Assembly: GCA_050944035.1 (NCBI GenBank)
Contig: JBMNQH010000004.1
Coordinates: forward strand, 2,995 to 66,994
Length of the DNA stretch: 64,000 nucleotides
Source: Oscillospiraceae bacterium
GTDB taxonomy: Bacteria; Bacillota; Clostridia; Oscillospirales; Oscillospiraceae
Direction of reading: 5' to 3'
The translations under genes and the position numbers were made by a program. Positions 1-64,000 of the stretch are shown here, one piece after another. Position 1 is the first letter of the stretch. Each line of letters starts with the position of its first letter. The notes beneath the pieces were generated by a model. That model searched no databases and had not been told where the DNA came from. It was given only the letters and a program-made list of their open reading frames with translations.

Positions 1-465
1 CAGGCGACCATTGACAGCGATGCCTTCGGAAGGGGCGTCCGCGCCAGATTGCCGGAGGCGCAGGTCACTTCAGTTGCCTGTCCAAAGTTGGTTCCACTCA
101 TTGAAACCGGACATACAGAGTCGACAGATCCGGAGCTGTGGGCAGCATTGACAGAATATCTTACGATAATTCAAAAAGCCGATGTGGATACGTTGATTCT
201 GGGCTGTACACACTATCCTTTGCTGTGGGAGAGTATCAGCTCCTGGCTTGGCAGAGATGTTACATTGATTAGTTCCGGTGCGGCAGCAGCCCATGCGTTA
301 CGGGCTTATCTATATACGCATGCACTTTTGGCAGAAGAGAATCGGCAGGGGAACGGCCTGTACTATACCAGCGGCAGCGCCAAGGCATTTGCAACAGCAG
401 CATCTATCCTGTTTGACAGAGAGTTGCCCGGGGAGGTACGGGAAATTGTACCATTTGCGCTTTGA
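1..465 (+). CDS. murI: Glutamate racemase, C-terminal part (5' end lies outside the window)
   Basis: Frame 1 is open from base 1. Contains ACPKLVPLIE and DTLILGCTHYPLL, typical Asp/Glu racemase motifs. Confidence 0.85.
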   Translation, partial: QATIDSDAFGRGVRARLPEAQVTSVACPKLVPLIETGHTESTDPELWAALTEYLTIIQKADVDTLILGCTHYPLLWESISSWLGRDVTLISSGAAAAHALRAYLYTHALLAEENRQGNGLYYTSGSAKAFATAASILFDRELPGEVREIVPFAL

Positions 466-538
466 CAATGCCGGAAAATTGGGATATCATACGCCGATCA
501 AGTAGAAATTTAAACAATACTATAGGATAGCAATATTT

Positions 539-973
539 ATGTTAGAAATGAGAGAAGCTGTGATCTCCATTCGGGGAACGCAGGACTATGGCGAGGGCGA
601 AGATGCCACCATTGAGCTGGTCACAGAAGGGTATTATGGATATCAGCAGGACTTTATCAAGCTGACCTATATGGAGACTGAGCTGACCGGACTGCAGGGT
701 ACCTGTACCACATTTGAGGTTCGTCCCAGCGGTGTGATTATGACCCGCGAAGGCGTGCTCACCAGCCAAATGGTATTCGAAGAAGGAAAAAAGTATTCCT
801 CGATGTATGAGACACCGTTTGGTTCTTCTATGATGGGAGTTGACACGCAGAAAATCTGCAATTCCCTTGGGGAGCGCGGGGGAAGTCTGCAAATCTATTA
901 TGTTGTTGACTTTGATCACACAGTCGTTGGAAAAAATTCGTTTCATATTACAGTTAAAGAAATTAAAAGCTGA
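539..973 (+). CDS. DUF1934 (YwiB-like) beta-barrel protein
   Basis: 144 aa. Sits immediately upstream of argS, the usual Firmicute position for DUF1934 proteins. Confidence 0.6.
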   Translation: MLEMREAVISIRGTQDYGEGEDATIELVTEGYYGYQQDFIKLTYMETELTGLQGTCTTFEVRPSGVIMTREGVLTSQMVFEEGKKYSSMYETPFGSSMMGVDTQKICNSLGERGGSLQIYYVVDFDHTVVGKNSFHITVKEIKS

Positions 974-987
974 AAGAGGGTATCACA

Positions 988-2685
988 ATGGCAAATTTAA
1001 TTGAGCAGGCAAAACTTGAAATAGATGCATTGATTCAGGCCGCCTATGAGAAGGCGGCAGAAGCCGGTGCGCTTCCCGGGGGGGAAACACTGACCGGTAT
1101 CGTGGAAATTCCAAAAGATACCAAAAATGGTGACTATGCTGCAAACCATGCAATGGCAGGAGTCAAAACCCTGCATATGGCGCCCCGGAAGATTGCGGAC
1201 GCATTGGTTACAGCGATGGATCTGTCTGGCAGCTATTTTTCTGGTGTGGAAGTTGCAGGACCTGGATTTATGAATTTCCGCCTTTCTGACAAATGGTATG
1301 CACAGGTTCTGGCAGATGTTGAGGCAGAGGGAATGGACTATGGCCGCATCAACGTTGGCAAAGGCGAGCGGGTCATGGTTGAATTTGTCTCCGCCAATCC
1401 GACAGGACCCATGACGATCGGCAATGCACGCGGCGGCGTTTTAGGCGATGCACTGGCTTCTGTTCTGGAGCGAGCGGGCTATGATGTGTGGCGTGAATTT
1501 TATGTCAATGACGCCGGCAATCAGGTGGATCTGTTTGGCAAATCCATCGAGGCGCGATACTTACAGATTTTGCATGGCGAAGATGCCGTGGAGTTTCCGG
1601 ATAATGGTTATCATGGGGACGATATCAAAAAGCTGGCACAGCTTATTTACGAGCGGGATGGCGACAAGTATGACACAATGGAATCCGCAGTTCGCTGCAA
1701 AGCATTTGTCGAATTTGGGCTTCCCTATAACATCAAACTGATGCAGGAGCATTTGGAACGGTATCGTGTGCACTTTGATCAATGGTTCCTGGAAAGCAGC
1801 TTGCATGAGAGCGGCTATGTTGCTGAAACTGTGCAGCTTTTGACCGACGGCGGCTACACCTATGAGAAGGAGGGTGCGCTTTGGCTCCGAAATACCGAAT
1901 TCGGTGCGGATAAAGACGAAGTCCTGCGCCGTGCAAACGGATTCTATACCTATTATGCTGTAGATATTGCCTATCACAGAAATAAGTTTATTGAACGGGG
2001 TTTTGATCGCGTTATCGATGTCTGGGGTGCTGACCACCACGGACATGCCATCCGTTTTGCTGCTTCGATGACTGCACCTGTTCTGGGATTGCAAAATAAG
2101 AAACTCGATTTCTTAATTATGCAGATGGTTCGTCTGGTTCGTGGCAATGAAGTGGTAAAAGTTTCCAAGCGTACCGGCAAGGCGCTGACGCTGAACGATT
2201 TGATGGATGAAATCGGTGTGGATGCCTGTCGCTTCTTCTACAATGCCAAGCCCGATACCCATCTGGAATTCGACCTTGACCTCGCCGTACGGCAGGACAG
2301 CGAAAATCCCGTTTATTATGTCCAGTATGCACATGCCAGAATCTGCACATTGATCGCAGCGCTGGAAGAGGAAGGACATGCTGTCCCTGCGTGGAGAGAT
2401 GTGGATATCTCTAAATTGGCAACCGAGCATGAACGCGATCTGATCAAGCAGTTGTCCCTGTTGCCAGAGGAGATCCGTGTTGCAGCTAAGGATTATGATC
2501 CGTCCCGGATCAATCGCTATGTCATTGATTTGGCTGCACGCTTCCATCGCTTCTATAACAATTGCCGTATCAAGGATGCGGAGCCCGGTGTCCTGGAAGC
2601 ACGGTTGAAACTGGCAGATGAGGTTCGCACAGTCATCGCAGCGAGTCTTGCCATTATTGGGGTGTCTGCACCCGTTAAAATGTAA
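988..2685 (+). CDS. argS: Arginine--tRNA ligase
   Basis: 565 aa. Class I synthetase signatures (SANPTGPMTIGNARG, KVSKRTG) and an anticodon-binding C-terminus. Confidence 0.95.
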   Translation: MANLIEQAKLEIDALIQAAYEKAAEAGALPGGETLTGIVEIPKDTKNGDYAANHAMAGVKTLHMAPRKIADALVTAMDLSGSYFSGVEVAGPGFMNFRLSDKWYAQVLADVEAEGMDYGRINVGKGERVMVEFVSANPTGPMTIGNARGGVLGDALASVLERAGYDVWREFYVNDAGNQVDLFGKSIEARYLQILHGEDAVEFPDNGYHGDDIKKLAQLIYERDGDKYDTMESAVRCKAFVEFGLPYNIKLMQEHLERYRVHFDQWFLESSLHESGYVAETVQLLTDGGYTYEKEGALWLRNTEFGADKDEVLRRANGFYTYYAVDIAYHRNKFIERGFDRVIDVWGADHHGHAIRFAASMTAPVLGLQNKKLDFLIMQMVRLVRGNEVVKVSKRTGKALTLNDLMDEIGVDACRFFYNAKPDTHLEFDLDLAVRQDSENPVYYVQYAHARICTLIAALEEEGHAVPAWRDVDISKLATEHERDLIKQLSLLPEEIRVAAKDYDPSRINRYVIDLAARFHRFYNNCRIKDAEPGVLEARLKLADEVRTVIAASLAIIGVSAPVKM

Positions 2686-2747
2686 TCAATTCATTTTGTT
2701 AGAAAGAGGATATCTGTGAGAAACAGATATCCTCTTTCTGTTTTCTT

Positions 2748-3272
2748 TCAAGCGCCCCAAAACAGTCGGACAACAAAGGAAGCAGCAACAAAAGCGGCGA
2801 GATCGGCAGCCAGCGCTGCCGGAATCGCATGTCTGGTGCGCTTAATACCTGCGGCACCAAAATAGACCGCAATAACGTAGAAGGTTGTTTCAGTGGAACC
2901 AAGCATGACCGCAGCAGTGCGGCCAATCAAAGAATCCGCGCCGTACTGTGCAATGAGCTCTGAGCCCGCAGCCAATGCGCCGCTGCCGCTGACGGGACGC
3001 AGAACCAGAAGTGATGCGGTTTCGGGCGGAATACCCAGCCATTGCAGCAACGGTGTGCAAACAGATGCCAGCAAGTCCAATGCGCCGCTGGCGCGAAGCA
3101 TAGCGACCGCAGGCAGCAGGCAGATCAGTGCCGGTAAAATCCGCAGCAGTGTTTGAAATCCGTTTTTGGCTCCGTCCAGCATGGCGGAGAAGGCGTCCAC
3201 ATCCCGCAGTGTGGCATAGAGTGCAACGCCGCCGAGGATGAGTGGAGCAATCAGTGCAAGTAAAGTATTCAT
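2748..3272 (-). CDS. spmB: Spore maturation protein B (nucleoside-recognition membrane protein)
   Basis: 174-aa polytopic membrane protein. Overlaps the spmA stop by 4 nt. Confidence 0.75.
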   Translation of the reverse strand: MNTLLALIAPLILGGVALYATLRDVDAFSAMLDGAKNGFQTLLRILPALICLLPAVAMLRASGALDLLASVCTPLLQWLGIPPETASLLVLRPVSGSGALAAGSELIAQYGADSLIGRTAAVMLGSTETTFYVIAVYFGAAGIKRTRHAIPAALAADLAAFVAASFVVRLFWGA

Positions 3273-3868
3273 ACGCGGGTCAAACGTGAGAGCAGGCGTG
3301 CTGCTGTGATGCCGACGGTGACCGAGAAAACCGAACTGAGAAACACAGCCGGTAAAATGTCAAATGCGGAAGAGGCACCAAGCGCTGCGCGGACGCTGGC
3401 AATGGTTGTAGGGAGCAACTGAATTGAAGCTGTGTTTAGAACCACCAGGAGACAAAGCTCATTGCTTGCTGTGGTTTTTCCGGTACGTTCCTGTAATCGA
3501 ACTGCTGCAGCGATCCCGGAAGAAGTGGCTGCATTGCCGAGTCCCAACAGATTGGCGCTTACGTTGGAGGCAAGAGATTCCAAGAGGAGGGGATCCTGTT
3601 TTGCGGAAGGGAAGAGTCGGGTGAGGAGCGGACGAAGCAGCCGCGCAAGGCGTTCGGACAGTCCACAACGGTGCATCACTTCAATAATTCCACACCAGAG
3701 GCAGAGTGCGCCGCCCATGGAAATACAAAGATTGACAGCGCTGGAAGCACCCTCCAGAGCTGCTTTTCCGACCGCTTCCACGTTTCCTGTTGCGATTCCA
3801 CAAACGATGGAAATAATGATCATGGATAGCCAGATAAAATTCATCAACATAGCTGAAAACCCCGTCAT
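3269..3868 (-). CDS. spmA: Spore maturation protein A
   Basis: 199-aa membrane protein, paired with spmB as in Bacillus and Clostridium. Confidence 0.75.
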   Translation of the reverse strand: MTGFSAMLMNFIWLSMIIISIVCGIATGNVEAVGKAALEGASSAVNLCISMGGALCLWCGIIEVMHRCGLSERLARLLRPLLTRLFPSAKQDPLLLESLASNVSANLLGLGNAATSSGIAAAVRLQERTGKTTASNELCLLVVLNTASIQLLPTTIASVRAALGASSAFDILPAVFLSSVFSVTVGITAARLLSRLTRV

Positions 3869-3919
3869 AATGATGGTAAATATTATGATATTTTAAGCAG
3901 ATTATACCAAAGTCACCGA

Positions 3920-3947
3920 TTGACATCTAGGGTTTGGATGCTATAAT
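3920..3947 (+). promoter_or_regulatory. Sigma-A type promoter of abrB
   Basis: TTGACA (3920-3925), 16-nt spacer, TG-extended TATAAT (3942-3947). Confidence 0.6.
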
Positions 3948-3975
3948 AAGAACTACCAATTGACAAAGGCATAAA

Positions 3976-4003
3976 AATTGCCGCTTCCAAGGAAGCGGCA
4001 ATT
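3976..4003 (+). promoter_or_regulatory. Perfect 13-bp-arm hairpin in the abrB leader
   Basis: AATTGCCGCTTCC-aa-GGAAGCGGCAATT, then GATTTCT and the RBS AGAGGAGAG. Confidence 0.55.
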
Positions 4004-4024
4004 GATTTCTAAGAGGAGAGAAAA

Positions 4025-4267
4025 ATGAAGTCAACAGGAATTGTTCGTAAAGTAGATGAACTGGGGAGAATTGTGCTGCCGATCGAACTGCGCAGGACGC
4101 TGGATATCGTAGAAAAAGATTGTTTGGAAATCTATGTTGATGAAGATACCATTATTCTGAGGAAGTATCAACCGGCCTGCGTTTTTTGTGATAATGCAAA
4201 AGACGTCATTACCTATAAGGGAAAGACGATCTGCCGTGCATGTATCAGAATGCTAGAGAATCTTTGA
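4025..4267 (+). CDS. abrB: AbrB/SpoVT-type transition-state regulator
   Basis: 80 aa. N-terminus MKSTGIVRKVDELGRIVLPIELRR is the swapped-hairpin AbrB domain. Adjacent to rsmI as in B. subtilis. Confidence 0.85.
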   Translation: MKSTGIVRKVDELGRIVLPIELRRTLDIVEKDCLEIYVDEDTIILRKYQPACVFCDNAKDVITYKGKTICRACIRMLENL

Positions 4268-4323
4268 GATCTCTGTTCCACACAAGTTTATAAAACCGAA
4301 TTATAAAAACCGTTTGAAATCAT

Positions 4324-5157
4324 TCAGTGTTGCTTAACTGCTAGGTCGTACAACTCATTTTTTGAGTATCCGCTCTCTGTGGCGGCGAGCTTTGCGGCCT
4401 CTTTGAGGGATTTTCCCTCTTCACGGTACTGGGTTACCAGTGTCAGAGCCTCTTCTGCTGAAAGTTTTGAACGGTTTTTTTGTTCTGCACCGTGAAGAAT
4501 CAGCACAAACTCTCCTTTGGGATAGCGTTCCTCTTCAAACAGTGTGATGGCGCCGGAGAGTGTGGTGCGGATCACTTCCTCATGCAGTTTGGTCAGTTCT
4601 CGGCAGAGCGCAATCTTACGGTCACCGAATGCCTGTAGCATATCGTGCAGCGTATTGACCAGCTTATGCGGTGCCTCGTAGAAAATCATGGTTCTGCTCT
4701 CTTCTTTCAGAGATTCTAAATGCTGAGAGCGGCTTTTTTTAGAAGTGGAGAGAAAGCCTTCAAAGCAAAATCGTTGGGTTGGCAGACCGCTGGCGGCCAG
4801 CGCAGAGACGGCGGCGCAGGGGCCCGGAACAGTAATCACGGTCACACCATTTTCTGCACAGAGACGCACAAGATCCTCTCCGGGGTCGCTGATGGCGGGC
4901 ATACCGGCATCGGTGACCAATGCGCAGCTTTCTCCCTCTTGTAGCCGGGAGAGAATTTTTTGCCCGCTGCCGACGCGGTTGTGTTCAAAATAACTGACCA
5001 TGGGTTTGTAAATGTTGAAGTAGTTTAGCAGCTTGAGCGTGACGCGGGTGTCCTCTGCTGCGATAAAATCAACGGATTCAAGCGTGCGCTTTGCGCGGGG
5101 AGAAAAGTCGGAAAGATTACCAATTGGTGTACCGACGAGATAAAGAATTCCGCTCAT
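4324..5157 (-). CDS. rsmI: 16S rRNA (cytidine1402-2'-O)-methyltransferase
   Basis: 277 aa. LYLVGTPIGNLSD and the tetrapyrrole-methylase fold signature. Confidence 0.9.
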   Translation of the reverse strand: MSGILYLVGTPIGNLSDFSPRAKRTLESVDFIAAEDTRVTLKLLNYFNIYKPMVSYFEHNRVGSGQKILSRLQEGESCALVTDAGMPAISDPGEDLVRLCAENGVTVITVPGPCAAVSALAASGLPTQRFCFEGFLSTSKKSRSQHLESLKEESRTMIFYEAPHKLVNTLHDMLQAFGDRKIALCRELTKLHEEVIRTTLSGAITLFEEERYPKGEFVLILHGAEQKNRSKLSAEEALTLVTQYREEGKSLKEAAKLAATESGYSKNELYDLAVKQH

Positions 5158-5933
5158 TGTAATGTAACTTCCTTTTTTATTGAAGATTGAGCAGCTGTTT
5201 CCGGAGCAGAGACAGCCGTACGGTGGTATATATTAAGAACGGCATCAGAATGAGAGCCGTCGGGATTGGTCAGAACCAATGGAGCCTCAATGGTCAGGCC
5301 GGGTTTTCCACCGCGCCGTCCCTCTACCAGTACCAGACTGGGGTCAGAATCACTGCGGTGACAGACCAGCTGCAGACGTTTCGGTTCGATACCGGCGCGG
5401 GTCATGGTGCAGAAAAGCTCCGATAGCCGTTCTGGGCGATGCACAACGGCGAAGTTACCGCCCCAGCGGCACAGATAACCGACAGCAGTACAGAGGTCTG
5501 TCAGGTTGCAGCTGCGTTCATCACGTGCGATGGCACGGCTGGAAACCGGTGCAGATTTCCCGCTGCGTTCGGCAAAATAGGGAGGATTGGACACCACAAG
5601 GTCATAGACGCCGGCTTCAAGAAATTGCCGATGCATGCGCAAATCGGCATGATGGATTGTTGCGCGATCCAATAGACCATTGGCTTCCAGGTTCTTCCTG
5701 GAAAGTGCCGCAGACTCTTGTTGGATTTCGATTCCTTCTATTAAGAGTTTGGGATTTTTTTCACAGAGCAGGACGGTCAGAACACCGGCGCCGCTGCCGA
5801 GATCGATGCAGCGTTTCACTCTTGTCGTGTTGGCAAAGTGTGCGAGCAGTACAGAATCTGTACCGAGTTTAAAGCCGTCGTTCGACTGCAAAAACTTGGG
5901 GCCGCCAGGCCACAACTCATCAAAATTGGACAT
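5154..5933 (-). CDS. SAM-dependent methyltransferase, tRNA1(Val) m6A37 (YabB/TrmN6-like)
   Basis: 259 aa. Has the DLGSGAG SAM motif and the NPPY catalytic motif. Overlaps rsmI by 4 nt. Confidence 0.75.
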   Translation of the reverse strand: MSNFDELWPGGPKFLQSNDGFKLGTDSVLLAHFANTTRVKRCIDLGSGAGVLTVLLCEKNPKLLIEGIEIQQESAALSRKNLEANGLLDRATIHHADLRMHRQFLEAGVYDLVVSNPPYFAERSGKSAPVSSRAIARDERSCNLTDLCTAVGYLCRWGGNFAVVHRPERLSELFCTMTRAGIEPKRLQLVCHRSDSDPSLVLVEGRRGGKPGLTIEAPLVLTNPDGSHSDAVLNIYHRTAVSAPETAAQSSIKKEVTLQ

Positions 5934-5975
5934 GATTGATCACCAGAAATTAGAGAATATTATGGCGGGAAATAT

Positions 5976-6014
5976 GAAGAATGGGCGATATGCAGAGCAT
6001 ATCGCCCATTCTTC
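5976..6014 (-). terminator. 18-bp perfect-stem hairpin downstream of the ferredoxin gene
   Basis: GAAGAATGGGCGATATGC-aga-GCATATCGCCCATTCTTC. Confidence 0.6.
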
Positions 6015-6036
6015 ATTGAAGTCAATCAAATTCTGA

Positions 6037-6207
6037 TTATTCTTCAGTAATAGCACCGATGGGACATGTGTCAACACAGGCACCACAGGAAACACATTCG
6101 TCAGCGTTGATTACATAAGTATCAGCGCCCTCGGTAATAGCGCCAACAGCGCAACCATCTGCGCAAGAACCGCAAGAAACGCAATCGCTACCAATAACGT
6201 ATGCCAT
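6037..6207 (-). CDS. fdx: Clostridial-type 2x[4Fe-4S] ferredoxin, 56 aa (below the ORF-track cut-off)
   Basis: Own translation: MAYVIGSDCVSCGSCADGCAVGAITEGADTYVINADECVSCGACVDTCPIGAITEE. Two CxxCxxCxxxC motifs. GGAGG RBS 8 nt upstream. TG-extended TACAAT promoter upstream. Confidence 0.9.
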   Translation of the reverse strand: MAYVIGSDCVSCGSCADGCAVGAITEGADTYVINADECVSCGACVDTCPIGAITEE

Positions 6208-6392
6208 GATAATACCTCCATATTATTTGTCCTGATGCAGGACTGAGTTACGCCTGTATTGTAACATAAAAATAAAAAAAATCAATGACTTTTTCAAACA
6301 TGGAAAAGTTTTTTCAAAAAAATTTCAAAAAAGAAGAAATCGGGAGCATTTGCGAGAAAACAAGAGATAATAAGAGATGAATGGAAATGAAT

Positions 6393-6472
6393 AGTCAAGA
6401 AAGGTCAAAAATGGAAGTTGCAAATTTGACCTTTCTTGACTATTATAAAAGCGAAGATCAGGAAAGGTCAAA
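6393..6472 (+). promoter_or_regulatory. Three CtsR operator boxes in front of ctsR
   Basis: AGTCAAGAAAGGTCAAA (6393-6409). Its exact reverse complement lies at 6425-6441. ATCAGGAAAGGTCAAA at 6457-6472. All fit the A/GGTCAAA-NAN-A/GGTCAAA consensus. Confidence 0.8.
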
Positions 6473-6525
6473 ACAGAAAACAAAAGAAATCATTCCCAGA
6501 ATGGTTCAAAAAGGAGTAGAGAAAC

Positions 6526-6981
6526 ATGGGAACCAGTGATTTGATCGCCAGATTCATTCTGGATGCGATCGACGAAGCCAACGGAATCGCAGAACTGAAA
6601 CGAGTGACGCTGGCAGAGCAGTTCAGTTGTGTGCCGAGTCAGATCAATTATGTCATATCGACACGGTTTTCACCGGAACATGGCTATATTGTGGAATCGA
6701 GACGAGGCGGCGGGGGATATATCCGGATTACCCGCGTGCATTCTACCCCAAAACAGCTGATTATGCACATTGTCAATTCCATCGGCAGTTCGATTGACCT
6801 TCCAACCGCAAACGCCTTTCTCTCCAATGCAATGGAGGCCGATGCAATCGATAAAAAAAGCATAAAGCTGATCCAGACTGCAATTGGCAATGCTGCGTTG
6901 CGGCCGGTACCTGCAGAACTGCGTGATACAGTTCGAGCTTCTATTTTAAAATATATGCTGGTCGGGTATATTTCCGACTAA
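6526..6981 (+). CDS. ctsR: Class III stress-gene repressor CtsR
   Basis: 151 aa. Contains SQINYVISTRF and the glycine-rich loop ESRRGGGGYIRI. Confidence 0.92.
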   Translation: MGTSDLIARFILDAIDEANGIAELKRVTLAEQFSCVPSQINYVISTRFSPEHGYIVESRRGGGGYIRITRVHSTPKQLIMHIVNSIGSSIDLPTANAFLSNAMEADAIDKKSIKLIQTAIGNAALRPVPAELRDTVRASILKYMLVGYISD

Positions 6982-6995
6982 AGGAGGTTTTTATC

Positions 6996-7496
6996 ATGAA
7001 GTGTGAAAAATGCAACAAGAACGAGGCAATCCTCCATTATACAATGAATATCAACGGAGAGTTCAGCGAGCGTCATCTCTGTGCAGACTGTGCACGGGAA
7101 GAGGGCTTTGGCGAAATGTTCCATGACAATCTGTTCGGCTTTGGCGACAGTCTGTTTGACCGGAGCTTTGGCTACAATAGAATGGGGCGCAGCCTGTTTG
7201 ACAGCTTCTTTGGCGGAAGCATGTTCCCCAGCTTTGGACGCAGCCTGATGGCACCGTCCATCGCCTTCCCCAGAATCCAGGTTACGCTGGATAACCACAG
7301 ACAGAACACCACCGCACCAGAGCGGGCAGCCGTCTCAGCCGATGAGAAAATTCCGCAGGATGCTGGAAACGAAATCCGGCAGAAGCGCGAACTTAACGCA
7401 CTGAGGCATCAGCTAGAACAGGCAATTCGTGCAGAAGAGTTTGAGAAGTGCATTGAGCTGCGTCAGAAGATCCAGGAACTGGAACAGAATCACTAA
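6996..7496 (+). CDS. McsA-like UvrB/UvrC-motif protein
   Basis: 166 aa. N-terminal CxxC...CxxC, an F/G-rich middle, and a C-terminal UVR motif (LEQAIRAEEFEKCIELRQKIQELE). Confidence 0.7.
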   Translation: MKCEKCNKNEAILHYTMNINGEFSERHLCADCAREEGFGEMFHDNLFGFGDSLFDRSFGYNRMGRSLFDSFFGGSMFPSFGRSLMAPSIAFPRIQVTLDNHRQNTTAPERAAVSADEKIPQDAGNEIRQKRELNALRHQLEQAIRAEEFEKCIELRQKIQELEQNH

Positions 7497-7535
7497 GAAT
7501 CCGCTTTCCCGTTTGACAAAAAGGAGGGAAACACT

Positions 7536-9998
7536 ATGAGAAATTTTGATCGTTTTACCGAGCGTGCAAAGCTCGCGATTGAAAGGGCAGGGGAATCCGC
7601 AACGGAACTGGGCCATAGCTATATCGGTACCGAGCATCTGCTGCTCGGTATCGCCAAAGAAGGCGAGGGCCTTGGTGCCAAGGTTCTGCGCGAGGCCGGT
7701 CTCGATGAGGCTCTGCTCGAAGAGATCGTGGAAAAATACGTGGGCAAGGGCGTGGCCGGAACGCCAGCACAGGGCTTGACTCCGCGTGCAAAATGCGTCA
7801 TTGAGCTCGCAGCTGAAAATGCTGCCCGTCTGGGTCACAGCTACGTTGGCACCGAACACCTGTTGATGGGGATTCTGCGCGAGCCGGAAAGTGCCGGTGC
7901 ACGCATTATCACATCTACCGGTTTGGATCTGAATACCCTGTACACCAACATCATTGATGTATTTGGTACGCCAGACTACAGCCGCGCCGGGAAACCCCAG
8001 GGCGGACAGGGCAGAAGCAACAGCAAACGCGGTGACACCAAGACACTGGATCAGTACAGCCGCGATCTGACCGAGGCCGCCGGAAAAGGACAGCTTGACC
8101 CCGTCATCGGCAGAGAAAAGGAAATCCAGCGTGTTATTCAGATTTTGTCCCGCCGTACCAAGAACAATCCGGTTCTGATCGGTGAGCCCGGCGTTGGTAA
8201 AACTGCCATCGCAGAAGGACTGGCGCAGCGCGTTTATGTCGGCGATGTCCCCGCAGAACTGGCCGATAAACGCATCGTCTCGCTGGATTTGACCGGTATG
8301 CTGGCCGGTACCAAGTACCGCGGTGACTTCGAGGAACGCATCAAGGCTGTGCTGGAGGAAGTCCAGAAGGCCGACAACATCATCCTCTTCATTGATGAAC
8401 TGCACACGATCATCGGTGCTGGCGCGGCCGAAGGCGCCATCGACGCTGCAAACATCATCAAACCGGCGCTGAGCCGCGGAGAATTGCAGATGATCGGCGC
8501 GACCACCATCGACGAGTACCGCAAACATATCGAAAAGGACGCCGCCCTGGAACGCCGTTTCCAGCCTGTGATGGTCGATGAACCGACCGAAGAGGAAAGT
8601 GTCAAGATCATTATGGGACTGCGCGACAAGTACGAAGCCCATCATAAACTGAAAATCACGGACGAGGCCATCCAGGCAGCGGTCAGCATGGCAAGCCGCT
8701 ATATCAACGACCGCTACCTGCCCGACAAGGCCATCGACCTGATGGATGAGGCGGCTTCCCGTGTCCGTATGGAGAGTCTGACTGCGCCCAAGGAGATTCA
8801 GGCAATCGAAAGCCGTATCCATGCTCTGAATGGAGAAAAAGAATCCGCTATCCGCGCACAGGATTTCGAGGGCGCAGCAAAATTCCGTGATCTGGAACGC
8901 GAGCAGCGCGAAGAGCTGGATAAGGTTCGGAAGCAGTGGGAGCAGAGCCGCGGCGGCAAACGCAGTAGCGTGACGCCGGAAGATATCGCAGCCGTGGTAT
9001 CCGGCTGGACCGGTGTTCCCGTTACCAGTCTGACCGAAGATGAAAGTGAACGGATGCTGAAAATGGAGGAGATTCTCCACAAGCGTGTGATCGGACAGGA
9101 CGAAGCCGTTTCTGCGGTTTCCCGCGCCATCCGTCGCGGACGTGTCGGCCTAAAAGACCCTAAACGTCCGATCGGCAGCTTCCTGTTCCTTGGTCCCACC
9201 GGCGTGGGCAAAACCGAGCTGTGCAAAGCGCTGGCAGAAGCCGTATTCGGCGACGAAGATGCTATGCTCCGTGTCGATATGTCCGAGTACATGGAAAAGC
9301 ACACGGTTTCCAAGCTCATCGGCTCGCCTCCGGGATATGTCGGCTATGACGAGGGCGGTCAGCTTACCGAAAAGGTGCGCCGCAAACCCTATTCCGTCAT
9401 CCTCTTCGATGAAATCGAAAAGGCACACGAGGATGTGTTCAACATCATGCTGCAAATCATGGAGGACGGCCAGTTGACCGACTCCCAGGGCAGACGTGTG
9501 GACTTCAAGAACACCATCATCGTCATGACCTCCAACGTCGGCGCAAAGAATATCACGGATCGCAAGAGTCAGCTCGGCTTCTCTGCCTCGGCAGGGGAAA
9601 GCGGAGAAATCAGTTCTGTGGAGGAAATCCGCGAAGCCGTAATGGGCGATTTGCGCCGTACCTTTAAACCGGAGTTTCTGAACCGTATCGACGACATCAT
9701 CGTATTCCATCAGCTGAGCCGTGAAAACATCCGCGAGATCGCGGGCAATATGATGCAGCACGTTGCAAAACGGCTGGAGAGTCTCGGCATCAAACTTACG
9801 GTCACCGATGAAGCCATCGACAAACTGGCGGATAAGGGCTTTGACCCCATCTATGGTGCCCGTCCCCTCCGCCGTGCAATCCAGAGCTCCATTGAGGATG
9901 CCGCCGCAGAGCGTATGCTGGAAGGCGTACTCAAAGAGGGCGACACTGCCGTTGCAACCGTGGTGGACGACAAGATCGTTGTGGAAAAAGCAAGCTAA
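7536..9998 (+). CDS. clpC: ATP-dependent Clp protease ATP-binding subunit ClpC
   Basis: 820 aa. Clp-N repeats, two Walker A sites ([16 protein letters not shown]), and a UVR linker. Confidence 0.95.
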
Positions 9999-10007
9999 CC
10001 TCTCATA

Positions 10008-10050
10008 AAAAATCAGCGGTACTGATTCTGTCAGTACCGCTGATTTTTTA
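10008..10050 (+). terminator. clpC intrinsic terminator
   Basis: AATCAGCGGTACTGA-ttctg-TCAGTACCGCTGATT followed by TTTTT. Confidence 0.85.
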
Positions 10051-10055
10051 TATGT

Positions 10056-10083
10056 AAAACAAAAAAGCCCCCTTGACAGGGGG
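10056..10083. repeat. Left copy of a 28-bp perfect direct repeat (terminator-like hairpin)
   Basis: AAAACAAAAAAGCCCCCTTGACAGGGGG, identical to 11570-11597. Confidence 0.95.
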
Positions 10084-10126
10084 AGAATGCAATGGTGGAT
10101 GCGGAAAAATCGAAGATTTTTAAGAG

Positions 10127-10220
10127 AAGTTTGTTGTGTATGTTACAAACTTTTTGAAATTACAAATTTTTTAATATTAATAACACAAACTTGAAATTTT
10201 TTAAAAGTTTGTGTTATACT
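10127..10220 (+). promoter_or_regulatory. Two palindromic operators plus the promoter of the ATPase gene
   Basis: AAGTTTGT-N10-ACAAACTT at 10127-10152. ATAACACAAACTT-N12-AAGTTTGTGTTAT at 10180-10217, spanning TTGAAA (10191-10196) and TATACT (10215-10220). Confidence 0.6.
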
Positions 10221-10238
10221 AATAACGGAGGTGATACC

Positions 10239-11561
10239 ATGCCTAAAACCGGATCTGAATTGAGAGCCCGTCCACTCTATCTGAACCGTTTGATTGCATT
10301 TCAGGATACCGAGCCTGTCAAAATCATTACGGGTATTCGCCGTTGTGGCAAGTCCAGCCTGCTGAAGCTGATGGCCAATCATCTTCGGGAAACGGGCATA
10401 GCAGATATCCAAATTATCGAAATGAATTTTGAATCAATGGCGTTTCGAAAAATGACGGTTGAGGAACTGTATCAGTATGTCAAACAGCGCTTACCAGAGA
10501 ATAAGCGTGCCTATCTGTTTTTCGATGAGATTCAACACATCAACGAATGGCAAGATGCAATTAATTCTTTCCGTGTGGATTTTGATTGCGATATCTATGT
10601 TACCGGTTCCAATGCATATTTGCTTTCTTCCGAGTATGCAACCTATCTTGCAGGACGGAGCGTGGAAATTAAGATGCTTCCATTGTCTTTCCGGGAATTT
10701 TTGGATTTCCATAGCTATGCCGTGACGGAGAGCAGGCGTCCGGCAGGCGGTTTGAGAAAACAAATCTGTGATGCGTCTGGCGAAAGCTATGAGCCGCAGG
10801 AGCTGCTGGAAGCGTATATAAAATTTGGCGGGATGCCTGGTATTGCTGACGTTGGTTTGGATACTGATAAAGCGCTGACACTCTTGGATGGCATATATTC
10901 CACGGTTGTTGTGCGTGATATTCTGGAACGCGAAAAACGAAGAGGACAGCGGCAGCTGACCGATCCGGAACTGCTGCGTAGAATCATCATGTTTCTGGCT
11001 GATAACATTGGCAACACAACTTCCATTACTTCGATCGGCAATACCCTGGTCAATGAAAAGCTTCTGGACGGCAGTAATCGGAGAGGAAAACCTGCGGTAC
11101 AAACCATTCAGGCATATGTGGCTGCACTGCTGGAATCCTATGTGTTCTATGAGATCAAGCGTTTTGATATAAAGGGAAAAGGATTTCTCCGGACTATGGG
11201 CAAGTATTATATTATAGATACTGGTCTGCGAAACTATCTGTTGGGCTTTCGGGATATGGACATCGGGCATATCATTGAAAATCTTGTTTACTTTGAACTG
11301 CTTCGCCGCGGCTATGATGTAGCCATTGGCAAGGTCGATAATAAAGAAGTGGATTTTATTGCCACCAATGCAAGCGAAAAGCGATATATTCAGGTAACCG
11401 AGTCTATGAATGATCCGGCTACCCGTGAACGGGAGCTTGTACCGTTGCGTGCCATTCGGGACAATTACGAAAAAATCGTAATTACCAGCCACTGTGACAA
11501 TCCCATCACGCAAGACGGGATTAAAATCATAAAATTAACGGACTTCCTATTGGATGACTAG
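10239..11561 (+). CDS. AAA+ ATPase with C-terminal DUF4143-type domain (COG1373-like)
   Basis: 440 aa counted from the ATG behind the GGAGGTG RBS. Walker A GIRRCGKSS, Walker B LFFDEIQ, conserved C-terminal domain. Confidence 0.8.
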   Translation: MPKTGSELRARPLYLNRLIAFQDTEPVKIITGIRRCGKSSLLKLMANHLRETGIADIQIIEMNFESMAFRKMTVEELYQYVKQRLPENKRAYLFFDEIQHINEWQDAINSFRVDFDCDIYVTGSNAYLLSSEYATYLAGRSVEIKMLPLSFREFLDFHSYAVTESRRPAGGLRKQICDASGESYEPQELLEAYIKFGGMPGIADVGLDTDKALTLLDGIYSTVVVRDILEREKRRGQRQLTDPELLRRIIMFLADNIGNTTSITSIGNTLVNEKLLDGSNRRGKPAVQTIQAYVAALLESYVFYEIKRFDIKGKGFLRTMGKYYIIDTGLRNYLLGFRDMDIGHIIENLVYFELLRRGYDVAIGKVDNKEVDFIATNASEKRYIQVTESMNDPATRERELVPLRAIRDNYEKIVITSHCDNPITQDGIKIIKLTDFLLDD

Positions 11562-11569
11562 GCGTGTCG

Positions 11570-11597
11570 AAAACAAAAAAGCCCCCTTGACAGGGGG
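11570..11597. repeat. Right copy of the 28-bp perfect direct repeat
   Basis: Identical to 10056-10083. Begins 9 nt after the ATPase stop codon. Confidence 0.95.
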
Positions 11598-11617
11598 CCT
11601 TAAATTTCGATAAGGTC

Positions 11618-11646
11618 TTGCATCCGATGGATAACTTTGCTATAAT
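11618..11646 (+). promoter_or_regulatory. Orphan near-consensus sigma-A promoter
   Basis: TTGCAT, 17-nt spacer, TATAAT. No credible ORF follows. Confidence 0.65.
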
Positions 11647-11652
11647 CAACTT

Positions 11653-11816
11653 GGAAAATAAAAATGCGGCAGCTTATGGGTGCGCCAACACCCATAAGCC
11701 TGCGCAGGTGTAACGCACACACCTACACAACGGTCTGTCTCGACCGCACCACGAGATTATTATACGACATTTTCACCTCTGTTGCAAGGGGTGGTTTTCG
11801 TCGCATAGATTTTTTT
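11653..11816 (+). ncRNA. Candidate structured small RNA of unknown class
   Basis: 14-bp bulged hairpin 11669-11703. 6-bp hairpin 11706-11724. 5-bp hairpin 11738-11756. 7-bp terminator stem 11774-11793 followed by a U-tract, plus T7 at 11810-11816. Confidence 0.4.
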
Positions 11817-11891
11817 GTGGTGGTGTTGCATAAGAACGCGGTTTCTTGCGCTGTGTAGGATATTCCTGCATGGCGTTTTTTATTTTCCCGG

Positions 11892-11919
11892 GCTCCCCGG
11901 GGGCTTGCCCCCGGGGAGC
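11892..11919. other. 28-bp GC-rich perfect palindrome
   Basis: GCTCCCCGGGGGC-tt-GCCCCCGGGGAGC in a non-coding spacer. Confidence 0.7.
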
Positions 11920-12049
11920 TTTGACGGAGAAAAAAGGGGAACACTCTCTTTCTTTTTTACCCCAAAACTTTTTATTTCCGCATGATAAAAAGCTTTCTCT
12001 ATTTTTCTTCTTTTTTCTCTGTTTTCCTTGCCGGCCTGTCCAGCTGGCA

Positions 12050-12075
12050 GCCCCCTCAGTCGAGGGGGCATTTTA
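12050..12075 (+). terminator. Terminator-like hairpin facing the 3' end of the HTH array
   Basis: GCCCCCTC-agtc-GAGGGGGC followed by ATTTTA. Confidence 0.5.
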
Positions 12076-12121
12076 TGGCGAGACGCAAAAGAACGGTGAG
12101 CCTTCCCTTTTGGAAAAGCCG

Positions 12122-12391
12122 CTATTCGTCATCGTCGCTTTCCTCGTCGAAAGAATATGCACTGAGTTCCTCAAAATCTAAAAACTCAGCAGGTGTCATA
12201 TTGAAAGCATTTGCAATTTTATGGATTGTTTTAAGTTTGGGGTCAAAGGTTCGTCCATTGACCAGATGTTCCAAACCAGCTTGGCTAATCCCACTCATAC
12301 CTGCTAATTTATGAACGGAGATGCCACGCTTTTTGCATAACGCTACTATTCGGTTAGAGACGACTTGAGAATAGGTTTTATTCGTCATCAT
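12122..12391 (-). CDS. XRE-family HTH protein with acidic tail, array copy A (last transcribed)
   Basis: 89 aa from MMTNK. HTH KLAGMSGISQAGLEHLVNG. Tail FDEESDDDE. Confidence 0.8.
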   Translation of the reverse strand: MMTNKTYSQVVSNRIVALCKKRGISVHKLAGMSGISQAGLEHLVNGRTFDPKLKTIHKIANAFNMTPAEFLDFEELSAYSFDEESDDDE

Positions 12392-12647
12392 CGGTTTCCT
12401 CATCGAAAGAATAATCGTTAAATTCTTTGAAGTCTAAAAACTCAGCGGGTGTCATGCCAAAGGCAAGTGCAATTTTATGCAGCGTCATAATTCTGGGATT
12501 AAGAGTCCTTTTATTAACCAAATTGTCAAGAGTACCTTGACTAACACCACTCATATCTGCCAATTTATTTATAGAAAGACCGCGATTTCTGCAAAGAGAT
12601 CGTATGCGATTGACTAAAATTTTTGCATAAGCTTCATTCGTCATCAT
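12378..12647 (-). CDS. XRE-family HTH protein with acidic tail, array copy B
   Basis: 89 aa from MMTNE. Tail FDEETDDDE. 14-nt overlaps with both neighbouring copies. Confidence 0.85.
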   Translation of the reverse strand: MMTNEAYAKILVNRIRSLCRNRGLSINKLADMSGVSQGTLDNLVNKRTLNPRIMTLHKIALAFGMTPAEFLDFKEFNDYSFDEETDDDE

Positions 12648-12903
12648 CGGCTTCCTCGTCGAAAGAATAATCGTTAAATTCTTTGAAGTCTAAAAACTCG
12701 GCGGGTGTCATGCCAAAGGCAAGTGCAATTTTGTGCAGTGTAATAATTTTTGGATTTAGTGAATTTCCACTGACTAAGTTACCTAGGGTGGAATGACTAA
12801 CGCCACTCATCTCTGACAGCTTATTAACAGCAATACCGCGGCTTTTGCAGAGTCCTAATATCCGATTGACTAAAATTTTTGCGTAAACTTCATTCGTCAT
12901 CAT
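12634..12903 (-). CDS. XRE-family HTH protein with acidic tail, array copy C
   Basis: 89 aa from MMTNE. The track's start at 12930 is an upstream out-of-context ATG. Tail FDEEADDDE. Confidence 0.85.
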   Translation of the reverse strand: MMTNEVYAKILVNRILGLCKSRGIAVNKLSEMSGVSHSTLGNLVSGNSLNPKIITLHKIALAFGMTPAEFLDFKEFNDYSFDEEADDDE

Positions 12904-13156
12904 CGGCTTCCTCGTCAAAGGAATAATCATTAAATTCTTTGAAGTCTAGAAACTCGGCGGGTGTCATACCAAAAGCAATTGCAATTTTGTGTAGAGTTGC
13001 AATTCTGGGATTAAACGTCTTCCTATTGACTAAATTATCAAGAGTTGAAGAGCTGATGCCGCTCATAACTGACAATTTATTTATAGTGATGCCACGGTTT
13101 TTACAAAGCGATAATATTCGATTAACGATAATTTGGGAATATGGCCTATAATCCAT
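12890..13156 (-). CDS. XRE-family HTH protein with acidic tail, array copy D (first transcribed)
   Basis: 88 aa from MDYRPYSQ, behind the RBS AAGGTGAGG. Tail FDEEADDDE. Confidence 0.8.
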   Translation of the reverse strand: MDYRPYSQIIVNRILSLCKNRGITINKLSVMSGISSSTLDNLVNRKTFNPRIATLHKIAIAFGMTPAEFLDFKEFNDYSFDEEADDDE

Positions 13157-13168
13157 CTGCCTCACCTT

Positions 13169-13253
13169 GCTATCAGAAACACAGTTCATAGAAATAGTGT
13201 TTTCATGATAGCAATAAAAATACTCTCAATCTCCCGAATTCAGGATATTGAGA
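13169..13253. promoter_or_regulatory. Divergent control region with two inverted repeats
   Basis: Imperfect 44-bp palindrome GCTATCAGAAACAC...GTGTTTTCATGATAGC at 13169-13212. TCTCAAT-N16-ATTGAGA at 13224-13253. Confidence 0.45.
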
Positions 13254-13281
13254 TGAACTCATATTGATTGAAGGGTTGACT

Positions 13282-13761
13282 ATGGAAAAGGATTTATCAA
13301 TCTTAACGGAGAAGCAACGGATTGCATATCTGCTGCGGGAACAGGGACTAACATATAAGAGCATTGGGGAGAAAATGGGGATTTCCGCCAGTGCTGCCCA
13401 ACAGAATGTGAAAGGTGCAGAACAAAGATTTTATGAGTATGAAAAATACCATGCACAGCGGGAACGGGACAAACAGCCGATTGACTTTCCGCTGACGCGG
13501 GGAGAACTGAATGAAATTCTAGCTGCGGTTCGTATGCTGGAATGGGATTTGGTGCGGCAGTCCACGAACTTCAGAAGAGGTTGGGGAGAGCGTCTGACAT
13601 ACCGGTGTCAGGTGGTTAACGCCTTGTCGAAACGGATACAGATTGCGCTCTGTGGCCGGGTTGTTTATTCAAGTCTGGTAGACCTGTCGCTGGAGTTGAA
13701 GGAAAAACCGGACAATCGTCTGATGCGGTTGGAGGAAGAAACCGTACAGGATCAGGATTGA
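13282..13761 (+). CDS. Sigma-70 region-4 / YlxM-like HTH protein with unknown C-terminal domain
   Basis: About 160 aa. N-terminus LTEKQRIAYLLREQGLTYKSIGEKMGISASAAQQNVKGAEQRF. The start could also be the TTG at 13264. Confidence 0.6.
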   Translation: MEKDLSILTEKQRIAYLLREQGLTYKSIGEKMGISASAAQQNVKGAEQRFYEYEKYHAQRERDKQPIDFPLTRGELNEILAAVRMLEWDLVRQSTNFRRGWGERLTYRCQVVNALSKRIQIALCGRVVYSSLVDLSLELKEKPDNRLMRLEEETVQDQD

Positions 13762-13774
13762 CGGGAAACCGCGC

Positions 13775-13815
13775 AAAAAAACGGTCTCAAACTGTTTGTT
13801 TGAGACCGTTTTTGT
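13775..13815. terminator. Bidirectional terminator
   Basis: A-run, AACGGTCTCAAAC-tgttt-GTTTGAGACCGTT, T-run. Confidence 0.8.
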
Positions 13816-13830
13816 TATAAAACGTGTGGG

Positions 13831-14619
13831 TTAATGTTTTGCATTGCCGACCTGTACGACCAGAAACGTATAGACCAGCAGGATACCGGCCAGCCCAATC
13901 AGCAGGAGTCTAATACCCAATTCATGCGCATCCGCCATAGAGGTGATGCAGAAAAAGGCGGTCAAAGGTGCCGTGAAGAGCAGAGCCAGCGGCCGCGCTT
14001 TTTCAAAGAAGTACCCGGCCAGAAGGAAGAAGCTGATTAAGATACCGCTGATGGTCAGAATATAAATCGCATAGGCCCAGATGGTGGGATTGTTTGCATT
14101 TTCATGATAGGAGATAATCAGCCAAAAGCAGGAGAACACAACCGGAACCGCAGAAGTGAGACAGCGGATGTCCAGTTTCCCCTCAGGGTTGTTTGTTTTC
14201 AAACGGAGCGCCAGAACGGTTGTGCTGATTGCAGTGACAACTGCGGCCGCGGCGAGAAGTCTGTGAATGGTGGGGTAGAGATGTTGTGCAGCGTTTTTAA
14301 GAATCAGGACGCCGGAAAAGGCGACCAGGAGGGAGAACATAATCACGATCACCTGAAACAGCAGGACGTTTTCCTGTGCGAAGGCCGTGCAGCTGCGGTT
14401 GAAGGGATGCCGCCGCATACGCATGAGAATGACGGCGACAGCGAAAAACAGAACTGCAACAAGGCAGACAAGAAACATGGTTGTGTGCCACAGGGAGCCG
14501 GTGACTGCAAGACCGGTTTCGGTCTCAAAGGCATTGTCGAGCTGGAGCCACCGAAAAAAGAAGCCGAACGCCCCAAGAACGAGGGAAGCAAGGCAGGTTG
14601 TTAACGTGTCTTTTTGCAT
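13831..14619 (-). CDS. Polytopic integral membrane protein, unknown function
   Basis: About 8 hydrophobic helices. ATG at 14619 is preferred. The open frame extends to a TTG at 14733. Confidence 0.55.
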   Translation of the reverse strand: MQKDTLTTCLASLVLGAFGFFFRWLQLDNAFETETGLAVTGSLWHTTMFLVCLVAVLFFAVAVILMRMRRHPFNRSCTAFAQENVLLFQVIVIMFSLLVAFSGVLILKNAAQHLYPTIHRLLAAAAVVTAISTTVLALRLKTNNPEGKLDIRCLTSAVPVVFSCFWLIISYHENANNPTIWAYAIYILTISGILISFFLLAGYFFEKARPLALLFTAPLTAFFCITSMADAHELGIRLLLIGLAGILLVYTFLVVQVGNAKH

Positions 14620-14758
14620 AATTTTTAATCCGCCCAAATAAAGTTTATCGACGCGAATTCGTTCCGCGGTGCGGAACTGAGGCGGTCGAGGTTGATTATT
14701 CCTTATTTTATACCGTAGCATCGTTTTCGTCAACCAATAAAATCAAAGGAGGTGCCCT

Positions 14759-15769
14759 GTGAAGCGGACGATCATCATTTCCATTCTGTTAATTGCGGCA
14801 GCACTGCTGCTGCCGTTGTTATTTTTACGGCAAAATGCCACGGAGTGGGATCTGTTTTCCAAAGAAGATGCGGGCTCATCGGAAGAGGAATCCGCAGATA
14901 CGCCGGACCAGACGCAGGATACGGAACTGTTGGACGCCGCGATCACGCTGACCGCGCAGATCAACGGGGAACCGGTTGCAACGACGATGGCGGAATATCT
15001 TCCGGGAGTGCTTGCGGCGGAGATGCCGGCGACGTTTGAGCTGGAGGCATTGAAGGCGCAGGCCATTGCGGCGCGCACCTATATTCTCTATCGGATGCAG
15101 GGGTCGGAAGCTGCGCATCCGGACGCCAATGTGTGCGACGATTTCAACTGTTGTGCGGCCTATTTGACGGTTGACGAGCTGCGGGAGAATTGGGGAGAGG
15201 CATTTGATAGCAACTGGGCAAAGATTCAGCAGGCCGTGCAGGAAACCAGCGGGCAATACATGGTCTATGAAGAGGAGCCGATTCAGGCGGTATTTCATTC
15301 CTCGTCGGCGGGCAAGACGGAGGACAGCAGTAACATCTGGGGGGATCAACCCTATCTGGTCAGCGTAGACAGTCCGGAGACAGAGGCAAAGGTGCCGAAC
15401 TTTATCGCCTCGACCGAGGTGTCTGCCAATGAATTTCGCACCGTCATTTTGACAGCGGATCAGAATGCGGATTTAAGCGGAGATGTTTCCGAATGGGTTG
15501 GGGAAGTGAAAACCGGAGAGACGGGACGGGTGGACTATGCGATCATTGGCGGCGTCAGCTTTTCCGGTACCGCGCTGCGCGAACTGTTCGGACTGCGGTC
15601 TACCGCATTCACGCTGGACTACGGCGGCGGACAGTTTGTCTTTACGACGACGGGATATGGGCATGGCGTTGGCATGAGTCAATACGGTGCAAATGTACTT
15701 GCGGAAGAGGGGCAGAGTTGTGAAGAGATTTTGCTGCACTATTACAGCGGTGTTTCCATTGTGACGTGA
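14759..15769 (+). CDS. spoIID: Stage II sporulation protein D (lytic transglycosylase)
   Basis: 336 aa. GTG start 6 nt after AAAGGAGG. SpoIID/LytB motifs (AIAARTY, FHSSSAGKTE, GHGVGMSQYGA). Confidence 0.88.
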   Translation: MKRTIIISILLIAAALLLPLLFLRQNATEWDLFSKEDAGSSEEESADTPDQTQDTELLDAAITLTAQINGEPVATTMAEYLPGVLAAEMPATFELEALKAQAIAARTYILYRMQGSEAAHPDANVCDDFNCCAAYLTVDELRENWGEAFDSNWAKIQQAVQETSGQYMVYEEEPIQAVFHSSSAGKTEDSSNIWGDQPYLVSVDSPETEAKVPNFIASTEVSANEFRTVILTADQNADLSGDVSEWVGEVKTGETGRVDYAIIGGVSFSGTALRELFGLRSTAFTLDYGGGQFVFTTTGYGHGVGMSQYGANVLAEEGQSCEEILLHYYSGVSIVT

Positions 15770-15779
15770 TAATAAAAAT

Positions 15780-15806
15780 GCCCCTCTGCAGAAACAGCAG
15801 AGGGGC
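15780..15806. terminator. Bidirectional terminator between spoIID and yloV
   Basis: GCCCCTCTGC-agaaaca-GCAGAGGGGC. Confidence 0.7.
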
Positions 15807-15822
15807 GCGAAGCAAAAAATGG

Positions 15823-17475
15823 TTATTCCACAGAGATCATATAATAATAGACAGGTTGGCCGCCGTTTACGACATTGATTTCAGAGTCGGGAAGTTTTTC
15901 TTCAAATAGAGCGGCGGTATCATTGGCGGTTTCTTCCGTGACATCCTGGCCATAGTAAATGGAGATGAATTCCGGGTCAAAGGAAGAGAAAGTGGACAGC
16001 AGTGTTTCCCATGCGTTGGACAGTTCGGAATAGCTGCCGAGCAAAGCGCCGTCGAGCAGGACAAGATATTCACCGGCATGAATAGTATGGCCGTCGAAAT
16101 CAGAATCGCGTGCAGCGTACGTGACGAGAGCGGTACGCACATTGGCGATGGCGTCTTGGAAGGCGGAGGTGAGATCTGCTTCTTCCGCGGTCTCGTCCAT
16201 GTTCAGCAGAGCGGTAATACCCTGCGGAACGGTTTTGGAAGGAATGACAATGACCTGTTTTTCCGTCAGGGGAATGCATTGTTCCGCCGCCATGATAATA
16301 TTCTTGTTGTTGGGGAATACGTAGACGATCTGTGCGGGCGTCCGGTTGATCTCTTTCAGAATATCCTCTGTTGAAGGATTCATGGTCTGACCACCGGAAA
16401 CAATGCTGTCAACGCCGAGCTGCCGGAACAGGTCACTCAGTCCGTCTCCGGCGCAGACGGCGACAACGCCGTATTTCTTTTCAGGAGCTGCGATAAACTC
16501 GGCTTCTTCGTCGATTGCATCCGCTTCGGCTTCCTCATTGCTGAGAGAGGTATGTTGCTCGCGCATGTTTTCGACTTTGACGGTCAACAACGCACCATAG
16601 GTCAACGCCTCGGTCAGTGCTTTGCCGGGGTCGTTGGTATGGACGTGAACCTTGATGATTTCATCATCGTCCACAACAACCAGAGAATCACCCAGATTGC
16701 CGAGAAAGGCGCGAAGCAGGTCAATGGACTTATTGTTTTCCTTACCGACGATAAACTCTGTGCAGTAGCCAAACTGAATCTCACCGGTATCAAAATCGGA
16801 GAAATCTGCTTTGTTGGAGGGAATAACATTGTCATCTGTTTCGCAGCTGGCGGGAGAAAGCGTGCCGCGAAGGGAACCGAGCATGGCTTCCAGAATGAGA
16901 ACGTAACCGCGCCCGCCGGCGTCAACCACGCCTGCGCGCTTCAGTACGGGATTGATATTCATGGTATCTGCCAGTGCCTCATTTGCGGTTTCCAATGCGA
17001 AAGCCAGCATGAGTTCGATGTCGGTCCCGGCCTCAGCAAATTTGACTGCGGTAGCGGAGGCCAGACGGGAAACAGTGAGGATGGTACCCTCGGCCGGTTT
17101 CATAACGGCTTTATAAGCAATTTCCACACCTTCGGCCAGGGCAGAAGCAAAATCCTGACAGTCTGCAGTTTTTTTGCCCTTGAGTCCTTTGGCAAGTCCG
17201 CGAAACAGCAGAGACATGATAACACCGGAGTTTCCGCGTGCGCCGCGGAGCAGAGCACTGGCAACACAATCTGCTGCTGCGTCGACAGTGTTGGGATGTT
17301 TCTTTCTCAGTTCTGTAGCGGCGGCGCCCATGGTAAGACTCATATTGGTACCGGTGTCACCGTCGGGAACGGGAAATACATTCAATTCATTTAGCGTTTG
17401 TTTATTGGATTCCAAGGCGGCAGAGACGCAGAGAATCATATCTCTGAAAGCCGCGCCATCAATATATTCTCTCAA
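15823..17475 (-). CDS. yloV: DAK2-domain fusion protein YloV
   Basis: 550 aa. N-terminal Dak phosphatase-like domain (VPDGDTGTNM) plus a DegV-like C-terminus. Confidence 0.85.
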   Translation of the reverse strand: MREYIDGAAFRDMILCVSAALESNKQTLNELNVFPVPDGDTGTNMSLTMGAAATELRKKHPNTVDAAADCVASALLRGARGNSGVIMSLLFRGLAKGLKGKKTADCQDFASALAEGVEIAYKAVMKPAEGTILTVSRLASATAVKFAEAGTDIELMLAFALETANEALADTMNINPVLKRAGVVDAGGRGYVLILEAMLGSLRGTLSPASCETDDNVIPSNKADFSDFDTGEIQFGYCTEFIVGKENNKSIDLLRAFLGNLGDSLVVVDDDEIIKVHVHTNDPGKALTEALTYGALLTVKVENMREQHTSLSNEEAEADAIDEEAEFIAAPEKKYGVVAVCAGDGLSDLFRQLGVDSIVSGGQTMNPSTEDILKEINRTPAQIVYVFPNNKNIIMAAEQCIPLTEKQVIVIPSKTVPQGITALLNMDETAEEADLTSAFQDAIANVRTALVTYAARDSDFDGHTIHAGEYLVLLDGALLGSYSELSNAWETLLSTFSSFDPEFISIYYGQDVTEETANDTAALFEEKLPDSEINVVNGGQPVYYYMISVE

Positions 17476-17523
17476 GGATGGGTACCTCCGTATTGGGAAA
17501 ATGATGCGGATTGGCCCGCACGG

Positions 17524-17877
17524 CTATTCGGCGTGCATGGAGTCAATGTATACATCAACGCTGCTGACCGGGACGCCGATCGCGCTGCTGACCTTATAAC
17601 TGACCTCTCCCATGATGCTGCGGGAGAGCGCTTGCAGGTTCACACCGTGGTCAACAACGATGTGCAGATCGATTGAAACGCTGTCATCATCGTGATAGCG
17701 TACAAAAACACCTTTGGACATGGATTCACGGCGGAGAAGATGGACGAGCCCGTCACTCTTGGAACGTCCGGCCATACCCTTTACACCGAAGCAGCGTGTA
17801 GCCGCATCACCTGCAATATTGGTAAACACTTCATTTGATATGGTAATCGTGCCGTTGGCGTTATCGATTTTAATCAT
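17524..17877 (-). CDS. Asp23/Gls24 family envelope stress protein
   Basis: 117 aa. Classic pairing with yloV. Confidence 0.85.
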   Translation of the reverse strand: MIKIDNANGTITISNEVFTNIAGDAATRCFGVKGMAGRSKSDGLVHLLRRESMSKGVFVRYHDDDSVSIDLHIVVDHGVNLQALSRSIMGEVSYKVSSAIGVPVSSVDVYIDSMHAE

Positions 17878-18206
17878 CTTTTGCTTCTCCTTTCACTGGA
17901 CCATAATCAGCCGAATGACGATAATACATTATAGTACGAATATGGCAAAATCACAAGTACATTTTGTAATCTGTTCTATTGTATGTTCTGCAGGAAACAA
18001 AGAAATTTTGCATACGAATTGTATTTTCTATGAAAAAATAGCGTTTTTGGTAGACTTGGAAGAAAATTATACGATATTTTTCGAAAAAAATCGTCAGAAA
18101 CGATTTACAGAAAATGAAAGTGGTGTTAGAATGAAACCACTCATAATGCTTCAGAGGGCTCATCATGCCTTTTTGAGGGTCGTCTCGAAGCTAATATTAA
18201 GAGGAG

Positions 18207-21200
18207 ATGAATATTTTGGCCAGAAAATTTAAGACAATGGACGGCAACAACGCAGCTGCATATGTCTCTTATGCATTTACCGAAGTTGCTGGTATTTACC
18301 CCATTACACCTTCCAGCCCGATGGCTGACCTGGTTGACCAGTGGGCCGCACAGGGCATGAAAAATATCTTTGGCACTACCGTTCGTGTCATTGAAATGCA
18401 GTCCGAGGCCGGCGCAGCAGGTACCGTTCACGGTTCCCTGAACGCAGGTGCACTTACCACGACCTACACTGCTTCCCAGGGCTTGCTGCTCATGATCCCC
18501 AATATGTACAAGATCGCTGGCGAACTGCTTCCCGGCGTATTCCATGTTTCCGCAAGATGCCTTGCTTCCCATGCACTGAACATCTTCGGTGATCACAGTG
18601 ACGTTTATGCTTGCCGTCAGACCGGTTTTGCCATGCTGGCAGAGACCAATGTACAGGAAGTTATGGACCTCGGCGCTGTCGCACATCTGGCAGCCATCGA
18701 GAGCCGCGTACCGTTCCTGAACTTCTTTGACGGTTTCCGCACCTCCCACGAAATTCAGAAGATCGAAGTATGGGATTATGACGATCTCGCTGAAATGTGC
18801 AATATGGATGCTGTCAATGCATTCCGCAAGCGCGCTCTGAACCCTGACCATCCTGTTATGCGTGGTTCCCATGAGAACGACGACATCTTCTTCCAGCATC
18901 GTGAAGCACTGAACAAGTACTATGATGCAGTTCCCAGTATCGTAGAGCAGTACATGGCAAAGGTCAATGCAAAGCTCGGCACCAATTATCAGCTGTTCAA
19001 CTACTACGGCGCTCCTGATGCAGATCGCATGATCATTGCAATGGGCTCCATCTGCGACGTAGCAGAAGAAGTTATTGACTACCTCAACGCACACGGCGAA
19101 AAGGTCGGCCTGCTGAAGGTTCGCCTCTATCGTCCGTTCGCAGCAGACAGATTCCTCGCTGCAATTCCTGAAACCGTTGAGAAGATCGCAGTTCTCGACA
19201 GAACCAAGGAACCCGGTTCTTTGGGCGAACCTCTGTATCTGGACGTTGTTACCGCTCTTGCAAACGCTGGCAAGAACATCCCTGTAATCGGCGGTCGTTA
19301 TGGCCTCGGTTCCAAGGATACACCTCCTGCCTCTGTTTTCGCAGTATACGAAGAGCTGGCTAAGGAAGAAATGAAGCGTCAGTTTACCATTGGTATTGTA
19401 GATGACGTTACCAACCTCTCTCTGGAAGAGAAACCCGCACCCGGCACCGCAGCAGCAGGCACCATCGAATGCAAGTTCTGGGGTCTCGGCGGCGACGGTA
19501 CTGTTGGCGCAAACAAGAACTCCATCAAAATCATTGGTGACCATACCGATAAGTATGTTCAGGCTTACTTCCAGTATGACTCCAAGAAGACCGGCGGTGT
19601 CACCGTTTCCCATCTGCGCTTTGGCGACAAGCCCATCAAGAGCCCCTACTATGTTAACAAGGCTGACTTTGTAGCCTGCCATAACCCCTCTTACATCACC
19701 AACGGTTTCAAGATCGTCAACGATGTTAAGCCCGGCGGTGTATTTCTGATCAACTGCCAGTGGGGCGAAGAGGAGCTGGCTGAGCACCTCAACGCAGAGA
19801 CCAAGCGTTATATCGCAAAGAACAATGTTCAGCTCTATACCATCAATGCAATTGACCTTGCAATTGAAATCGGTATGGGCAAGCGTACCAACACCATCCT
19901 GCAGTCTGCATTCTTCACACTGGCTGGCGTTATGCCTCAGGCTGACGCAATCCGCTACATGAAGGAAGCTGCAACCAAGTCCTACATGAGAAAGGGGCAG
20001 GATATCGTTGATATGAACCATAAGGCCATCGACGCCGGTGCAACTGCATTCGTTAAGGTCGATGTACCGCCCGAATGGGAAAATGCAACCGATGCACCTG
20101 TCGAAGTTACTTACGAAGGCCCCGAAAAACTCGTCGGCATGGTAAAGGATGTTCTGAAGCCCATCGGCAAGATGGAAGGCTATTCTCTGCCCGTTTCCGC
20201 ATTCGAAGGCAACCCCGACGGTACCTTTGAACAGGGAGCATCCGCATATGAGAAGCGCGGTGTTGCTGTTACCGTTCCTTCCTGGACTCCTGACACTTGC
20301 GTACAGTGCAACCGCTGCGCATATGTTTGTCCGCATGCAACCCTCCGTCCCTATGCAATGACCGAGGCAGAAGTTGCTGCTGCTCCTGAAGCAATGAAGT
20401 CTGCTCCTGTTAAGGCCGGCAAGGGCAAGGGTCTCTATACTTACACCCTCTCTGTATCTCCTCTGGACTGCATGGGCTGCGGCGTTTGCGTCGGCGTTTG
20501 CCCCACCAACTCCATCAAGATGGTACCGCAGGCAGACGAGCTTGCTCAGCAGGATGTATTCAACTACACTGTTGAAAATGTTACCGTTAAGGAAGAAGTT
20601 GCAGACCTCACCGTTAAGGGCAGCCAGTTCAAGACCCCCTATCTCGAGTTCTCCGGCTCCTGCGCAGGCTGCGCTGAGACCGCATATGCTCGCCTCGTAA
20701 CCCAGCTGTTTGGCGACAGAATGTACATCTCCAACGCAACCGGTTGCTCCTCCATCTGGGGTGGCCCCGCAGCAACTTCTCCTTATACCACCAATGCTTG
20801 TGGTGAAGGCCCTGCATGGACCAACTCCCTGTTTGAAGATAACGCAGAGAACGGCCTTGGCTTATATCTTGGCCAGAAGGCAGTTCGTGATCGCCTGATC
20901 AACGACGTTAAGTATGTTGAGGAAAACACCAAGGTGGAAAGCCTGAAGGCAGCTTGCGACAAGTATCTGGAAACTGTAGATAACGGCGCAGCCAACAAGG
21001 CAGCTTCTGACGAATTGATTGCACAGCTCGAGAAGTACAGCACCTCTGATGAAGGTCAGGAAATCTTGGCAAACAGAGAGTTCCTGCACAAGAAGTCCAT
21101 CTGGATCTTCGGCGGCGACGGCTGGGCATATGACATCGGTTACGGCGGCGTTGACCACGTTCTCGCTTCCGGTGAAGATGTTAACATCTTCGTATTCGAT

Positions 21201-21752
21201 ACCGAAGTTTACTCCAACACCGGTGGTCAGGCTTCCAAGGCCTCTCAGATGGGCCAGATCTGCCAGTTCTCCGCAGCTGGTAAGAGCATCAGTAAGAAGA
21301 GCCTCTCCGAGATCTCTATGACCTATGGTTATGTTTACGTTGCACAGGTTGCAATGGGCGCAGACATGAATCAGACTCTGAGAGCAATCGCAGAAGCAGA
21401 AGCATACAACGGACCTTCCCTCATCATCGGCTATGCACCCTGCGAGATGCACAGCATCAAGGGTGGTATGATCCACTGCCAGGATGAAATGAAGAAGGCT
21501 GTTGACTGCGGTTACTGGAATCTGTTCCGTTACAATCCCGCTCTGATTGCCGAAGGCAAGAACCCCTTCATGATGGACAGCAAGGCACCTGCTGGCGGCT
21601 ATAAGGAATTCCTTATGAACGAAGCTCGTTATGCAGCACTGACCCGCAGCTTCCCCGAAAGAGCAGAAATGCTCTTTAGCCAGGCAGCTGAAAATGCTGA
21701 AAAGCGTTATAAGCACCTCAGCAGAATGAAGGCTCTGTACGACGTAGACTAA
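18207..21752 (+). CDS. nifJ: Pyruvate:ferredoxin (flavodoxin) oxidoreductase
   Basis: 1181 aa. KTMDGNNAAAY N-terminus, two ferredoxin CxxCxxCxxxCP motifs, and TPP motif GGDGWAYDIG. Confidence 0.95.
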   Translation: MNILARKFKTMDGNNAAAYVSYAFTEVAGIYPITPSSPMADLVDQWAAQGMKNIFGTTVRVIEMQSEAGAAGTVHGSLNAGALTTTYTASQGLLLMIPNMYKIAGELLPGVFHVSARCLASHALNIFGDHSDVYACRQTGFAMLAETNVQEVMDLGAVAHLAAIESRVPFLNFFDGFRTSHEIQKIEVWDYDDLAEMCNMDAVNAFRKRALNPDHPVMRGSHENDDIFFQHREALNKYYDAVPSIVEQYMAKVNAKLGTNYQLFNYYGAPDADRMIIAMGSICDVAEEVIDYLNAHGEKVGLLKVRLYRPFAADRFLAAIPETVEKIAVLDRTKEPGSLGEPLYLDVVTALANAGKNIPVIGGRYGLGSKDTPPASVFAVYEELAKEEMKRQFTIGIVDDVTNLSLEEKPAPGTAAAGTIECKFWGLGGDGTVGANKNSIKIIGDHTDKYVQAYFQYDSKKTGGVTVSHLRFGDKPIKSPYYVNKADFVACHNPSYITNGFKIVNDVKPGGVFLINCQWGEEELAEHLNAETKRYIAKNNVQLYTINAIDLAIEIGMGKRTNTILQSAFFTLAGVMPQADAIRYMKEAATKSYMRKGQDIVDMNHKAIDAGATAFVKVDVPPEWENATDAPVEVTYEGPEKLVGMVKDVLKPIGKMEGYSLPVSAFEGNPDGTFEQGASAYEKRGVAVTVPSWTPDTCVQCNRCAYVCPHATLRPYAMTEAEVAAAPEAMKSAPVKAGKGKGLYTYTLSVSPLDCMGCGVCVGVCPTNSIKMVPQADELAQQDVFNYTVENVTVKEEVADLTVKGSQFKTPYLEFSGSCAGCAETAYARLVTQLFGDRMYISNATGCSSIWGGPAATSPYTTNACGEGPAWTNSLFEDNAENGLGLYLGQKAVRDRLINDVKYVEENTKVESLKAACDKYLETVDNGAANKAASDELIAQLEKYSTSDEGQEILANREFLHKKSIWIFGGDGWAYDIGYGGVDHVLASGEDVNIFVFDTEVYSNTGGQASKASQMGQICQFSAAGKSISKKSLSEISMTYGYVYVAQVAMGADMNQTLRAIAEAEAYNGPSLIIGYAPCEMHSIKGGMIHCQDEMKKAVDCGYWNLFRYNPALIAEGKNPFMMDSKAPAGGYKEFLMNEARYAALTRSFPERAEMLFSQAAENAEKRYKHLSRMKALYDVD

Positions 21753-21790
21753 TTTGTCTGACAATCGTATATCAAATACAGCACAATTTT

Positions 21791-21832
21791 GGTGGTGCGG
21801 AGAATTTCTCCGCACCACCTTTTTTGTTTTTT
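21791..21832 (+). terminator. nifJ terminator
   Basis: GGTGGTGCGGAGA-att-TCTCCGCACCACC followed by TTTTTTGTTTTTT. Confidence 0.85.
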
Positions 21833-21991
21833 GCTATCTTTCACAGAAAACAGAATTTGCCGAAAAATCTCCTTGCCATTGATAGAAAGTGTGGTACAAT
21901 AAAAATTATAAAAATAGTCGCGAGTTAGCACTTTAAAGTGAGCACAGCGATTTTTAAGAGAAATGATTTTAAAATAGAAGGAGATAAGGTT

Positions 21992-23056
21992 ATGAACATT
22001 AGCATTACCAAGACAACAGCGCCGAAGCAAAAACCCGATACCAATGGTATTCCCTTTGGTACCTATTTCAGCGACCACATGTTTTTAATGGATTATGAGG
22101 CAGGAAAGGGATGGATCAATCCTCGTATTGTACCTTATGCTCCCATTTCTTTGGAACCCGCATCTATGGTGTTCCACTATGCGCAGGAAATCTTTGAAGG
22201 CATGAAGGCCTATCGTACCGCAGAGGGCAAGATCCAGTTGTTCCGTCCGGCTGAAAATGCCAAGCGCATGAACAATTCCGGTGCAAGACTGTGTATTCCT
22301 CCGATTGATGAGGACACCTTTATCAGTGCACTCAAGACTCTGATCGAGCTGGATCAGGATTGGGTTCCTGCTGAGCCGGATACCTCTCTCTACATCCGTC
22401 CTTTTATCATTGCAACGGATCCCCATGTTGGTGTTCATGCATCCCATACGTACCTGTTCCTGATTATTACCTGCCCGGTCGGCAGTTATTATAAAGAGGG
22501 CATTAACCCCGTTAAGATCATGATTGAGAATGAAGATGTCCGCGCAGTTCGCGGCGGCACTGGTTTCACCAAGTGCGGCGGTAACTATGCAGCGTCTCTT
22601 CGTGCTGGCGAGCGCGCAGAAAAAGCCGGTTACAGCCAGGTTTTGTGGCTTGACGGTGTTGAACAGAAGTATATTGAAGAAGTTGGCAGCATGAACGTCA
22701 TGTTCAAAATCAACGGAAAAATCATCACGCCTGCTTTGCTTGGCAGCGTATTGCCCGGCATTACCCGCAAGTCCTGCATTGAGATTCTCAAGGACTGGGG
22801 CTATGAAGTGGAAGAGAGAAAGATCTCTGTTGAAGAACTGATGGCGGCAGCCAAGGATGGCACGCTGGAAGAAGCTTGGGGTACCGGTACGGCAGCGGTT
22901 GTTTCTCCCATCGGAGAAATTTCTTATGCAGGCGAAACCCATACCATCGGCAATTTCCAGATCGGCGAAGTGACGCAAAAACTATATGATACCCTGACTG
23001 GCATTCAGTGGGGTAAGATCGAAGATCCTTATGGATGGGTTGTTCCTGTTTGCTGA
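21992..23056 (+). CDS. ilvE: Branched-chain amino acid aminotransferase
   Basis: 354 aa from the ATG behind GAAGGAGA. Class IV aminotransferase motifs. Confidence 0.9.
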   Translation: MNISITKTTAPKQKPDTNGIPFGTYFSDHMFLMDYEAGKGWINPRIVPYAPISLEPASMVFHYAQEIFEGMKAYRTAEGKIQLFRPAENAKRMNNSGARLCIPPIDEDTFISALKTLIELDQDWVPAEPDTSLYIRPFIIATDPHVGVHASHTYLFLIITCPVGSYYKEGINPVKIMIENEDVRAVRGGTGFTKCGGNYAASLRAGERAEKAGYSQVLWLDGVEQKYIEEVGSMNVMFKINGKIITPALLGSVLPGITRKSCIEILKDWGYEVEERKISVEELMAAAKDGTLEEAWGTGTAAVVSPIGEISYAGETHTIGNFQIGEVTQKLYDTLTGIQWGKIEDPYGWVVPVC

Positions 23057-23214
23057 GGTATCAAGGGAAAAATTTAGTTTACAATATAGATCGGTGGGAA
23101 CTTTGGTTTCCACCGATCTTGCTTTGTCCAGATGTCATTGACGAAATGGATAATTGGTTGTACAATGTAACAATGAGAGCGGCTATGCCGAAATTTGAAC
23201 TGAGGTATACGGAA

Positions 23215-24054
23215 ATGGAAGCTAAAAAGAGAAGAGAATTGGAAAAACTCGCGCTTGAAATCCGCATCGGTATCATCGAGCAGCTGAAGGCACGTGGGTT
23301 CGGCCATGTGGGCGGCAGTCTGAGCATTGCAGATGCACTGGCAGTCCTTTATGGCGATGTGATGTGTGTTCGTCCTGATGACCCCAAGTGGCCTGACCGA
23401 GATAAGCTGGTGTGTTCAAAAGGACATGCAGGTCCTGCGATCTATTCGACCCTTGCAGTCAAGGGCTTTTTCCCCTATGAAGAATTGAAGACTCTGAATC
23501 AGCCTGGAACCAAGTTCCCCAGCCATTGTGATCGGAAACTGACCCCTGGTGTGGATATGACCACCGGTTCCCTTGGACAGGGTACCTCTGTGGCCTGTGG
23601 TATGGCTTTGGCGGACAAGCTTTTGGGCAAAGATTGCCGCACGTATCTGTTTGTCGGCGACGGTGAACTGAATGAAGGCCAGGTCTGGGAAGCAGCCATG
23701 TTTGCGGCCGGTAAGAAACTGGATAATGTTGTATGGTTGATTGACTGGAATAAAAAGCAGCTTGACGGTACAATTGAAGAGGTTTTGCCGCAGTTTGATC
23801 TCTGTGCCAAGTTTGCCTCCTTCGGGTTTGATGCTGTGCAGATTAACGGTAACGATATTGAACAGATCTATGATGCCATTACCAACGCTGGTAAGCTCGG
23901 CAAGCCCACTGCCATCATTCTGGATACGGTCAAGGGTTGCGGCGTCAAGGAAGTAGAAGAGACCGCTGCAAACCATTCTATGGCAGTCCCGACTGAGAAG
24001 TGGGACAGCTGGCTCTGTGACCTGAAGGCAGAGCTGGATCGCATGGAAGCATAG
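23215..24054 (+). CDS. Transketolase, N-terminal (TPP-binding) subunit
   Basis: 279 aa from the ATG behind GAGGT. Contains GHVGGSLS and GDGELNEGQVWEA. Confidence 0.9.
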   Translation: MEAKKRRELEKLALEIRIGIIEQLKARGFGHVGGSLSIADALAVLYGDVMCVRPDDPKWPDRDKLVCSKGHAGPAIYSTLAVKGFFPYEELKTLNQPGTKFPSHCDRKLTPGVDMTTGSLGQGTSVACGMALADKLLGKDCRTYLFVGDGELNEGQVWEAAMFAAGKKLDNVVWLIDWNKKQLDGTIEEVLPQFDLCAKFASFGFDAVQINGNDIEQIYDAITNAGKLGKPTAIILDTVKGCGVKEVEETAANHSMAVPTEKWDSWLCDLKAELDRMEA

Positions 24055-24066
24055 GAGGGCGTAAAC

Positions 24067-25029
24067 ATGATAAAAGTGATCTATAATGGCGAAATCAATA
24101 AAACCGCATTTAAGGATATTTTTACCCGAAAGATTCCGGAACTGTGCGAAAAAGATCCAATGGTGATCTATCTGGATGCAGACCTGATGAGCTGCATTGG
24201 TACCGCAAAGTTTGGCAAGGCCCATCCCGAACGTGCCATCAACTGTGGTATTTCCGAGGCCAATATGATTGGCGTTGCCGCTGGATTGGCTTCTGCTGGC
24301 TTTAAGCCAATTGCACACAGCTTTGGCCCCTTTGCCTCCCGCCGCTGCTATGACCAGGCGTTCCTGTCCGCTGGCTATGCAGGCAATGACATTACCATCA
24401 TCGGCAGCGACCCTGGTGTCTGTGCTGCATTCAACGGCGGTACGCATATGCCGTTTGAAGATACGGCGCTGTACCGTGCATTGCCCGGTTCCACAGTACT
24501 CGACATTTCCGATACTGCCCAGCTTTCTGATGTACTGGAACGTTGCCAGTCTATTCCTGGTGTAAAGTATTTACGCGTGCACCGTAAAAACAATGGCCTT
24601 ATGTATGAAGAGGGCAGCGAATTCCCGATCGGCAAGGCCGTTGAGGTTCGCGCGGGAAAGGATTTGGTCATTTTTGCAAGCGGTATCATGGTATTTGAAG
24701 CCATGAAGGCGGCAGATCGTCTGGCAGAAGAGGGCATCGAAGCCGCAGTTCTGGATATGTTCTCCATCAAGCCTCTGGATGAGGAAGCCGTTCTGCGCTA
24801 TACGCAGGAATGTGGTGCAGTGGTCATTGCAGAAAACCATAACCGTATTGGCGGACTGGTCTCTGCTGTGAAGGAGACACTTGCCGGTAAAACCCTTGCA
24901 CCCATCGAGTATGTTGCTGTTGAGGATGCTTTTGGTGAAGTTGGTCCTTTGAACTATTTGCAGGAACGCTTCGGTCTTACAGCAGATCAGATCTACGCCA
25001 AAGCAAAGCTGGCTTTGGAGAGAAAATAA
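24067..25029 (+). CDS. Transketolase, C-terminal (pyrimidine-binding) subunit
   Basis: 320 aa. Contains GISEANMIGVAAGLA. Confidence 0.9.
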   Translation: MIKVIYNGEINKTAFKDIFTRKIPELCEKDPMVIYLDADLMSCIGTAKFGKAHPERAINCGISEANMIGVAAGLASAGFKPIAHSFGPFASRRCYDQAFLSAGYAGNDITIIGSDPGVCAAFNGGTHMPFEDTALYRALPGSTVLDISDTAQLSDVLERCQSIPGVKYLRVHRKNNGLMYEEGSEFPIGKAVEVRAGKDLVIFASGIMVFEAMKAADRLAEEGIEAAVLDMFSIKPLDEEAVLRYTQECGAVVIAENHNRIGGLVSAVKETLAGKTLAPIEYVAVEDAFGEVGPLNYLQERFGLTADQIYAKAKLALERK

Positions 25030-25124
25030 AAGAGATCCATTTGATGAAAAATTCACTCTGTCAATTTGGCAGAGTGAATTTTTCAATAGATTCGGTTAGC
25101 TGAGAGAATTTTAGAGGTTGTTTT

Positions 25125-25430
25125 ATGAAATCTATCACATTGTTTGTGTTGGGAATGCTTATAACGATATTGGGTATCTCTAACATAAAGGGCAATATCG
25201 CTTCCATTCACTGGTATAATCGTACTAAAGTCAGCGAAAAGGATGCACCTAAATATGGAAAAGCAATGGGAACTGGAACAATCATAGCAGGTCTTTCGAT
25301 TGTTATTACTGCAATACTCCGAATATTCTTTTGCTCTGAGCAGTTGTTTTACATAGCATTCGTTGGGATTGTCATTGGAGTTGCGATAATGCTCTATGCG
25401 CAATTCAAATATAATAGAGGCATATTTTAG
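25125..25430 (+). CDS. Small membrane protein, DUF3784-like
   Basis: 101 aa, three hydrophobic helices. The family assignment is tentative. Confidence 0.5.
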   Translation: MKSITLFVLGMLITILGISNIKGNIASIHWYNRTKVSEKDAPKYGKAMGTGTIIAGLSIVITAILRIFFCSEQLFYIAFVGIVIGVAIMLYAQFKYNRGIF

Positions 25431-25445
25431 TGCCCTAAAAAGTAA

Positions 25446-25474
25446 GCGCCCCTTTGGTATTTCCAAAGGGGTGC
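25446..25474. terminator. Bidirectional terminator
   Basis: GCGCCCCTTTGG-tattt-CCAAAGGGGTGC between convergent genes. Confidence 0.7.
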
Positions 25475-25495
25475 CTGTTTTCTCTATAAAAATGT

Positions 25496-27136
25496 TTATC
25501 CATCCTCGCGGATCTGCGCAGCAACAAGCGTTGCGCTGCCATAGCGTTCACGAAGCTTTGGCTTTTCGATTTTGCCGGTCGGATTCCGAGGAACCTTATC
25601 AAAAACGATTTTTCTGGGACGCTTATAACGGGGAAGAGCCTGACAGAAGGTATTAATTTCTTCTTCTGTACAAGTATGATCCGATTTCAGTTCAATGACA
25701 GCCAGGGTAATTTCACCGAGACGATGGTCGGGCAAACCAATGACGGCAACATCCTTGATGGCTTCATGGGTACGAAGGAAATCCTCGATCTGGACCGGAT
25801 AGATATTTTCGCCACCGGTAATGATGACGTCCTTTTTACGGTCGACAAGATAGATAAAACCGTCCGGATCCATCATCGCCATATCGCCGGTATAAAGCCA
25901 TTCATCATGCAGAACCTCTGCAGTGGCTTCAGGGTTCTTGTAGTAGCAGGTCATAACGCCAGGGCCGGCAACTGCAAGCTCGCCGACTTCGCCTTGGGCG
26001 ACGGCATCACCGTTGCTGTCAATGATTTTAGCCTGCCAACCATAACCAGGAATGCCGATTGCCCCAACCTTTTCGATATTTTCCACACCGAGATGGACGC
26101 AGCCTGGTCCAATTGATTCAGAGAGACCGTAGTTGGTGTCGTACTGATGATTGGGAAAATACTTTTTCCAACGACGGATCAGAGAAGGGGGAACCGGTTG
26201 TGCGCCGATGTGCATCAGACGCCAGTGACTGAGATCGTAGTCCTCCAGATCGACTTCACCGCTTTCGATGGCATCCAGAATATCCTGTGCCCAGGGAACA
26301 AGAAGCCAGACAATGGAAGCTTTTTCGATAGAAGCGGTTTCCAGAATCCATTTCGGACTGATGCCGCGCAGCAAAACCGCCGGACTGCCGGAGATCAGAC
26401 TGCCGAACCAGTGCATCTTGGCACCGGTATGGTAAAGCGGAGGAATGCAGAGAAAACAATCGCCATGTGTTTGTCCGTGATGGTGTTGTTCCACTTCGCA
26501 GGAATGCACCAGGCTGCGATGCTTATGTAAAATCGCTTTTGGAAAACCAGTTGTGCCGGAAGAAAAATAAATGGCGGCAAAGTCATCATCGGTAATTGGA
26601 ACAGCGGGATTTTTTGCAGAGCAATAAGAGATAAATTCAAAATAGTTACGTGCAAATTCAGGGCAACGTCCTCCGACATAAAACAGATTTTTTACATTGG
26701 GGATGTCATTCACAATATTTTCCACGCGCTCAATGAACTCACGCCCAAAAACAAGCAGGGAAGCGTCGGACAGATCCAGACAATATTTGATTTCTTCTGC
26801 AGTATAGCGGTAGTTAAGCGGAACAGCAAGCGCGCCGGCTTTCAGAATGCCAAAATAGATCGGAAGCCATTCCAGACAGTTCATCAGCAAAATGGCAACT
26901 TTGTCTCCTTTTTTCACACCGTTTGCAAGCAGAAGGTTTGCGAAACGGTTGGCACGACGGTCGAAATCATACCAGGACATTTCACGGCGATAGGCGCCTT
27001 CGCCACCGGCTTCTACCAGATTAAACTCTTTCCAGCTGATGGTATGTCTGTTTTCCTGTTCCGGATTGATCTCGATCAGGCTGATCTCATCTGGATACAG
27101 CTTTGCATTGCGCTCCAAAAATTCTGTAATAGGCAT
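25496..27136 (-). CDS. AMP-forming acyl-CoA synthetase / adenylate-forming enzyme
   Basis: 546 aa. AMP-binding motifs YFSSGTTGFPKA and YTGD, plus a C-terminal GKIEK. Confidence 0.85.
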   Translation of the reverse strand: MPITEFLERNAKLYPDEISLIEINPEQENRHTISWKEFNLVEAGGEGAYRREMSWYDFDRRANRFANLLLANGVKKGDKVAILLMNCLEWLPIYFGILKAGALAVPLNYRYTAEEIKYCLDLSDASLLVFGREFIERVENIVNDIPNVKNLFYVGGRCPEFARNYFEFISYCSAKNPAVPITDDDFAAIYFSSGTTGFPKAILHKHRSLVHSCEVEQHHHGQTHGDCFLCIPPLYHTGAKMHWFGSLISGSPAVLLRGISPKWILETASIEKASIVWLLVPWAQDILDAIESGEVDLEDYDLSHWRLMHIGAQPVPPSLIRRWKKYFPNHQYDTNYGLSESIGPGCVHLGVENIEKVGAIGIPGYGWQAKIIDSNGDAVAQGEVGELAVAGPGVMTCYYKNPEATAEVLHDEWLYTGDMAMMDPDGFIYLVDRKKDVIITGGENIYPVQIEDFLRTHEAIKDVAVIGLPDHRLGEITLAVIELKSDHTCTEEEINTFCQALPRYKRPRKIVFDKVPRNPTGKIEKPKLRERYGSATLVAAQIREDG

Positions 27137-27427
27137 GGAAGAACACGCTCCTCATAAAATTCGGTTCGAACAAAAAGCAGCGGAACAGACGATGCTGTAC
27201 ACACTGCTTAACGCTTTTATACAGTAAACGGTTACTGTTTTATCCGTTAAATTCTGATATTCTCAGTATAGTCGTTTCGAAGAAAGAAGTCAAGAACAAT
27301 CGAATGCTTTTCCAAGCTGTCATATCTGTGTATAAAGAATGTGCGAACAAATGTCAGGTATGAAGATAAGAACGCCGGTAAATGATAACTCTACCGGCGT
27401 TCTTATTTTTGAAAAGTGAAAAATCAA

Positions 27428-27796
27428 TTAGTCGCGTTTGGGAACGATTTCAATCCAATATCCATCAGGATCTTCGATAAAATAGATCCCCATAGCTGGG
27501 TTTTCAAAGCAGATGATGCCCATCTCTTTGTGCTTTTTATGGACATTCTCGAAATCATCGGTGATAAATGCTACATGGAATTCGCCTTCTCCCAGATCAT
27601 AGGGTTCTGTTCGGTCCGTGAGATAGGTCAGTTCCAGACAGAAGTCGGAAATGCCGTCACTGAGAAACGCGAGTTGGAAAGAACCGTTGGGACCTTCTTT
27701 TGTGCGCACGGGCTTCAAGCCGAGCGCTGCTTCATAAAACTTGAGACTGCGCTCCAGATCCAGAACATTGAAATTGACATGATCAAATTTTAGCAT
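27428..27796 (-). CDS. VOC-family protein (glyoxalase I-like)
   Basis: 122 aa. FDHVNFNV N-terminus and GYWIEIV near the C-terminus. Confidence 0.75.
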   Translation of the reverse strand: MLKFDHVNFNVLDLERSLKFYEAALGLKPVRTKEGPNGSFQLAFLSDGISDFCLELTYLTDRTEPYDLGEGEFHVAFITDDFENVHKKHKEMGIICFENPAMGIYFIEDPDGYWIEIVPKRD

Positions 27797-28057
27797 AATA
27801 GTACCTCCTCATCAAATTGTATCTAGTTACCTTGTTTGAAAACAGGGCAGGGCAACAAAAGGTTAAACCGCCGTAAAACTGTTTTTCATACAAAAAATTA
27901 TTTTCTATGAGATGTTATCTACAGTATATATGGTTCTGGAATTCTGTGCAAGTATCTTTTTCAGTGGCAGAAGAATCCCAGTATAGTCTTTCAAAAGTGC
28001 GCCAGACTGGTAGAGAACATCCGAAAGAAAAGAGGGAGTCATGTGGAGAAACAGAAA

Positions 28058-29137
28058 ATGCGGCAGCATTATGTTAGAAAGGAAGCGTTGACAGACTGCT
28101 GTGTTGCGCTATTGGAGCAGGTGGGAGTCCCGTGGGAAGAAGCCAAGGTCATTGCAGATGGTATTGTTCTGGCAGACCTGCGCGGTGTGGGGTCACATGG
28201 TGTTATCCGAATGAAGCAGTATTTACAATCCTTTTTGGACGGTGGAATCCGAAAAAAAGCGCAGTGGACGATTATGCAGGAATCGCAATCAGGGTTGTGT
28301 ATGGATGCGCGGGGAAGCTCTGGTTTTGTAATCGGAACAAAAGTAATGGAAGTACTGATAGAAAAAGCTTCTGTGTCCGGTATTGCGATGGCAGCAGTCA
28401 AAGATTCCTCGCATTTTGGGATGGCAGCTTATTATTCCATGATGCCACTACAGCGCGGCATGATCGGTATTGTAACCTGTAATACTGCACCGTATATGGC
28501 GCCTTGGGGCGGTAGTATGGCCTTTTTTGGAACGAATCCGATTTCTGTCGGTATCCCAGCAGGGGATTGCCTGCCGGTTGTTTTGGACATGGCAACAACA
28601 GTGGCGGCACGCGGTAAAATTGTCCTGGCTGAAAAAGAGAGAAGAAGCTTGCCGGAAGGATGGGCACTGGATAACCGTGGGGTTATGACGACAGATCCCA
28701 AGGCAGCATTGGACGGAACCCTGTTGCCGGCAGGAGGTCCCAAAGGCTATGGGTTGGCGTTGGTTGCGGATATTTTATCCGGATTGTTGTCCGGTGGTGT
28801 CTATGGACCACATGTTGGAAGCAGTGCACAGACCAGTGTGCCACAGGGTGCCAGCCAGTGTTTTACGGTCATTGATATCCAAAAATTTCAACCATTGAAG
28901 GAGTTCGAGGCCAATATGGATCAAATGATCCGGGAGATTAAGTATTCCCCGAAAGCCGATGGTGTGGATGAAATCTATCTTCCAGGTGAGCTGGAATTCC
29001 ATTTGACTGAACAGCGCAAGGAAGAGGGAATACCGCTTTCCGAAGAGCAGTATACTATGCTGGAAGCGTTCTGCGACCGTTACAATATTCCTATGCCGGA
29101 GAGTCGGGAAGAAGCTTGGAATACGGTGATGGTATAA
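28058..29137 (+). CDS. Ldh-family (malate/L-lactate dehydrogenase type 2) oxidoreductase
   Basis: About 359 aa. Contains GVGSHGV, NPISVGIP and GGPKGYGLA. A GTG at 28043 is an alternative start. Confidence 0.8.
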   Translation: MRQHYVRKEALTDCCVALLEQVGVPWEEAKVIADGIVLADLRGVGSHGVIRMKQYLQSFLDGGIRKKAQWTIMQESQSGLCMDARGSSGFVIGTKVMEVLIEKASVSGIAMAAVKDSSHFGMAAYYSMMPLQRGMIGIVTCNTAPYMAPWGGSMAFFGTNPISVGIPAGDCLPVVLDMATTVAARGKIVLAEKERRSLPEGWALDNRGVMTTDPKAALDGTLLPAGGPKGYGLALVADILSGLLSGGVYGPHVGSSAQTSVPQGASQCFTVIDIQKFQPLKEFEANMDQMIREIKYSPKADGVDEIYLPGELEFHLTEQRKEEGIPLSEEQYTMLEAFCDRYNIPMPESREEAWNTVMV

Positions 29138-29138
29138 A

Positions 29139-29182
29139 ACAGATACGTCACTATTGACATTTTGTCCGTATCTGTATATAAT
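29139..29182 (+). promoter_or_regulatory. Consensus promoter embraced by a 9-bp inverted repeat
   Basis: ACAGATACG (29139-29147) pairs with CGTATCTGT (29167-29175). TTGACA (29154-29159), 17-nt spacer, TATAAT (29177-29182). Confidence 0.65.
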
Positions 29183-29450
29183 ACTTTGTAATCTCTTTGC
29201 ACTGCATTACATCCCAATTTGGGATGCAAGATCAGCAGTACAAACTGAGCAGGCGATGCCCGAGAGGGCGTGGGGCCGGGCCGCTGGGCGCAGCGGCAAC
29301 AGATTACATCGTATGCTGTGTACATCTGTGGGACAGTTGTATGTTCCATAGGTGTATTTTTTATATTTATGGAGCAGCCGACCTCAATGGAGTGCCATAA
29401 GAGAAATCATAACACCGCCGCATTTTTGGCGGGAAACGGAGGATTCTTTT

Positions 29451-31973
29451 ATGACAGACACCGAAAAATATTTTGGCTTGACCACGTTGCAAGCCAGACA
29501 AAGACAGCAACAGTATGGCAAAAATGAATTGACACCGCAGAAGAAGGAGTGCTTTTTTAAAAAAGTCTTTCATATCCTCTGCGAACCCATGTTTCTTTTG
29601 CTTCTCGTGGCAGCTGTCATTTACTTTGTTTTAGGGGAACCCAGAGACGGTGCTATTATGCTTATCTTTGTGATCGGGATTATCAGCATCGATGTTGTTC
29701 AGGAATGGAAAACCGACAAGACGCTCAACGCGCTAAAAGATCTGTCTGCTCCTCGAGTTACGGTTATCCGGGACGGAAAGGAGCAGAAGATTGCCAGTGC
29801 TGACCTTGTGCCGGGCGATCTGATGATGATTTGCGAGGGGGTCAAGATTCCGGCGGATGGTGCAGTGCTACGCTGTGCCGATCTCTGTGTGGACGAATCT
29901 TCCCTAACCGGAGAGGCGGATGGTGTCTGGAAAAGTCCGGTCGGAACCGCTCAGACTATTGGCGATTATTGGCGCAGGGACTACTGCTATGCTGGCACGC
30001 TGGTGACCCAGGGAACTGCTGTTGTGGAAGTCGATAAGATCGGTGCCGAGACGGAGTACGGCAAAATCGGCCTTGGGCTGGCTGCTGCGCCCAAGGAGGA
30101 TACCCCCTTGCAAAAGCAGACCAACAAGTTGGTGAAAACCTGTGCAGGGATTGCCGGTCTATTGTTTTTGCTGGTGGGTGTATTTACCTGGTTCAACCTT
30201 CCGGACCATAATTTTACTGATCGTTTAATCGAAAGTGTTCTTTCCGGTGTGACTTTGGCCATGGCCATGATCCCGGAGGAATTCCCGGTCATATTGACAG
30301 TGTTTCTCTCTATGGGGGCGTGGCGGCTGGCAAAAAAGCATTCACTGGTTCGTAAGTTGCCCAGTGTCGAAACCCTCGGTGCGGTTTCGGTTCTTTGTGT
30401 AGATAAGACCGGCACGATCACTATGAACGAAATGACTGTACAGAAAACATGGGTGGCCAGCGGGACGGAACATGACTTACTCGAAGTTATGGGACTTGGC
30501 TGTGAAACCGACGCATATGATCCAATGGAAAAAGCCATGCTCCGTTGCTGTGAAGCACATGGTATTTCCAAAGAGCGTTTGTTCCAGAATGAATTGATAA
30601 CAGAATATCCATTTACCAATGCATTAAAGATGATGGGGCATGTCTGGCGCAGAGACGGGCAGTTGATCATCGCTGCAAAGGGCAGTCCGGAGCGAATCCT
30701 TACCCTCTGCGAGCTGACCCAGGAACAGCGGCAAACGGCAGAACAACAAATCAACACACTATCCTCCGAGGGGTTACGCGTTATCGCTGTGGCGTTTGCC
30801 AATCCTGCGGACGAGGCTGACATTCCTCCGTCTATTAAAGATTGTCACCTGACATTGTTGGGACTGGTCGGACTGGCTGATCCTCCTCGCGAAGGCGTAA
30901 AAGATGACATTGCTGTCTGCAATAAGGCCGGTATCCGTGTGGTTATGATTACCGGTGATAACGGCATTACCGCATCGGCCATTGCGAAGAAAATCGGTAT
31001 TCCCGACAGCGACCGGATCATCACCGGTGATATGTTGGAGAGTATGAGCGACGATGCACTGCGGGAAGCGGTCAAGCAGGTTTCCATTTTCTCCCGTGTG
31101 ATCCCGGAGCACAAGATGCGCATTGTTCGGGCTTTTAGAGAAAACGGTGAGATCGTAGCCATGACCGGTGACGGCGTCAACGATGCGCCCGCTCTCAAAT
31201 ATGCCGATATCGGAATTGCTATGGGCAAGCGCGGCAGCGAGGTTTCCAGGGAGGCAGCCGACCTTATTTTGATGGATGACAATTTTACCACCATTGTGGA
31301 AACAGTACGGGACGGCCGTCGTATCTACGACAATATCCGCAAGGCGGTGGGATATGTGTTCACCATCCATATTCCCATTGCAGCCGCCTCTTTGCTGGCG
31401 CCTTTTCTTGGTATTGCACCTGCAGCACTGCTCCTCCTTCCGCTCCATGTGGTTTTATTAGAGGTGTTGATCGATCCCACCTGTTCAGTTGTGCTGGAAC
31501 GCCAACCAGCTGAATTGGACGTGATGGAGCGCCGTCCCCGCGATCCGAAGAAAAAACTGTTGACTGGTGCGCTGTTTGGCAAAAGTGTATTACAGGGTGC
31601 TGTAATTTTTGCCGCTTCCTTCGGTGCTTATTTCACTGTGCTTGCGGGAAAACCGGCAAACGCCCCGATGGCCCGCGCCATGGGAATTTCCATCATCATG
31701 TTGGCAAATCTGTTCTTGGTGCAGGTAAACAGCTCGGATCATGATTTTGCCTATTGTTCTGTCAAGCGTCTGGCGAAAGACCCGGTCATGTGGGTGGTCA
31801 ACCTTGGCACGCTGGCGCTGTTGTATATCAATCTCTATACACCGCTGACAGATTTTCTGAAATTGGCTCCGCTGTCCGGAATGCAGGTGCTTTGTGCACT
31901 GGGACTGGCCACAGGATCTGTGTTCTGGTATGAGTTGGTAAAGCTGGCAAAGCACTGTAAACACAAAAAGTAG
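29451..31973 (+). CDS. Cation-transporting P-type ATPase (type II, Ca/Mg-like)
   Basis: 840 aa from the ATG behind ACGGAGG. Contains DKTGTIT, MITGDN and GDGVNDAPALK. Confidence 0.9.
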   Translation: MTDTEKYFGLTTLQARQRQQQYGKNELTPQKKECFFKKVFHILCEPMFLLLLVAAVIYFVLGEPRDGAIMLIFVIGIISIDVVQEWKTDKTLNALKDLSAPRVTVIRDGKEQKIASADLVPGDLMMICEGVKIPADGAVLRCADLCVDESSLTGEADGVWKSPVGTAQTIGDYWRRDYCYAGTLVTQGTAVVEVDKIGAETEYGKIGLGLAAAPKEDTPLQKQTNKLVKTCAGIAGLLFLLVGVFTWFNLPDHNFTDRLIESVLSGVTLAMAMIPEEFPVILTVFLSMGAWRLAKKHSLVRKLPSVETLGAVSVLCVDKTGTITMNEMTVQKTWVASGTEHDLLEVMGLGCETDAYDPMEKAMLRCCEAHGISKERLFQNELITEYPFTNALKMMGHVWRRDGQLIIAAKGSPERILTLCELTQEQRQTAEQQINTLSSEGLRVIAVAFANPADEADIPPSIKDCHLTLLGLVGLADPPREGVKDDIAVCNKAGIRVVMITGDNGITASAIAKKIGIPDSDRIITGDMLESMSDDALREAVKQVSIFSRVIPEHKMRIVRAFRENGEIVAMTGDGVNDAPALKYADIGIAMGKRGSEVSREAADLILMDDNFTTIVETVRDGRRIYDNIRKAVGYVFTIHIPIAAASLLAPFLGIAPAALLLLPLHVVLLEVLIDPTCSVVLERQPAELDVMERRPRDPKKKLLTGALFGKSVLQGAVIFAASFGAYFTVLAGKPANAPMARAMGISIIMLANLFLVQVNSSDHDFAYCSVKRLAKDPVMWVVNLGTLALLYINLYTPLTDFLKLAPLSGMQVLCALGLATGSVFWYELVKLAKHCKHKK

Positions 31974-31999
31974 GGATAAGAACAATGCCTGTTTAGTAT

Positions 32000-32045
32000 A
32001 AAGAAATGAGGCTCTTACATCATGATGTAAGAGCCTCATTTCTTT
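32000..32045. terminator. 46-bp perfect palindrome (extendable to 50 bp, 31998-32047)
   Basis: AAAGAAATGAGGCTCTTACATCA followed directly by its reverse complement. Lies between the ATPase stop and the tRNA 3' end. Confidence 0.8.
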
Positions 32046-32046
32046 A

Positions 32047-32120
32047 TGGCAGCGGGTGAAGGATTCGAACCCTCACAAACGGAGTCAGAGTCCGGTGTGC
32101 TACCATTACACAAACCCGCT
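32047..32120 (-). tRNA. tRNA-Gln (anticodon CUG), copy 1, CCA encoded
   Basis: Manual fold: acceptor AGCGGGT/ACCCGCT, anticodon loop CUCUGAC, T-arm GAGGG-TTCGAAT-CCTTC. The CACCGGAnUCUGAnUCCG core resembles E. coli tRNA-Gln. Confidence 0.85.
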
Positions 32121-32132
32121 AAAGCGAGATTT

Positions 32133-32161
32133 ATTATACTCACTTCTATGAATTCTGTCAA
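32133..32161 (-). promoter_or_regulatory. Consensus promoter of tRNA-Gln copy 1
   Basis: On the minus strand: TTGACA, 17-nt spacer, TATAAT. Ends about 12 nt before the tRNA 5' end. Confidence 0.7.
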
Positions 32162-32309
32162 GAAAAAACTAAAAAATTCTAAGAAAATCGTGGTAGAACG
32201 ATTCGGCATGCTTTTCCTGATAACGTACAGGATGAAAGGAAATGGCCGCATACAGGTTCCTGTATGCGGCCATAGTGTCATTTAGATATAACAAGAATAT
32301 GAACAGTCA

Positions 32310-32576
32310 TTAGTCTCCGATGTTACAATCTGCTTCTTCTACCAGATCGCGAAATTTGTCCAGGAGTTGTAAGATTTCCTCTTTGTTCATGGATAACAGA
32401 AGAAAAATCAGAGAGTACGATGAGAAGAAAAATTTTCCTTGTTCCAGATTTGTGTAGGATCTTGGTGAGATGTGCAGCAATTCTGCCAGCTGTTCCTGCG
32501 AAAGATGCTTTCCAGTTCGGAATGCCTTAAGATGATCTTTGGTGAATTCTTTGAAGATGGATTTGTATTTCCGCAT
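32310..32576 (-). CDS. XRE-family HTH protein
   Basis: 88 aa. HTH LSQEQLAELLHISPRSYTNLEQG. Confidence 0.7.
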   Translation of the reverse strand: MRKYKSIFKEFTKDHLKAFRTGKHLSQEQLAELLHISPRSYTNLEQGKFFFSSYSLIFLLLSMNKEEILQLLDKFRDLVEEADCNIGD

Positions 32577-32842
32577 GATTAAAACCTCCTGTATATCTAA
32601 GGTAAGGAAATTTTATCAATATTTGTAAAACATCACCATGAATTACACCACGGAAAAAAGAAGAAAGAAATCTTTGACACGCTTAATATATAGAGGAGAA
32701 ACAGAGAAGCCCCCTCTATAATTATTACCAATTATGCTACTGGCAGTTTTAATTTTTGTGAGAAAAACGGAGGCTTTTGGGTGCTGTACATTGTATGAAT
32801 TTATGCTATAATCGAACTGTATTTTACAGGAAAGGGATTTAT

Positions 32843-34645
32843 ATGCTTTTATCGATTGAACATATCAGTAAAGATTATGGTACAAAAAAGCTGTTAGATG
32901 ATATTGCACTCTATTTGAATGAGGGTGACAAGATTGGTATTATTGGAATTAATGGTGCGGGAAAATCTACATTGCTTAAGATTTTAGCTGGTGTCGAGGA
33001 GGCAGATCAGGGAACATTAACGCGTAATCACAATATTCGAGTTTCTTATCTTGCACAAAATCCGAATATGGACGACAATCATACCGTGATGGAACAGGTG
33101 TTCGCCGATTTGCCCGATGATTTTCGTACGTTAAACGAATATGAGGCGCGTACCATGTTGACTGTGCTCGGTATTACAAGATTTGACCAGAAAATTGGGA
33201 CGCTGTCAGGTGGACAACGGAAACGAGTTGCATTGGCGGCAGCGCTGATTCACCCGGCAGATCTTTTCATCTTGGATGAGCCGACCAACCATCTGGACAG
33301 TGAAATGGTCACATGGCTGGAACAGCAACTGATTCGTTTCAATGGTGGACTGGTTATGGTAACCCACGACCGTTATTTTCTGGAGCGTGTGGTCAATCAT
33401 ATTACAGAGCTCAGTCGCGGGAAGCTCTATCATTATGAGGCGAACTATTCCAGGTATTTGGAATTAAAAGCGCAGCGCACGGAAATTGAAGAGGCAAGTG
33501 AGCGCAAACGGCAAGCAGTGTTGCGGCGAGAATATCAATGGATCATGCGTGGAGCCAGAGCGCGCGGCACAAAGAGCCGGGAGCGAATTGCGCGGTATGA
33601 GGCGCTGCGCGATCAAAGCGGGCCGCAGCACGAGGAAGGCGTTCAGATGGTCGGAATATCCAGTCGGCTGGGGCGGAAAACGATTGCGCTCTCCCATATC
33701 AGTAAAGCTTTCGACGGAATTACTGTATTGGACGATTTCAGTTACCAGTTTGCCCGCGACGATCGGATTGGTATTGTCGGACGCAACGGTGTTGGGAAAT
33801 CTACCCTGCTGAATATCATCAGCGGTGCCATACAGGCGGACAGTGGAACAGTAGACATGGGTGCAACGGTTCGGTTGGGCTATTTTACCCAGGAGGGAAG
33901 AGCGCTTGACCCCGATCAGCGAGTCTATGATTTTATCGCTGAAATTGCGGATCACTTCAAAACCAAAGAGGGAACTTTTTCTGCTTCTCAGATGTTGGAA
34001 CGCTTTTTATTTCCTGCGGATTTACAGTGTACTCCAATGGGAAAGTTGAGCGGCGGGGAGCGGCGACGCGTCTATTTGCTCAGTATTTTGATGGAGGCCC
34101 CCAATATTTTACTGCTGGACGAGCCAACCAACGATCTGGATGTTGAAACCCTAGCCATTTTAGAGGACTATCTTGAGGACTTTGACGGCGCTGTGGTTGC
34201 TGTGTCCCATGACCGCTATTTTTTGGACAAAATGGCAGATTCGATCTTTGAGATTGAGAGCGGTGGACAGGTAAACCGTTATGTGGGAAACTATAGTGAC
34301 TATGCCGAAAAGAAAAAAGCCGAACAGACGAATGAAAGTGTGCAGACAAAGCCCGAATCTGTACCGGCGCCGAAGAGAAAATCGGATCCTGTGCCTAAAA
34401 AACTGAAATTTTCCTTCAAAGAACAACGTGAATTTGAGACCATTGATGATGACATCGCGGCGCTGGAACAGCAGCTTGCAGAATTGGAACAACAGATTGA
34501 AGAATTTGCCTGTGACTATGTGAAACTTTCTGCATTGACGGAAGAAAAGGAAGCATTGACGCTTCAACTGGAGGAGAAAACAGAACGCTGGGTTTACCTC
34601 AACGAATTGGCGGAAAAGATTGAAGCCCAGCGGACAGGTTCCTGA
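32843..34645 (+). CDS. ABC-F family ATPase (Uup-like, C-terminal coiled coil)
   Basis: 600 aa from the ATG at 32843. Two ABC cassettes (GINGAGKST, GRNGVGKST; LSGG signatures). No membrane domain. TG-extended TATAAT at 32804-32812. Confidence 0.88.
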   Translation: MLLSIEHISKDYGTKKLLDDIALYLNEGDKIGIIGINGAGKSTLLKILAGVEEADQGTLTRNHNIRVSYLAQNPNMDDNHTVMEQVFADLPDDFRTLNEYEARTMLTVLGITRFDQKIGTLSGGQRKRVALAAALIHPADLFILDEPTNHLDSEMVTWLEQQLIRFNGGLVMVTHDRYFLERVVNHITELSRGKLYHYEANYSRYLELKAQRTEIEEASERKRQAVLRREYQWIMRGARARGTKSRERIARYEALRDQSGPQHEEGVQMVGISSRLGRKTIALSHISKAFDGITVLDDFSYQFARDDRIGIVGRNGVGKSTLLNIISGAIQADSGTVDMGATVRLGYFTQEGRALDPDQRVYDFIAEIADHFKTKEGTFSASQMLERFLFPADLQCTPMGKLSGGERRRVYLLSILMEAPNILLLDEPTNDLDVETLAILEDYLEDFDGAVVAVSHDRYFLDKMADSIFEIESGGQVNRYVGNYSDYAEKKKAEQTNESVQTKPESVPAPKRKSDPVPKKLKFSFKEQREFETIDDDIAALEQQLAELEQQIEEFACDYVKLSALTEEKEALTLQLEEKTERWVYLNELAEKIEAQRTGS

Positions 34646-34669
34646 TTTTCTGGAAAGAAAGGTAAAGTT

Positions 34670-35278
34670 ATGATACATCAACCCAAAAAAGATCCCAAAA
34701 TTCAAAAATTGCTCAGTGCAGCAACGGTTTTAGCTGTACTGTTGATGATTCCGATCTACCTTATTGTATCACGATGGAGTAAGACGGTAGCTGGAATCGA
34801 TATGTTCTATATCTTTTTGTACGGTTTCATGACCGTTATACTGTACTTCTTTCCACAGTTGCTGTTCTTCCAGAATATCCGGATTGATGACAGCAATGTC
34901 ACAGTCAGTCGTGCCGGTCTGTTGCCCGATCGGTTGGTTTTTGCAAAACAGGATGTTGCTTACTGTCGGCTGGATCGGAAGGATGGTACGCCTCTCACGT
35001 TGCAGAGTGAGGATCCACAGGTCAAGGATGGTTGTGCTGTTGCCTTCGTATTGAAGGATGGGACAAAAGTGACTTCGGATCGGATCTATTTTGATTTGGA
35101 CGCATTTGATGCGTTTCGTCAGGCACTGCCCAATTTGATAGCACCAGGAGAAAGTAAAGAGTACAAAACCTCTTCCAAGCATGCCGTACCCATTCAATAT
35201 ACCCGGCATCTGGAGATTCCACTTGGGGGCATCATTCTTATCTTTCTTGGCTATGTGTTCTACAGTATTGCGTTCTAA
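34670..35278 (+). CDS. Membrane protein, unknown function
   Basis: 202 aa. Two N-terminal helices and one C-terminal hydrophobic helix around a soluble middle. Confidence 0.5.
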   Translation: MIHQPKKDPKIQKLLSAATVLAVLLMIPIYLIVSRWSKTVAGIDMFYIFLYGFMTVILYFFPQLLFFQNIRIDDSNVTVSRAGLLPDRLVFAKQDVAYCRLDRKDGTPLTLQSEDPQVKDGCAVAFVLKDGTKVTSDRIYFDLDAFDAFRQALPNLIAPGESKEYKTSSKHAVPIQYTRHLEIPLGGIILIFLGYVFYSIAF

Positions 35279-35431
35279 TTAAGACAGAACAATTTGTAAA
35301 CATATTCGGAATGGTATCAGAAATTTATTGATCTATGGCAGAGCTTTAACAAATAACCCCCGGGGGGGCTTGTACGCGCTTGTCGATGGGTGTAATATGA
35401 CACTGTAAATTAACCAAAGGATGGTGTTTTT

Positions 35432-36505
35432 ATGCATATGGCAGATGCCTTGGTAGCTCCTGCTGTTGCAGCCACCATGTATGTGGCATCGACTGTTACA
35501 GCAGGTGTGTCTGTGCGAAAGCTCAAAAAGGATGACACGGCCGAAAAACTTCCTGCAATGGCTGTTATGTCCGCACTGGTCTTTGCAGGCCAGATGATCA
35601 ATTATACAATTCCCGGTACTGGTTCCTCCGGTCACATGTGTGGTGGTATGATGCTTACCGCATTGCTTGGCCCATACGCAGGTTTTTTATCGATGATTGT
35701 CATTCTGGCAATCCAATGCCTCTTCTTTGCGGATGGGGGCTTGCTGGCTTTGGGGGCGAATATTTGGAATATGGCTTTCTACGGTTGCTTTATAGGTTAT
35801 TTCCTGATTTATCGTCCTATTATGAAAAGTAGATGGTTTGCAAAATCTGGTGTTAATGCAGCAAATCGATTGAAAATTATTCTTTCCTCTGTTCTTGGAT
35901 GTATCATTACGCTCCAGCTTGGCGCGTTTTCTGTTGTCGTTGAAACCAGCCTTTCAGGCATCACGGAACTGCCTTTTGGCATGTTCTGCGCAATTATGCA
36001 GCCGATCCATCTGGCAATCGGTCTGATTGAAGGCATCATCACTTCTGCAGTTCTACTCTTTGTCTACGAGTCGCGTCCTGAACTTTTGCCTGATATTGAA
36101 ACGGATGTTGAAGTGAAAACCAGACGTTCTCTAAAAAGTACCATTATTATTCTCGCAGTGGTTGTCGCTGTTGTAGGCGGTGGCCTGTCCCTTTTCGCAA
36201 GTAGCAATCCGGACGGTCTTGAGTGGTCCATGTTTGGTAATGAAGAAGCCGGTTATTCTACTAATATGGGACTTGATGAAGAAAACTATGGTCATGACAG
36301 CAGTGTAGCCGATAAAGCCGGAGCGATTCAGGAGAAAACGGCTTTCCTGCCGGACTATGCCTTTACAGATTCCGACAGTGCCGCCGGTACTACGGTTTCC
36401 GGACTTCTTGGCTCTGTTATGGTTGCAGTCTTGGCACTGCTGGTTTGTTTTATAGGCGGCTTTTTCCGAAAAAAGGCGAAGGCAGCAGCAAACAAAGCAA
36501 AATAA
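35432..36505 (+). CDS. cbiM: ECF-type Co/Ni transporter CbiM fused to a PDGLE-motif C-terminal extension
   Basis: 357 aa. N-terminus MHMADALV. Contains SNPDGLEWS followed by a terminal TM helix. Confidence 0.8.
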   Translation: MHMADALVAPAVAATMYVASTVTAGVSVRKLKKDDTAEKLPAMAVMSALVFAGQMINYTIPGTGSSGHMCGGMMLTALLGPYAGFLSMIVILAIQCLFFADGGLLALGANIWNMAFYGCFIGYFLIYRPIMKSRWFAKSGVNAANRLKIILSSVLGCIITLQLGAFSVVVETSLSGITELPFGMFCAIMQPIHLAIGLIEGIITSAVLLFVYESRPELLPDIETDVEVKTRRSLKSTIIILAVVVAVVGGGLSLFASSNPDGLEWSMFGNEEAGYSTNMGLDEENYGHDSSVADKAGAIQEKTAFLPDYAFTDSDSAAGTTVSGLLGSVMVAVLALLVCFIGGFFRKKAKAAANKAK

Positions 36506-36590
36506 ATTTTTCCAGGGCTTCTTTTAATAAAGGAAAATGGGCATCCGTATGGATGTCCGTTTTCGACGTTTTATGAAAGGTGTGAAATGA

Positions 36591-37391
36591 TTGAATAAGG
36601 CTTCAAAAGCATGGTCGGAACTTCAGGCTATGGACGAGTTGGCAGCCGGCAATTCACTGATTCACCGACTGCATCCACTTGTAAAACTACTGGTTACGAT
36701 TGCATATATTGCGGTGGTTGTATCCTATTCCAAATATGAGTTGTCCGGGCTTGTTATTGTGATTCTTTACCCAGTATTTATGTTTCAGGTAAGTCTCATT
36801 CCGGTACATACCTGTTTCTATAAACTGCGCTATATTCTGCCACTGGTTATGGCTGTTGGAATTGTCAACCCCTTTCTGGATACGACACCAATGTTGTATC
36901 TAGGCGGTGTGACAATCAGTGGTGGTGTAATATCTATGCTGACGCTGATGCTTAAGGGGATATTTTCTCTCATGGCTTCTTTTATTTTAATTGCGACTAC
37001 CACCATTGATGCACTGTGTGCTGCATTGCGAAAACTGCATGTGCCGGAGCTGATAGTTACACTGTTGCTTCTGACGTATCGTTATATCTCTGTGATGATA
37101 GAGCAGGTGTCTGTGATGACAGATGCTTATCATCTCCGTGCTCCAAAACAGAAAGGTATACAATTTTCTGCATGGGGTTCTTTTCTGGGCCAGCTTATGC
37201 TGCGAAGCATGGACAGGGCACAGGAATTATATCAAAGTATGAGATTACGGGGATTTCACGGTGAGTTCTACTACGCCAAAGTCAAACATTTTACCGGAAG
37301 CGATGCGGTATTTGGAATTTTATGTCTGGCATTTTTCCTGCTTAGCCGTTATGTGGATATATCCCGGTTGTTGGGAAACTTCTTTATGTGA
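36591..37391 (+). CDS. cbiQ: ECF transporter transmembrane component CbiQ
   Basis: 266 aa. TTG start 8 nt after AAGGTG. Confidence 0.8.
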   Translation: MNKASKAWSELQAMDELAAGNSLIHRLHPLVKLLVTIAYIAVVVSYSKYELSGLVIVILYPVFMFQVSLIPVHTCFYKLRYILPLVMAVGIVNPFLDTTPMLYLGGVTISGGVISMLTLMLKGIFSLMASFILIATTTIDALCAALRKLHVPELIVTLLLLTYRYISVMIEQVSVMTDAYHLRAPKQKGIQFSAWGSFLGQLMLRSMDRAQELYQSMRLRGFHGEFYYAKVKHFTGSDAVFGILCLAFFLLSRYVDISRLLGNFFM

Positions 37392-37401
37392 GGTATCATT
37401 C

Positions 37402-38130
37402 ATGATCGAATTTAATAATGTATTCTTTTCCTATGAAAACGACTTGCCGGTGCTTGAGGACATCTCGTTTACGATATCTGATGGTGAGAGCGTAGGGCTT
37501 ATCGGGGCAAACGGTGCGGGTAAATCTACGCTGATGAAGCTGTTGTTGGGCTTGCTGTTTCCAAATAAGGGAGAAATCTGTCTGGACGGTCTTGCGGTCA
37601 GTAAACAGAGCTTGCCGGAAATACGTCGCAAATTGGGCTTTGTATTGCAGGACTCGGATAACCAGATGTTTATGCCGACAGTGTACGAGGACATGATGTT
37701 TGCACCGTTAAACTATGGTATGTCTCATGAAGAGGCAGAAGTGCGGGTCGATGCAGTATTGGAACAGCTGGGTCTGACAAAGCTGAAAAACAAGTACAAT
37801 CATAAAATCTCTGGCGGGGAAAAGCGTATGGCTGCAATTGCCACTATTCTTGCCATGCAGCCAGAAGTAATGTTAATGGACGAACCATCGATTGCATTAG
37901 ATCCTATGAATCGCCGTACAGTGATCAATACTGTGAATACTTTACCGATGACCAAGATTATTGCATCTCACGATTTGGATATGATTCTTGATACCTGTGA
38001 ACGTGTTATACTGCTATCGCGTGGAAAGATCGTTGCTGATGGCCCAGTAAACGAGATACTTCAAAACAAAACTTTACTGGAGCAAAACCGCATGGAGCTG
38101 CCGTTTTGTCTGTCTGGTCCAAGAAAATAA
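37402..38130 (+). CDS. cbiO: ECF transporter ATPase CbiO
   Basis: 242 aa from MIEFNNVFFSY. Contains GANGAGKST, LSGGEKRM and LLMDEP. Confidence 0.88.
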   Translation: MIEFNNVFFSYENDLPVLEDISFTISDGESVGLIGANGAGKSTLMKLLLGLLFPNKGEICLDGLAVSKQSLPEIRRKLGFVLQDSDNQMFMPTVYEDMMFAPLNYGMSHEEAEVRVDAVLEQLGLTKLKNKYNHKISGGEKRMAAIATILAMQPEVMLMDEPSIALDPMNRRTVINTVNTLPMTKIIASHDLDMILDTCERVILLSRGKIVADGPVNEILQNKTLLEQNRMELPFCLSGPRK

Positions 38131-38195
38131 GTACAGATTTTATAACCAAAAGTCAGGAAGAACTTTTAAGAGTCGAAAAAATAATAAACCAAATA

Positions 38196-38232
38196 AAAAG
38201 AACGCCAGTTTTTATTGAACTGGCGTTCTTTT
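38196..38232. terminator. Bidirectional terminator between cbiO and arsC
   Basis: AAAAGAACGCCAGTT-tttattg-AACTGGCGTTCTTTT. Confidence 0.8.
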
Positions 38233-38629
38233 ACTGTGCTAGTATCTGACGCAAGGTATGGATGCGCTGTTCAATCAATTGAGCGGTCTGAACAAATACC
38301 GCATCACCGCTTCCTGTTGGATCTTCGATCCCCCAATCCTCCCGGTAGCTACAGAGGAGCGTTGGACATTGGACATCGCAGCCCATTGTGATGACAACAT
38401 CGACAGGCGGAAGTTCCGACAACAACTTGGAATACTGTGTTTTCTCCATGTCAATGCTGTATAATTGTTTTACAATGCGGACAGCATCCTGATTGATCTG
38501 TGGCTTTGTCTCTGTTCCTGCAGAATAGCTTTCAAATACATCAGAAGCAAAATGTTTTCCCAAGGCTTCTGCCATTTGGCTTCGACAGGAATTATGGACG
38601 CAGATAAATGCGACTTTTGGTTTTCTCAT
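38231..38629 (-). CDS. arsC: Arsenate reductase, LMW-PTPase / thioredoxin-coupled type
   Basis: 132 aa. CVHNSCRS P-loop plus downstream Cys residues. Confidence 0.88.
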   Translation of the reverse strand: MRKPKVAFICVHNSCRSQMAEALGKHFASDVFESYSAGTETKPQINQDAVRIVKQLYSIDMEKTQYSKLLSELPPVDVVITMGCDVQCPTLLCSYREDWGIEDPTGSGDAVFVQTAQLIEQRIHTLRQILAQ

Positions 38630-38967
38630 ACTTCTTTGGTATATATTTTTTTGAGAATGCTGAGTACCTCATCCTTTTTCAGTACCTTGCCATAGGATAC
38701 AACTTTGCCGTTTATGGCCAGTGCCGGGGTACTCATGACGCCATACGTGGCAATCTGTGCAAAGTCTTTCACATGCTCGATTGCGATGTCCATGCCAAGT
38801 TCGTTCAGTGCATCGTGTACGGCTGCTTCTAAGGCATTGCATTTTGCACAGCCGCCTCCCAGAACCTGGATACCAGAGGTGGTTTTTTCAAGTTCTGCCT
38901 GTTCCGGCTTTGCCGGTTCAAAACTGCCGCTGCAACAACAGGCTGGCTTCTTTTTAAATAGACTCAT
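38626..38967 (-). CDS. Thioredoxin-fold protein (redox-active disulfide protein 2-like) with Cys-rich N-terminal extension
   Basis: 113 aa. CAKC redox motif and N-terminal KPACCCSG. Confidence 0.7.
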   Translation of the reverse strand: MSLFKKKPACCCSGSFEPAKPEQAELEKTTSGIQVLGGGCAKCNALEAAVHDALNELGMDIAIEHVKDFAQIATYGVMSTPALAINGKVVSYGKVLKKDEVLSILKKIYTKEV

Positions 38968-38978
38968 AATAATCCTCC

Positions 38979-39986
38979 CTATATCAGTACAAATTGAAAA
39001 ATGTTAAACAGATATCCGACAATGATGATGCCGACTGTACATATACCGATGAACAGCCCAAGCAGTTTGGGTTTTATTGCTTTCCGCAGCATAATAATAG
39101 ATGGCAGTGAAAGGGTGGTAACCGCCATCATGAAGCTGAGGATAGTACCCAGCTGTGCACCCTTATACAGCAACGCTTCTGCAATCGGAATGGTTCCAAA
39201 AATATCGGCATACATGGGAATTCCCAAGAGCGTTGCGAGAATTACACCGAAGGGGTTGTTGCTGCCAAGCACGGATGCAATCCAGCTTTCCGGAATCCAG
39301 TTATGTATAACAGCGCCGATCCCTACACCGATTAGAATATATGGAAACACTTTTTTAAATGTGGAAAGCGTCTGTTCCTTTGCATAGGAGAGCCTTTCTC
39401 TTTGCGTCAGTGTCGGCGAGTCAATATCCACCGCTCTGGCATTGCGGATGAACTCCTCTACGTGGGATTCCATATGCAGTTTCTCGATCAATATTCCGCC
39501 GATAACCGCAATGATCAGACCCAATATTACATAGATCAGCGCAATTTTTGTTCCGAAAATGCTTGTTAGAAGAATTAAGCTTCCCAGATCCACCATGGGC
39601 GAAGAAATCAGGAAGGAAAAGGTTACTCCCAGCGGTAGCCCTGCGCTGGTAAATCCGATGAAGAGTGGAATGGAGGAGCAGGAGCAAAATGGGGTTACCG
39701 TACCCAGCAAAGCCGCTATGCAGTTTGCTCCGACGCCATGAAAACGTCCCATGATTTTCTTGCTTCGTTCCGGTGGAAAGTAACTTTGAATGTATGAAAT
39801 CAGGAAAATCAAAACGCACAGCAGCATGGTGATTTTCAAAACATCATACAGAAAAAACTGGATACTGCCGCCAAGCCGTGTGGAGCAATCCAGTCCCAAA
39901 GTGGTCAGCAGACTACCAATCAGCGCATTGAGCCAGCGCATACCCAGAATTTGTGTCTGAATGAACGCCCAGATCATAGACAGCAC
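38979..39986 (-). CDS. Permease of the ArsP/UPF0718 type
   Basis: 335-aa polytopic protein. TPFCSCSSIP motif. Located in an ArsR-controlled operon. Confidence 0.7.
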   Translation of the reverse strand: MLSMIWAFIQTQILGMRWLNALIGSLLTTLGLDCSTRLGGSIQFFLYDVLKITMLLCVLIFLISYIQSYFPPERSKKIMGRFHGVGANCIAALLGTVTPFCSCSSIPLFIGFTSAGLPLGVTFSFLISSPMVDLGSLILLTSIFGTKIALIYVILGLIIAVIGGILIEKLHMESHVEEFIRNARAVDIDSPTLTQRERLSYAKEQTLSTFKKVFPYILIGVGIGAVIHNWIPESWIASVLGSNNPFGVILATLLGIPMYADIFGTIPIAEALLYKGAQLGTILSFMMAVTTLSLPSIIMLRKAIKPKLLGLFIGICTVGIIIVGYLFNIFQFVLI

Positions 39987-40273
39987 CCATCCACAGCGTT
40001 TCTACAACAGGATAACCCGTCAATGAATTCTTTGAAAAGGGAAAGCGTTTCACAATTGAGGGAATAGTGGTTCCATTTTCCTTCCCGTCGTACGTCCACA
40101 AGGCCGCACTCACAGAGAATTTTCATGTGGTGTGAAAGGGTTGGTTGCGTGATCTCAAACCGTTCCAGTAATTTGCAGGCACATTTCTCGCCGTCCGACA
40201 GCATCTGTACAATTTGCAGACGGTTGCTGTCACTCAAAGCTTTGCAGATAAAAGATATGTCGATGGGATTCAT
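39974..40273 (-). CDS. arsR: ArsR/SmtB-family metalloregulator
   Basis: 99 aa from the ATG behind GAGGTG. Contains CACKLLERFEITQPTLSHHMKIL. Confidence 0.88.
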   Translation of the reverse strand: MNPIDISFICKALSDSNRLQIVQMLSDGEKCACKLLERFEITQPTLSHHMKILCECGLVDVRREGKWNHYSLNCETLSLFKEFIDGLSCCRNAVDGCCL

Positions 40274-40286
40274 AAGCACACCTCAC

Positions 40287-40336
40287 ATAGATGATTATCA
40301 ATGTGTATTTTAACGCTCATATAGATGATTGTCAAT
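40287..40336. promoter_or_regulatory. Two direct copies of a 16-nt putative ArsR operator
   Basis: ATAGATGATTATCAAT (40287-40302) and ATAGATGATTGTCAAT (40321-40336), each with a TGATnnTCA core. Confidence 0.5.
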
Positions 40337-40406
40337 ATATTTCACTAAAATATATCTCCGGTTTTCATTTCTGATTGCCGGAGAATGGGAGAGTTTTGTA
40401 GAAAAT

Positions 40407-40445
40407 GGAAAATAAAAAGCACACTTCTATTTTGAAGTGTGCTTT
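40407..40445 (-). terminator. Terminator of tRNA-Gln copy 2
   Basis: AAAGCACACTTC-tatttt-GAAGTGTGCTTT, with a U-tract on the minus strand. Confidence 0.75.
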
Positions 40446-40447
40446 CT

Positions 40448-40521
40448 TGGCAGCGGGTGAAGGATTCGAACCCTCACAAACGGAGTCAGAGTCCGGTGTG
40501 CTACCATTACACAAACCCGCT
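40448..40521 (-). tRNA. tRNA-Gln (anticodon CUG), copy 2
   Basis: All 74 nt identical to 32047-32120. Identity continues 2 nt further. Confidence 0.85.
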
Positions 40522-40534
40522 AAGGACAAGGCTT

Positions 40535-40562
40535 ATTATACACGACAATTCAAATTTGTCAA
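40535..40562 (-). promoter_or_regulatory. Consensus promoter of tRNA-Gln copy 2
   Basis: On the minus strand: TTGACA, 16-nt spacer, TATAAT. Confidence 0.7.
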
Positions 40563-40657
40563 GCATGTTTTTCCAAAATGGAACGATGTATTTCCATAGT
40601 ACAGATCACCGCAGTGAAATCGATGTCGGTGATCTGTTGTGATCGGAACTGTACAAA

Positions 40658-40900
40658 CTACTTATTTAAATAACTGAGCAGCAGTTCCTGCAACAATTCA
40701 TCGCGATCGAGTCGGCAGATCAGGCTGCGTGCATTATTATAGTTTGTAATATAGGTTGGATCTTCCGAGAGAATATACCCAACAAGCTGATTGATCGGAT
40801 TGTACCCCTTAAGCATGAGGGAGTTATAGACGGAAGAAAGAATTTCCCGCATCTCAGTTCTGTTTCCTATGGCCGTAAATTTTCTGGTTGCATCTTCCAT
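40658..40900 (-). CDS. ireB: IreB-family regulatory phosphoprotein (UPF0297)
   Basis: 80 aa from the ATG 8 nt after GAAGGAGGG. Contains [19 protein letters not shown]. Confidence 0.8.
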
Positions 40901-41105
40901 GGCCTTACCCTCCTTCAAAATAATAAATGTGTATCACACCGTAAAACAAAGCAGTATAATATATCATTTTTCCCGTTTTTTTCCGCCAAAGACGGAAAAA
41001 ACGGATATGGATTCGCAATATAACAACTATCTTCCTTATTATTATACCACAAAATAGACGATTGTGGGTAGCTATTTCATCATATTTTGAAAAAATATGA
41101 AAATT

Positions 41106-43487
41106 TTATCGAATTACTGCATGATAGGTGGTTTCCAATGCGGCCAAAACAGCCTGAATGGTTTCCTCGGCATGTTCATCGGTTAGGGTCATATCGTCTG
41201 CACGCAGAGTCAACGCGAAAGCGACGGATTTTTTCCCTTCGGGAATACCCTTGCCGGTATAAATATCAAATAGCTCACAACCGCGCAGATATTTTCCGCC
41301 GGCCTTGGTGATGCAGTCTGCCAGTGCAGCAACCGGAATGGTGGCGTCACAGAGCAGCGCGAGGTCACGGGTGGTAGCGGGGAAGCGGGGCAGCGGTTCG
41401 TAGACCGGTGTGCCGCCTCTGGAGGCATACAGCACCGAGAAATCAAGCTCTGCGGCATACAGCTCTGTATCAACGCCGTAGTTTGCAGCTACAGTAGGAT
41501 GAATCTGTCCAAAGACGCCGAGGAGGGTTTCTCCAATGTAAACCTTCGCACAGCGGCCGGGATGATAGGAAGCATTCTCCTGTTCTGCAATATAGGAAGC
41601 CCCTGTAATGCGCAATGCACGCAGCAGATTTTCCACAACACCTTTGAGCTTGAAGAAATCCATACCTGCACCGTAAGCACCGAGTGCCAGTACCTTCTTC
41701 TCGTCAGCCATGCCGATCTCGTTCTGGAAATAGGTTTTGCCCAGTTCATACAGTCTGGCGCTCTTATTGCGGAAGTTGTAGTTGCGGCTCAGAATCTCGA
41801 GCATGGAGGGGAGAACGGTGGTGCGCATGATGGAAGTATCTTCGCCCAATGGGTTGAGAATCTTCATAGAGTTGCGCAATTTACTGTCTGCGGGCATGGC
41901 GATTTTGTCATAATAGGCGGGGCTGATGAAGGAATACGTGATGATCTCGTCAAAGCCCATGGTGCGGCAAAGCGCGCCGATCTCACGTTCTGTATTCTGA
42001 ACATCGTTGTAACCGCCGCAGGTGGTTTCACCGCGCATCAAAGTGGAAGGAATGTTGTTATAGCCGTAGAAACGGGCAACTTCTTCTGCAATATCGGAAT
42101 AGTGTTCTACGTCGCCGCGCCAGGAGGGAACCGTAATGACATCGCCTTCGACAGTGAAGCCGAGTGTGGTGAGAATGCGGATCATTTCCTCCTTGGAGAC
42201 GTCGGTACCGAGCAGACCGTTGACTTTTTCCGGCTCCAGCTTGACAGTGGTGGGCTTGGTTTCCTTTGCAATCACGTCCACAATGCCTTCAACGACTTCG
42301 CCGCACCCGAGCAATTCAACGAGTTCGCAAGCGCGCTGTACGGCCTTCATGGTGTTCATGGGGTCCAGACCCTTTTCATAGCGGGAGGAAGCATCGGTAC
42401 GCATACCGAGCGCCATGGCGGTGCGTCGGACGGAAACACCGTTGAAGTTTGCGGATTCAAAAAGAACCATTGCAGTGTCGCCGACAATTTCGGAGTTGGC
42501 GCCGCCCATAACGCCGGCGACACAAACGGGACGATGTTCATCGCAGATGCAGAGCATATTTGGGGTCAGCTGCCGGTCGTTGCCATCCAGTGTCTGGATG
42601 GTTTCGCCTTCTTTTGCGGTACGGACGATGATGTGTCCGCCTTCCACACAGGAGAAGTCAAAAGCGTGCATCGGCTGGCCGTATTCGAGCATGACGTAGT
42701 TGGTAATGTCAACAATGTTATTGATGGGACGGACGCCGCTGTTGCGCAGACGTTCCCGCATCCAGGCAGGAGAAGGGCCGATCTTGACGTTTTTGACCAT
42801 CCGGGCAGTATAGCGCGGGCAAAGGTCTGCGTCAGCAATCTCGATTTTGACCAGTTCGTTGACATCGCCGCCGCAGCCCTTGATAACAGGCATATGCAGC
42901 TTCAGGTCTTTCCCAAAGGTCGCAGCAGTTTCACGGGCCAGTCCAATGACGGACAGACAGTCCGGACGGTTGGGAGTGATTTCAAATTCGACAACGTGGT
43001 CGTCTGCACCGATGATGGGACGGATATCATCGCCAGGCTTGATATCGGGTTCCTGCAGAATCCAGATGCCATCCTCAATGGCATAGGGATAATCGTTCAG
43101 GGTCAGACCGAGTTCCTTCAGAGAGCAGAGCATGCCGTTGGAAACCACGCCGCGGAGTTTACCTTTTTCGATTTTGATACCACCGGGCAGATGGGATTTG
43201 TGCTTGGCGACCGGAACAAGGTCACCAACCTGGACATTCTGTGCGCCGGTGACGATTTGCGTGGGTTCGTCCGCGCCGACATCCACCTGACAAATCCACA
43301 TATGATCGGAATTTTCATGGCGTGCCATTTCCAGCACCTTACCAACAACGACGTTTTGAATTTCCGAGCCAAGATCCTCGGTGATTTCCACCTTGGAACC
43401 GGAGAGAGTCATTGCCTCCGCAAAATCTTTGTCATTGATCTCTGCGACATCAACAAATTCATTCAGCCATTTTTTACTTAAATTCAT
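41106..43487 (-). CDS. pheT: Phenylalanine--tRNA ligase beta subunit
   Basis: 793 aa. tRNA-binding, B3/4, B5 and FDX-ACB domains. Confidence 0.95.
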   Translation of the reverse strand: MNLSKKWLNEFVDVAEINDKDFAEAMTLSGSKVEITEDLGSEIQNVVVGKVLEMARHENSDHMWICQVDVGADEPTQIVTGAQNVQVGDLVPVAKHKSHLPGGIKIEKGKLRGVVSNGMLCSLKELGLTLNDYPYAIEDGIWILQEPDIKPGDDIRPIIGADDHVVEFEITPNRPDCLSVIGLARETAATFGKDLKLHMPVIKGCGGDVNELVKIEIADADLCPRYTARMVKNVKIGPSPAWMRERLRNSGVRPINNIVDITNYVMLEYGQPMHAFDFSCVEGGHIIVRTAKEGETIQTLDGNDRQLTPNMLCICDEHRPVCVAGVMGGANSEIVGDTAMVLFESANFNGVSVRRTAMALGMRTDASSRYEKGLDPMNTMKAVQRACELVELLGCGEVVEGIVDVIAKETKPTTVKLEPEKVNGLLGTDVSKEEMIRILTTLGFTVEGDVITVPSWRGDVEHYSDIAEEVARFYGYNNIPSTLMRGETTCGGYNDVQNTEREIGALCRTMGFDEIITYSFISPAYYDKIAMPADSKLRNSMKILNPLGEDTSIMRTTVLPSMLEILSRNYNFRNKSARLYELGKTYFQNEIGMADEKKVLALGAYGAGMDFFKLKGVVENLLRALRITGASYIAEQENASYHPGRCAKVYIGETLLGVFGQIHPTVAANYGVDTELYAAELDFSVLYASRGGTPVYEPLPRFPATTRDLALLCDATIPVAALADCITKAGGKYLRGCELFDIYTGKGIPEGKKSVAFALTLRADDMTLTDEHAEETIQAVLAALETTYHAVIR

Positions 43488-43504
43488 GGTCTCTCTCCTT
43501 TCGA

Positions 43505-44530
43505 TTAGAACTGTTCCAGAAAACGAACATCGTTTTCAAAAATCAGACGCAGGTCGCTGATCTGGAAGCGGCGCATGGCCAAACGTTCCAGACCCATGCC
43601 AAACGCCCAGCCGGAGTAAACATTGGTATCAATGCCGCAGCCTTCCAGTACCTTGGGATGCACCATACCCGCGCCGAGTACTTCAATCCAGCCTTCGCCC
43701 TTGCAGACACGGCAGCCCTTGCCACCGCATTCATGACACTGGACGTCCATTTCGCAGGACGGCTCGGTGAAAGGGAAGTGATGGGGGCGGAAGCGGGTGA
43801 CAGTCTGTTCACCGTAGAGCTTCTTAATGACGGCGTTCAGTGTACCCTTCAGGTCGGCCATGGTAACGCCCTTGTCGATGACCATGCCTTCGACCTGATG
43901 GAACATCGGGGAGTGGGTTGCATCTACTTCATCCTTGCGGTAGACGCGACCGGGGGCGACCATGCGGATGGGCAGGGGATGGGTTTCCATTGTACGGATC
44001 TGCATCGGGGAGGTCTGGGTACGCAGCAGGATGCTGCTGTCTTCCGTAAGATAGAAGGTATCCGACCACTCGCGGGCAGGATGACCTTCGTCGGTATTCA
44101 GTTTGGTAAAGTTATAGTCGGCCTGCTCGACTTCGGGACCTTCAACGATCTCAAAACCCATGCCGATAAAGATGTCCTTAATCTCATCGAGAACAACATA
44201 CATCGGGTGCTTGTGGCCAATAGGCTGCTTCTCACCGGGAATCGTAACGTCGACAGTCTCCAACTTCAGTTTGGCGTCCAGAAGCTTTTTGCTCAGTGCT
44301 TCGCGGCGGGCATCCAGCGCAGCTTCCAGATCGGCACGCACGGTGTTTGCGAGCTGACCGATAACCGGACGCTCTTCAGCGGACAATTTGCCCATCTGCT
44401 TGAGAATGGCGGTCAATTCACCTTTTTTGCCGAGGTATTTGACTCTGAGTGTTTCCAGCGCTTCCATGGTTTCAGCTTCGGCGATCATGGCCATCGAAGC
44501 GTCTTTCAGCGCCTGCAGTTTGATTTTCAT
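43505..44530 (-). CDS. pheS: Phenylalanine--tRNA ligase alpha subunit
   Basis: 341 aa from MKIKLQ behind GAGGAG. Class II synthetase motifs. Confidence 0.95.
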   Translation of the reverse strand: MKIKLQALKDASMAMIAEAETMEALETLRVKYLGKKGELTAILKQMGKLSAEERPVIGQLANTVRADLEAALDARREALSKKLLDAKLKLETVDVTIPGEKQPIGHKHPMYVVLDEIKDIFIGMGFEIVEGPEVEQADYNFTKLNTDEGHPAREWSDTFYLTEDSSILLRTQTSPMQIRTMETHPLPIRMVAPGRVYRKDEVDATHSPMFHQVEGMVIDKGVTMADLKGTLNAVIKKLYGEQTVTRFRPHHFPFTEPSCEMDVQCHECGGKGCRVCKGEGWIEVLGAGMVHPKVLEGCGIDTNVYSGWAFGMGLERLAMRRFQISDLRLIFENDVRFLEQF

Positions 44531-44571
44531 GGTGACAACTCCTCTGATATGATTCAAAAAATAAATAAACA

Positions 44572-44798
44572 AAAAGAAAAAGCCCTTTCTCCCAACTCAG
44601 GGACGAAAGGACAGCCTTCCGCGGTACCACCCGCATTCGACGCAATGCGCCGCACTTGTCCGCCGATAACGCAGCGGGATGCGCCGGGGATTGGCCGGAG
44701 CTCACGGGCGAACCAAGCAGGACTTCCGCAGGATGCTCTCAGCCGGTGACATCCATTCTCTGGGCGAAAGGGACACTGCTATTTTCCCGATCATTGCA
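44572..44798 (-). promoter_or_regulatory. T-box leader (Phe specifier) of pheST
   Basis: On the minus strand: AGAGA box, GCUGAGAG, UUC in the specifier region, and T-box GGGUGGUACCGCG (44620-44632). A terminator stem plus CUUUUUCUUUUU follows. Confidence 0.85.
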
Positions 44799-44930
44799 AG
44801 TTTTATTTATACCATAAACGAATACAAAAAACAAGGGGGCGCACAAGATTTTCCATAGGACTTCCCGTTCTCATTAGAGAGCGTATCAGATAAAAACGGG
44901 AATTCTTGACAAAATATTGCCAAGGAATGG

Positions 44931-45362
44931 TTAAATTACAGGAGTTTCGCAGATTTCTGGCGCTTCAAGCAGAGTGTAATAGTGTGGATTACCGAAGTAG
45001 ATATCTTCCAACACCGTAATATTGTCGGTTCGCTCTGAAAAACGAGCACCACGGAGTCCAGCGCCTTCTAAAAAGGCTTCCATGGAATCAAATTTTTGAT
45101 CATCTAGGAAAAACTCAATATCAAAGGAACGTCCCTGATCGTCCATGTCCGAGCCAATAACCCAGCCCTGGTACAAAATTTCAAGCGTAGATAGCGGAGA
45201 ATCAATTTCCAAAAGATCACGAAATAGACCAATCACATCAACGGATTTACAAACCAAAAAATATTTGTGATTGCGTTTTTTACGAAAGAGCCGTTTCGGT
45301 TGGTTATTTTCTTCCTCAATCCGGTGCGATTTCCAAGGTTCCTTTTTGTCAAATAGTCCCAT
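44931..45362 (-). CDS. Hypothetical protein
   Basis: 143-aa ORF with no motif I recognise. Confidence 0.45.
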   Translation of the reverse strand: MGLFDKKEPWKSHRIEEENNQPKRLFRKKRNHKYFLVCKSVDVIGLFRDLLEIDSPLSTLEILYQGWVIGSDMDDQGRSFDIEFFLDDQKFDSMEAFLEGAGLRGARFSERTDNITVLEDIYFGNPHYYTLLEAPEICETPVI

Positions 45363-45542
45363 ATATGCGTCTCCTCTCTATGCTTTATATCTAGTTGGAA
45401 CTATATTATAATTCTATCCTGCATAGCAAGGTGAAAACAGCATAACTTTTCGTCCGTTGACGAATGATTTGTCCAAGATTATAATACAGTAAACTATAGT
45501 CGGCGAAAACCGGCCTTGCAAACGAAAGAGAAGGTGACCAAT

Positions 45543-47072
45543 ATGAAGTTATCCAATGCGGCCGCAATGCGGCAGGCGGACCGAATCGCCATTGCAGAGC
45601 GCGGGATCCCCTCCGATGAACTGATGATGACTGCGGCCGGACACGTTGCCAGCGCGGCATTGGAACAAATGGGGGAGAATCTCCGTGCCGTGATTTTCTG
45701 TGGCAGCGGAAACAACGGCGGCGACGGTGTTGCGACGGCAGTGCATTTGATTCCGGAGGGTGTTTCTTGTCGTGTGCTGCTGGTCGGAAGCCGTGCACGT
45801 ATGACGGAGGACACCAGAGAAATGGAGCGGCGCCTGCAGGCGCTCGGCGGCATACTGGAGGATTTTGATCCCGATGACGCTTCTTTGTCGCAGCAGCTGG
45901 CAGAGGCAGGCGTCGTGATTGACGCCATGTTCGGCATTGGTCTAAACAGCGATCTGCGCGGGAATGCGTTGGCGGCGGTGAGGTTCATCAATGCTTGTAT
46001 GACGCCGGTCGTTGCCGCGGATATTGCCAGCGGTGTCGAGGCGGATACCGGCCGGATCCTTGGGGATGCTGTTCATGCAACTGTGACAGTGACATTTTCT
46101 CTGGCCAAACCCGGCCATGTGCTGGAGCCGGGCTGTATTTACTGCGGAGAATTGCAGGTTCAGGACATTGGCATTCCGGCAGATTTGATTGCGGCAGCGG
46201 CAGAAACCGGCATCGAGGCGGTGACGGAAGCGGATGTCTCCCTGCCGCAGCGGGCACGGCTCAGTCACAAGGGCGATTATGGAAAACTGTTGATTGTGGG
46301 TGGCAGTGTTGGTTATACCGGTGCGCCGGTGCTCTGTTCCAATGCGGCCTGCCGGAGCGGTGCGGGGCTGGTTTGGCTCGGTGTACCGGAATCGATCTAT
46401 GCCATTGCAGCGGGAAAAGTCAATGAGGCCATGCCATTTCCGCTTCCGGCAAAAGATGGCAGCCTCTGCGGTGCGGCAAAAGCGGAAATTCTCACGCATC
46501 TGGACCGTTGCGATGTACTGGTTCTTGGTCCCGGACTTGGACGGACAGAAGAAACACTGGATTTGGTGCGGGAACTGGTTGCTGAGACAGAAAAACCAGT
46601 GGTTGTGGATGCGGACGGCCTGACTGCATTGGCGAACCATCTGGAAATATTGCAGGCGGCCAAGGCTCCTGTGATTCTGACGCCGCATGAAGGAGAATTC
46701 GTCCGCGTTGGCGGTGTAATGACGGGGGATCGTGCGGCGGATGCATGTGCATTTGCTGTACAGAATCGCTGTATTCTGGTGCTGAAAGGCCACCGAACAG
46801 TTTGTGCCTTCCCGGATGGCAACGTATTTGTCAATACAACGGGCAATCCGGGTATGGCGACGGGCGGATCCGGCGATGTACTGGCCGGCATTCTTGGTGG
46901 ACTGCTGGGGCAGCTTCCGACCAAGCGGGCGGTGGTTACAGCCGTGTGGCTGCATGGCCGGGCCGGTGATCTGGCCGCAGAATGCTATGGTGAATATGCC
47001 ATGCTGCCGTCTGATTGTATTGCGCTGCTGGCAGATGCGGAATACCAAATTCTGGAGGCAGAGGCAAAATAA
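45543..47072 (+). CDS. nnr: Bifunctional NAD(P)H-hydrate repair enzyme (epimerase/dehydratase)
   Basis: 509 aa. YjeF N-terminal domain (GSGNNGGDG) and a carbohydrate-kinase-like C-terminal domain (GGSGDVLAG). Confidence 0.9.
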   Translation: MKLSNAAAMRQADRIAIAERGIPSDELMMTAAGHVASAALEQMGENLRAVIFCGSGNNGGDGVATAVHLIPEGVSCRVLLVGSRARMTEDTREMERRLQALGGILEDFDPDDASLSQQLAEAGVVIDAMFGIGLNSDLRGNALAAVRFINACMTPVVAADIASGVEADTGRILGDAVHATVTVTFSLAKPGHVLEPGCIYCGELQVQDIGIPADLIAAAAETGIEAVTEADVSLPQRARLSHKGDYGKLLIVGGSVGYTGAPVLCSNAACRSGAGLVWLGVPESIYAIAAGKVNEAMPFPLPAKDGSLCGAAKAEILTHLDRCDVLVLGPGLGRTEETLDLVRELVAETEKPVVVDADGLTALANHLEILQAAKAPVILTPHEGEFVRVGGVMTGDRAADACAFAVQNRCILVLKGHRTVCAFPDGNVFVNTTGNPGMATGGSGDVLAGILGGLLGQLPTKRAVVTAVWLHGRAGDLAAECYGEYAMLPSDCIALLADAEYQILEAEAK

Positions 47073-47087
47073 ATTAGGAGGAACGGT

Positions 47088-47669
47088 ATGAGACGGGCAT
47101 TCTTTCCCGTACTGATGATAAGCTTTGTTCTGTTGTGCAGCTGTGCCAAGGGTCAGCCGAAAGAGCAGAAGATGGAAGAACGATTTTTGGAATTTCGCGA
47201 GAATATCCAGAACTGTTACCTTATGCTGAATGCAGAGATCACGGCGGATTATGGAGACCATGTTGAGGCATATACCATAAACAGCCGTGAAACGACGGAG
47301 GGAACAGATCTGGAGGTTGTGGAACCGGAAACCATTCGCGGCATCTGCGCCACGACGGATGGAGAGACATTTTCTCTGGCTTATGAGGGCGTCATCCTAG
47401 ACGTTGGCGCATTGACCAGTACGGGTATTACCCCGCTTTCCGGTCTTCCGGTACTTGCAAGCGCGATGCGCGAGGGGCATGTCGAGCGCTGTTGGGAGGA
47501 AACATATCAGGAGCGGGATGCCCTTGCCGTCTCCCTCTGCACGGAAAAGGATACGGTGATAACGCTCTGGCTCGATGCAAACGACCTGACGCCATTTTCT
47601 GCGGAATTGGCAGAAAACGGACAGACGGTGCTGTTTTATACCGTTACAGACTGGTCAACGAACGCTTAA
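47088..47669 (+). CDS. Lipoprotein, YdcC-like position
   Basis: 193 aa. Signal peptide with lipobox LLCSC. Confidence 0.6.
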   Translation: MRRAFFPVLMISFVLLCSCAKGQPKEQKMEERFLEFRENIQNCYLMLNAEITADYGDHVEAYTINSRETTEGTDLEVVEPETIRGICATTDGETFSLAYEGVILDVGALTSTGITPLSGLPVLASAMREGHVERCWEETYQERDALAVSLCTEKDTVITLWLDANDLTPFSAELAENGQTVLFYTVTDWSTNA

Positions 47670-47789
47670 ATTAAAATTTTATGCCGGACATGGTGCCAGG
47701 GCATGTATAAAAAACGCTGCGATGTGAGAGAATGATAGCAGTCCGTTACATAGTATGTAGAGGGCGACAATCCTTCATCGGAGTGTGAA

Positions 47790-48143
47790 GTGCAAATGAG
47801 TAACGTAAAACGAGGAGATATCTATTATGCCGATCTCAGTCCCGTGGTCGGTAGTGAACAAGGCGGCCTTCGTCCAGTCTTGATCGTACAAAACGATACG
47901 GGGAACCGGCATAGTCCGACCGTGATTGCTGCAGCAATCACTTCCCAAATCGGGAAAGCTAGATTGCCGACGCACATCGAACTGGAGGCCAAAAGCTGTG
48001 GTCTGACGCGTGACAGTGTGATTCTGCTGGAGCAGATTCGCACCATTGACAAGTCCCGTCTGCGGGAACGCATGGGGAAATTGAACGAGCCTGTTATGAA
48101 CCAGGTGGACGATGCCATTGCCGTCAGCTTTGGACTTCATTGA
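47790..48143 (+). CDS. mazF: MazF/EndoA (PemK-family) mRNA interferase toxin
   Basis: 117 aa. Contains [32 protein letters not shown] start 6 nt after GGAG. An ATG at 47796 is an alternative start. Confidence 0.88.
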
Positions 48144-48195
48144 ACTTTGGTTGCTATCACAGTCCCGGATGTTCTGTCCGGGACGTACATAATCG

Positions 48196-48233
48196 AAAAT
48201 TCCCGCTCATACAATGATGCGGGAATTTTTTTA
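48196..48233 (+). terminator. Intrinsic terminator after mazF
   Basis: AATTCCCGC-N12-GCGGGAATT followed by TTTTT. A second hairpin lies at 48162-48184. Confidence 0.7.
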
Positions 48234-48249
48234 TTCGGAGGGATTCAGG

Positions 48250-48915
48250 ATGGAACGATTGGAAGGCACCTATCCCATCCGCATTGGCGGGGAAACAATT
48301 GGAACCTTGTCGGTTGTACAGGAAGGACTGATGACGGTATTTTCGGCGAGTTGCCGTGATGATGGAGCGTTGATTCGTCTGTCGGTGTTTGATGAGACGG
48401 GAAACCGCGGATATCTCGGGGTGATGCTGCCGGAAAATGGACAATTGTATTTGGTAAAGCGCTTGAGCCGTGCAGGATTGACCGGATTTCCGGAGACCAT
48501 TGCCTATGCGGGCATGGAACAGGAGCAACTGGAAGGGGAATCAAATCAAACGTTGGAAACAGAGCAACCGGTGGAGAAGGCAGAGAAAGAAGAAATGCAG
48601 GAACAGGCAGAGGAAACCACAGAATTAAAATCAGAATCGGAGTCTATATCCGAACCGGAGCCGGAGTTAAAAGCAGAGTCTCATGAAAAGGATTTGATTT
48701 GGAAAATGCAGCCAAATCCATGGTCGCTGTTTTCGGAACCGAAAATTAAATTGGCTCTGCGCAGTGTGCGCGGTGCGTTGACAGCCACAGAAGAAGGTAC
48801 TGTATTGCTTGCAATTCCACGATCTCTTGACGGCGTTATGTTGCCGGAGCAGATCATGGAAGCAGGAGAACCGCGTAACATTGATGGAATAGACTATGTT
48901 GTGTTTCGCCTTTAA
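48250..48915 (+). CDS. Hypothetical two-domain protein with a highly acidic linker
   Basis: 221 aa from the ATG behind GGAGGG. The central stretch is rich in E, Q and S. Confidence 0.5.
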   Translation: MERLEGTYPIRIGGETIGTLSVVQEGLMTVFSASCRDDGALIRLSVFDETGNRGYLGVMLPENGQLYLVKRLSRAGLTGFPETIAYAGMEQEQLEGESNQTLETEQPVEKAEKEEMQEQAEETTELKSESESISEPEPELKAESHEKDLIWKMQPNPWSLFSEPKIKLALRSVRGALTATEEGTVLLAIPRSLDGVMLPEQIMEAGEPRNIDGIDYVVFRL

Positions 48916-49003
48916 TTTGAAAAAAGTTTTTCACACAAAACCGTATAACATACCAGCGCGGCGGGAAAGATAACGGTGCAATAAACCAAAGGAGGACGTA
49001 ACG

Positions 49004-49189
49004 ATGGCAAATCTGACATGCAAAGAACTTTCCGCGCTGGAAGACCAGATCAGCTATGAACAGACTCTGGTCAAAAAATATGAGGCAATGGCTTGCCTTT
49101 GTGATGATACCAAGATTCAGCGCAGCCTGAATGATATCGCAAACAAACATCGCCAGCACTACAGCACGCTGGTAAACTTTTTGCACTAA
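49004..49189 (+). CDS. Small spore-coat-associated protein (partner of CotF-like gene)
   Basis: 61 aa, directly upstream of the Coat F gene. Assignment rests on context. Confidence 0.45.
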   Translation: MANLTCKELSALEDQISYEQTLVKKYEAMACLCDDTKIQRSLNDIANKHRQHYSTLVNFLH

Positions 49190-49203
49190 GGAGGAAGAGA
49201 ACA

Positions 49204-49482
49204 ATGACCAATCCTGGACAGTGCGCACAGATTATGGGCGCAAAAGAGATTCTACAGGACTCTCTGATCAGTCAGAAGCTGATTACCGACAGCTATAACA
49301 CGTTTGCAGGCGAGTGCGTGAACCCGCAGCTCCGCGGTGCATTTCTGAACATTCTGGAAGATGAGCACAACATTCAGGCAAGTGTGTTTTCTACCATGCA
49401 GGCTAACGGCTGGTATCAGGTAGAGCCGGCTGAACAGCAGAAAGTGCAGCAGGCAAAACAGAAGTTCTCCATGCAGCCCTAA
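49204..49482 (+). CDS. Spore coat protein, Coat F domain
   Basis: 92 aa. EILQDSLISQKLITDSYNTFAGECVNPQLR resembles CotF family proteins. Confidence 0.65.
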   Translation: MTNPGQCAQIMGAKEILQDSLISQKLITDSYNTFAGECVNPQLRGAFLNILEDEHNIQASVFSTMQANGWYQVEPAEQQKVQQAKQKFSMQP

Positions 49483-49497
49483 CCGGCGGGATCATTT

Positions 49498-49540
49498 CAA
49501 AAAGCACAGGCAGTAAAATACTGCCTGTGCTTTTTGTTTG
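49498..49540 (+). terminator. Terminator after the coat protein genes
   Basis: AGCACAGGCAGTA-aaa-TACTGCCTGTGCT followed by TTTTTGTTTG. Confidence 0.85.
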
Positions 49541-49612
49541 TGTAGAAAACAAAATTGCAGTGTGTTATACTGTTGAAGTCGAAATAACAGGAACAAAGGA
49601 GGAGTTGTTACC

Positions 49613-50971
49613 ATGCTTATGCGCGAACTGATTGTAAAAAAACGAGATGGCAATGCACTGAGTACAGAGGAAATTGCCTTTATGATACACGGCTATGTTG
49701 ACGGAAGCATTCCAGATTACCAGATGTCAGCCATGCTGATGGCCATCTATTACCGGGGGATGAGTGCACGGGAGACGCTGGATCTCACCATGGCGATGTT
49801 ACATAGCGGCAGTTCCCTCGACCTCTCCGTGATTGACGGAGTCAAAGCGGACAAGCACAGCACCGGTGGGGTCGGGGATAAGACCTCTCTGGTACTCTGC
49901 CCAATGGTTGCGGCACAAGGTGTGAAAATTGCAAAGATGTCCGGACGCGGATTGGGGCATACCGGCGGTACGATTGATAAATTGGAGAGTATTCCTGGTT
50001 TCAACTGCGGTATTTCGGAAGCGCAGTTTCTGGAACAGGTCAACCGGATTGGCATCGCAATTGCAAGCCAGACGCATGATGTCGATCCGGCAGATAAGAA
50101 ACTGTACGCTCTGCGCGATGTTACCGGTACAGTGGACAGCCGGCCGCTGATTGTCAGCAGCATTATGAGCAAAAAGCTTGCTGCCGGTGCGGATGTCATT
50201 GTACTCGATGTGAAAATGGGTGATGGTGCCTTTATGAAGACACTGGAAGATGCACAGCAGCTTGCGGCTGACATGGTCGATGTCGGTTGCCGCGCGGGTC
50301 GAAAAACTGTCGCGGTGATTACGGATATGGATGAACCACTTGGCTGTGCCATTGGCAATGCACTGGAGGTGAAAGAAGCCATTTCTGTACTTCGGGGGGA
50401 GAATGCAGGCCATCTGCGGGAGCTGTGTCTGGTGCTGGGAAGCAATATACTGCTTGCCGCCGGCAAAGCGCAAAACCAACAGGAAGCAACGGCAATGTTG
50501 GAACGCAGTCTGGAGAACGGCAGCGCGCTGGAAAAGCTTGCGGATATGGTGGAAGCACAAGGGGGAAACCGTGAAGCAATTTACCATTCGGAACTTCTTC
50601 CACAGGCACCGATCAAGGTTTCAGTTCCTTCTCCAATGACCGGCTATGTATCAGGCATTCGTGCGGAAAATGTGGGTCTGGTTTGTCTGCATCTGGGTGG
50701 GGGGCGTGCGACCAAAGAAAGCACAATTGACCCCGCAGTTGGTATTTTACTGCACAAAAAGGTGGGCGACGCGATCGTGGAAGGAGAGATTTTGGCGGAG
50801 ATCCATGCTGCGGATCCGCACAAAGCAGCCAAAGCGGTGAAGATGTTACAGGACTGCTATACGTTTAGCAAAAATCAACCAAAACAGACAGGGTTTATTC
50901 GGAAAATTGTGCAGTTTGAGGATGTACAAGATATACAAAAAAATGCATTTGACTTTAGTACTTTGCAATAG
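49613..50971 (+). CDS. pdp: Pyrimidine-nucleoside (thymidine) phosphorylase
   Basis: 452 aa. Contains KHSTGGVGDK and SGRGLGHTGGTIDKLES. Confidence 0.92.
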   Translation: MLMRELIVKKRDGNALSTEEIAFMIHGYVDGSIPDYQMSAMLMAIYYRGMSARETLDLTMAMLHSGSSLDLSVIDGVKADKHSTGGVGDKTSLVLCPMVAAQGVKIAKMSGRGLGHTGGTIDKLESIPGFNCGISEAQFLEQVNRIGIAIASQTHDVDPADKKLYALRDVTGTVDSRPLIVSSIMSKKLAAGADVIVLDVKMGDGAFMKTLEDAQQLAADMVDVGCRAGRKTVAVITDMDEPLGCAIGNALEVKEAISVLRGENAGHLRELCLVLGSNILLAAGKAQNQQEATAMLERSLENGSALEKLADMVEAQGGNREAIYHSELLPQAPIKVSVPSPMTGYVSGIRAENVGLVCLHLGGGRATKESTIDPAVGILLHKKVGDAIVEGEILAEIHAADPHKAAKAVKMLQDCYTFSKNQPKQTGFIRKIVQFEDVQDIQKNAFDFSTLQ

Positions 50972-50975
50972 TACA

Positions 50976-51728
50976 ATGCTTAAGAAAACAATTTATGTTT
51001 ATTCGACAAAGGGGGGGCTTGCACTGAAGAAGGTTTATGTCCTGATTGGCAACTTCGGTAGTGGAAAAACAGAGCTTGCATTGAACTTTGCACTTAAGGC
51101 CGCAGAGACAGGAAAAACATTGTTGATTGATCTGGATATGGTCAATACGTATTTCCGATTAACCGAGCGGAAGGCCATGATTGCAGAAGCTGGCATCCAT
51201 CTGATTTCTCCCAACTTTGTTTCCACCAATGTTGAGACGCTTTCCCTTCCGGCAGAAGTTGCCTCAGCGTTCCATCTGGATTGGGATACGGTAGTGTTTG
51301 ATGTCGGCGGCGACCCTGCCGGTGCGACTGCGCTGGGTAGATTTCATAGCGAGTTTATGGAGCTTGCACCCGGTCAGTTAGAGGTGCTGGATGTCGTCAA
51401 TGTTCGCCGTCCAATGTCAGGTACCGTGGACAAGGTCCTCCATCTGATGGAGGACATGCAGCGCAACGCGCGCATTCCGGTCACCGGGTTTGTCAACAAT
51501 ACCAACCTGGCAGAACAGACAACAGAGAACGAACTGCGAGACGGATTCCGTATATTGAAAGAGGCTGTGCAGAAGAGCGGTGTTCCAGTGGCATATACGA
51601 CCGGAAAATCCGATGCTTTGCAGGCTTTTCTGGCCGAAGAATATGACGCTGCTTATATCGGTACCCCAATAGAGATTGGTACCTATATGCACAGAGACTG
51701 GGCTACCTTTGAGCAGTTCGGACTTTGA
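50976..51728 (+). CDS. P-loop NTPase (MinD/ParA-like SIMIBI class) preceding the oxidoreductase genes
   Basis: Walker A GNFGSGKTE. The ATG at 50976 has no SD. An in-frame CTG at 51024 lies 6 nt after AAAGGGGGGG and would give a typical MKKVYVLIG-type N-terminus. Confidence 0.6.
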   Translation: MLKKTIYVYSTKGGLALKKVYVLIGNFGSGKTELALNFALKAAETGKTLLIDLDMVNTYFRLTERKAMIAEAGIHLISPNFVSTNVETLSLPAEVASAFHLDWDTVVFDVGGDPAGATALGRFHSEFMELAPGQLEVLDVVNVRRPMSGTVDKVLHLMEDMQRNARIPVTGFVNNTNLAEQTTENELRDGFRILKEAVQKSGVPVAYTTGKSDALQAFLAEEYDAAYIGTPIEIGTYMHRDWATFEQFGL

Positions 51729-51764
51729 ACAAAAAAGGTCTATTATAGAAAAGAGGTTTGACAT

Positions 51765-51977
51765 ATGGTAGTACGCATCACGATTGATGAAGAACTTTGT
51801 AAGGGCTGTGGCCTATGTGCACGTGCCTGTCCCAAGAACATTCTTGAGATTTCCAAGGCAAAGCTGAATGCAAAGGGCTATCACCCCGCAACAGTTACCG
51901 ATATCGACGCCTGTATTGCCTGCGCATCCTGCGCACGTACATGTCCCGATGTCGTCATTCGTATTGAAAAGGAATAG
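51765..51977 (+). CDS. 2-oxoacid:ferredoxin oxidoreductase delta subunit (2x[4Fe-4S])
   Basis: 70 aa. CKGCGLCARACP and CIACASCARTCP. Confidence 0.88.
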   Translation: MVVRITIDEELCKGCGLCARACPKNILEISKAKLNAKGYHPATVTDIDACIACASCARTCPDVVIRIEKE

Positions 51978-51989
51978 GAGGAACGATCC

Positions 51990-53063
51990 ATGGCAAAAAC
52001 ACTGATGAAAGGCAATGAAGCGATTGCAGAGGCCGCAATCCGCGCCGGCTGCCGTTTCTTCTTTGGCTATCCGATCACCCCGCAAACCGAGGTTCCGGAA
52101 TACATGTCCGCAAGAATGCCGGAAATCGGCGGCTGCTATCTGCAGGCAGAAAGTGAAGTTGCAGCAATCAATATGGTATTCGGTGCAGCAGGCACCGGCG
52201 CCCGTGTTATGACCAGTTCTTCCAGCCCAGGAATCAGCCTGAAGCAGGAAGGAATTTCCTACATTGCAGCAGCAGAACTGCCCTGTGTTATCATCAATGT
52301 CATGCGCGGCGGACCCGGTCTGGGTGGCATTCAGGCTTCCCAGGGTGACTACTTTCAGGCCACCAAGGGCGGCGGTCACGGCGATTATCACATGATCGTT
52401 CTGGCGCCTGCTTCTGTTCAGGAGACCATTGATATGATGGTCGAAGCGTTTGATCTCGCAGAGGAGTATCGTACGCCGGTTATGCTGATCGCAGACGGTA
52501 TCATCGGGCAGATGATGGAGCCTGTTGAACTGCCTGAAATGCAGGATTTCAAGGTCGATCCGGAAAAGAAGCCCTGGGCTGCAACCGGTTGGAAGCCCGG
52601 CGATAAGAAGCCCCGTGCGATCATCAACTCTCTGTACATTGAAGTGGAAGAAATGCATGAGCTGAACATGCGTTTGCAGGAGCGGTATGCCCGTGCCAAG
52701 GAAAAGGTCGCAAGAGCAGAAACCTATAATACCGAGAATGCAGAGTTTGTTATCTGTGCATATGGTACGGTTGCCCGTATCTGTAAGGCTGCGATCAACG
52801 AGTTGAAGGAAGAGGGCATTGAAGTGGGTTTGGTTCGTCCCATTACTCTTTGGCCCTTCCCGGAAAAAGAGGTTCGTGCCGCAATCTGCAGAGAGCAGGT
52901 CAAGGGTGCTCTGACTGTTGAGATCAACGCTGGTCAGATGGTAGAAGATGTACGTCTGGCGGTCAACGGTGACAAGAGAGTCGAATTCCTCGGTCATCCC
53001 GGCAGCAAGGTTCCCAGTGCTGAGGAGATCAAGGAAGTTATCAAGCGCATGAGGGAGGAATAA
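51990..53063 (+). CDS. 2-oxoacid:ferredoxin oxidoreductase alpha subunit
   Basis: 357 aa. MKGNEAIAEAAIRAGC N-terminus. Confidence 0.9.
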   Translation: MAKTLMKGNEAIAEAAIRAGCRFFFGYPITPQTEVPEYMSARMPEIGGCYLQAESEVAAINMVFGAAGTGARVMTSSSSPGISLKQEGISYIAAAELPCVIINVMRGGPGLGGIQASQGDYFQATKGGGHGDYHMIVLAPASVQETIDMMVEAFDLAEEYRTPVMLIADGIIGQMMEPVELPEMQDFKVDPEKKPWAATGWKPGDKKPRAIINSLYIEVEEMHELNMRLQERYARAKEKVARAETYNTENAEFVICAYGTVARICKAAINELKEEGIEVGLVRPITLWPFPEKEVRAAICREQVKGALTVEINAGQMVEDVRLAVNGDKRVEFLGHPGSKVPSAEEIKEVIKRMREE

Positions 53064-53066
53064 GAC

Positions 53067-53810
53067 ATGGCAGTAGTATTTGAAAAAACAAAAATGCTGA
53101 CTGATGCACCCTTTCATTACTGTCCTGGCTGCACCCATGGTATCATTCATCGTCTGGTTGCAGAAGTGATTGATGAAATGGGACTGCAGGAAAAGGCCGT
53201 TGGCGTGGCGCCGGTTGGCTGTGCAGTATTTGCCTATAATTATTTTGATTGTGATATGTATGAGGCCGCACATGGCCGTGCACCTGCCGTTGCGACCGGC
53301 GCAAAGCGTGCAAGACCCGATTCCTGTGTCTTTACCTACCAGGGCGACGGCGATCTTGCCTCCATCGGTACCGCAGAGATTGTCCATGCCGCCCATCGCG
53401 GCGAAAAGATTACAACCATCTTTGTCAACAATGCCATTTATGGTATGACGGGTGGTCAGATGGCGCCTACCACTCTGGTCGGTCAGAAAACCACCACATC
53501 CCCCTATGGTCGTGACGAGAACTGGTGCGGAAGCCCAATTCGGATGTCTGAAATGCTTGCTACTATCGACGGTTCAGCTTATATTGAACGTGTTGCGTTG
53601 AATACCAATGCAAACATTATCAAGGCGAAAAAGGCAATCCGCAAGGCATTTGAGTATCAGATGGAGGGCAAGGGCTTCTCAATGATCGAAGTTCTTTCCA
53701 CCTGTCCCACAAACTGGGGTCTGAATCCGATTGAAGCCATGAAATGGCTGGAAGACAATATGATTCCCTACTATCCCCTCGGTGTTTTTAAGGATAAGGA
53801 GGCTGAATAA
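53067..53810 (+). CDS. 2-oxoacid:ferredoxin oxidoreductase beta subunit (TPP-binding)
   Basis: 247 aa. CPGCTHG and GDGDLASIG. Confidence 0.9.
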
Positions 53811-53812
53811 CG

Positions 53813-54364
53813 ATGCTGGAACAAAATCTGTTCGCAGGATTCGGCGGTCAGGGTATGCTGCTTATTGGCAATTTCCTTGCATATGCCGGTATGATTGAAG
53901 GCAAGCAGGTTTCCTGGCTGCCCTCTTACGGTCCCGAAATGCGTGGCGGTACAGCCAACTGCTCGGTTGTTGTTTCTGACAAGGAGATTGCATCTCCGGT
54001 TATCACCAAGGCGACCTGTGTTGTTGCAATGAACCGTCCTTCTCTGGAAAAGTTTGAAGATATGGTCTGTCCGGGCGGTATGCTGCTGGTCAACAGCAGT
54101 CTGATTGATGTCAAGGCAAAGCGCGATGATATCAACGTATATTATATTCCTGCCAACGAAATTGCAGAGGAACTTGGAACGTCCAAGGTTGCCAATATGG
54201 TGATTTTGGGTGCGTATTTAGAGATCTCCAAGTGTGTGAAGGTAGAGAGTATTCTGGAGGCTCTGCAGCATAAGCTCGGCGCCAGAAAGGCACATTTGCT
54301 CGATGTCAACCGCCGTGCACTTGCAGCAGGGGCTGAGGCGGTCAAGGCGGCAGTCAACGTATAA
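53813..54364 (+). CDS. 2-oxoacid:ferredoxin oxidoreductase gamma subunit
   Basis: 183 aa. Contains GFGGQGMLL. Confidence 0.9.
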   Translation: MLEQNLFAGFGGQGMLLIGNFLAYAGMIEGKQVSWLPSYGPEMRGGTANCSVVVSDKEIASPVITKATCVVAMNRPSLEKFEDMVCPGGMLLVNSSLIDVKAKRDDINVYYIPANEIAEELGTSKVANMVILGAYLEISKCVKVESILEALQHKLGARKAHLLDVNRRALAAGAEAVKAAVNV

Positions 54365-54386
54365 GGCAGTACATTTTTGACATTTT

Positions 54387-54423
54387 AGCTGCGCTGTCGA
54401 TTGAGATGGCGCAGCTTTTTTGT
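54387..54423 (+). terminator. Terminator of the oxidoreductase operon
   Basis: AGCTGCGC-N14-GCGCAGCT followed by TTTTTTG. Confidence 0.8.
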
Positions 54424-54469
54424 GAAAAAGCATTGACAAATACAGAAAAAGCAGATAAGATAAATACGT

Positions 54470-54640
54470 AGCAATCCGGGGAGTAAATGCCCATAGCATT
54501 TGCTGAGAGGAGAATGTTCTCGACCCGTATCACCTGATCCGGTTCATGCCGGCGTAGGAAGATTGAGTGAAAGAAAAGAAACACAAGTGGTAAAGTTTGT
54601 GATTTTCAGCGGTCTTCCAAAGGAGGGCCGCTTTTTTGCT
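54470..54640 (+). promoter_or_regulatory. TPP (THI-box) riboswitch with terminator platform
   Basis: CGGGGAG...GCTGAGAGG...ACCCGTATCACCTGATCCGGTTCATGCCGGCGTAGGAAG, then GCGGTCTTCC-aaa-GGAGGGCCGC followed by TTTTTT. Promoter TTGACA-17-TAAGAT at 54433-54461. Confidence 0.9.
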
Positions 54641-54681
54641 ACAAATTTAACCTTGGCGGCCCGTCGATAGGAGATTATACA

Positions 54682-55986
54682 ATGAGACAGTACGCAACAC
54701 AGATGGAGGCCGCCCGCCGCGGCATTGCAACCCCAGAGATGAAAGCAGTTGCCAAAAAGGAGTATATGCCTTTGGAAAAACTGATGCAGCTTGTAGCAGA
54801 GGGCAAGGTTGCCATTCCGGCCAATAAATTGCATACCTGTATCAATCCGGAAGGTATCGGCAGCATGCTCCGTACCAAAATCAATGTCAATCTCGGTGTT
54901 TCCCGTGACTGTAAGGATTACGATATTGAAATGCAGAAAGTAATGAGCGCGGTTGCGCTTGGTGCAGAGGCCATTATGGATCTGTCCTCTCATGGGGATA
55001 CCCAACCCTTCCGCCGCAAGCTGGTTGAGGAATGCCCTGCCATGATTGGAACCGTTCCGGTCTATGACAGTGTCATTCATTACCAGCGCGATCTTGCCAC
55101 ATTGACTGCAAAGGACCTGATTGATGTGGTACGTCTGCATGCACAGGACGGCGTTGATTTCGTGACTCTGCACTGCGGTATTACCCGGAAAACCATCGAC
55201 CAGATCAAACGCCATAAACGCAAAATGAACATCGTCTCCCGCGGCGGATCTTTGATTTTTGCCTGGATGTGTATGACCGGAGAAGAAAATCCGTTTTATG
55301 AGTATTATGACGAAATTCTGGATATCTGCCGCGAATATGACGTTACCATTTCCTTGGGCGATGCCTGTCGTCCCGGCTGTCTGGCGGATGCAGGTGATGT
55401 CTGCCAGATCGAAGAGCTGGTGCGTCTGGGAGAGCTGACCAAGCGTGCCTGGGAAAAGGATGTTCAGGTTATGGTAGAGGGTCCCGGCCATGTGCCCATG
55501 AATCAGGTGGCTGCCAATATGGAACTCCAGCAGAGTATCTGCATGGGTGCACCGTTCTATGTCCTTGGCCCCATTGTCACAGATATTGCACCGGGATATG
55601 ACCATATCACCTCTGCCATTGGCGGCGCGATTGCGGCCATGAGCGGTGCAGCGTTCCTCTGCTATGTTACACCGGCAGAGCATCTTGCACTGCCGAATGT
55701 CGATGATGTCAAGCAGGGCATTATTGCCAGCAAGATTGCCGCTCATGCGGCAGACATTGCAAAGGGAATTCCCCATGCAATGGATATTGACAACCAGATG
55801 GCGGATGCCAGACGTGCGCTGGACTGGGATGCACAGTGGGCCTGCGCCATGGATCCGGAAACTGCGAAAGCCGTCCGGGATGATCGCAGTCCGGAGCATG
55901 ATGATACCTGTTCCATGTGTGGAAAGTTCTGTGCGGTCCGCAGCATGAATAAGGCGTTGAACGACGAGTACATCGATATTCTGTAA
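54682..55986 (+). CDS. thiC: Phosphomethylpyrimidine synthase
   Basis: 434 aa. Radical-SAM ThiC with C-terminal CSMCGKFCA. Confidence 0.95.
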
Positions 55987-56007
55987 GCTTTACTGAATCA
56001 AGAGATA

Positions 56008-56043
56008 CAAATGCCTCTGTCAAAATTTTGACAGAGGCATTTG
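56008..56043. terminator. 36-bp perfect palindrome, bidirectional terminator
   Basis: CAAATGCCTCTGTCAAAA followed directly by its reverse complement. Lies between thiC and the MATE gene. Confidence 0.8.
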
Positions 56044-56071
56044 TGTTGATTTTTATCATATTACAAAGAAA

Positions 56072-57499
56072 TTAGCTTTCGAGTACAGAATGTTTGGCCC
56101 ATTTTCCATTCAGGAAACGGACTGTGAAGAAAATGGCACGGACGCTCCAGTCCGTAAACATCCCGATCCATACAGCGATGACACCAAAATGAAAAACGCG
56201 AACGAGGACTGCAGCAACACCGACCCGGCAGATCCACATGGACAGTGAGGAAACCACCATGGAATAACGTACGTCACCAGCGGCTCGCATACCATAAGCA
56301 GGGAGGAAGGATAACGTCCAGGTGAGAGGCTTGAAGAGGGCAATCACATGGATTAGATGAATAGCAAGAGCAGCCGCGTCTGTTTCCATACCACCCAATA
56401 CTGTGACTGGTTTTATTGCAAGTGCGATGATGAGACAGCAGAGGATTGTGGTCACTTCGGCATAGCCAGTCAGCCGCTTGATGTTTCGGCGCGCTTCCTC
56501 CAGCTGTCCAGCTCCGATCAACTGTCCGACAATGGTCATCATACCCAGTCCGATGCCAAGCTGTGGATTGCTTGCCAGTAGTTCCAGCACGGCAGTCATA
56601 GCCTGTGCAGCAATGGCAGTGGTACCCAATGTGGAGACTGTGGATTGGACTGCCAGTTTACCGAACTGAAACATACCGTTTTCAATACCTGTGGGAATTC
56701 CGACAGCCAAAATTCTGCGAATCAACGCCGCATCTGGCCGTATTTTCCGATAATTCTGCACAGAAATTGTATGTTGGGGATTGTGCAGACAATACAGAAC
56801 AATCACAGCACAAAGAATTCTGGAAACGAGAGTTGCAAGTGCCGCACCTGCGACACCCATATGAAAGCAGAAAATCAGAATGGCATTTCCAGCAATGTTG
56901 ACGAGATTGCAGAGGGTAGAAACCGTCATGGGCAGACGGGAGTTGCCATCCACGCGAAACAATGCAGCGCCTGCATTGTACAGTGCGATAAAGGGATAGG
57001 AGAGCGCAGTAATCAAAAAATAGATGATGGCATTTTCCATAACATCTGCTTCCACTCGGCCGAAAATGAGATGCAGCAGTTGCCGACGAAGCAGTACGCA
57101 GGTCAACGTTACAACGATAGAAATGAAACTTACAGAGAGAATCAATTGTTTTCCGGTTTCATTGGCCGCATCACGGTCTTTCCTGCCGAGATATTGAGCG
57201 CAGATGATGGAACCGCCGGTTGCCATTGCAGAAAAAATATAAATAATCAGCACATTGATGGCGTCCACCAGAGAGACAGCTGAAATTGCCGCAGAGCTGA
57301 TGTTGCTGACCATCATGGTGTCGGCGGTACCCATCAGCGAGGTGAGTACCTGTTCGATCATCAGAGGAATCAGCAATTGCCAGATCCGCTTTTTGGAAAA
57401 CAGGGGAGGATTTTGCTCTGGAGCGGTGGACTGAAGTGGTGATACAGGAACTTCTCTGCTGTGCAGTTTGATTTTTTTCTTGTTTTGTATGAAACTCAC
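56072..57499 (-). CDS. MATE-family efflux transporter
   Basis: 475 aa, 12 predicted helices. The exact start is uncertain because the GTG at 57499 sits inside a GGAGGTG. Confidence 0.85.
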   Translation of the reverse strand: MSFIQNKKKIKLHSREVPVSPLQSTAPEQNPPLFSKKRIWQLLIPLMIEQVLTSLMGTADTMMVSNISSAAISAVSLVDAINVLIIYIFSAMATGGSIICAQYLGRKDRDAANETGKQLILSVSFISIVVTLTCVLLRRQLLHLIFGRVEADVMENAIIYFLITALSYPFIALYNAGAALFRVDGNSRLPMTVSTLCNLVNIAGNAILIFCFHMGVAGAALATLVSRILCAVIVLYCLHNPQHTISVQNYRKIRPDAALIRRILAVGIPTGIENGMFQFGKLAVQSTVSTLGTTAIAAQAMTAVLELLASNPQLGIGLGMMTIVGQLIGAGQLEEARRNIKRLTGYAEVTTILCCLIIALAIKPVTVLGGMETDAAALAIHLIHVIALFKPLTWTLSFLPAYGMRAAGDVRYSMVVSSLSMWICRVGVAAVLVRVFHFGVIAVWIGMFTDWSVRAIFFTVRFLNGKWAKHSVLES

Positions 57500-57532
57500 C
57501 TCCAGAACGCACTTTTTGCAGTGTCTGTTGTA

Positions 57533-58699
57533 CTATCCCAGCAGACGCAGTTCCCGGTCAATTATGATGCCGTTGCGATAGAAGAGACGGGGAACGCGCT
57601 TGGAAACTGCACAGGTGAGCTCATAGGGGATGGTGTCGGCAAGTGCTGCCATGGCATTGATCGAATTGTGTGCGCCAAAAATCTCGACTGTGTCACCGAC
57701 CTGTACGGTTGGGAGATCACTGAGATCAATCATACACATATCCATACAGATTCTGCCGCGGAGGGGCGCGAAACCGCCTGCGGTGGCAACCTGAAAGCGG
57801 TTGGACAGGCAACGGAAGAATCCATCGGCATAGCCAATCGGCAGCACGCCAATGCGTGTTTTCTGCGTGGTATGGAATAATCTTCCGTAGCTGATGGTTG
57901 TGTCCGGATCATAGATTTTGATGGTATTGATGACCGATTTGAGACGCATCACCGGTTTGAGCTGTAAGCGCTCGGCATAGTTGCCATAACCATAGAGCAA
58001 CAGGCCGGGACGAACCATATCCAGATAGGTTTCGGGATAATTGGCAACTGCACCGGTGTTTGCACAATGCCGGAGCCGAAACTGAAAGCCACCGGCGCTT
58101 ACTGCGGCGATAACATCCATAAACAGCTGAAATTGTTGCTGTGTGTAGGCGATATTGTCCGGCGCATCGTCGTCTGAGACGGCAAAGTGCGTAAAAATGC
58201 CTTCCGCATCCAGATGCGGGAGGTTGCAGGCGCGCAGGACGGCGGCAATGCCGGTGTCAAAGTGTGTGCCATTGCAGAGAAAACCCAGACGGGACATACC
58301 GGTATCCAACTTGATGTGGATTTTGAGTGTGGCATCGAGTTTGGCAGCTTCGGCCTCATATTCCACGGCTTTGCTCTCGCAGGTGACAGCCTGCGTGACA
58401 TCGTTTGCAATCAACTGCGGAACCTGGTCGGCAGGCGTATGCCCCAGTAGAAGAATCGGCATGGTGATGCCGTTGGACCGCAGTTCCCGCGCCTCATCCA
58501 GGCTGGAGACTGCCAGATAGTCCGCGCCGAGTGATTGCAGTGTCCGTGCGACCTGAATGGCACCATGACCGTAAGCATCGGCTTTTACAACGCCGAGGAA
58601 TTTGACAGCATCGCCGATGTGCTGGCGCAAAATGGTATAGTTATGGGCGAGATTGTCAAGATCAATCTCAGCCCAGGTTCGTTTTAATTCAGAATTCAT
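57533..58699 (-). CDS. alr: Alanine racemase
   Basis: 388 aa. PLP-lysine motif VVKADAYGHG. Confidence 0.93.
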   Translation of the reverse strand: MNSELKRTWAEIDLDNLAHNYTILRQHIGDAVKFLGVVKADAYGHGAIQVARTLQSLGADYLAVSSLDEARELRSNGITMPILLLGHTPADQVPQLIANDVTQAVTCESKAVEYEAEAAKLDATLKIHIKLDTGMSRLGFLCNGTHFDTGIAAVLRACNLPHLDAEGIFTHFAVSDDDAPDNIAYTQQQFQLFMDVIAAVSAGGFQFRLRHCANTGAVANYPETYLDMVRPGLLLYGYGNYAERLQLKPVMRLKSVINTIKIYDPDTTISYGRLFHTTQKTRIGVLPIGYADGFFRCLSNRFQVATAGGFAPLRGRICMDMCMIDLSDLPTVQVGDTVEIFGAHNSINAMAALADTIPYELTCAVSKRVPRLFYRNGIIIDRELRLLG

Positions 58700-58774
58700 A
58701 AAAGATACCTCGTGGGAAATGTCGGAAATATTATAGATTTTATAATTTTAGTGTAGTACAAGTTTCAGATAAAT

Positions 58775-58811
58775 GCAAGAAAAAGGCCAACGAATCTTTC
58801 ATTGACCTTTT
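58775..58811 (-). terminator. Terminator after the aldolase gene
   Basis: Minus strand: AAAAGGTCAA-N11-TTGGCCTTTT followed by TCTTG. Confidence 0.65.
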
Positions 58812-58827
58812 CTGGTTCAGAGGGTTA

Positions 58828-59865
58828 TCAAAGCTGTTCCAGTGCCGCCTCCAGAGAAGCAACCTGTTCTGCTGTAGTTGCCCAGCTTGTGCAGAAGCGG
58901 ACAGCTGTATGTGTTTCGTCGCACTTGGACCATACCTCCCCACTGAATTGATCGCTGAGCTGGTTCAGTACATGGTTCGGTAAAATGGGGAATTGTTGAT
59001 TGCTTTCCGATTCATAAAGAAATGGAAAACCTTTTGCAGCAAAGGCATCACGAATACGATAGGCCATTTCCAGTGCGTGGGTAGAGACTTGAAAATAGAG
59101 ATCATCGGTGAACAGCGTCAAAAATTGCAAACCCAGCAGGCGGCCCTTTGCCAGCATACCGCCCCGTTGTTTTACAATGTAGCGAAAATCACGGGAAAGC
59201 GAGGAATTGGGAATAACAACTGCCTCGCCAAAGAGTGCTCCAACCTTTGTACCGCCGATATAAAATACATCACAATATCTGGCAATATCCGGGAGGGTAA
59301 GATCTGCACTGGGTGCCATCAGACCATATCCGAGACGGGCGCCATCCAGATAGAGCGGAAGGCCGTAACGGGTACAAACCGTGTGGAGTGCAGAGAGTTC
59401 CGCTTTGGAATAGAGCGTGCCGTTTTCCGTCGGATGGGAGATATAGACCATGCCTGGCTGCACCATGTGCTCGTGCGTGGCATCGTTCCAATGGTTATAA
59501 TAGCAGTATTCTACCATAGCGGCCGTCAGTTTTCCATCTGGAGTGGGGATGGGCAATACCTTATGTCCGGTGGCTTCGATGGCACCGGTTTCATGGTGGT
59601 TAATATGGCCGGTGTCTGCACAAATTACACCCTGATGTGGATGTAAAATTGACGCAATCACCGTGGTATTGGTTTGCGTCCCGCCGACCAGAAACTGCAC
59701 CTCCGCATCGTCGGGCAGCGCACAGTATGCGCGGATTTTACGGCGTGCTGCTTCAGAGTAGGGATCACAACCATAGCCTTCTGTCTGTTCCAGGTTGGTT
59801 TCCAGCAATTTTTCCAAAATACGCGGATGTGCCCCCTCAAGATAATCGCAATCAAATTGAATCAT
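58828..59865 (-). CDS. ltaE: Low-specificity L-threonine aldolase / beta-eliminating lyase family
   Basis: 345 aa from MIQFDCDYLEGAHPRIL behind GGGAGA. Confidence 0.8.
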   Translation of the reverse strand: MIQFDCDYLEGAHPRILEKLLETNLEQTEGYGCDPYSEAARRKIRAYCALPDDAEVQFLVGGTQTNTTVIASILHPHQGVICADTGHINHHETGAIEATGHKVLPIPTPDGKLTAAMVEYCYYNHWNDATHEHMVQPGMVYISHPTENGTLYSKAELSALHTVCTRYGLPLYLDGARLGYGLMAPSADLTLPDIARYCDVFYIGGTKVGALFGEAVVIPNSSLSRDFRYIVKQRGGMLAKGRLLGLQFLTLFTDDLYFQVSTHALEMAYRIRDAFAAKGFPFLYESESNQQFPILPNHVLNQLSDQFSGEVWSKCDETHTAVRFCTSWATTAEQVASLEAALEQL

Positions 59866-59920
59866 AGCAGTCTCCCAAAATACAATAGAATTGATCCGAT
59901 TATAGCATGACTGGAGGCAA

Positions 59921-59963
59921 ATAAAAAGCACACCACAACATTTTTTGAAATGCTATGGTGTGC
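59921..59963 (-). terminator. Terminator after the histidine kinase gene
   Basis: Minus-strand hairpin GCACACCATAGCATT...AATGTTGTGGTGTGC followed by TTTTTATTT. Confidence 0.7.
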
Positions 59964-59979
59964 AAAAAAGCGTAGATCG

Positions 59980-61857
59980 TTATGCGACTGCCGGAAGAAG
60001 AATTTCAACTTTGAACAGGTCGCCATCCACAATGAGCTGGAATGTCCCGTTCATGAGTTCGACCAGACTGCGTGCAATACTCAGTCCGAGCCCATTCCCT
60101 TCGCTGCTGCGGGCGATGTCACCACGGACAAAGCGTTCCATCAACTCGTCCGCGTCGATGTTCAGTGCAGCGCGCGAGATATTTTTAACAGAGAGGATGA
60201 CCTGCTGGTCGCGCTGTACTGCATCGAGATAGACCCGCGTATGGGGAAGCGCATATTTGCAGACGTTGCTGAGCAGATTGTCCAAGACACGCCAGAGATG
60301 TCCGCCGTCCGCCAGAGCCTGTAACTGGGGGTCGGAGAGCTGTACAACGGTTTCCAGATTCACCGCTGCAAGACGGTCACTGTATTCGCCAAGGCACTGT
60401 GAAAATAGTTCGTCGATGTGAACAGGCTGTAGCTCCACGGGAAGGTTGCCGGTGCAGGCTTTGGAGGCTTCCAGCAGATCTTCTGTCAGCTTCTTCAGAC
60501 GCTTTGCCTGCCGATCCAGAACGGAGAGGTATTCTGTTTTCTGCTCCTCTGTCTGTGCATGTTGAAGCAGATCTACATAGCTGATAATCGAAGTCAGCGG
60601 AGTTTTAATATCGTGAGAAAGATTGGTGATCAGTTCTGTTTTCAGGTGTTCACTGCGCATTCGTTCGTCAATGGCAATTAACATGCCGTCTCCGATGGCA
60701 TTCAAATTTTCTGCATGCTGTCGGAAGTCCCAGAACAGATGTTTGGTTTCCGTCTTCTGTGAGAAATCGCCGGATGCCAGTCGTTTTCCGGCAGCCTGCA
60801 GGGTGCGCAGCTGTAAGCTGATCAGAACAACACCGGCGAGGACAACGAGATCAAAGAGCAACAGCAATACCAGCGCACCCCCGCCCCAATAATAGTATTG
60901 AGATTGGAATCCAAGAAAGATGTTGATCAAAAGAATTGCCGCTGCAATCAGAGTGCTGCGCCAGCTGATGGGCAATGCGTGGAGAAGGGTGGTGGATGTC
61001 CGTTTCAGCCAGAAGAACGTACGCTTTACAAAACCAGAGAGACGGTAGCAGAGTGTGTTTTTCCACCACGTTCCATATTTGATACGGGTTGCAATGGTCA
61101 TCAGTGTGGCAATTCCCAGTAAGGCCAGCACTCCGACCAGGGCGGCACAGAGAATCAGCGAGGGAAGAAACGAGAAGTTCTCAAAGACTTCCGTTATGCA
61201 TATAATGCCGATTGAGAATAGCACAACCTGTCCACAAAGGTAGAGGTCTAACGGAATTCGATCAAAGGGATTCAAAAAGATTTCGTTGGTTTCACCGCGG
61301 TGTCCTGCGGCAAAACACAGAAAGACCAGCAATACCAGCGTAAGTACAACTGAGAAGCAGAGTACAGCAATCAGCGCATTGCGCAGAGGGAGTACCCGGT
61401 TGAACAGATTGTTGTACAGAAGAAATTTATCCTGAATTTTCATTTGTGTTGGCAAGCTGCAATGTAATATATAATCTCCTTCATAACCAAAGTGTTCTGT
61501 GCTGGTGTCGATTTCCAGCTCATAAGCAATCACACCTTCAAAGGAATTGACCTCAAATAGTTTGGTTTCGGAGTCTCCCTTTTGTAAGGCGGTAACGGAA
61601 AGATTGGAATTGCCATACCAGTCCTGCAAATCTGTTTCAGTGTCACCGTTTTCATAATCATAAAGCATGGAGAGAGCAGAACTACGGACAAGATGCTCGC
61701 ACCAGTCGGTATCAAAGAAACTGGTTTCGCCGTTATATATCTCAGTCTGCCAGGCAAACAGAATACCAAATGCTGAAAGACCCGCGAGCAGGATCGAGCA
61801 GATGAAGAGAACAATCGCGATGATTTTCACAGAGAGACGATGGGTTAATTGTTTCAT
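59980..61857 (-). CDS. Sensor histidine kinase with large multi-helix membrane N-terminus
   Basis: 625 aa. H-box LSHDIKTPLT and the N/G boxes. The ATG overlaps the regulator stop (ATGA). Confidence 0.88.
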   Translation of the reverse strand: MKQLTHRLSVKIIAIVLFICSILLAGLSAFGILFAWQTEIYNGETSFFDTDWCEHLVRSSALSMLYDYENGDTETDLQDWYGNSNLSVTALQKGDSETKLFEVNSFEGVIAYELEIDTSTEHFGYEGDYILHCSLPTQMKIQDKFLLYNNLFNRVLPLRNALIAVLCFSVVLTLVLLVFLCFAAGHRGETNEIFLNPFDRIPLDLYLCGQVVLFSIGIICITEVFENFSFLPSLILCAALVGVLALLGIATLMTIATRIKYGTWWKNTLCYRLSGFVKRTFFWLKRTSTTLLHALPISWRSTLIAAAILLINIFLGFQSQYYYWGGGALVLLLLFDLVVLAGVVLISLQLRTLQAAGKRLASGDFSQKTETKHLFWDFRQHAENLNAIGDGMLIAIDERMRSEHLKTELITNLSHDIKTPLTSIISYVDLLQHAQTEEQKTEYLSVLDRQAKRLKKLTEDLLEASKACTGNLPVELQPVHIDELFSQCLGEYSDRLAAVNLETVVQLSDPQLQALADGGHLWRVLDNLLSNVCKYALPHTRVYLDAVQRDQQVILSVKNISRAALNIDADELMERFVRGDIARSSEGNGLGLSIARSLVELMNGTFQLIVDGDLFKVEILLPAVA

Positions 61858-62552
61858 AAGGCACCTCCAGATGTGAATTTGTACCCCTGTCCCCAAACTA
61901 CTTTGATATAACGGGGTTCAGAGGGATTGATCTCCAGCTTTTCCCGGAGATGGCGAATGTGAACAGCAACGGCACGCTCTGCACCGAGCGGTGCCTCCTG
62001 CCAGACCAGCTCATAGATTTGTGTCGAGGAATAAACTTTGTTGGGATGCTGAATCAGGAGCCGGAGAATGTTATACTCCATCGGTGTCAACTGTACGGGG
62101 TCGCCGTCCACTGTGACCACTTTGGCCTCGTCGTCCAGGACAATGCCGCCGATTGCGACAACGCCGGGCTGTTTTTCCTGCCCGCCGAGACGGGTATAGC
62201 GGCGCAGCTGAGAACGGACACGTGCCTGTACCTCTGCCGGGTCGAACGGTTTGGTGATGTAGTCGTCGGCGCCTACATTCAGCCCGAGAATTTTATCGCT
62301 GCTTTCGCTTTTTGCAGTGAGAAGGATAATGGGGATGTTGCTGGTTTCCCGCAGCTTTGCCGTTGCCGCAATGCCGTCGAGTTCCGGCATCATGATATCC
62401 AGCAAAACCAGATGAATATCTTGGTGCTGTACGATGGACAGGGCTTCCCAGCCATCATAGGCGGTAAAAAGGGTATACTCTTCAGAAGTAAGATATAACT
62501 TTAGTGCATTGACGATATCGTGGTCGTCGTCGCAGATCAGAATGTTGAACAT
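61854..62552 (-). CDS. OmpR-family response regulator
   Basis: 232 aa from MFNILICDDD, 6 nt after GAGGTG. Winged-helix C-terminus. Confidence 0.9.
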   Translation of the reverse strand: MFNILICDDDHDIVNALKLYLTSEEYTLFTAYDGWEALSIVQHQDIHLVLLDIMMPELDGIAATAKLRETSNIPIILLTAKSESSDKILGLNVGADDYITKPFDPAEVQARVRSQLRRYTRLGGQEKQPGVVAIGGIVLDDEAKVVTVDGDPVQLTPMEYNILRLLIQHPNKVYSSTQIYELVWQEAPLGAERAVAVHIRHLREKLEINPSEPRYIKVVWGQGYKFTSGGAL

Positions 62553-62725
62553 GATTTTCACCTCGGTGTTATTGTAGCAGATTTGACCGTTAAGAGAAAA
62601 GGTGGTAGACAGTTAAGAATTTATTAAGTTAAACCGGACTGATCCTTGACAGTGTTTTGGGGGATCCCATATAATGCAGACAATCGGAACGGTGGAACGC
62701 TATGATACAAAAGGAGTGAGATAAC

Positions 62726-63526
62726 ATGCAATGGTTGCTGTTGTTTGTCGTGTTGATCGGTGGTTGGCTGTTTTGCATTGCGCCGCGCCGAAACCATCCA
62801 CCCAAGTTGAAACAATTGCAATTGTTTCGATATGCACATCGTGGATACCATGACAAACCACAGATTCCTGAAAACTCCATGGCGGCATTCCGCCAGGCAC
62901 TTCGATTTGGATACGGGGTGGAACTGGATGTGCATCTCAGCCGGGACGGGCGGTTGGTTGTCATGCACGATGAGAGTTTGCAGCGTACCTGCGGTGTGGA
63001 TCGGGAGATTGCAGATCTCACTGCGGAGGAATTGAAGCAGTATCATCTGGAGGGAACGATGGAGCGCATTCCATTTTTGGAAGAGGTGTTGCCATTGTTT
63101 GCAGGGAAAACGCCGCTGATTGTGGAGCTCAAGGCGACAGACGGCAACGCTGCCGCGCTCAGCCGCGCGACCATGGAGCTTCTGGATCAGTATCCGGTGG
63201 ACTACTGCATTGAGTCATTTCATCCTCTGGTTGTTGCCTGGTTTCGGAAAAACCGCCCGGATGTGATCCGTGGACAGCTCTCCGGACGAATCAAAAATCT
63301 GAATCCGGCAGTCTCCTTTGTTCTGCGCAATCTTTTGACCAATGCTGTAACAAGACCGGATTTTGTCGCCTATCGTTTTGCAGATCGTCGGGCGGTTTCT
63401 TTTCGATTGTGCCGGAAAATGGGGGCAGCAGTCTTTTACTGGACCATCCGGACCAAAGCGGAACAATATGCCGCTGAGGCAGATAGCGGTACCATTATTT
63501 TTGAACAGTTTGAAGCGAACGAATAG
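62726..63526 (+). CDS. Glycerophosphodiester phosphodiesterase family protein
   Basis: 266 aa. N-terminal TM helix. Contains HRGY..PENS and ELDVH. Confidence 0.82.
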   Translation: MQWLLLFVVLIGGWLFCIAPRRNHPPKLKQLQLFRYAHRGYHDKPQIPENSMAAFRQALRFGYGVELDVHLSRDGRLVVMHDESLQRTCGVDREIADLTAEELKQYHLEGTMERIPFLEEVLPLFAGKTPLIVELKATDGNAAALSRATMELLDQYPVDYCIESFHPLVVAWFRKNRPDVIRGQLSGRIKNLNPAVSFVLRNLLTNAVTRPDFVAYRFADRRAVSFRLCRKMGAAVFYWTIRTKAEQYAAEADSGTIIFEQFEANE

Positions 63527-63564
63527 AAATGCCCCCTGCCGAATTCGACGGCGAGGGGGCATTT
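63527..63564. terminator. Bidirectional terminator
   Basis: AAATGCCCCCTGCC-N8-GGCGAGGGGGCATTT. Confidence 0.75.
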
Positions 63565-63579
63565 GTAGCAGTTGCTCTG

Positions 63580-64000
63580 TCAGCGAATGAAATTGGTTTT
63601 GATTTTGGACTCGTACTCGGGTTCGGGAACACCCGTTTTACGTCCATTTTCAATCAGCTTCAGAAGCCATGCCATATTTTCGCCAAGCATCCGCATGGTC
63701 TGCAAGCCTTCTTCGTCCTGACGGACATCATCCGGTGTGGAGCCATGCACCTGATTCCAGTAATTAGAGGGAACCAGAGGCATATTATTGATCTGAAAAT
63801 ACTTGTTCAATTGTTCAAATGCGGCGGTGGCACCACCACGGCGGCAGGATACGACCGCAGCACCCGGTTTTTTTGCCAGGAATCTGCCGGCAGAGAAGAA
63901 CAAACGATCCAGGAAGGAAATAATTTGCCCGTTGGCTCCTGCATAATAGACAGGGGAACCGACAATGATACCATCGACATCAGGCAGTTTGGCGGCAACC
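63580..64000 (-). CDS. Flavodoxin-like NAD(P)H-dependent oxidoreductase (N-terminus outside the window)
   Basis: The frame stays open to the window edge. Contains GIIVGSPVYYAGANGQIISFLDR. Confidence 0.75.
   Translation of the reverse strand, partial: VAAKLPDVDGIIVGSPVYYAGANGQIISFLDRLFFSAGRFLAKKPGAAVVSCRRGGATAAFEQLNKYFQINNMPLVPSNYWNQVHGSTPDDVRQDEEGLQTMRMLGENMAWLLKLIENGRKTGVPEPEYESKIKTNFIR

What the first reader, a model, noticed from the sequence alone, without database searches (positions are those of the whole stretch)
12122..13156. Four head-to-tail XRE-HTH paralogues chained by a dual-coding 14-nt stop/start overlap
Four 88-89-aa genes repeat with an exact 256-bp period.

- **Junctions.** Each junction reads ATGATGACGAATGA (ATGATGACGAATAA at B/A). 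One frame reads (G)AT GAT GAC GAA TGA, giving the tail DDDE-stop. The other frame reads ATG ATG ACG AAT GA, giving MMTNE of the next gene.
- **Embedded signals.** The preceding acidic codons (GAC GAG GAA) supply a GAGGA Shine-Dalgarno. The conserved acidic tail therefore also encodes the next gene's SD and start codon. That implies obligate translational coupling and near-equimolar output.
- **Conservation pattern.** By my hand alignment, the last 34 residues (LHKIALAFGMTPAEFLDFKEFNDYSFDEExDDDE) differ at 1 position between B and C and 1 between C and D. The first 55 residues of B and C differ at 19 positions. These differences cluster in the predicted recognition helix (SQGTLDNLVNKRT, SHSTLGNLVSGNS, SSSTLDNLVNRKT, SQAGLEHLVNGRT).
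- **DNA level.** The 3' roughly 105 nt of B, C and D are about 90-95 percent identical, while the 5' parts are diverged.

The picture is a set of repressors with diversified DNA specificity and one shared acidic C-terminal module. That module could be a partner-binding surface or a DNA mimic. I know of no described system with this organisation.
Basis: partly seen in the sequence, partly recalled or inferred. Interest (0 to 1): 0.8.

Follow-up and report, generated by a model that had tools for sequence, protein, structure and literature searches.

The report
Strain-variable tandem array of XRE regulators
A gut Oscillospiraceae genome carries four old, intact copies of a small Cro/cI-type DNA-binding regulator chained head-to-tail with overlapping stop and start codons; strains of the same species carry from one to at least four copies with swapped DNA-reading segments, which makes this an unusual layout of an otherwise ordinary, mobile-element-derived repressor module.

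Summary
Four minus-strand genes of 88-89 aa repeat every 256 bp at 12122-13156. All are HTH_26/HTH_3 (XRE) proteins, joined by 14-nt stop/start overlaps preceded by GAGGAA.

- The acidic C-terminal module is a hallmark of a large family of mostly single-copy 79-89-aa XRE genes in gut Clostridia. It is not special to the array.
- The paralogues are old (synonymous sites saturated) and under purifying selection (dN/dS 0.1-0.2).
- Only adjacent copies (X1-X2, X2-X3) show 3′ homogenisation.

New findings:
- Strains of the same species carry 1, at least 3, or 4 copies, with crossovers in the conserved 3′ segment and a swapped helix-turn-helix segment.
- Three of the seven HTH types recur in a sister species at 83-87% identity.
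- A conserved sigma-region-4-like HTH gene, whose family occurs in ICEs and gut phages, is divergently transcribed.
- A palindromic operator-like site upstream covaries with the type of the first gene.
- The locus lies in a low-GC island.

Best reading: an autoregulated repressor operon derived from a mobile-element switch and expanded by tandem paralogy. It is a new variant of a known kind, of moderate interest. Translational coupling and the tail's function remain untested.

The parts
12890..13156 (-). 88 aa, type-A HTH (SSSTLDNLVNRKT), with its own canonical SD and start.
   Evidence: ORF; Pfam HTH_26 1.2e-12; identical protein on independent contigs L008 and L009; the HTH segment is 83% identical to L010_a of a sister species.
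12634..12903 (-). 89 aa, type-B HTH (SHSTLGNLVSGNS). It starts inside X1's tail codons.
   Evidence: L009 unit 2 matches X2 (29-30 of 30 per block) to about nt 240, then its last 30 nt match X3 30/30.
12378..12647 (-). 89 aa, type-C HTH (SQGTLDNLVNKRT).
   Evidence: A 98%-identical copy is present in strain L020. The AF2 model has pLDDT 88.9: a five-helix XRE core, a short sixth helix and a disordered acidic end.
12122..12391 (-). 89 aa, type-D HTH (SQAGLEHLVNGRT). It is the most diverged copy, including its 3' part.
   Evidence: It has the same HTH as the sole gene of the single-copy strain L049 (100%) and L010_c of the sister species (87%).
12890..12903 (-). 14-nt dual-coding overlap X1|X2 (ATGATGACGAATGA). 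The SD-like GAGGAA lies at 12908-12913.
   Evidence: Read directly from the sequence. A homologous 11-nt overlap (ATGAATCATAA) occurs at the a|b junction of the sister-species array L010.
12634..12647 (-). 14-nt dual-coding overlap X2|X3 (ATGATGACGAATGA). GAGGAA lies at 12652-12657.
   Evidence: The local RNA fold is unremarkable (z +0.81).
12378..12391 (-). 14-nt dual-coding overlap X3|X4 (ATGATGACGAATAA). GAGGAA lies at 12396-12401.
   Evidence: The same TAA junction follows X2 directly in strain L009.
13160..13168 (-). Shine-Dalgarno of X1 (AAGGTGAGG), 3 nt before the ATG.
   Evidence: Sequence. Conserved in L003, L010, L013 and L018.
13169..13212 (.). Conserved 44-bp imperfect palindrome (GCTATCATGAAAACAC-N14-GTGTTTCTGATAGC in XRE orientation). 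Its left arm contains a -10-like TATCAT. It is a candidate promoter/operator element or 5'-UTR hairpin.
   Evidence: The arms are invariant across four loci whose first XRE genes differ in type, while the centre varies in length (36-46 bp). It is present in distant L003, which has no partner gene nearby. RNA fold z -2.2.
13230..13247 (.). Operator-like palindrome (TCTCCCGAATTCAGGATA on the + strand; core TCCTGAATTCGGGA in XRE orientation), about 80-95 nt upstream of the X1 start.
   Evidence: Best match in the whole 64-kb window to the family-wide site TAACCCGAATTCGGGTTA (17/18; the other hits are at chance level). The same position carries palindromes in L001, L002, L003, L010, L043 and L046. 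It is replaced by CGCTCTCGCAAGAGCG in the D-type single-copy strain L049.
13282..13761 (+). Divergent partner gene, 159 aa. An N-terminal sigma-70-region-4/GerE-type HTH is followed by a helical domain with no solved relative. NCBI calls it 'sigma factor-like HTH DNA-binding protein'.
   Evidence: Pfam Sigma70_r4_2 7.8e-8. Homologues are divergent from XRE family genes in L010-L019, L023-25 and L049. The family also occurs in ICE regulatory regions and gut phages. AF2 pLDDT 86.7; Foldseek matches cover only the HTH.
11578..11601 (.). Bidirectional terminator-like hairpin. It is the first convincing minus-strand terminator downstream of X4 and the probable end of the operon transcript (inferred).
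   Evidence: Terminator scan.
10000..13600 (.). Low-GC island (37-47% against 52-58% in the flanks). It holds the DUF4143/AAA_14 ATPase (10191-11561, +), the 560-bp non-coding stretch, the array and the partner gene.
   Evidence: Composition profile. The ATPase matches PADLOC candidate PDC-S01 at 1e-152.

Best explanation
The locus is a four-cistron operon of old paralogous Cro/cI-type (XRE, HTH_26) DNA-binding proteins, in a small horizontally acquired island of an Oscillospiraceae genome.

- Transcription (inferred): it starts at one promoter in the 125-bp region shared with a divergently transcribed, conserved sigma-region-4-like HTH gene. That promoter carries a palindromic operator matched to the first gene of the array, so the operon is most likely autorepressed by its head gene. 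The pair probably works as a repressor/counter-regulator switch of the kind used by conjugative elements and phages.
- Translation: cistrons 2-4 start inside the acidic tail codons of the preceding cistron. GAG GAA supplies the SD and GAT GAT the ATG. This allows, but does not force, coupled translation.
- Specificity: each paralogue carries a different helix-turn-helix segment and therefore probably reads a different operator.
- Shared parts: the C-terminal part (helices 4-6 plus an acidic disordered end of about 9 residues) is a hallmark of the whole family. It is kept by purifying selection and, between neighbouring copies, by gene conversion.
- Dynamics: recombination through this conserved 3' segment adds, deletes and reshuffles units, so strains of one species carry one to at least four copies.

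Shown: the anatomy, the paralogue age and selection, the strain polymorphism, the conserved partner, the operator covariation and the mobile-element affinity of both families. Inferred: DNA binding, autorepression, a polycistronic transcript, coupling and the role of the tail.
For: - Anatomy and domains.
- Old paralogues under purifying selection: 5' pS 0.57-0.84, dN/dS 0.1-0.24.
- 3' homogenisation only between adjacent copies: X2-X3 pS 0.18 vs 0.59 (p = 0.008); X1-X2 0.42 vs 0.79 (p = 0.013).
- Family-wide tail: 320 homologues, nearly all 79-89 aa, ending ...EFLDFKELNDYSFDD followed by acidic residues. The AF2 model orders residues up to about 80 and leaves the last ~9 at pLDDT 55.
- Copy-number and cassette polymorphism within the species: L049 has a single gene, exactly 768 bp fewer, with flanks 92-99% identical. 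L009 = X1, an X2/X3 crossover unit, then a new E-type unit. L020 = an F-type unit, X3, then an E-type unit.
- HTH types are conserved across species at 83-87% for three types (A, D, F) and differ by 37-70% between types.
- Conserved divergent partner.
- Family-wide operator-like palindrome just upstream of a TATCAT/TATAAT hexamer. The window site is the best in 64 kb. It covaries with the head-gene type.
- Mobile-element affinity. XRE family members sit next to Tn7-like TnsB/TniB/TniQ, a D5 primase, FtsK/SpoIIIE and Rep_trans. Partner family members sit next to TraG/VirD4, MobL and a Tn916-like HTH_16 + sigma_r4 pair, and in Evtepia phages. The locus lies in a low-GC island.
- Fold matches to DdrO, CapH, SinR, 434 Cro, C.AhdI and Lp1 protein 11.
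Against: - No experiment or expression data. DNA binding, the promoter, the polycistronic transcript and coupling are all inferred.
- The consensus promoter scan found no good sigma-70 promoter in the intergenic region. The -35 element is poor.
- Only an operator for the head gene was found. No cognate sites for X2, X3 or X4 exist in the 64-kb window, so their targets are unknown.
- The big conserved palindrome (13169-13212) is unexplained. Its arms are conserved regardless of XRE type, and its variable centre argues against a rigid dimer site.
- The island has no integrase or transfer genes, so the mobile-element origin rests on relatives and composition only.
- The strain contigs L009 and L020 end inside the array, so their true copy numbers are unknown.
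- The partner's role as activator, anti-repressor or second repressor cannot be decided.
Confidence: 0.6

Rival explanations
1. Combinatorial heterodimer code. The four proteins share a nearly identical C-terminal dimer interface and are made in similar amounts from one coupled message. They therefore form mixed dimers that read hybrid operators, which multiplies the number of specificities. The 3' homogenisation exists to keep the interfaces compatible. This extends the best explanation and is not exclusive of it.
For: - The last 34 residues of X1-X3 differ at 1-2 positions, and adjacent copies show 3' homogenisation.
- The stop/start overlaps allow co-translation.
- The window's operator is asymmetric (half-sites CCTGAA and CCCGAA), whereas L002, L003 and L010 have perfect palindromes.
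- A precedent for interacting tandem XRE paralogues exists: C. difficile SinR/SinR' (PMC5864091).
Against: - No multimer model or interaction data could be produced here.
- X4 has a clearly diverged C-terminal part (pN 0.12-0.14).
- The single-copy strain L049 works with the D type alone.
- The dimer interface of this family is not known.
Confidence: 0.2
2. The conserved acidic tail is a shared effector surface, either a partner-binding peptide for the sigma-like protein or RNA polymerase, or a DNA mimic. The array exists to deliver several DNA specificities with one common output, in obligate equimolar amounts.
For: - The tail is strongly conserved (invariant F80; nearly invariant E68, F69, L70, D71, F72, E74 and N76) and ends in a disordered acidic run. 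That is typical of short linear interaction motifs.
- The sigma-like partner is conserved next to the closer family members.
Against: - The tail is equally conserved in family members with no sigma-like neighbour: L001, L002, L003 and L043-L048. It therefore cannot be specific to that partner or to the array.
- Residues 71-80 are predicted as part of the folded domain (pLDDT 93).
- Nothing enforces coupling.
- The L002 and L010 b-c junctions have spacers with their own signals, and the second and third L002 copies have lost the acidic end.
Confidence: 0.12
3. Orphan-repressor immunity array. The island is a defence-type locus. Each paralogue silences the regulatory switch of a different family of incoming conjugative elements, transposons or phages that use cognate operators. 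Strain-to-strain cassette turnover reflects an arms race with those elements.
For: - Both gene families are native to the regulatory regions of mobile elements.
- The locus is a low-GC accessory island beside a PADLOC PDC-S01 candidate defence ATPase.
- It shows presence/absence and cassette polymorphism within one species.
- X2-X4 have no cognate operator in the window.
Against: - No target element was identified.
- The family proper is absent from IMG/VR viral contigs, and phage hits are at most 48% identical.
- dN/dS gives no sign of an arms race.
- Three HTH types are conserved at 83-87% between species, which suggests stable targets.
- Adjacency to PDC-S01 was seen only in the window.
Confidence: 0.12
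4. Assembly artefact or decaying duplicates. The array is a mis-assembled repeat in a MAG, or a set of recent redundant duplicates on the way to loss.
For: The window comes from a metagenome-assembled genome. Short-read contigs of other samples break inside the array. A single-copy haplotype exists.
Against: - The units share at most 41 nt of exact sequence and differ at 18-34% of nucleotides (48-92 of 267).
- Synonymous sites are saturated, yet all frames are intact with dN/dS 0.1-0.2.
- Unit junctions are reproduced in three independent assemblies.
- A related array exists in a sister species.
- L049 has its own distinct N-terminus and operator, so it is not a collapse of this array.
Confidence: 0.03
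5. Toxin-antitoxin antitoxins. The XRE genes are HigA/MqsA-type antitoxins of type II TA modules.
For: XRE HTH proteins are common antitoxins (general knowledge; PMC2701414 was listed).
Against: No toxin-like ORF adjoins any unit; the genes abut each other. There are no TA family hits in Pfam, NCBIfam or PADLOC. The conserved neighbour is an HTH protein.
Confidence: 0.03

Closest known systems
Small Cro/cI-type and controller (C) proteins of the XRE superfamily (434 Cro, P22 C2 N-domain, C.AhdI/C.BclI, Lp1 prophage protein 11 3b7h)
   Same: - A five-helix HTH fold: Foldseek TM 0.55-0.72 to these entries, and phmmer E = 2e-7 to 3b7h, with the alignment running through the 'FLDF..N' segment.
- A size of about 70-90 aa.
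- A palindromic operator overlapping the protein's own promoter, in two or three copies in some relatives.
- A divergent second regulator.
   Different: - Four tandem paralogues instead of one gene.
- A conserved sixth short helix plus an acidic disordered tail.
- The divergent partner is a sigma-region-4-type HTH protein, not a Cro- or MOR-type protein.
- No phage or restriction-modification genes are attached.
Tn916 Orf9 / Orf7-Orf8 switch (also PBSX Xre/Xpf and ICEBs1 ImmR): an XRE repressor opposing sigma-like activators in mobile elements
   Same: - An XRE repressor is paired with a small protein carrying a sigma-70 region 4 HTH. In Tn916, Orf9 represses Porf7 and Orf7/Orf8 activate it (PMC5812530).
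- Partner-family members lie in ICE regulatory regions, next to a Tn916-like HTH_16 + Sigma70_r4_2 pair in L026-28.
   Different: - Here the region-4 HTH is at the N-terminus and is followed by an unrelated helical domain. In the sigma-like models the partner hits (e.g. NCBIfam PRK06930, 'positive control sigma-like factor'), region 4 lies at the C-terminal end, positions 108-159 of 170.
- In L026-28 the partner homologue is a separate gene from the Orf7-like one.
- The island has no xis, int or tra genes.
- The array consists of four XRE genes.
C. difficile sin locus (sinR-sinR') and B. subtilis SinR/SinI/SlrR
   Same: Two XRE-family paralogues are encoded in tandem in one operon, and one modulates the other by direct interaction (PMC5864091). 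SinR is among the best sequence and fold matches.
   Different: - SinR-type proteins carry a C-terminal multimerisation domain that is absent here (88-89 aa in total).
- The NCBIfam SlrR score is far below its cut-off (25 vs 250 bits).
- There are four copies, overlapping junctions and strain-variable copy number.
DdrO/IrrE, CapH/CapP and ImmR/ImmA: XRE repressors inactivated by a partner metalloprotease
   Same: The best Foldseek hits are the DdrO and CapH N-domains. Some relatives have a metalloprotease next door: a SprT-like gene beside P0086, and an HExxH ORF beside a partner homologue in L021.
   Different: No protease gene adjoins the array. These proteins lack the C-terminal dimerisation and cleavage domain of DdrO, CapH and ImmR.

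Membership tests
XRE / Cro-C1 HTH superfamily (Pfam HTH_26 PF13443, HTH_3 PF01381) | Sequence match above the curated cut-off | tested here: met
   All four proteins score 37-48 bits on HTH_26 (cut-off 22) and 29-36 bits on HTH_3 (cut-off 23).
XRE / Cro-C1 HTH superfamily (Pfam HTH_26 PF13443, HTH_3 PF01381) | Five-helix fold with helices 2-3 forming the HTH | tested here: met
   AF2 model with pLDDT 88.9; helices at 2-20, 25-32, 36-43, 52-61 and 66-69, plus 73-77. Foldseek matches DdrO, CapH, SinR, 434 Cro and C-proteins with probability 1.0.
XRE / Cro-C1 HTH superfamily (Pfam HTH_26 PF13443, HTH_3 PF01381) | Binds a palindromic operator | tested here: inconclusive
   A candidate palindrome is present at a conserved position and covaries with the head-gene type. 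Binding itself cannot be tested with these tools.
Translationally coupled operon | Co-directional genes with stop/start overlap and an SD inside the upstream gene | tested here: met
   14-nt overlaps at three junctions, each with GAGGAA 4 nt before the first ATG.
Translationally coupled operon | No independent promoter or terminator between the cistrons | tested here: met
   Inside the array there are only two weak promoter-like hits (9 of 12) and two weak terminator-like stems with 3 G-C pairs each. The promoter-like total for the region is at chance level (4 found, 4.3 expected).
Translationally coupled operon | Downstream translation depends on upstream translation | not testable with these tools
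   Junction RNA folds are unremarkable (z -0.8 to +0.8), so no structure enforces dependence. Reporter fusions or ribosome profiling are needed.
Prophage cI-type immunity repressor | Located in a prophage immunity region; family found in phage genomes | tested here: not met
   The neighbours are clpC, an ATPase, a membrane protein and spoIID. The family proper is absent from IMG/VR, and the best INPHARED hit is 48% identical.
Prophage cI-type immunity repressor | C-terminal oligomerisation/S24 peptidase domain | tested here: not met
   The proteins are 88-89 aa and show only HTH-type domains.
SinR/SlrR family | NCBIfam equivalog score and a SinR-type C-terminal multimerisation domain | tested here: not met
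   SlrR model: 21-26 bits against a cut-off of 250. There is no C-terminal domain.
Tn916 Orf7-like / ECF-type sigma factor (for the partner gene) | Sigma regions 2 and 4, with region 4 at the C-terminus | tested here: not met
   Only region 4 matches, and it lies at residues 1-51. All sigma NCBIfam scores are far below their cut-offs. Foldseek aligns only about 50 residues.
Type II toxin-antitoxin (XRE antitoxin) | Adjacent toxin gene | tested here: not met
   No candidate ORF lies between or beside the units. No TA family hits.
Anti-phage defence system (PADLOC) | Match to a defence-system protein model | tested here: inconclusive
   The XRE proteins give only weak hits (capH, control protein, HTH_VI; E 1e-4 to 1e-6). 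The neighbouring ATPase matches candidate PDC-S01 at 1e-152. A functional link between the two is not shown.

The most novel reading that the evidence does not exclude
The array is a recombining cassette store of repressor specificities, a chromosomal 'immunity array'. Each unit silences, or is tuned to, the regulatory switch of a different family of conjugative elements, transposons or phages circulating in the gut community. Units are gained, lost and re-headed by recombination through the conserved 3' segment and the conserved promoter palindrome. The unit that lands at the head brings its own operator.
Probability: 0.12. Interest if true: 0.7.

Novelty: new variant of a known kind. Interest (0 to 1): 0.4.

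Why it matters
**If the reading is right.** The locus would be a natural example of how a one-gene autoregulated repressor module expands into a multi-specificity operon. Three features make it instructive:
- An acidic tail whose codons happen to contain an SD and a start codon.
- A conserved 3′ segment that acts as a recombination handle.
- Helix-turn-helix segments that behave as exchangeable cassettes, with an operator that changes along with the head gene.

**What it offers for experiments.** It provides a compact set of closely related protein/operator pairs (types A and D already have candidate sites) for studying the specificity code of small XRE proteins.

**Two uncharacterised families.** It also points to two families associated with mobile elements in gut Clostridia: the tailed 80-aa XRE family and the N-terminal sigma-region-4 partner family.

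**Limits.** It does not open a long-standing question, and most single elements are of familiar kinds: XRE repressors, overlapping genes, tandem paralogues and a divergent regulator.

Tried and rejected
- **Rfam.** The gathering-threshold scan of the whole window and a permissive scan of 11500-13320 found no RNA family in or beside the array. The best hit was Phe_leader at 30.6 bits against a cut-off of 55, a terminator-like match. The non-coding stretch is not conserved with the sister loci.
- **GC-rich hairpins as REP-like repeats.** CAGCCCCCT occurs only once in the window.
- **Partner-anchored metagenome and viral scans.** They gave almost nothing: 2 loci and 0 loci. The large protein database was needed instead.
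- **Plasmid database.** No partner homologue; only distant XRE hits.
- **Further operator sites.** Scans for A-type and D-type sites in the window were at chance level apart from the site at 13230-13247.
- **Divergent genes beside distant family members** (L043, L046). None match the partner profile, so the partner is confined to the closer clade.
- **Fold searches for the partner's C-terminal domain.** No informative match in PDB or BFVD.
- **Literature searches** for tandem XRE arrays, acidic-tailed HTH repressors and DUF4143 defence. Nothing comparable was found.
- **Positive selection on the recognition helix.** Rejected: dN/dS is 0.09-0.14 where it can be computed, and synonymous sites are saturated.
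Full report
**1. Observation**

The window holds four intact, co-oriented minus-strand genes. I number them in transcription order: X1 12890-13156 (88 aa), X2 12634-12903, X3 12378-12647 and X4 12122-12391 (89 aa each).

- Tandem Repeats Finder reports a 256-bp period with 81% matches, no indels and score 891.
- All four proteins exceed the Pfam cut-offs for HTH_26 and HTH_3.
- Each junction reads GAT GAT GAC GAA TGA (TAA at X3|X4) in the upstream frame and ATG ATG ACG AAT GA/AA in the downstream frame. That is a 14-nt overlap, with GAGGAA 4 nt before the first ATG.
- The differences between copies run from the end of helix 1 through helix 3 and the next loop. They are not confined to the recognition helix.
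- The window is part of a 146-kb contig of an Oscillospiraceae MAG. There the four genes are annotated only as HTH domain proteins (MGI6013315-18).
- Assembly artefact is unlikely. The longest exact repeat between two units is 41 nt. Independent assemblies reproduce the junctions (L008 100% identical; L009; L020).

**2. Age and selection**

- Synonymous sites in the first 55 codons are saturated (pS 0.57-0.84). dN/dS is 0.1-0.24, also in helices 2-3. These are old paralogues under purifying selection, not recent duplicates and not positively selected.
- After removing the dual-coding codons, the 3′ part has significantly lower pS only for the adjacent pairs: X2-X3 (0.18 vs 0.59, p = 0.008) and X1-X2 (0.42 vs 0.79, p = 0.013). 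X4 is saturated throughout.
- The 3′ similarity is therefore protein-level constraint (pN 0-0.014) plus local gene conversion or unequal crossing-over between neighbours.

**3. The tail is a family trait**

- A search of 5.8 billion proteins returned 320 relatives. Nearly all are 79-89 aa, from Oscillospiraceae, Ruminococcaceae and Christensenellaceae MAGs. They end in ...TLHKIALAF.MT..EFLDFKELNDYSFDD followed by a short acidic run.
- In the contexts I inspected, most are single genes: L001, L013-L019 and L043-L048.
- The AlphaFold model (pLDDT 88.9) shows the five-helix XRE core and a short sixth helix (residues 73-77), with residues 71-80 at pLDDT 93. Only the last ~9 acidic residues are disordered.
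- The closest solved structure, Lp1 prophage protein 11 (3b7h), aligns through the 'FFDFPPYNE' segment.
- So the 'shared C-terminal module' was not invented for the array. A plausible reverse logic (inference) is that codons for E-E-x-D-D-D-E (GAG GAA ... GAT GAT GAC GAA) inherently contain an SD-like GAGGA and out-of-frame ATGs. They also resemble X1's own SD/start region (GGTGAGGCAGATGGAT). This pre-adapts the tail to become a fused stop/start junction after unequal recombination.

**4. Strain and species variation**

Same species:
- L049 has flanks 92-99% identical to the window and the same membrane gene, partner gene and downstream non-coding DNA. It carries one XRE gene, with an X1-like N-terminus and an X4 body. 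That is exactly 768 bp (three units) fewer than the window.
- L009 carries X1, then a unit that is X2 up to about nt 240 followed by X3's last 30 nt (a crossover in the conserved 3′ segment), then a new unit.
- L020 carries a different head unit, then X3, then the same new unit.
- The new unit equals X4 at nt 1-60 and 151-180 (28-29 of 30) in L009, slightly less in L020 (24-28 of 30). At nt 61-150, exactly helix 2-turn-helix 3, it matches nothing in the window.
- L009 and L020 end just after the X4-identical segment, so their full copy number is unknown (at least 3).

Sister species:
- L010-L012 has three units. Units a and b overlap by 11 nt at a junction homologous to the window's. Units b and c are separated by a 69-nt spacer.

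HTH types:
- Classifying all units by their HTH segment gives seven types.
- Identity across species within a type is 83-87% for types A, D and F. Type E is looser: its closest sister-species units, L010_a and L010_b, are both 70% identical to it. Identity between types is 37-70%. The matches are X1 = L010_a, X4 = L049 = L010_c and L020_u1 = L013.
- At least those three types predate the species split, while array composition turns over within a species.

Other arrangements:
- A Christensenellaceae MAG (L002) has three family copies in tandem, with spacers and separate signals, plus a fourth more distant paralogue.

**5. Conserved partner and control region**

Partner gene:
- X1 is divergent from a 159-aa gene (13282-13761). 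It has an N-terminal sigma-70-region-4/GerE-type HTH and a helical C-terminal part with no solved or viral structural relative.
- Homologues with the motif MEKD.SILT.EQ..AYLLR...IDFPLTRGEL occupy the same divergent position in L049, L010-L012, L013-L019 and L023-L025.
- The partner family has about 100 clusters, all unnamed. It also occurs in ICE regulatory regions beside other XRE genes, with TraG/VirD4, MobL and a Tn916-like HTH_16 + Sigma70_r4_2 pair nearby.
- It also occurs beside an RHH gene near spo0A, and as a lone gene in Evtepia and other gut phages.

Elements in the 125-bp intergenic region:
- (i) A 44-bp imperfect palindrome (13169-13212) abuts X1's SD. Its arms (GCTATCATGAA.AC / GT.TT..GATAGC) are invariant in all close loci and in distant L003, whatever the XRE type. 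Its centre varies in length. Its left arm holds a -10-like TATCAT.
- (ii) An operator-like palindrome lies at 13230-13247 (core TCCTGAATTCGGGA). Sites of the same geometry lie at the same distance upstream of family genes elsewhere: TAACCCGAATTCGGGTTA in L002, TTAACTGAATTCAGTTAA in L003, TTCCCGCTCACGGGAA in L010, and ACCCG-N4-CGGGT two or three times in L001, L043 and L046.
- The window's site is the best match in all 64 kb, and the other hits are at chance level.
- In L049, whose only gene is D-type, this position carries a different perfect palindrome, CGCTCT-CGCA-AGAGCG. L013 and L018, with other head types, carry other palindromes.
- This covariation is the best available evidence that the site is the head gene's operator and that the paralogue types differ in DNA specificity.
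- No D-type site exists in the window, so the targets of X2-X4 are unknown.

**6. Origin**

- The stretch from about 10,000 to 13,600 is a low-GC island: 37-47% against 52-58% in clpC and spoIID.
- It contains an AAA_14/DUF4143 ATPase that matches PADLOC candidate PDC-S01 (1e-152), 560 bp of non-coding DNA, the array and the partner gene. No integrase or transfer gene is present.
- More distant XRE family members lie beside a Tn7-like TnsB/TniB/TniQ module and a D5 primase (L043-45), and beside SprT-like, FtsK/SpoIIIE and Rep_trans genes (L046-48).
- The family proper is absent from viral contigs and annotated phages.
- Both families therefore look like regulators of integrative and conjugative elements. 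Here they are parked in a small accessory island.

**7. Mechanism**

Most likely (confidence about 0.6):
- One autorepressed promoter drives a four-cistron message.
- The head protein binds the operator next to the promoter.
- The partner acts as the counter-regulator of a switch inherited from mobile elements.
- Cistrons 2-4 are initiated at GAGGAA/ATG inside the preceding tail. Coupling is possible but not enforced, because the junction RNA folds are unremarkable (z -0.8 to +0.8).
- The paralogues read different operators.
- Recombination through the conserved 3′ segment changes copy number and order.

Rivals:
- Heterodimer code (0.2, compatible with the best explanation).
It is weakened because the tail is equally conserved where no partner gene is present.
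- Orphan-repressor immunity array (0.12).
- Assembly artefact or decaying duplicates (0.03).
- Toxin-antitoxin antitoxins (0.03).

**8. Comparison with known systems**

- The proteins are members of the XRE superfamily by sequence and fold.
- They are not cI-type prophage repressors, SinR/SlrR, or antitoxins. The defining features of each were tested and not met.
- The partner is not an Orf7/ECF-type sigma factor.
- Functionally, the nearest analogues are small autoregulated Cro/C-protein modules, the Tn916 Orf9 versus Orf7/Orf8 switch (PMC5812530) and the C. difficile sinR-sinR′ tandem paralogue operon (PMC5864091).
- I found no paper describing tandem XRE arrays with overlapping junctions, within-species copy-number variation and HTH cassette exchange.

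**9. Verdict**

The feature is real, and its description is correct. It is partly wrong: the tail is not array-specific, there is no positive selection, nothing shows obligate coupling, and no link to the ATPase or an RNA was found. Novelty: new variant of a known kind. Interest: 0.4.

Noticed in passing
window 10191-11561 (+): The AAA_14 + DUF4143 ATPase next to the array matches the PADLOC phage-defence candidate PDC-S01 at E = 1e-152. This exact sequence is not in the 15-billion-protein collection. Whether it is functionally tied to the array is unknown.
   Followed up: partly
window 11562-12121: A 560-bp non-coding stretch lies between the ATPase and X4. It contains GC-rich hairpins (12050-12069; about 11889-11918), a purine-rich tract and + strand terminator-like sites (11848-11876, 12050-12069). 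It also has a good minus-strand promoter-like site (TTGCAA-17-TATAAT, 11787-11759) about 160 nt upstream of the bidirectional terminator at 11578-11601, which could mark a small RNA. No Rfam family matches, and the stretch is not conserved with L010 or L018.
   Followed up: partly
window 13169-13212; also L003, L008-L019: The arms of the 44-bp palindrome in front of the first XRE gene are conserved in sequence across loci with different XRE types and with or without the partner gene, while its centre varies from 8 to 18 bp. What binds it, or whether it acts as a hairpin, is unexplained.
   Followed up: partly
L010 2064-2204 and L018 1338-1529: Directly after the last XRE gene of two sister loci there is a conserved stretch of about 140 nt that reads as a 46-aa pseudo-ORF (MNEKASSDEGAFLPPLCKGRWIAVRRAGGIDLKE...). 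It starts inside the acidic tail in the same way as the array junctions. It is probably a conserved non-coding element and is absent from the window.
   Followed up: no
L043-L045: A family member (P0093) sits between a D5_N/DUF5906 primase-helicase gene and the TniQ-TniB-TnsB genes of a Tn7-like transposon in Ruminococcaceae contigs. Three ACCCG-N4-CGGGT palindromes lie upstream of it. It may be the transposon's regulator.
   Followed up: partly
L046-L048: Family member P0086 is convergent with a SprT-like zinc metalloprotease gene and lies near FtsK/SpoIIIE and Rep_trans genes, an ICE/IME-like setting. This resembles ImmR/ImmA-type repressor-protease pairs.
   Followed up: no
L021 19-885 and 1158-1913: A partner homologue appears as the C-terminal part of a 288-aa ORF and is followed by an HExxH (ImmA/IrrE-like) protein. 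This is another hint that these regulators belong to protease-controlled switches.
   Followed up: no
L002 4304-7309: A Christensenellaceae MAG has three family copies in tandem with spacers of about 140-170 bp. The second and third copies have lost the acidic end. A fourth, more distant HTH_26-like paralogue lies 1.4 kb upstream. The family is therefore prone to local expansion in other lineages too.
   Followed up: partly
window 32050-32120 and 40451-40521 (-); 29235-29338; 54467-54577: Two tRNA genes have identical Rfam scores (59.4 bits) and lie 8.4 kb apart, possibly a duplicated segment. A NiCo riboswitch and a TPP riboswitch are also present elsewhere in the window.
   Followed up: no
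window 12122-12135: X4's own tail keeps a relic of the junction (GAC GAT GAC GAA TAG contains ATGACGAATAG). No fifth unit follows; the out-of-frame ATG there reads M-T-N and then the TAG. This is consistent with the junction sequence being an inherent property of the tail codons.
   Followed up: yes
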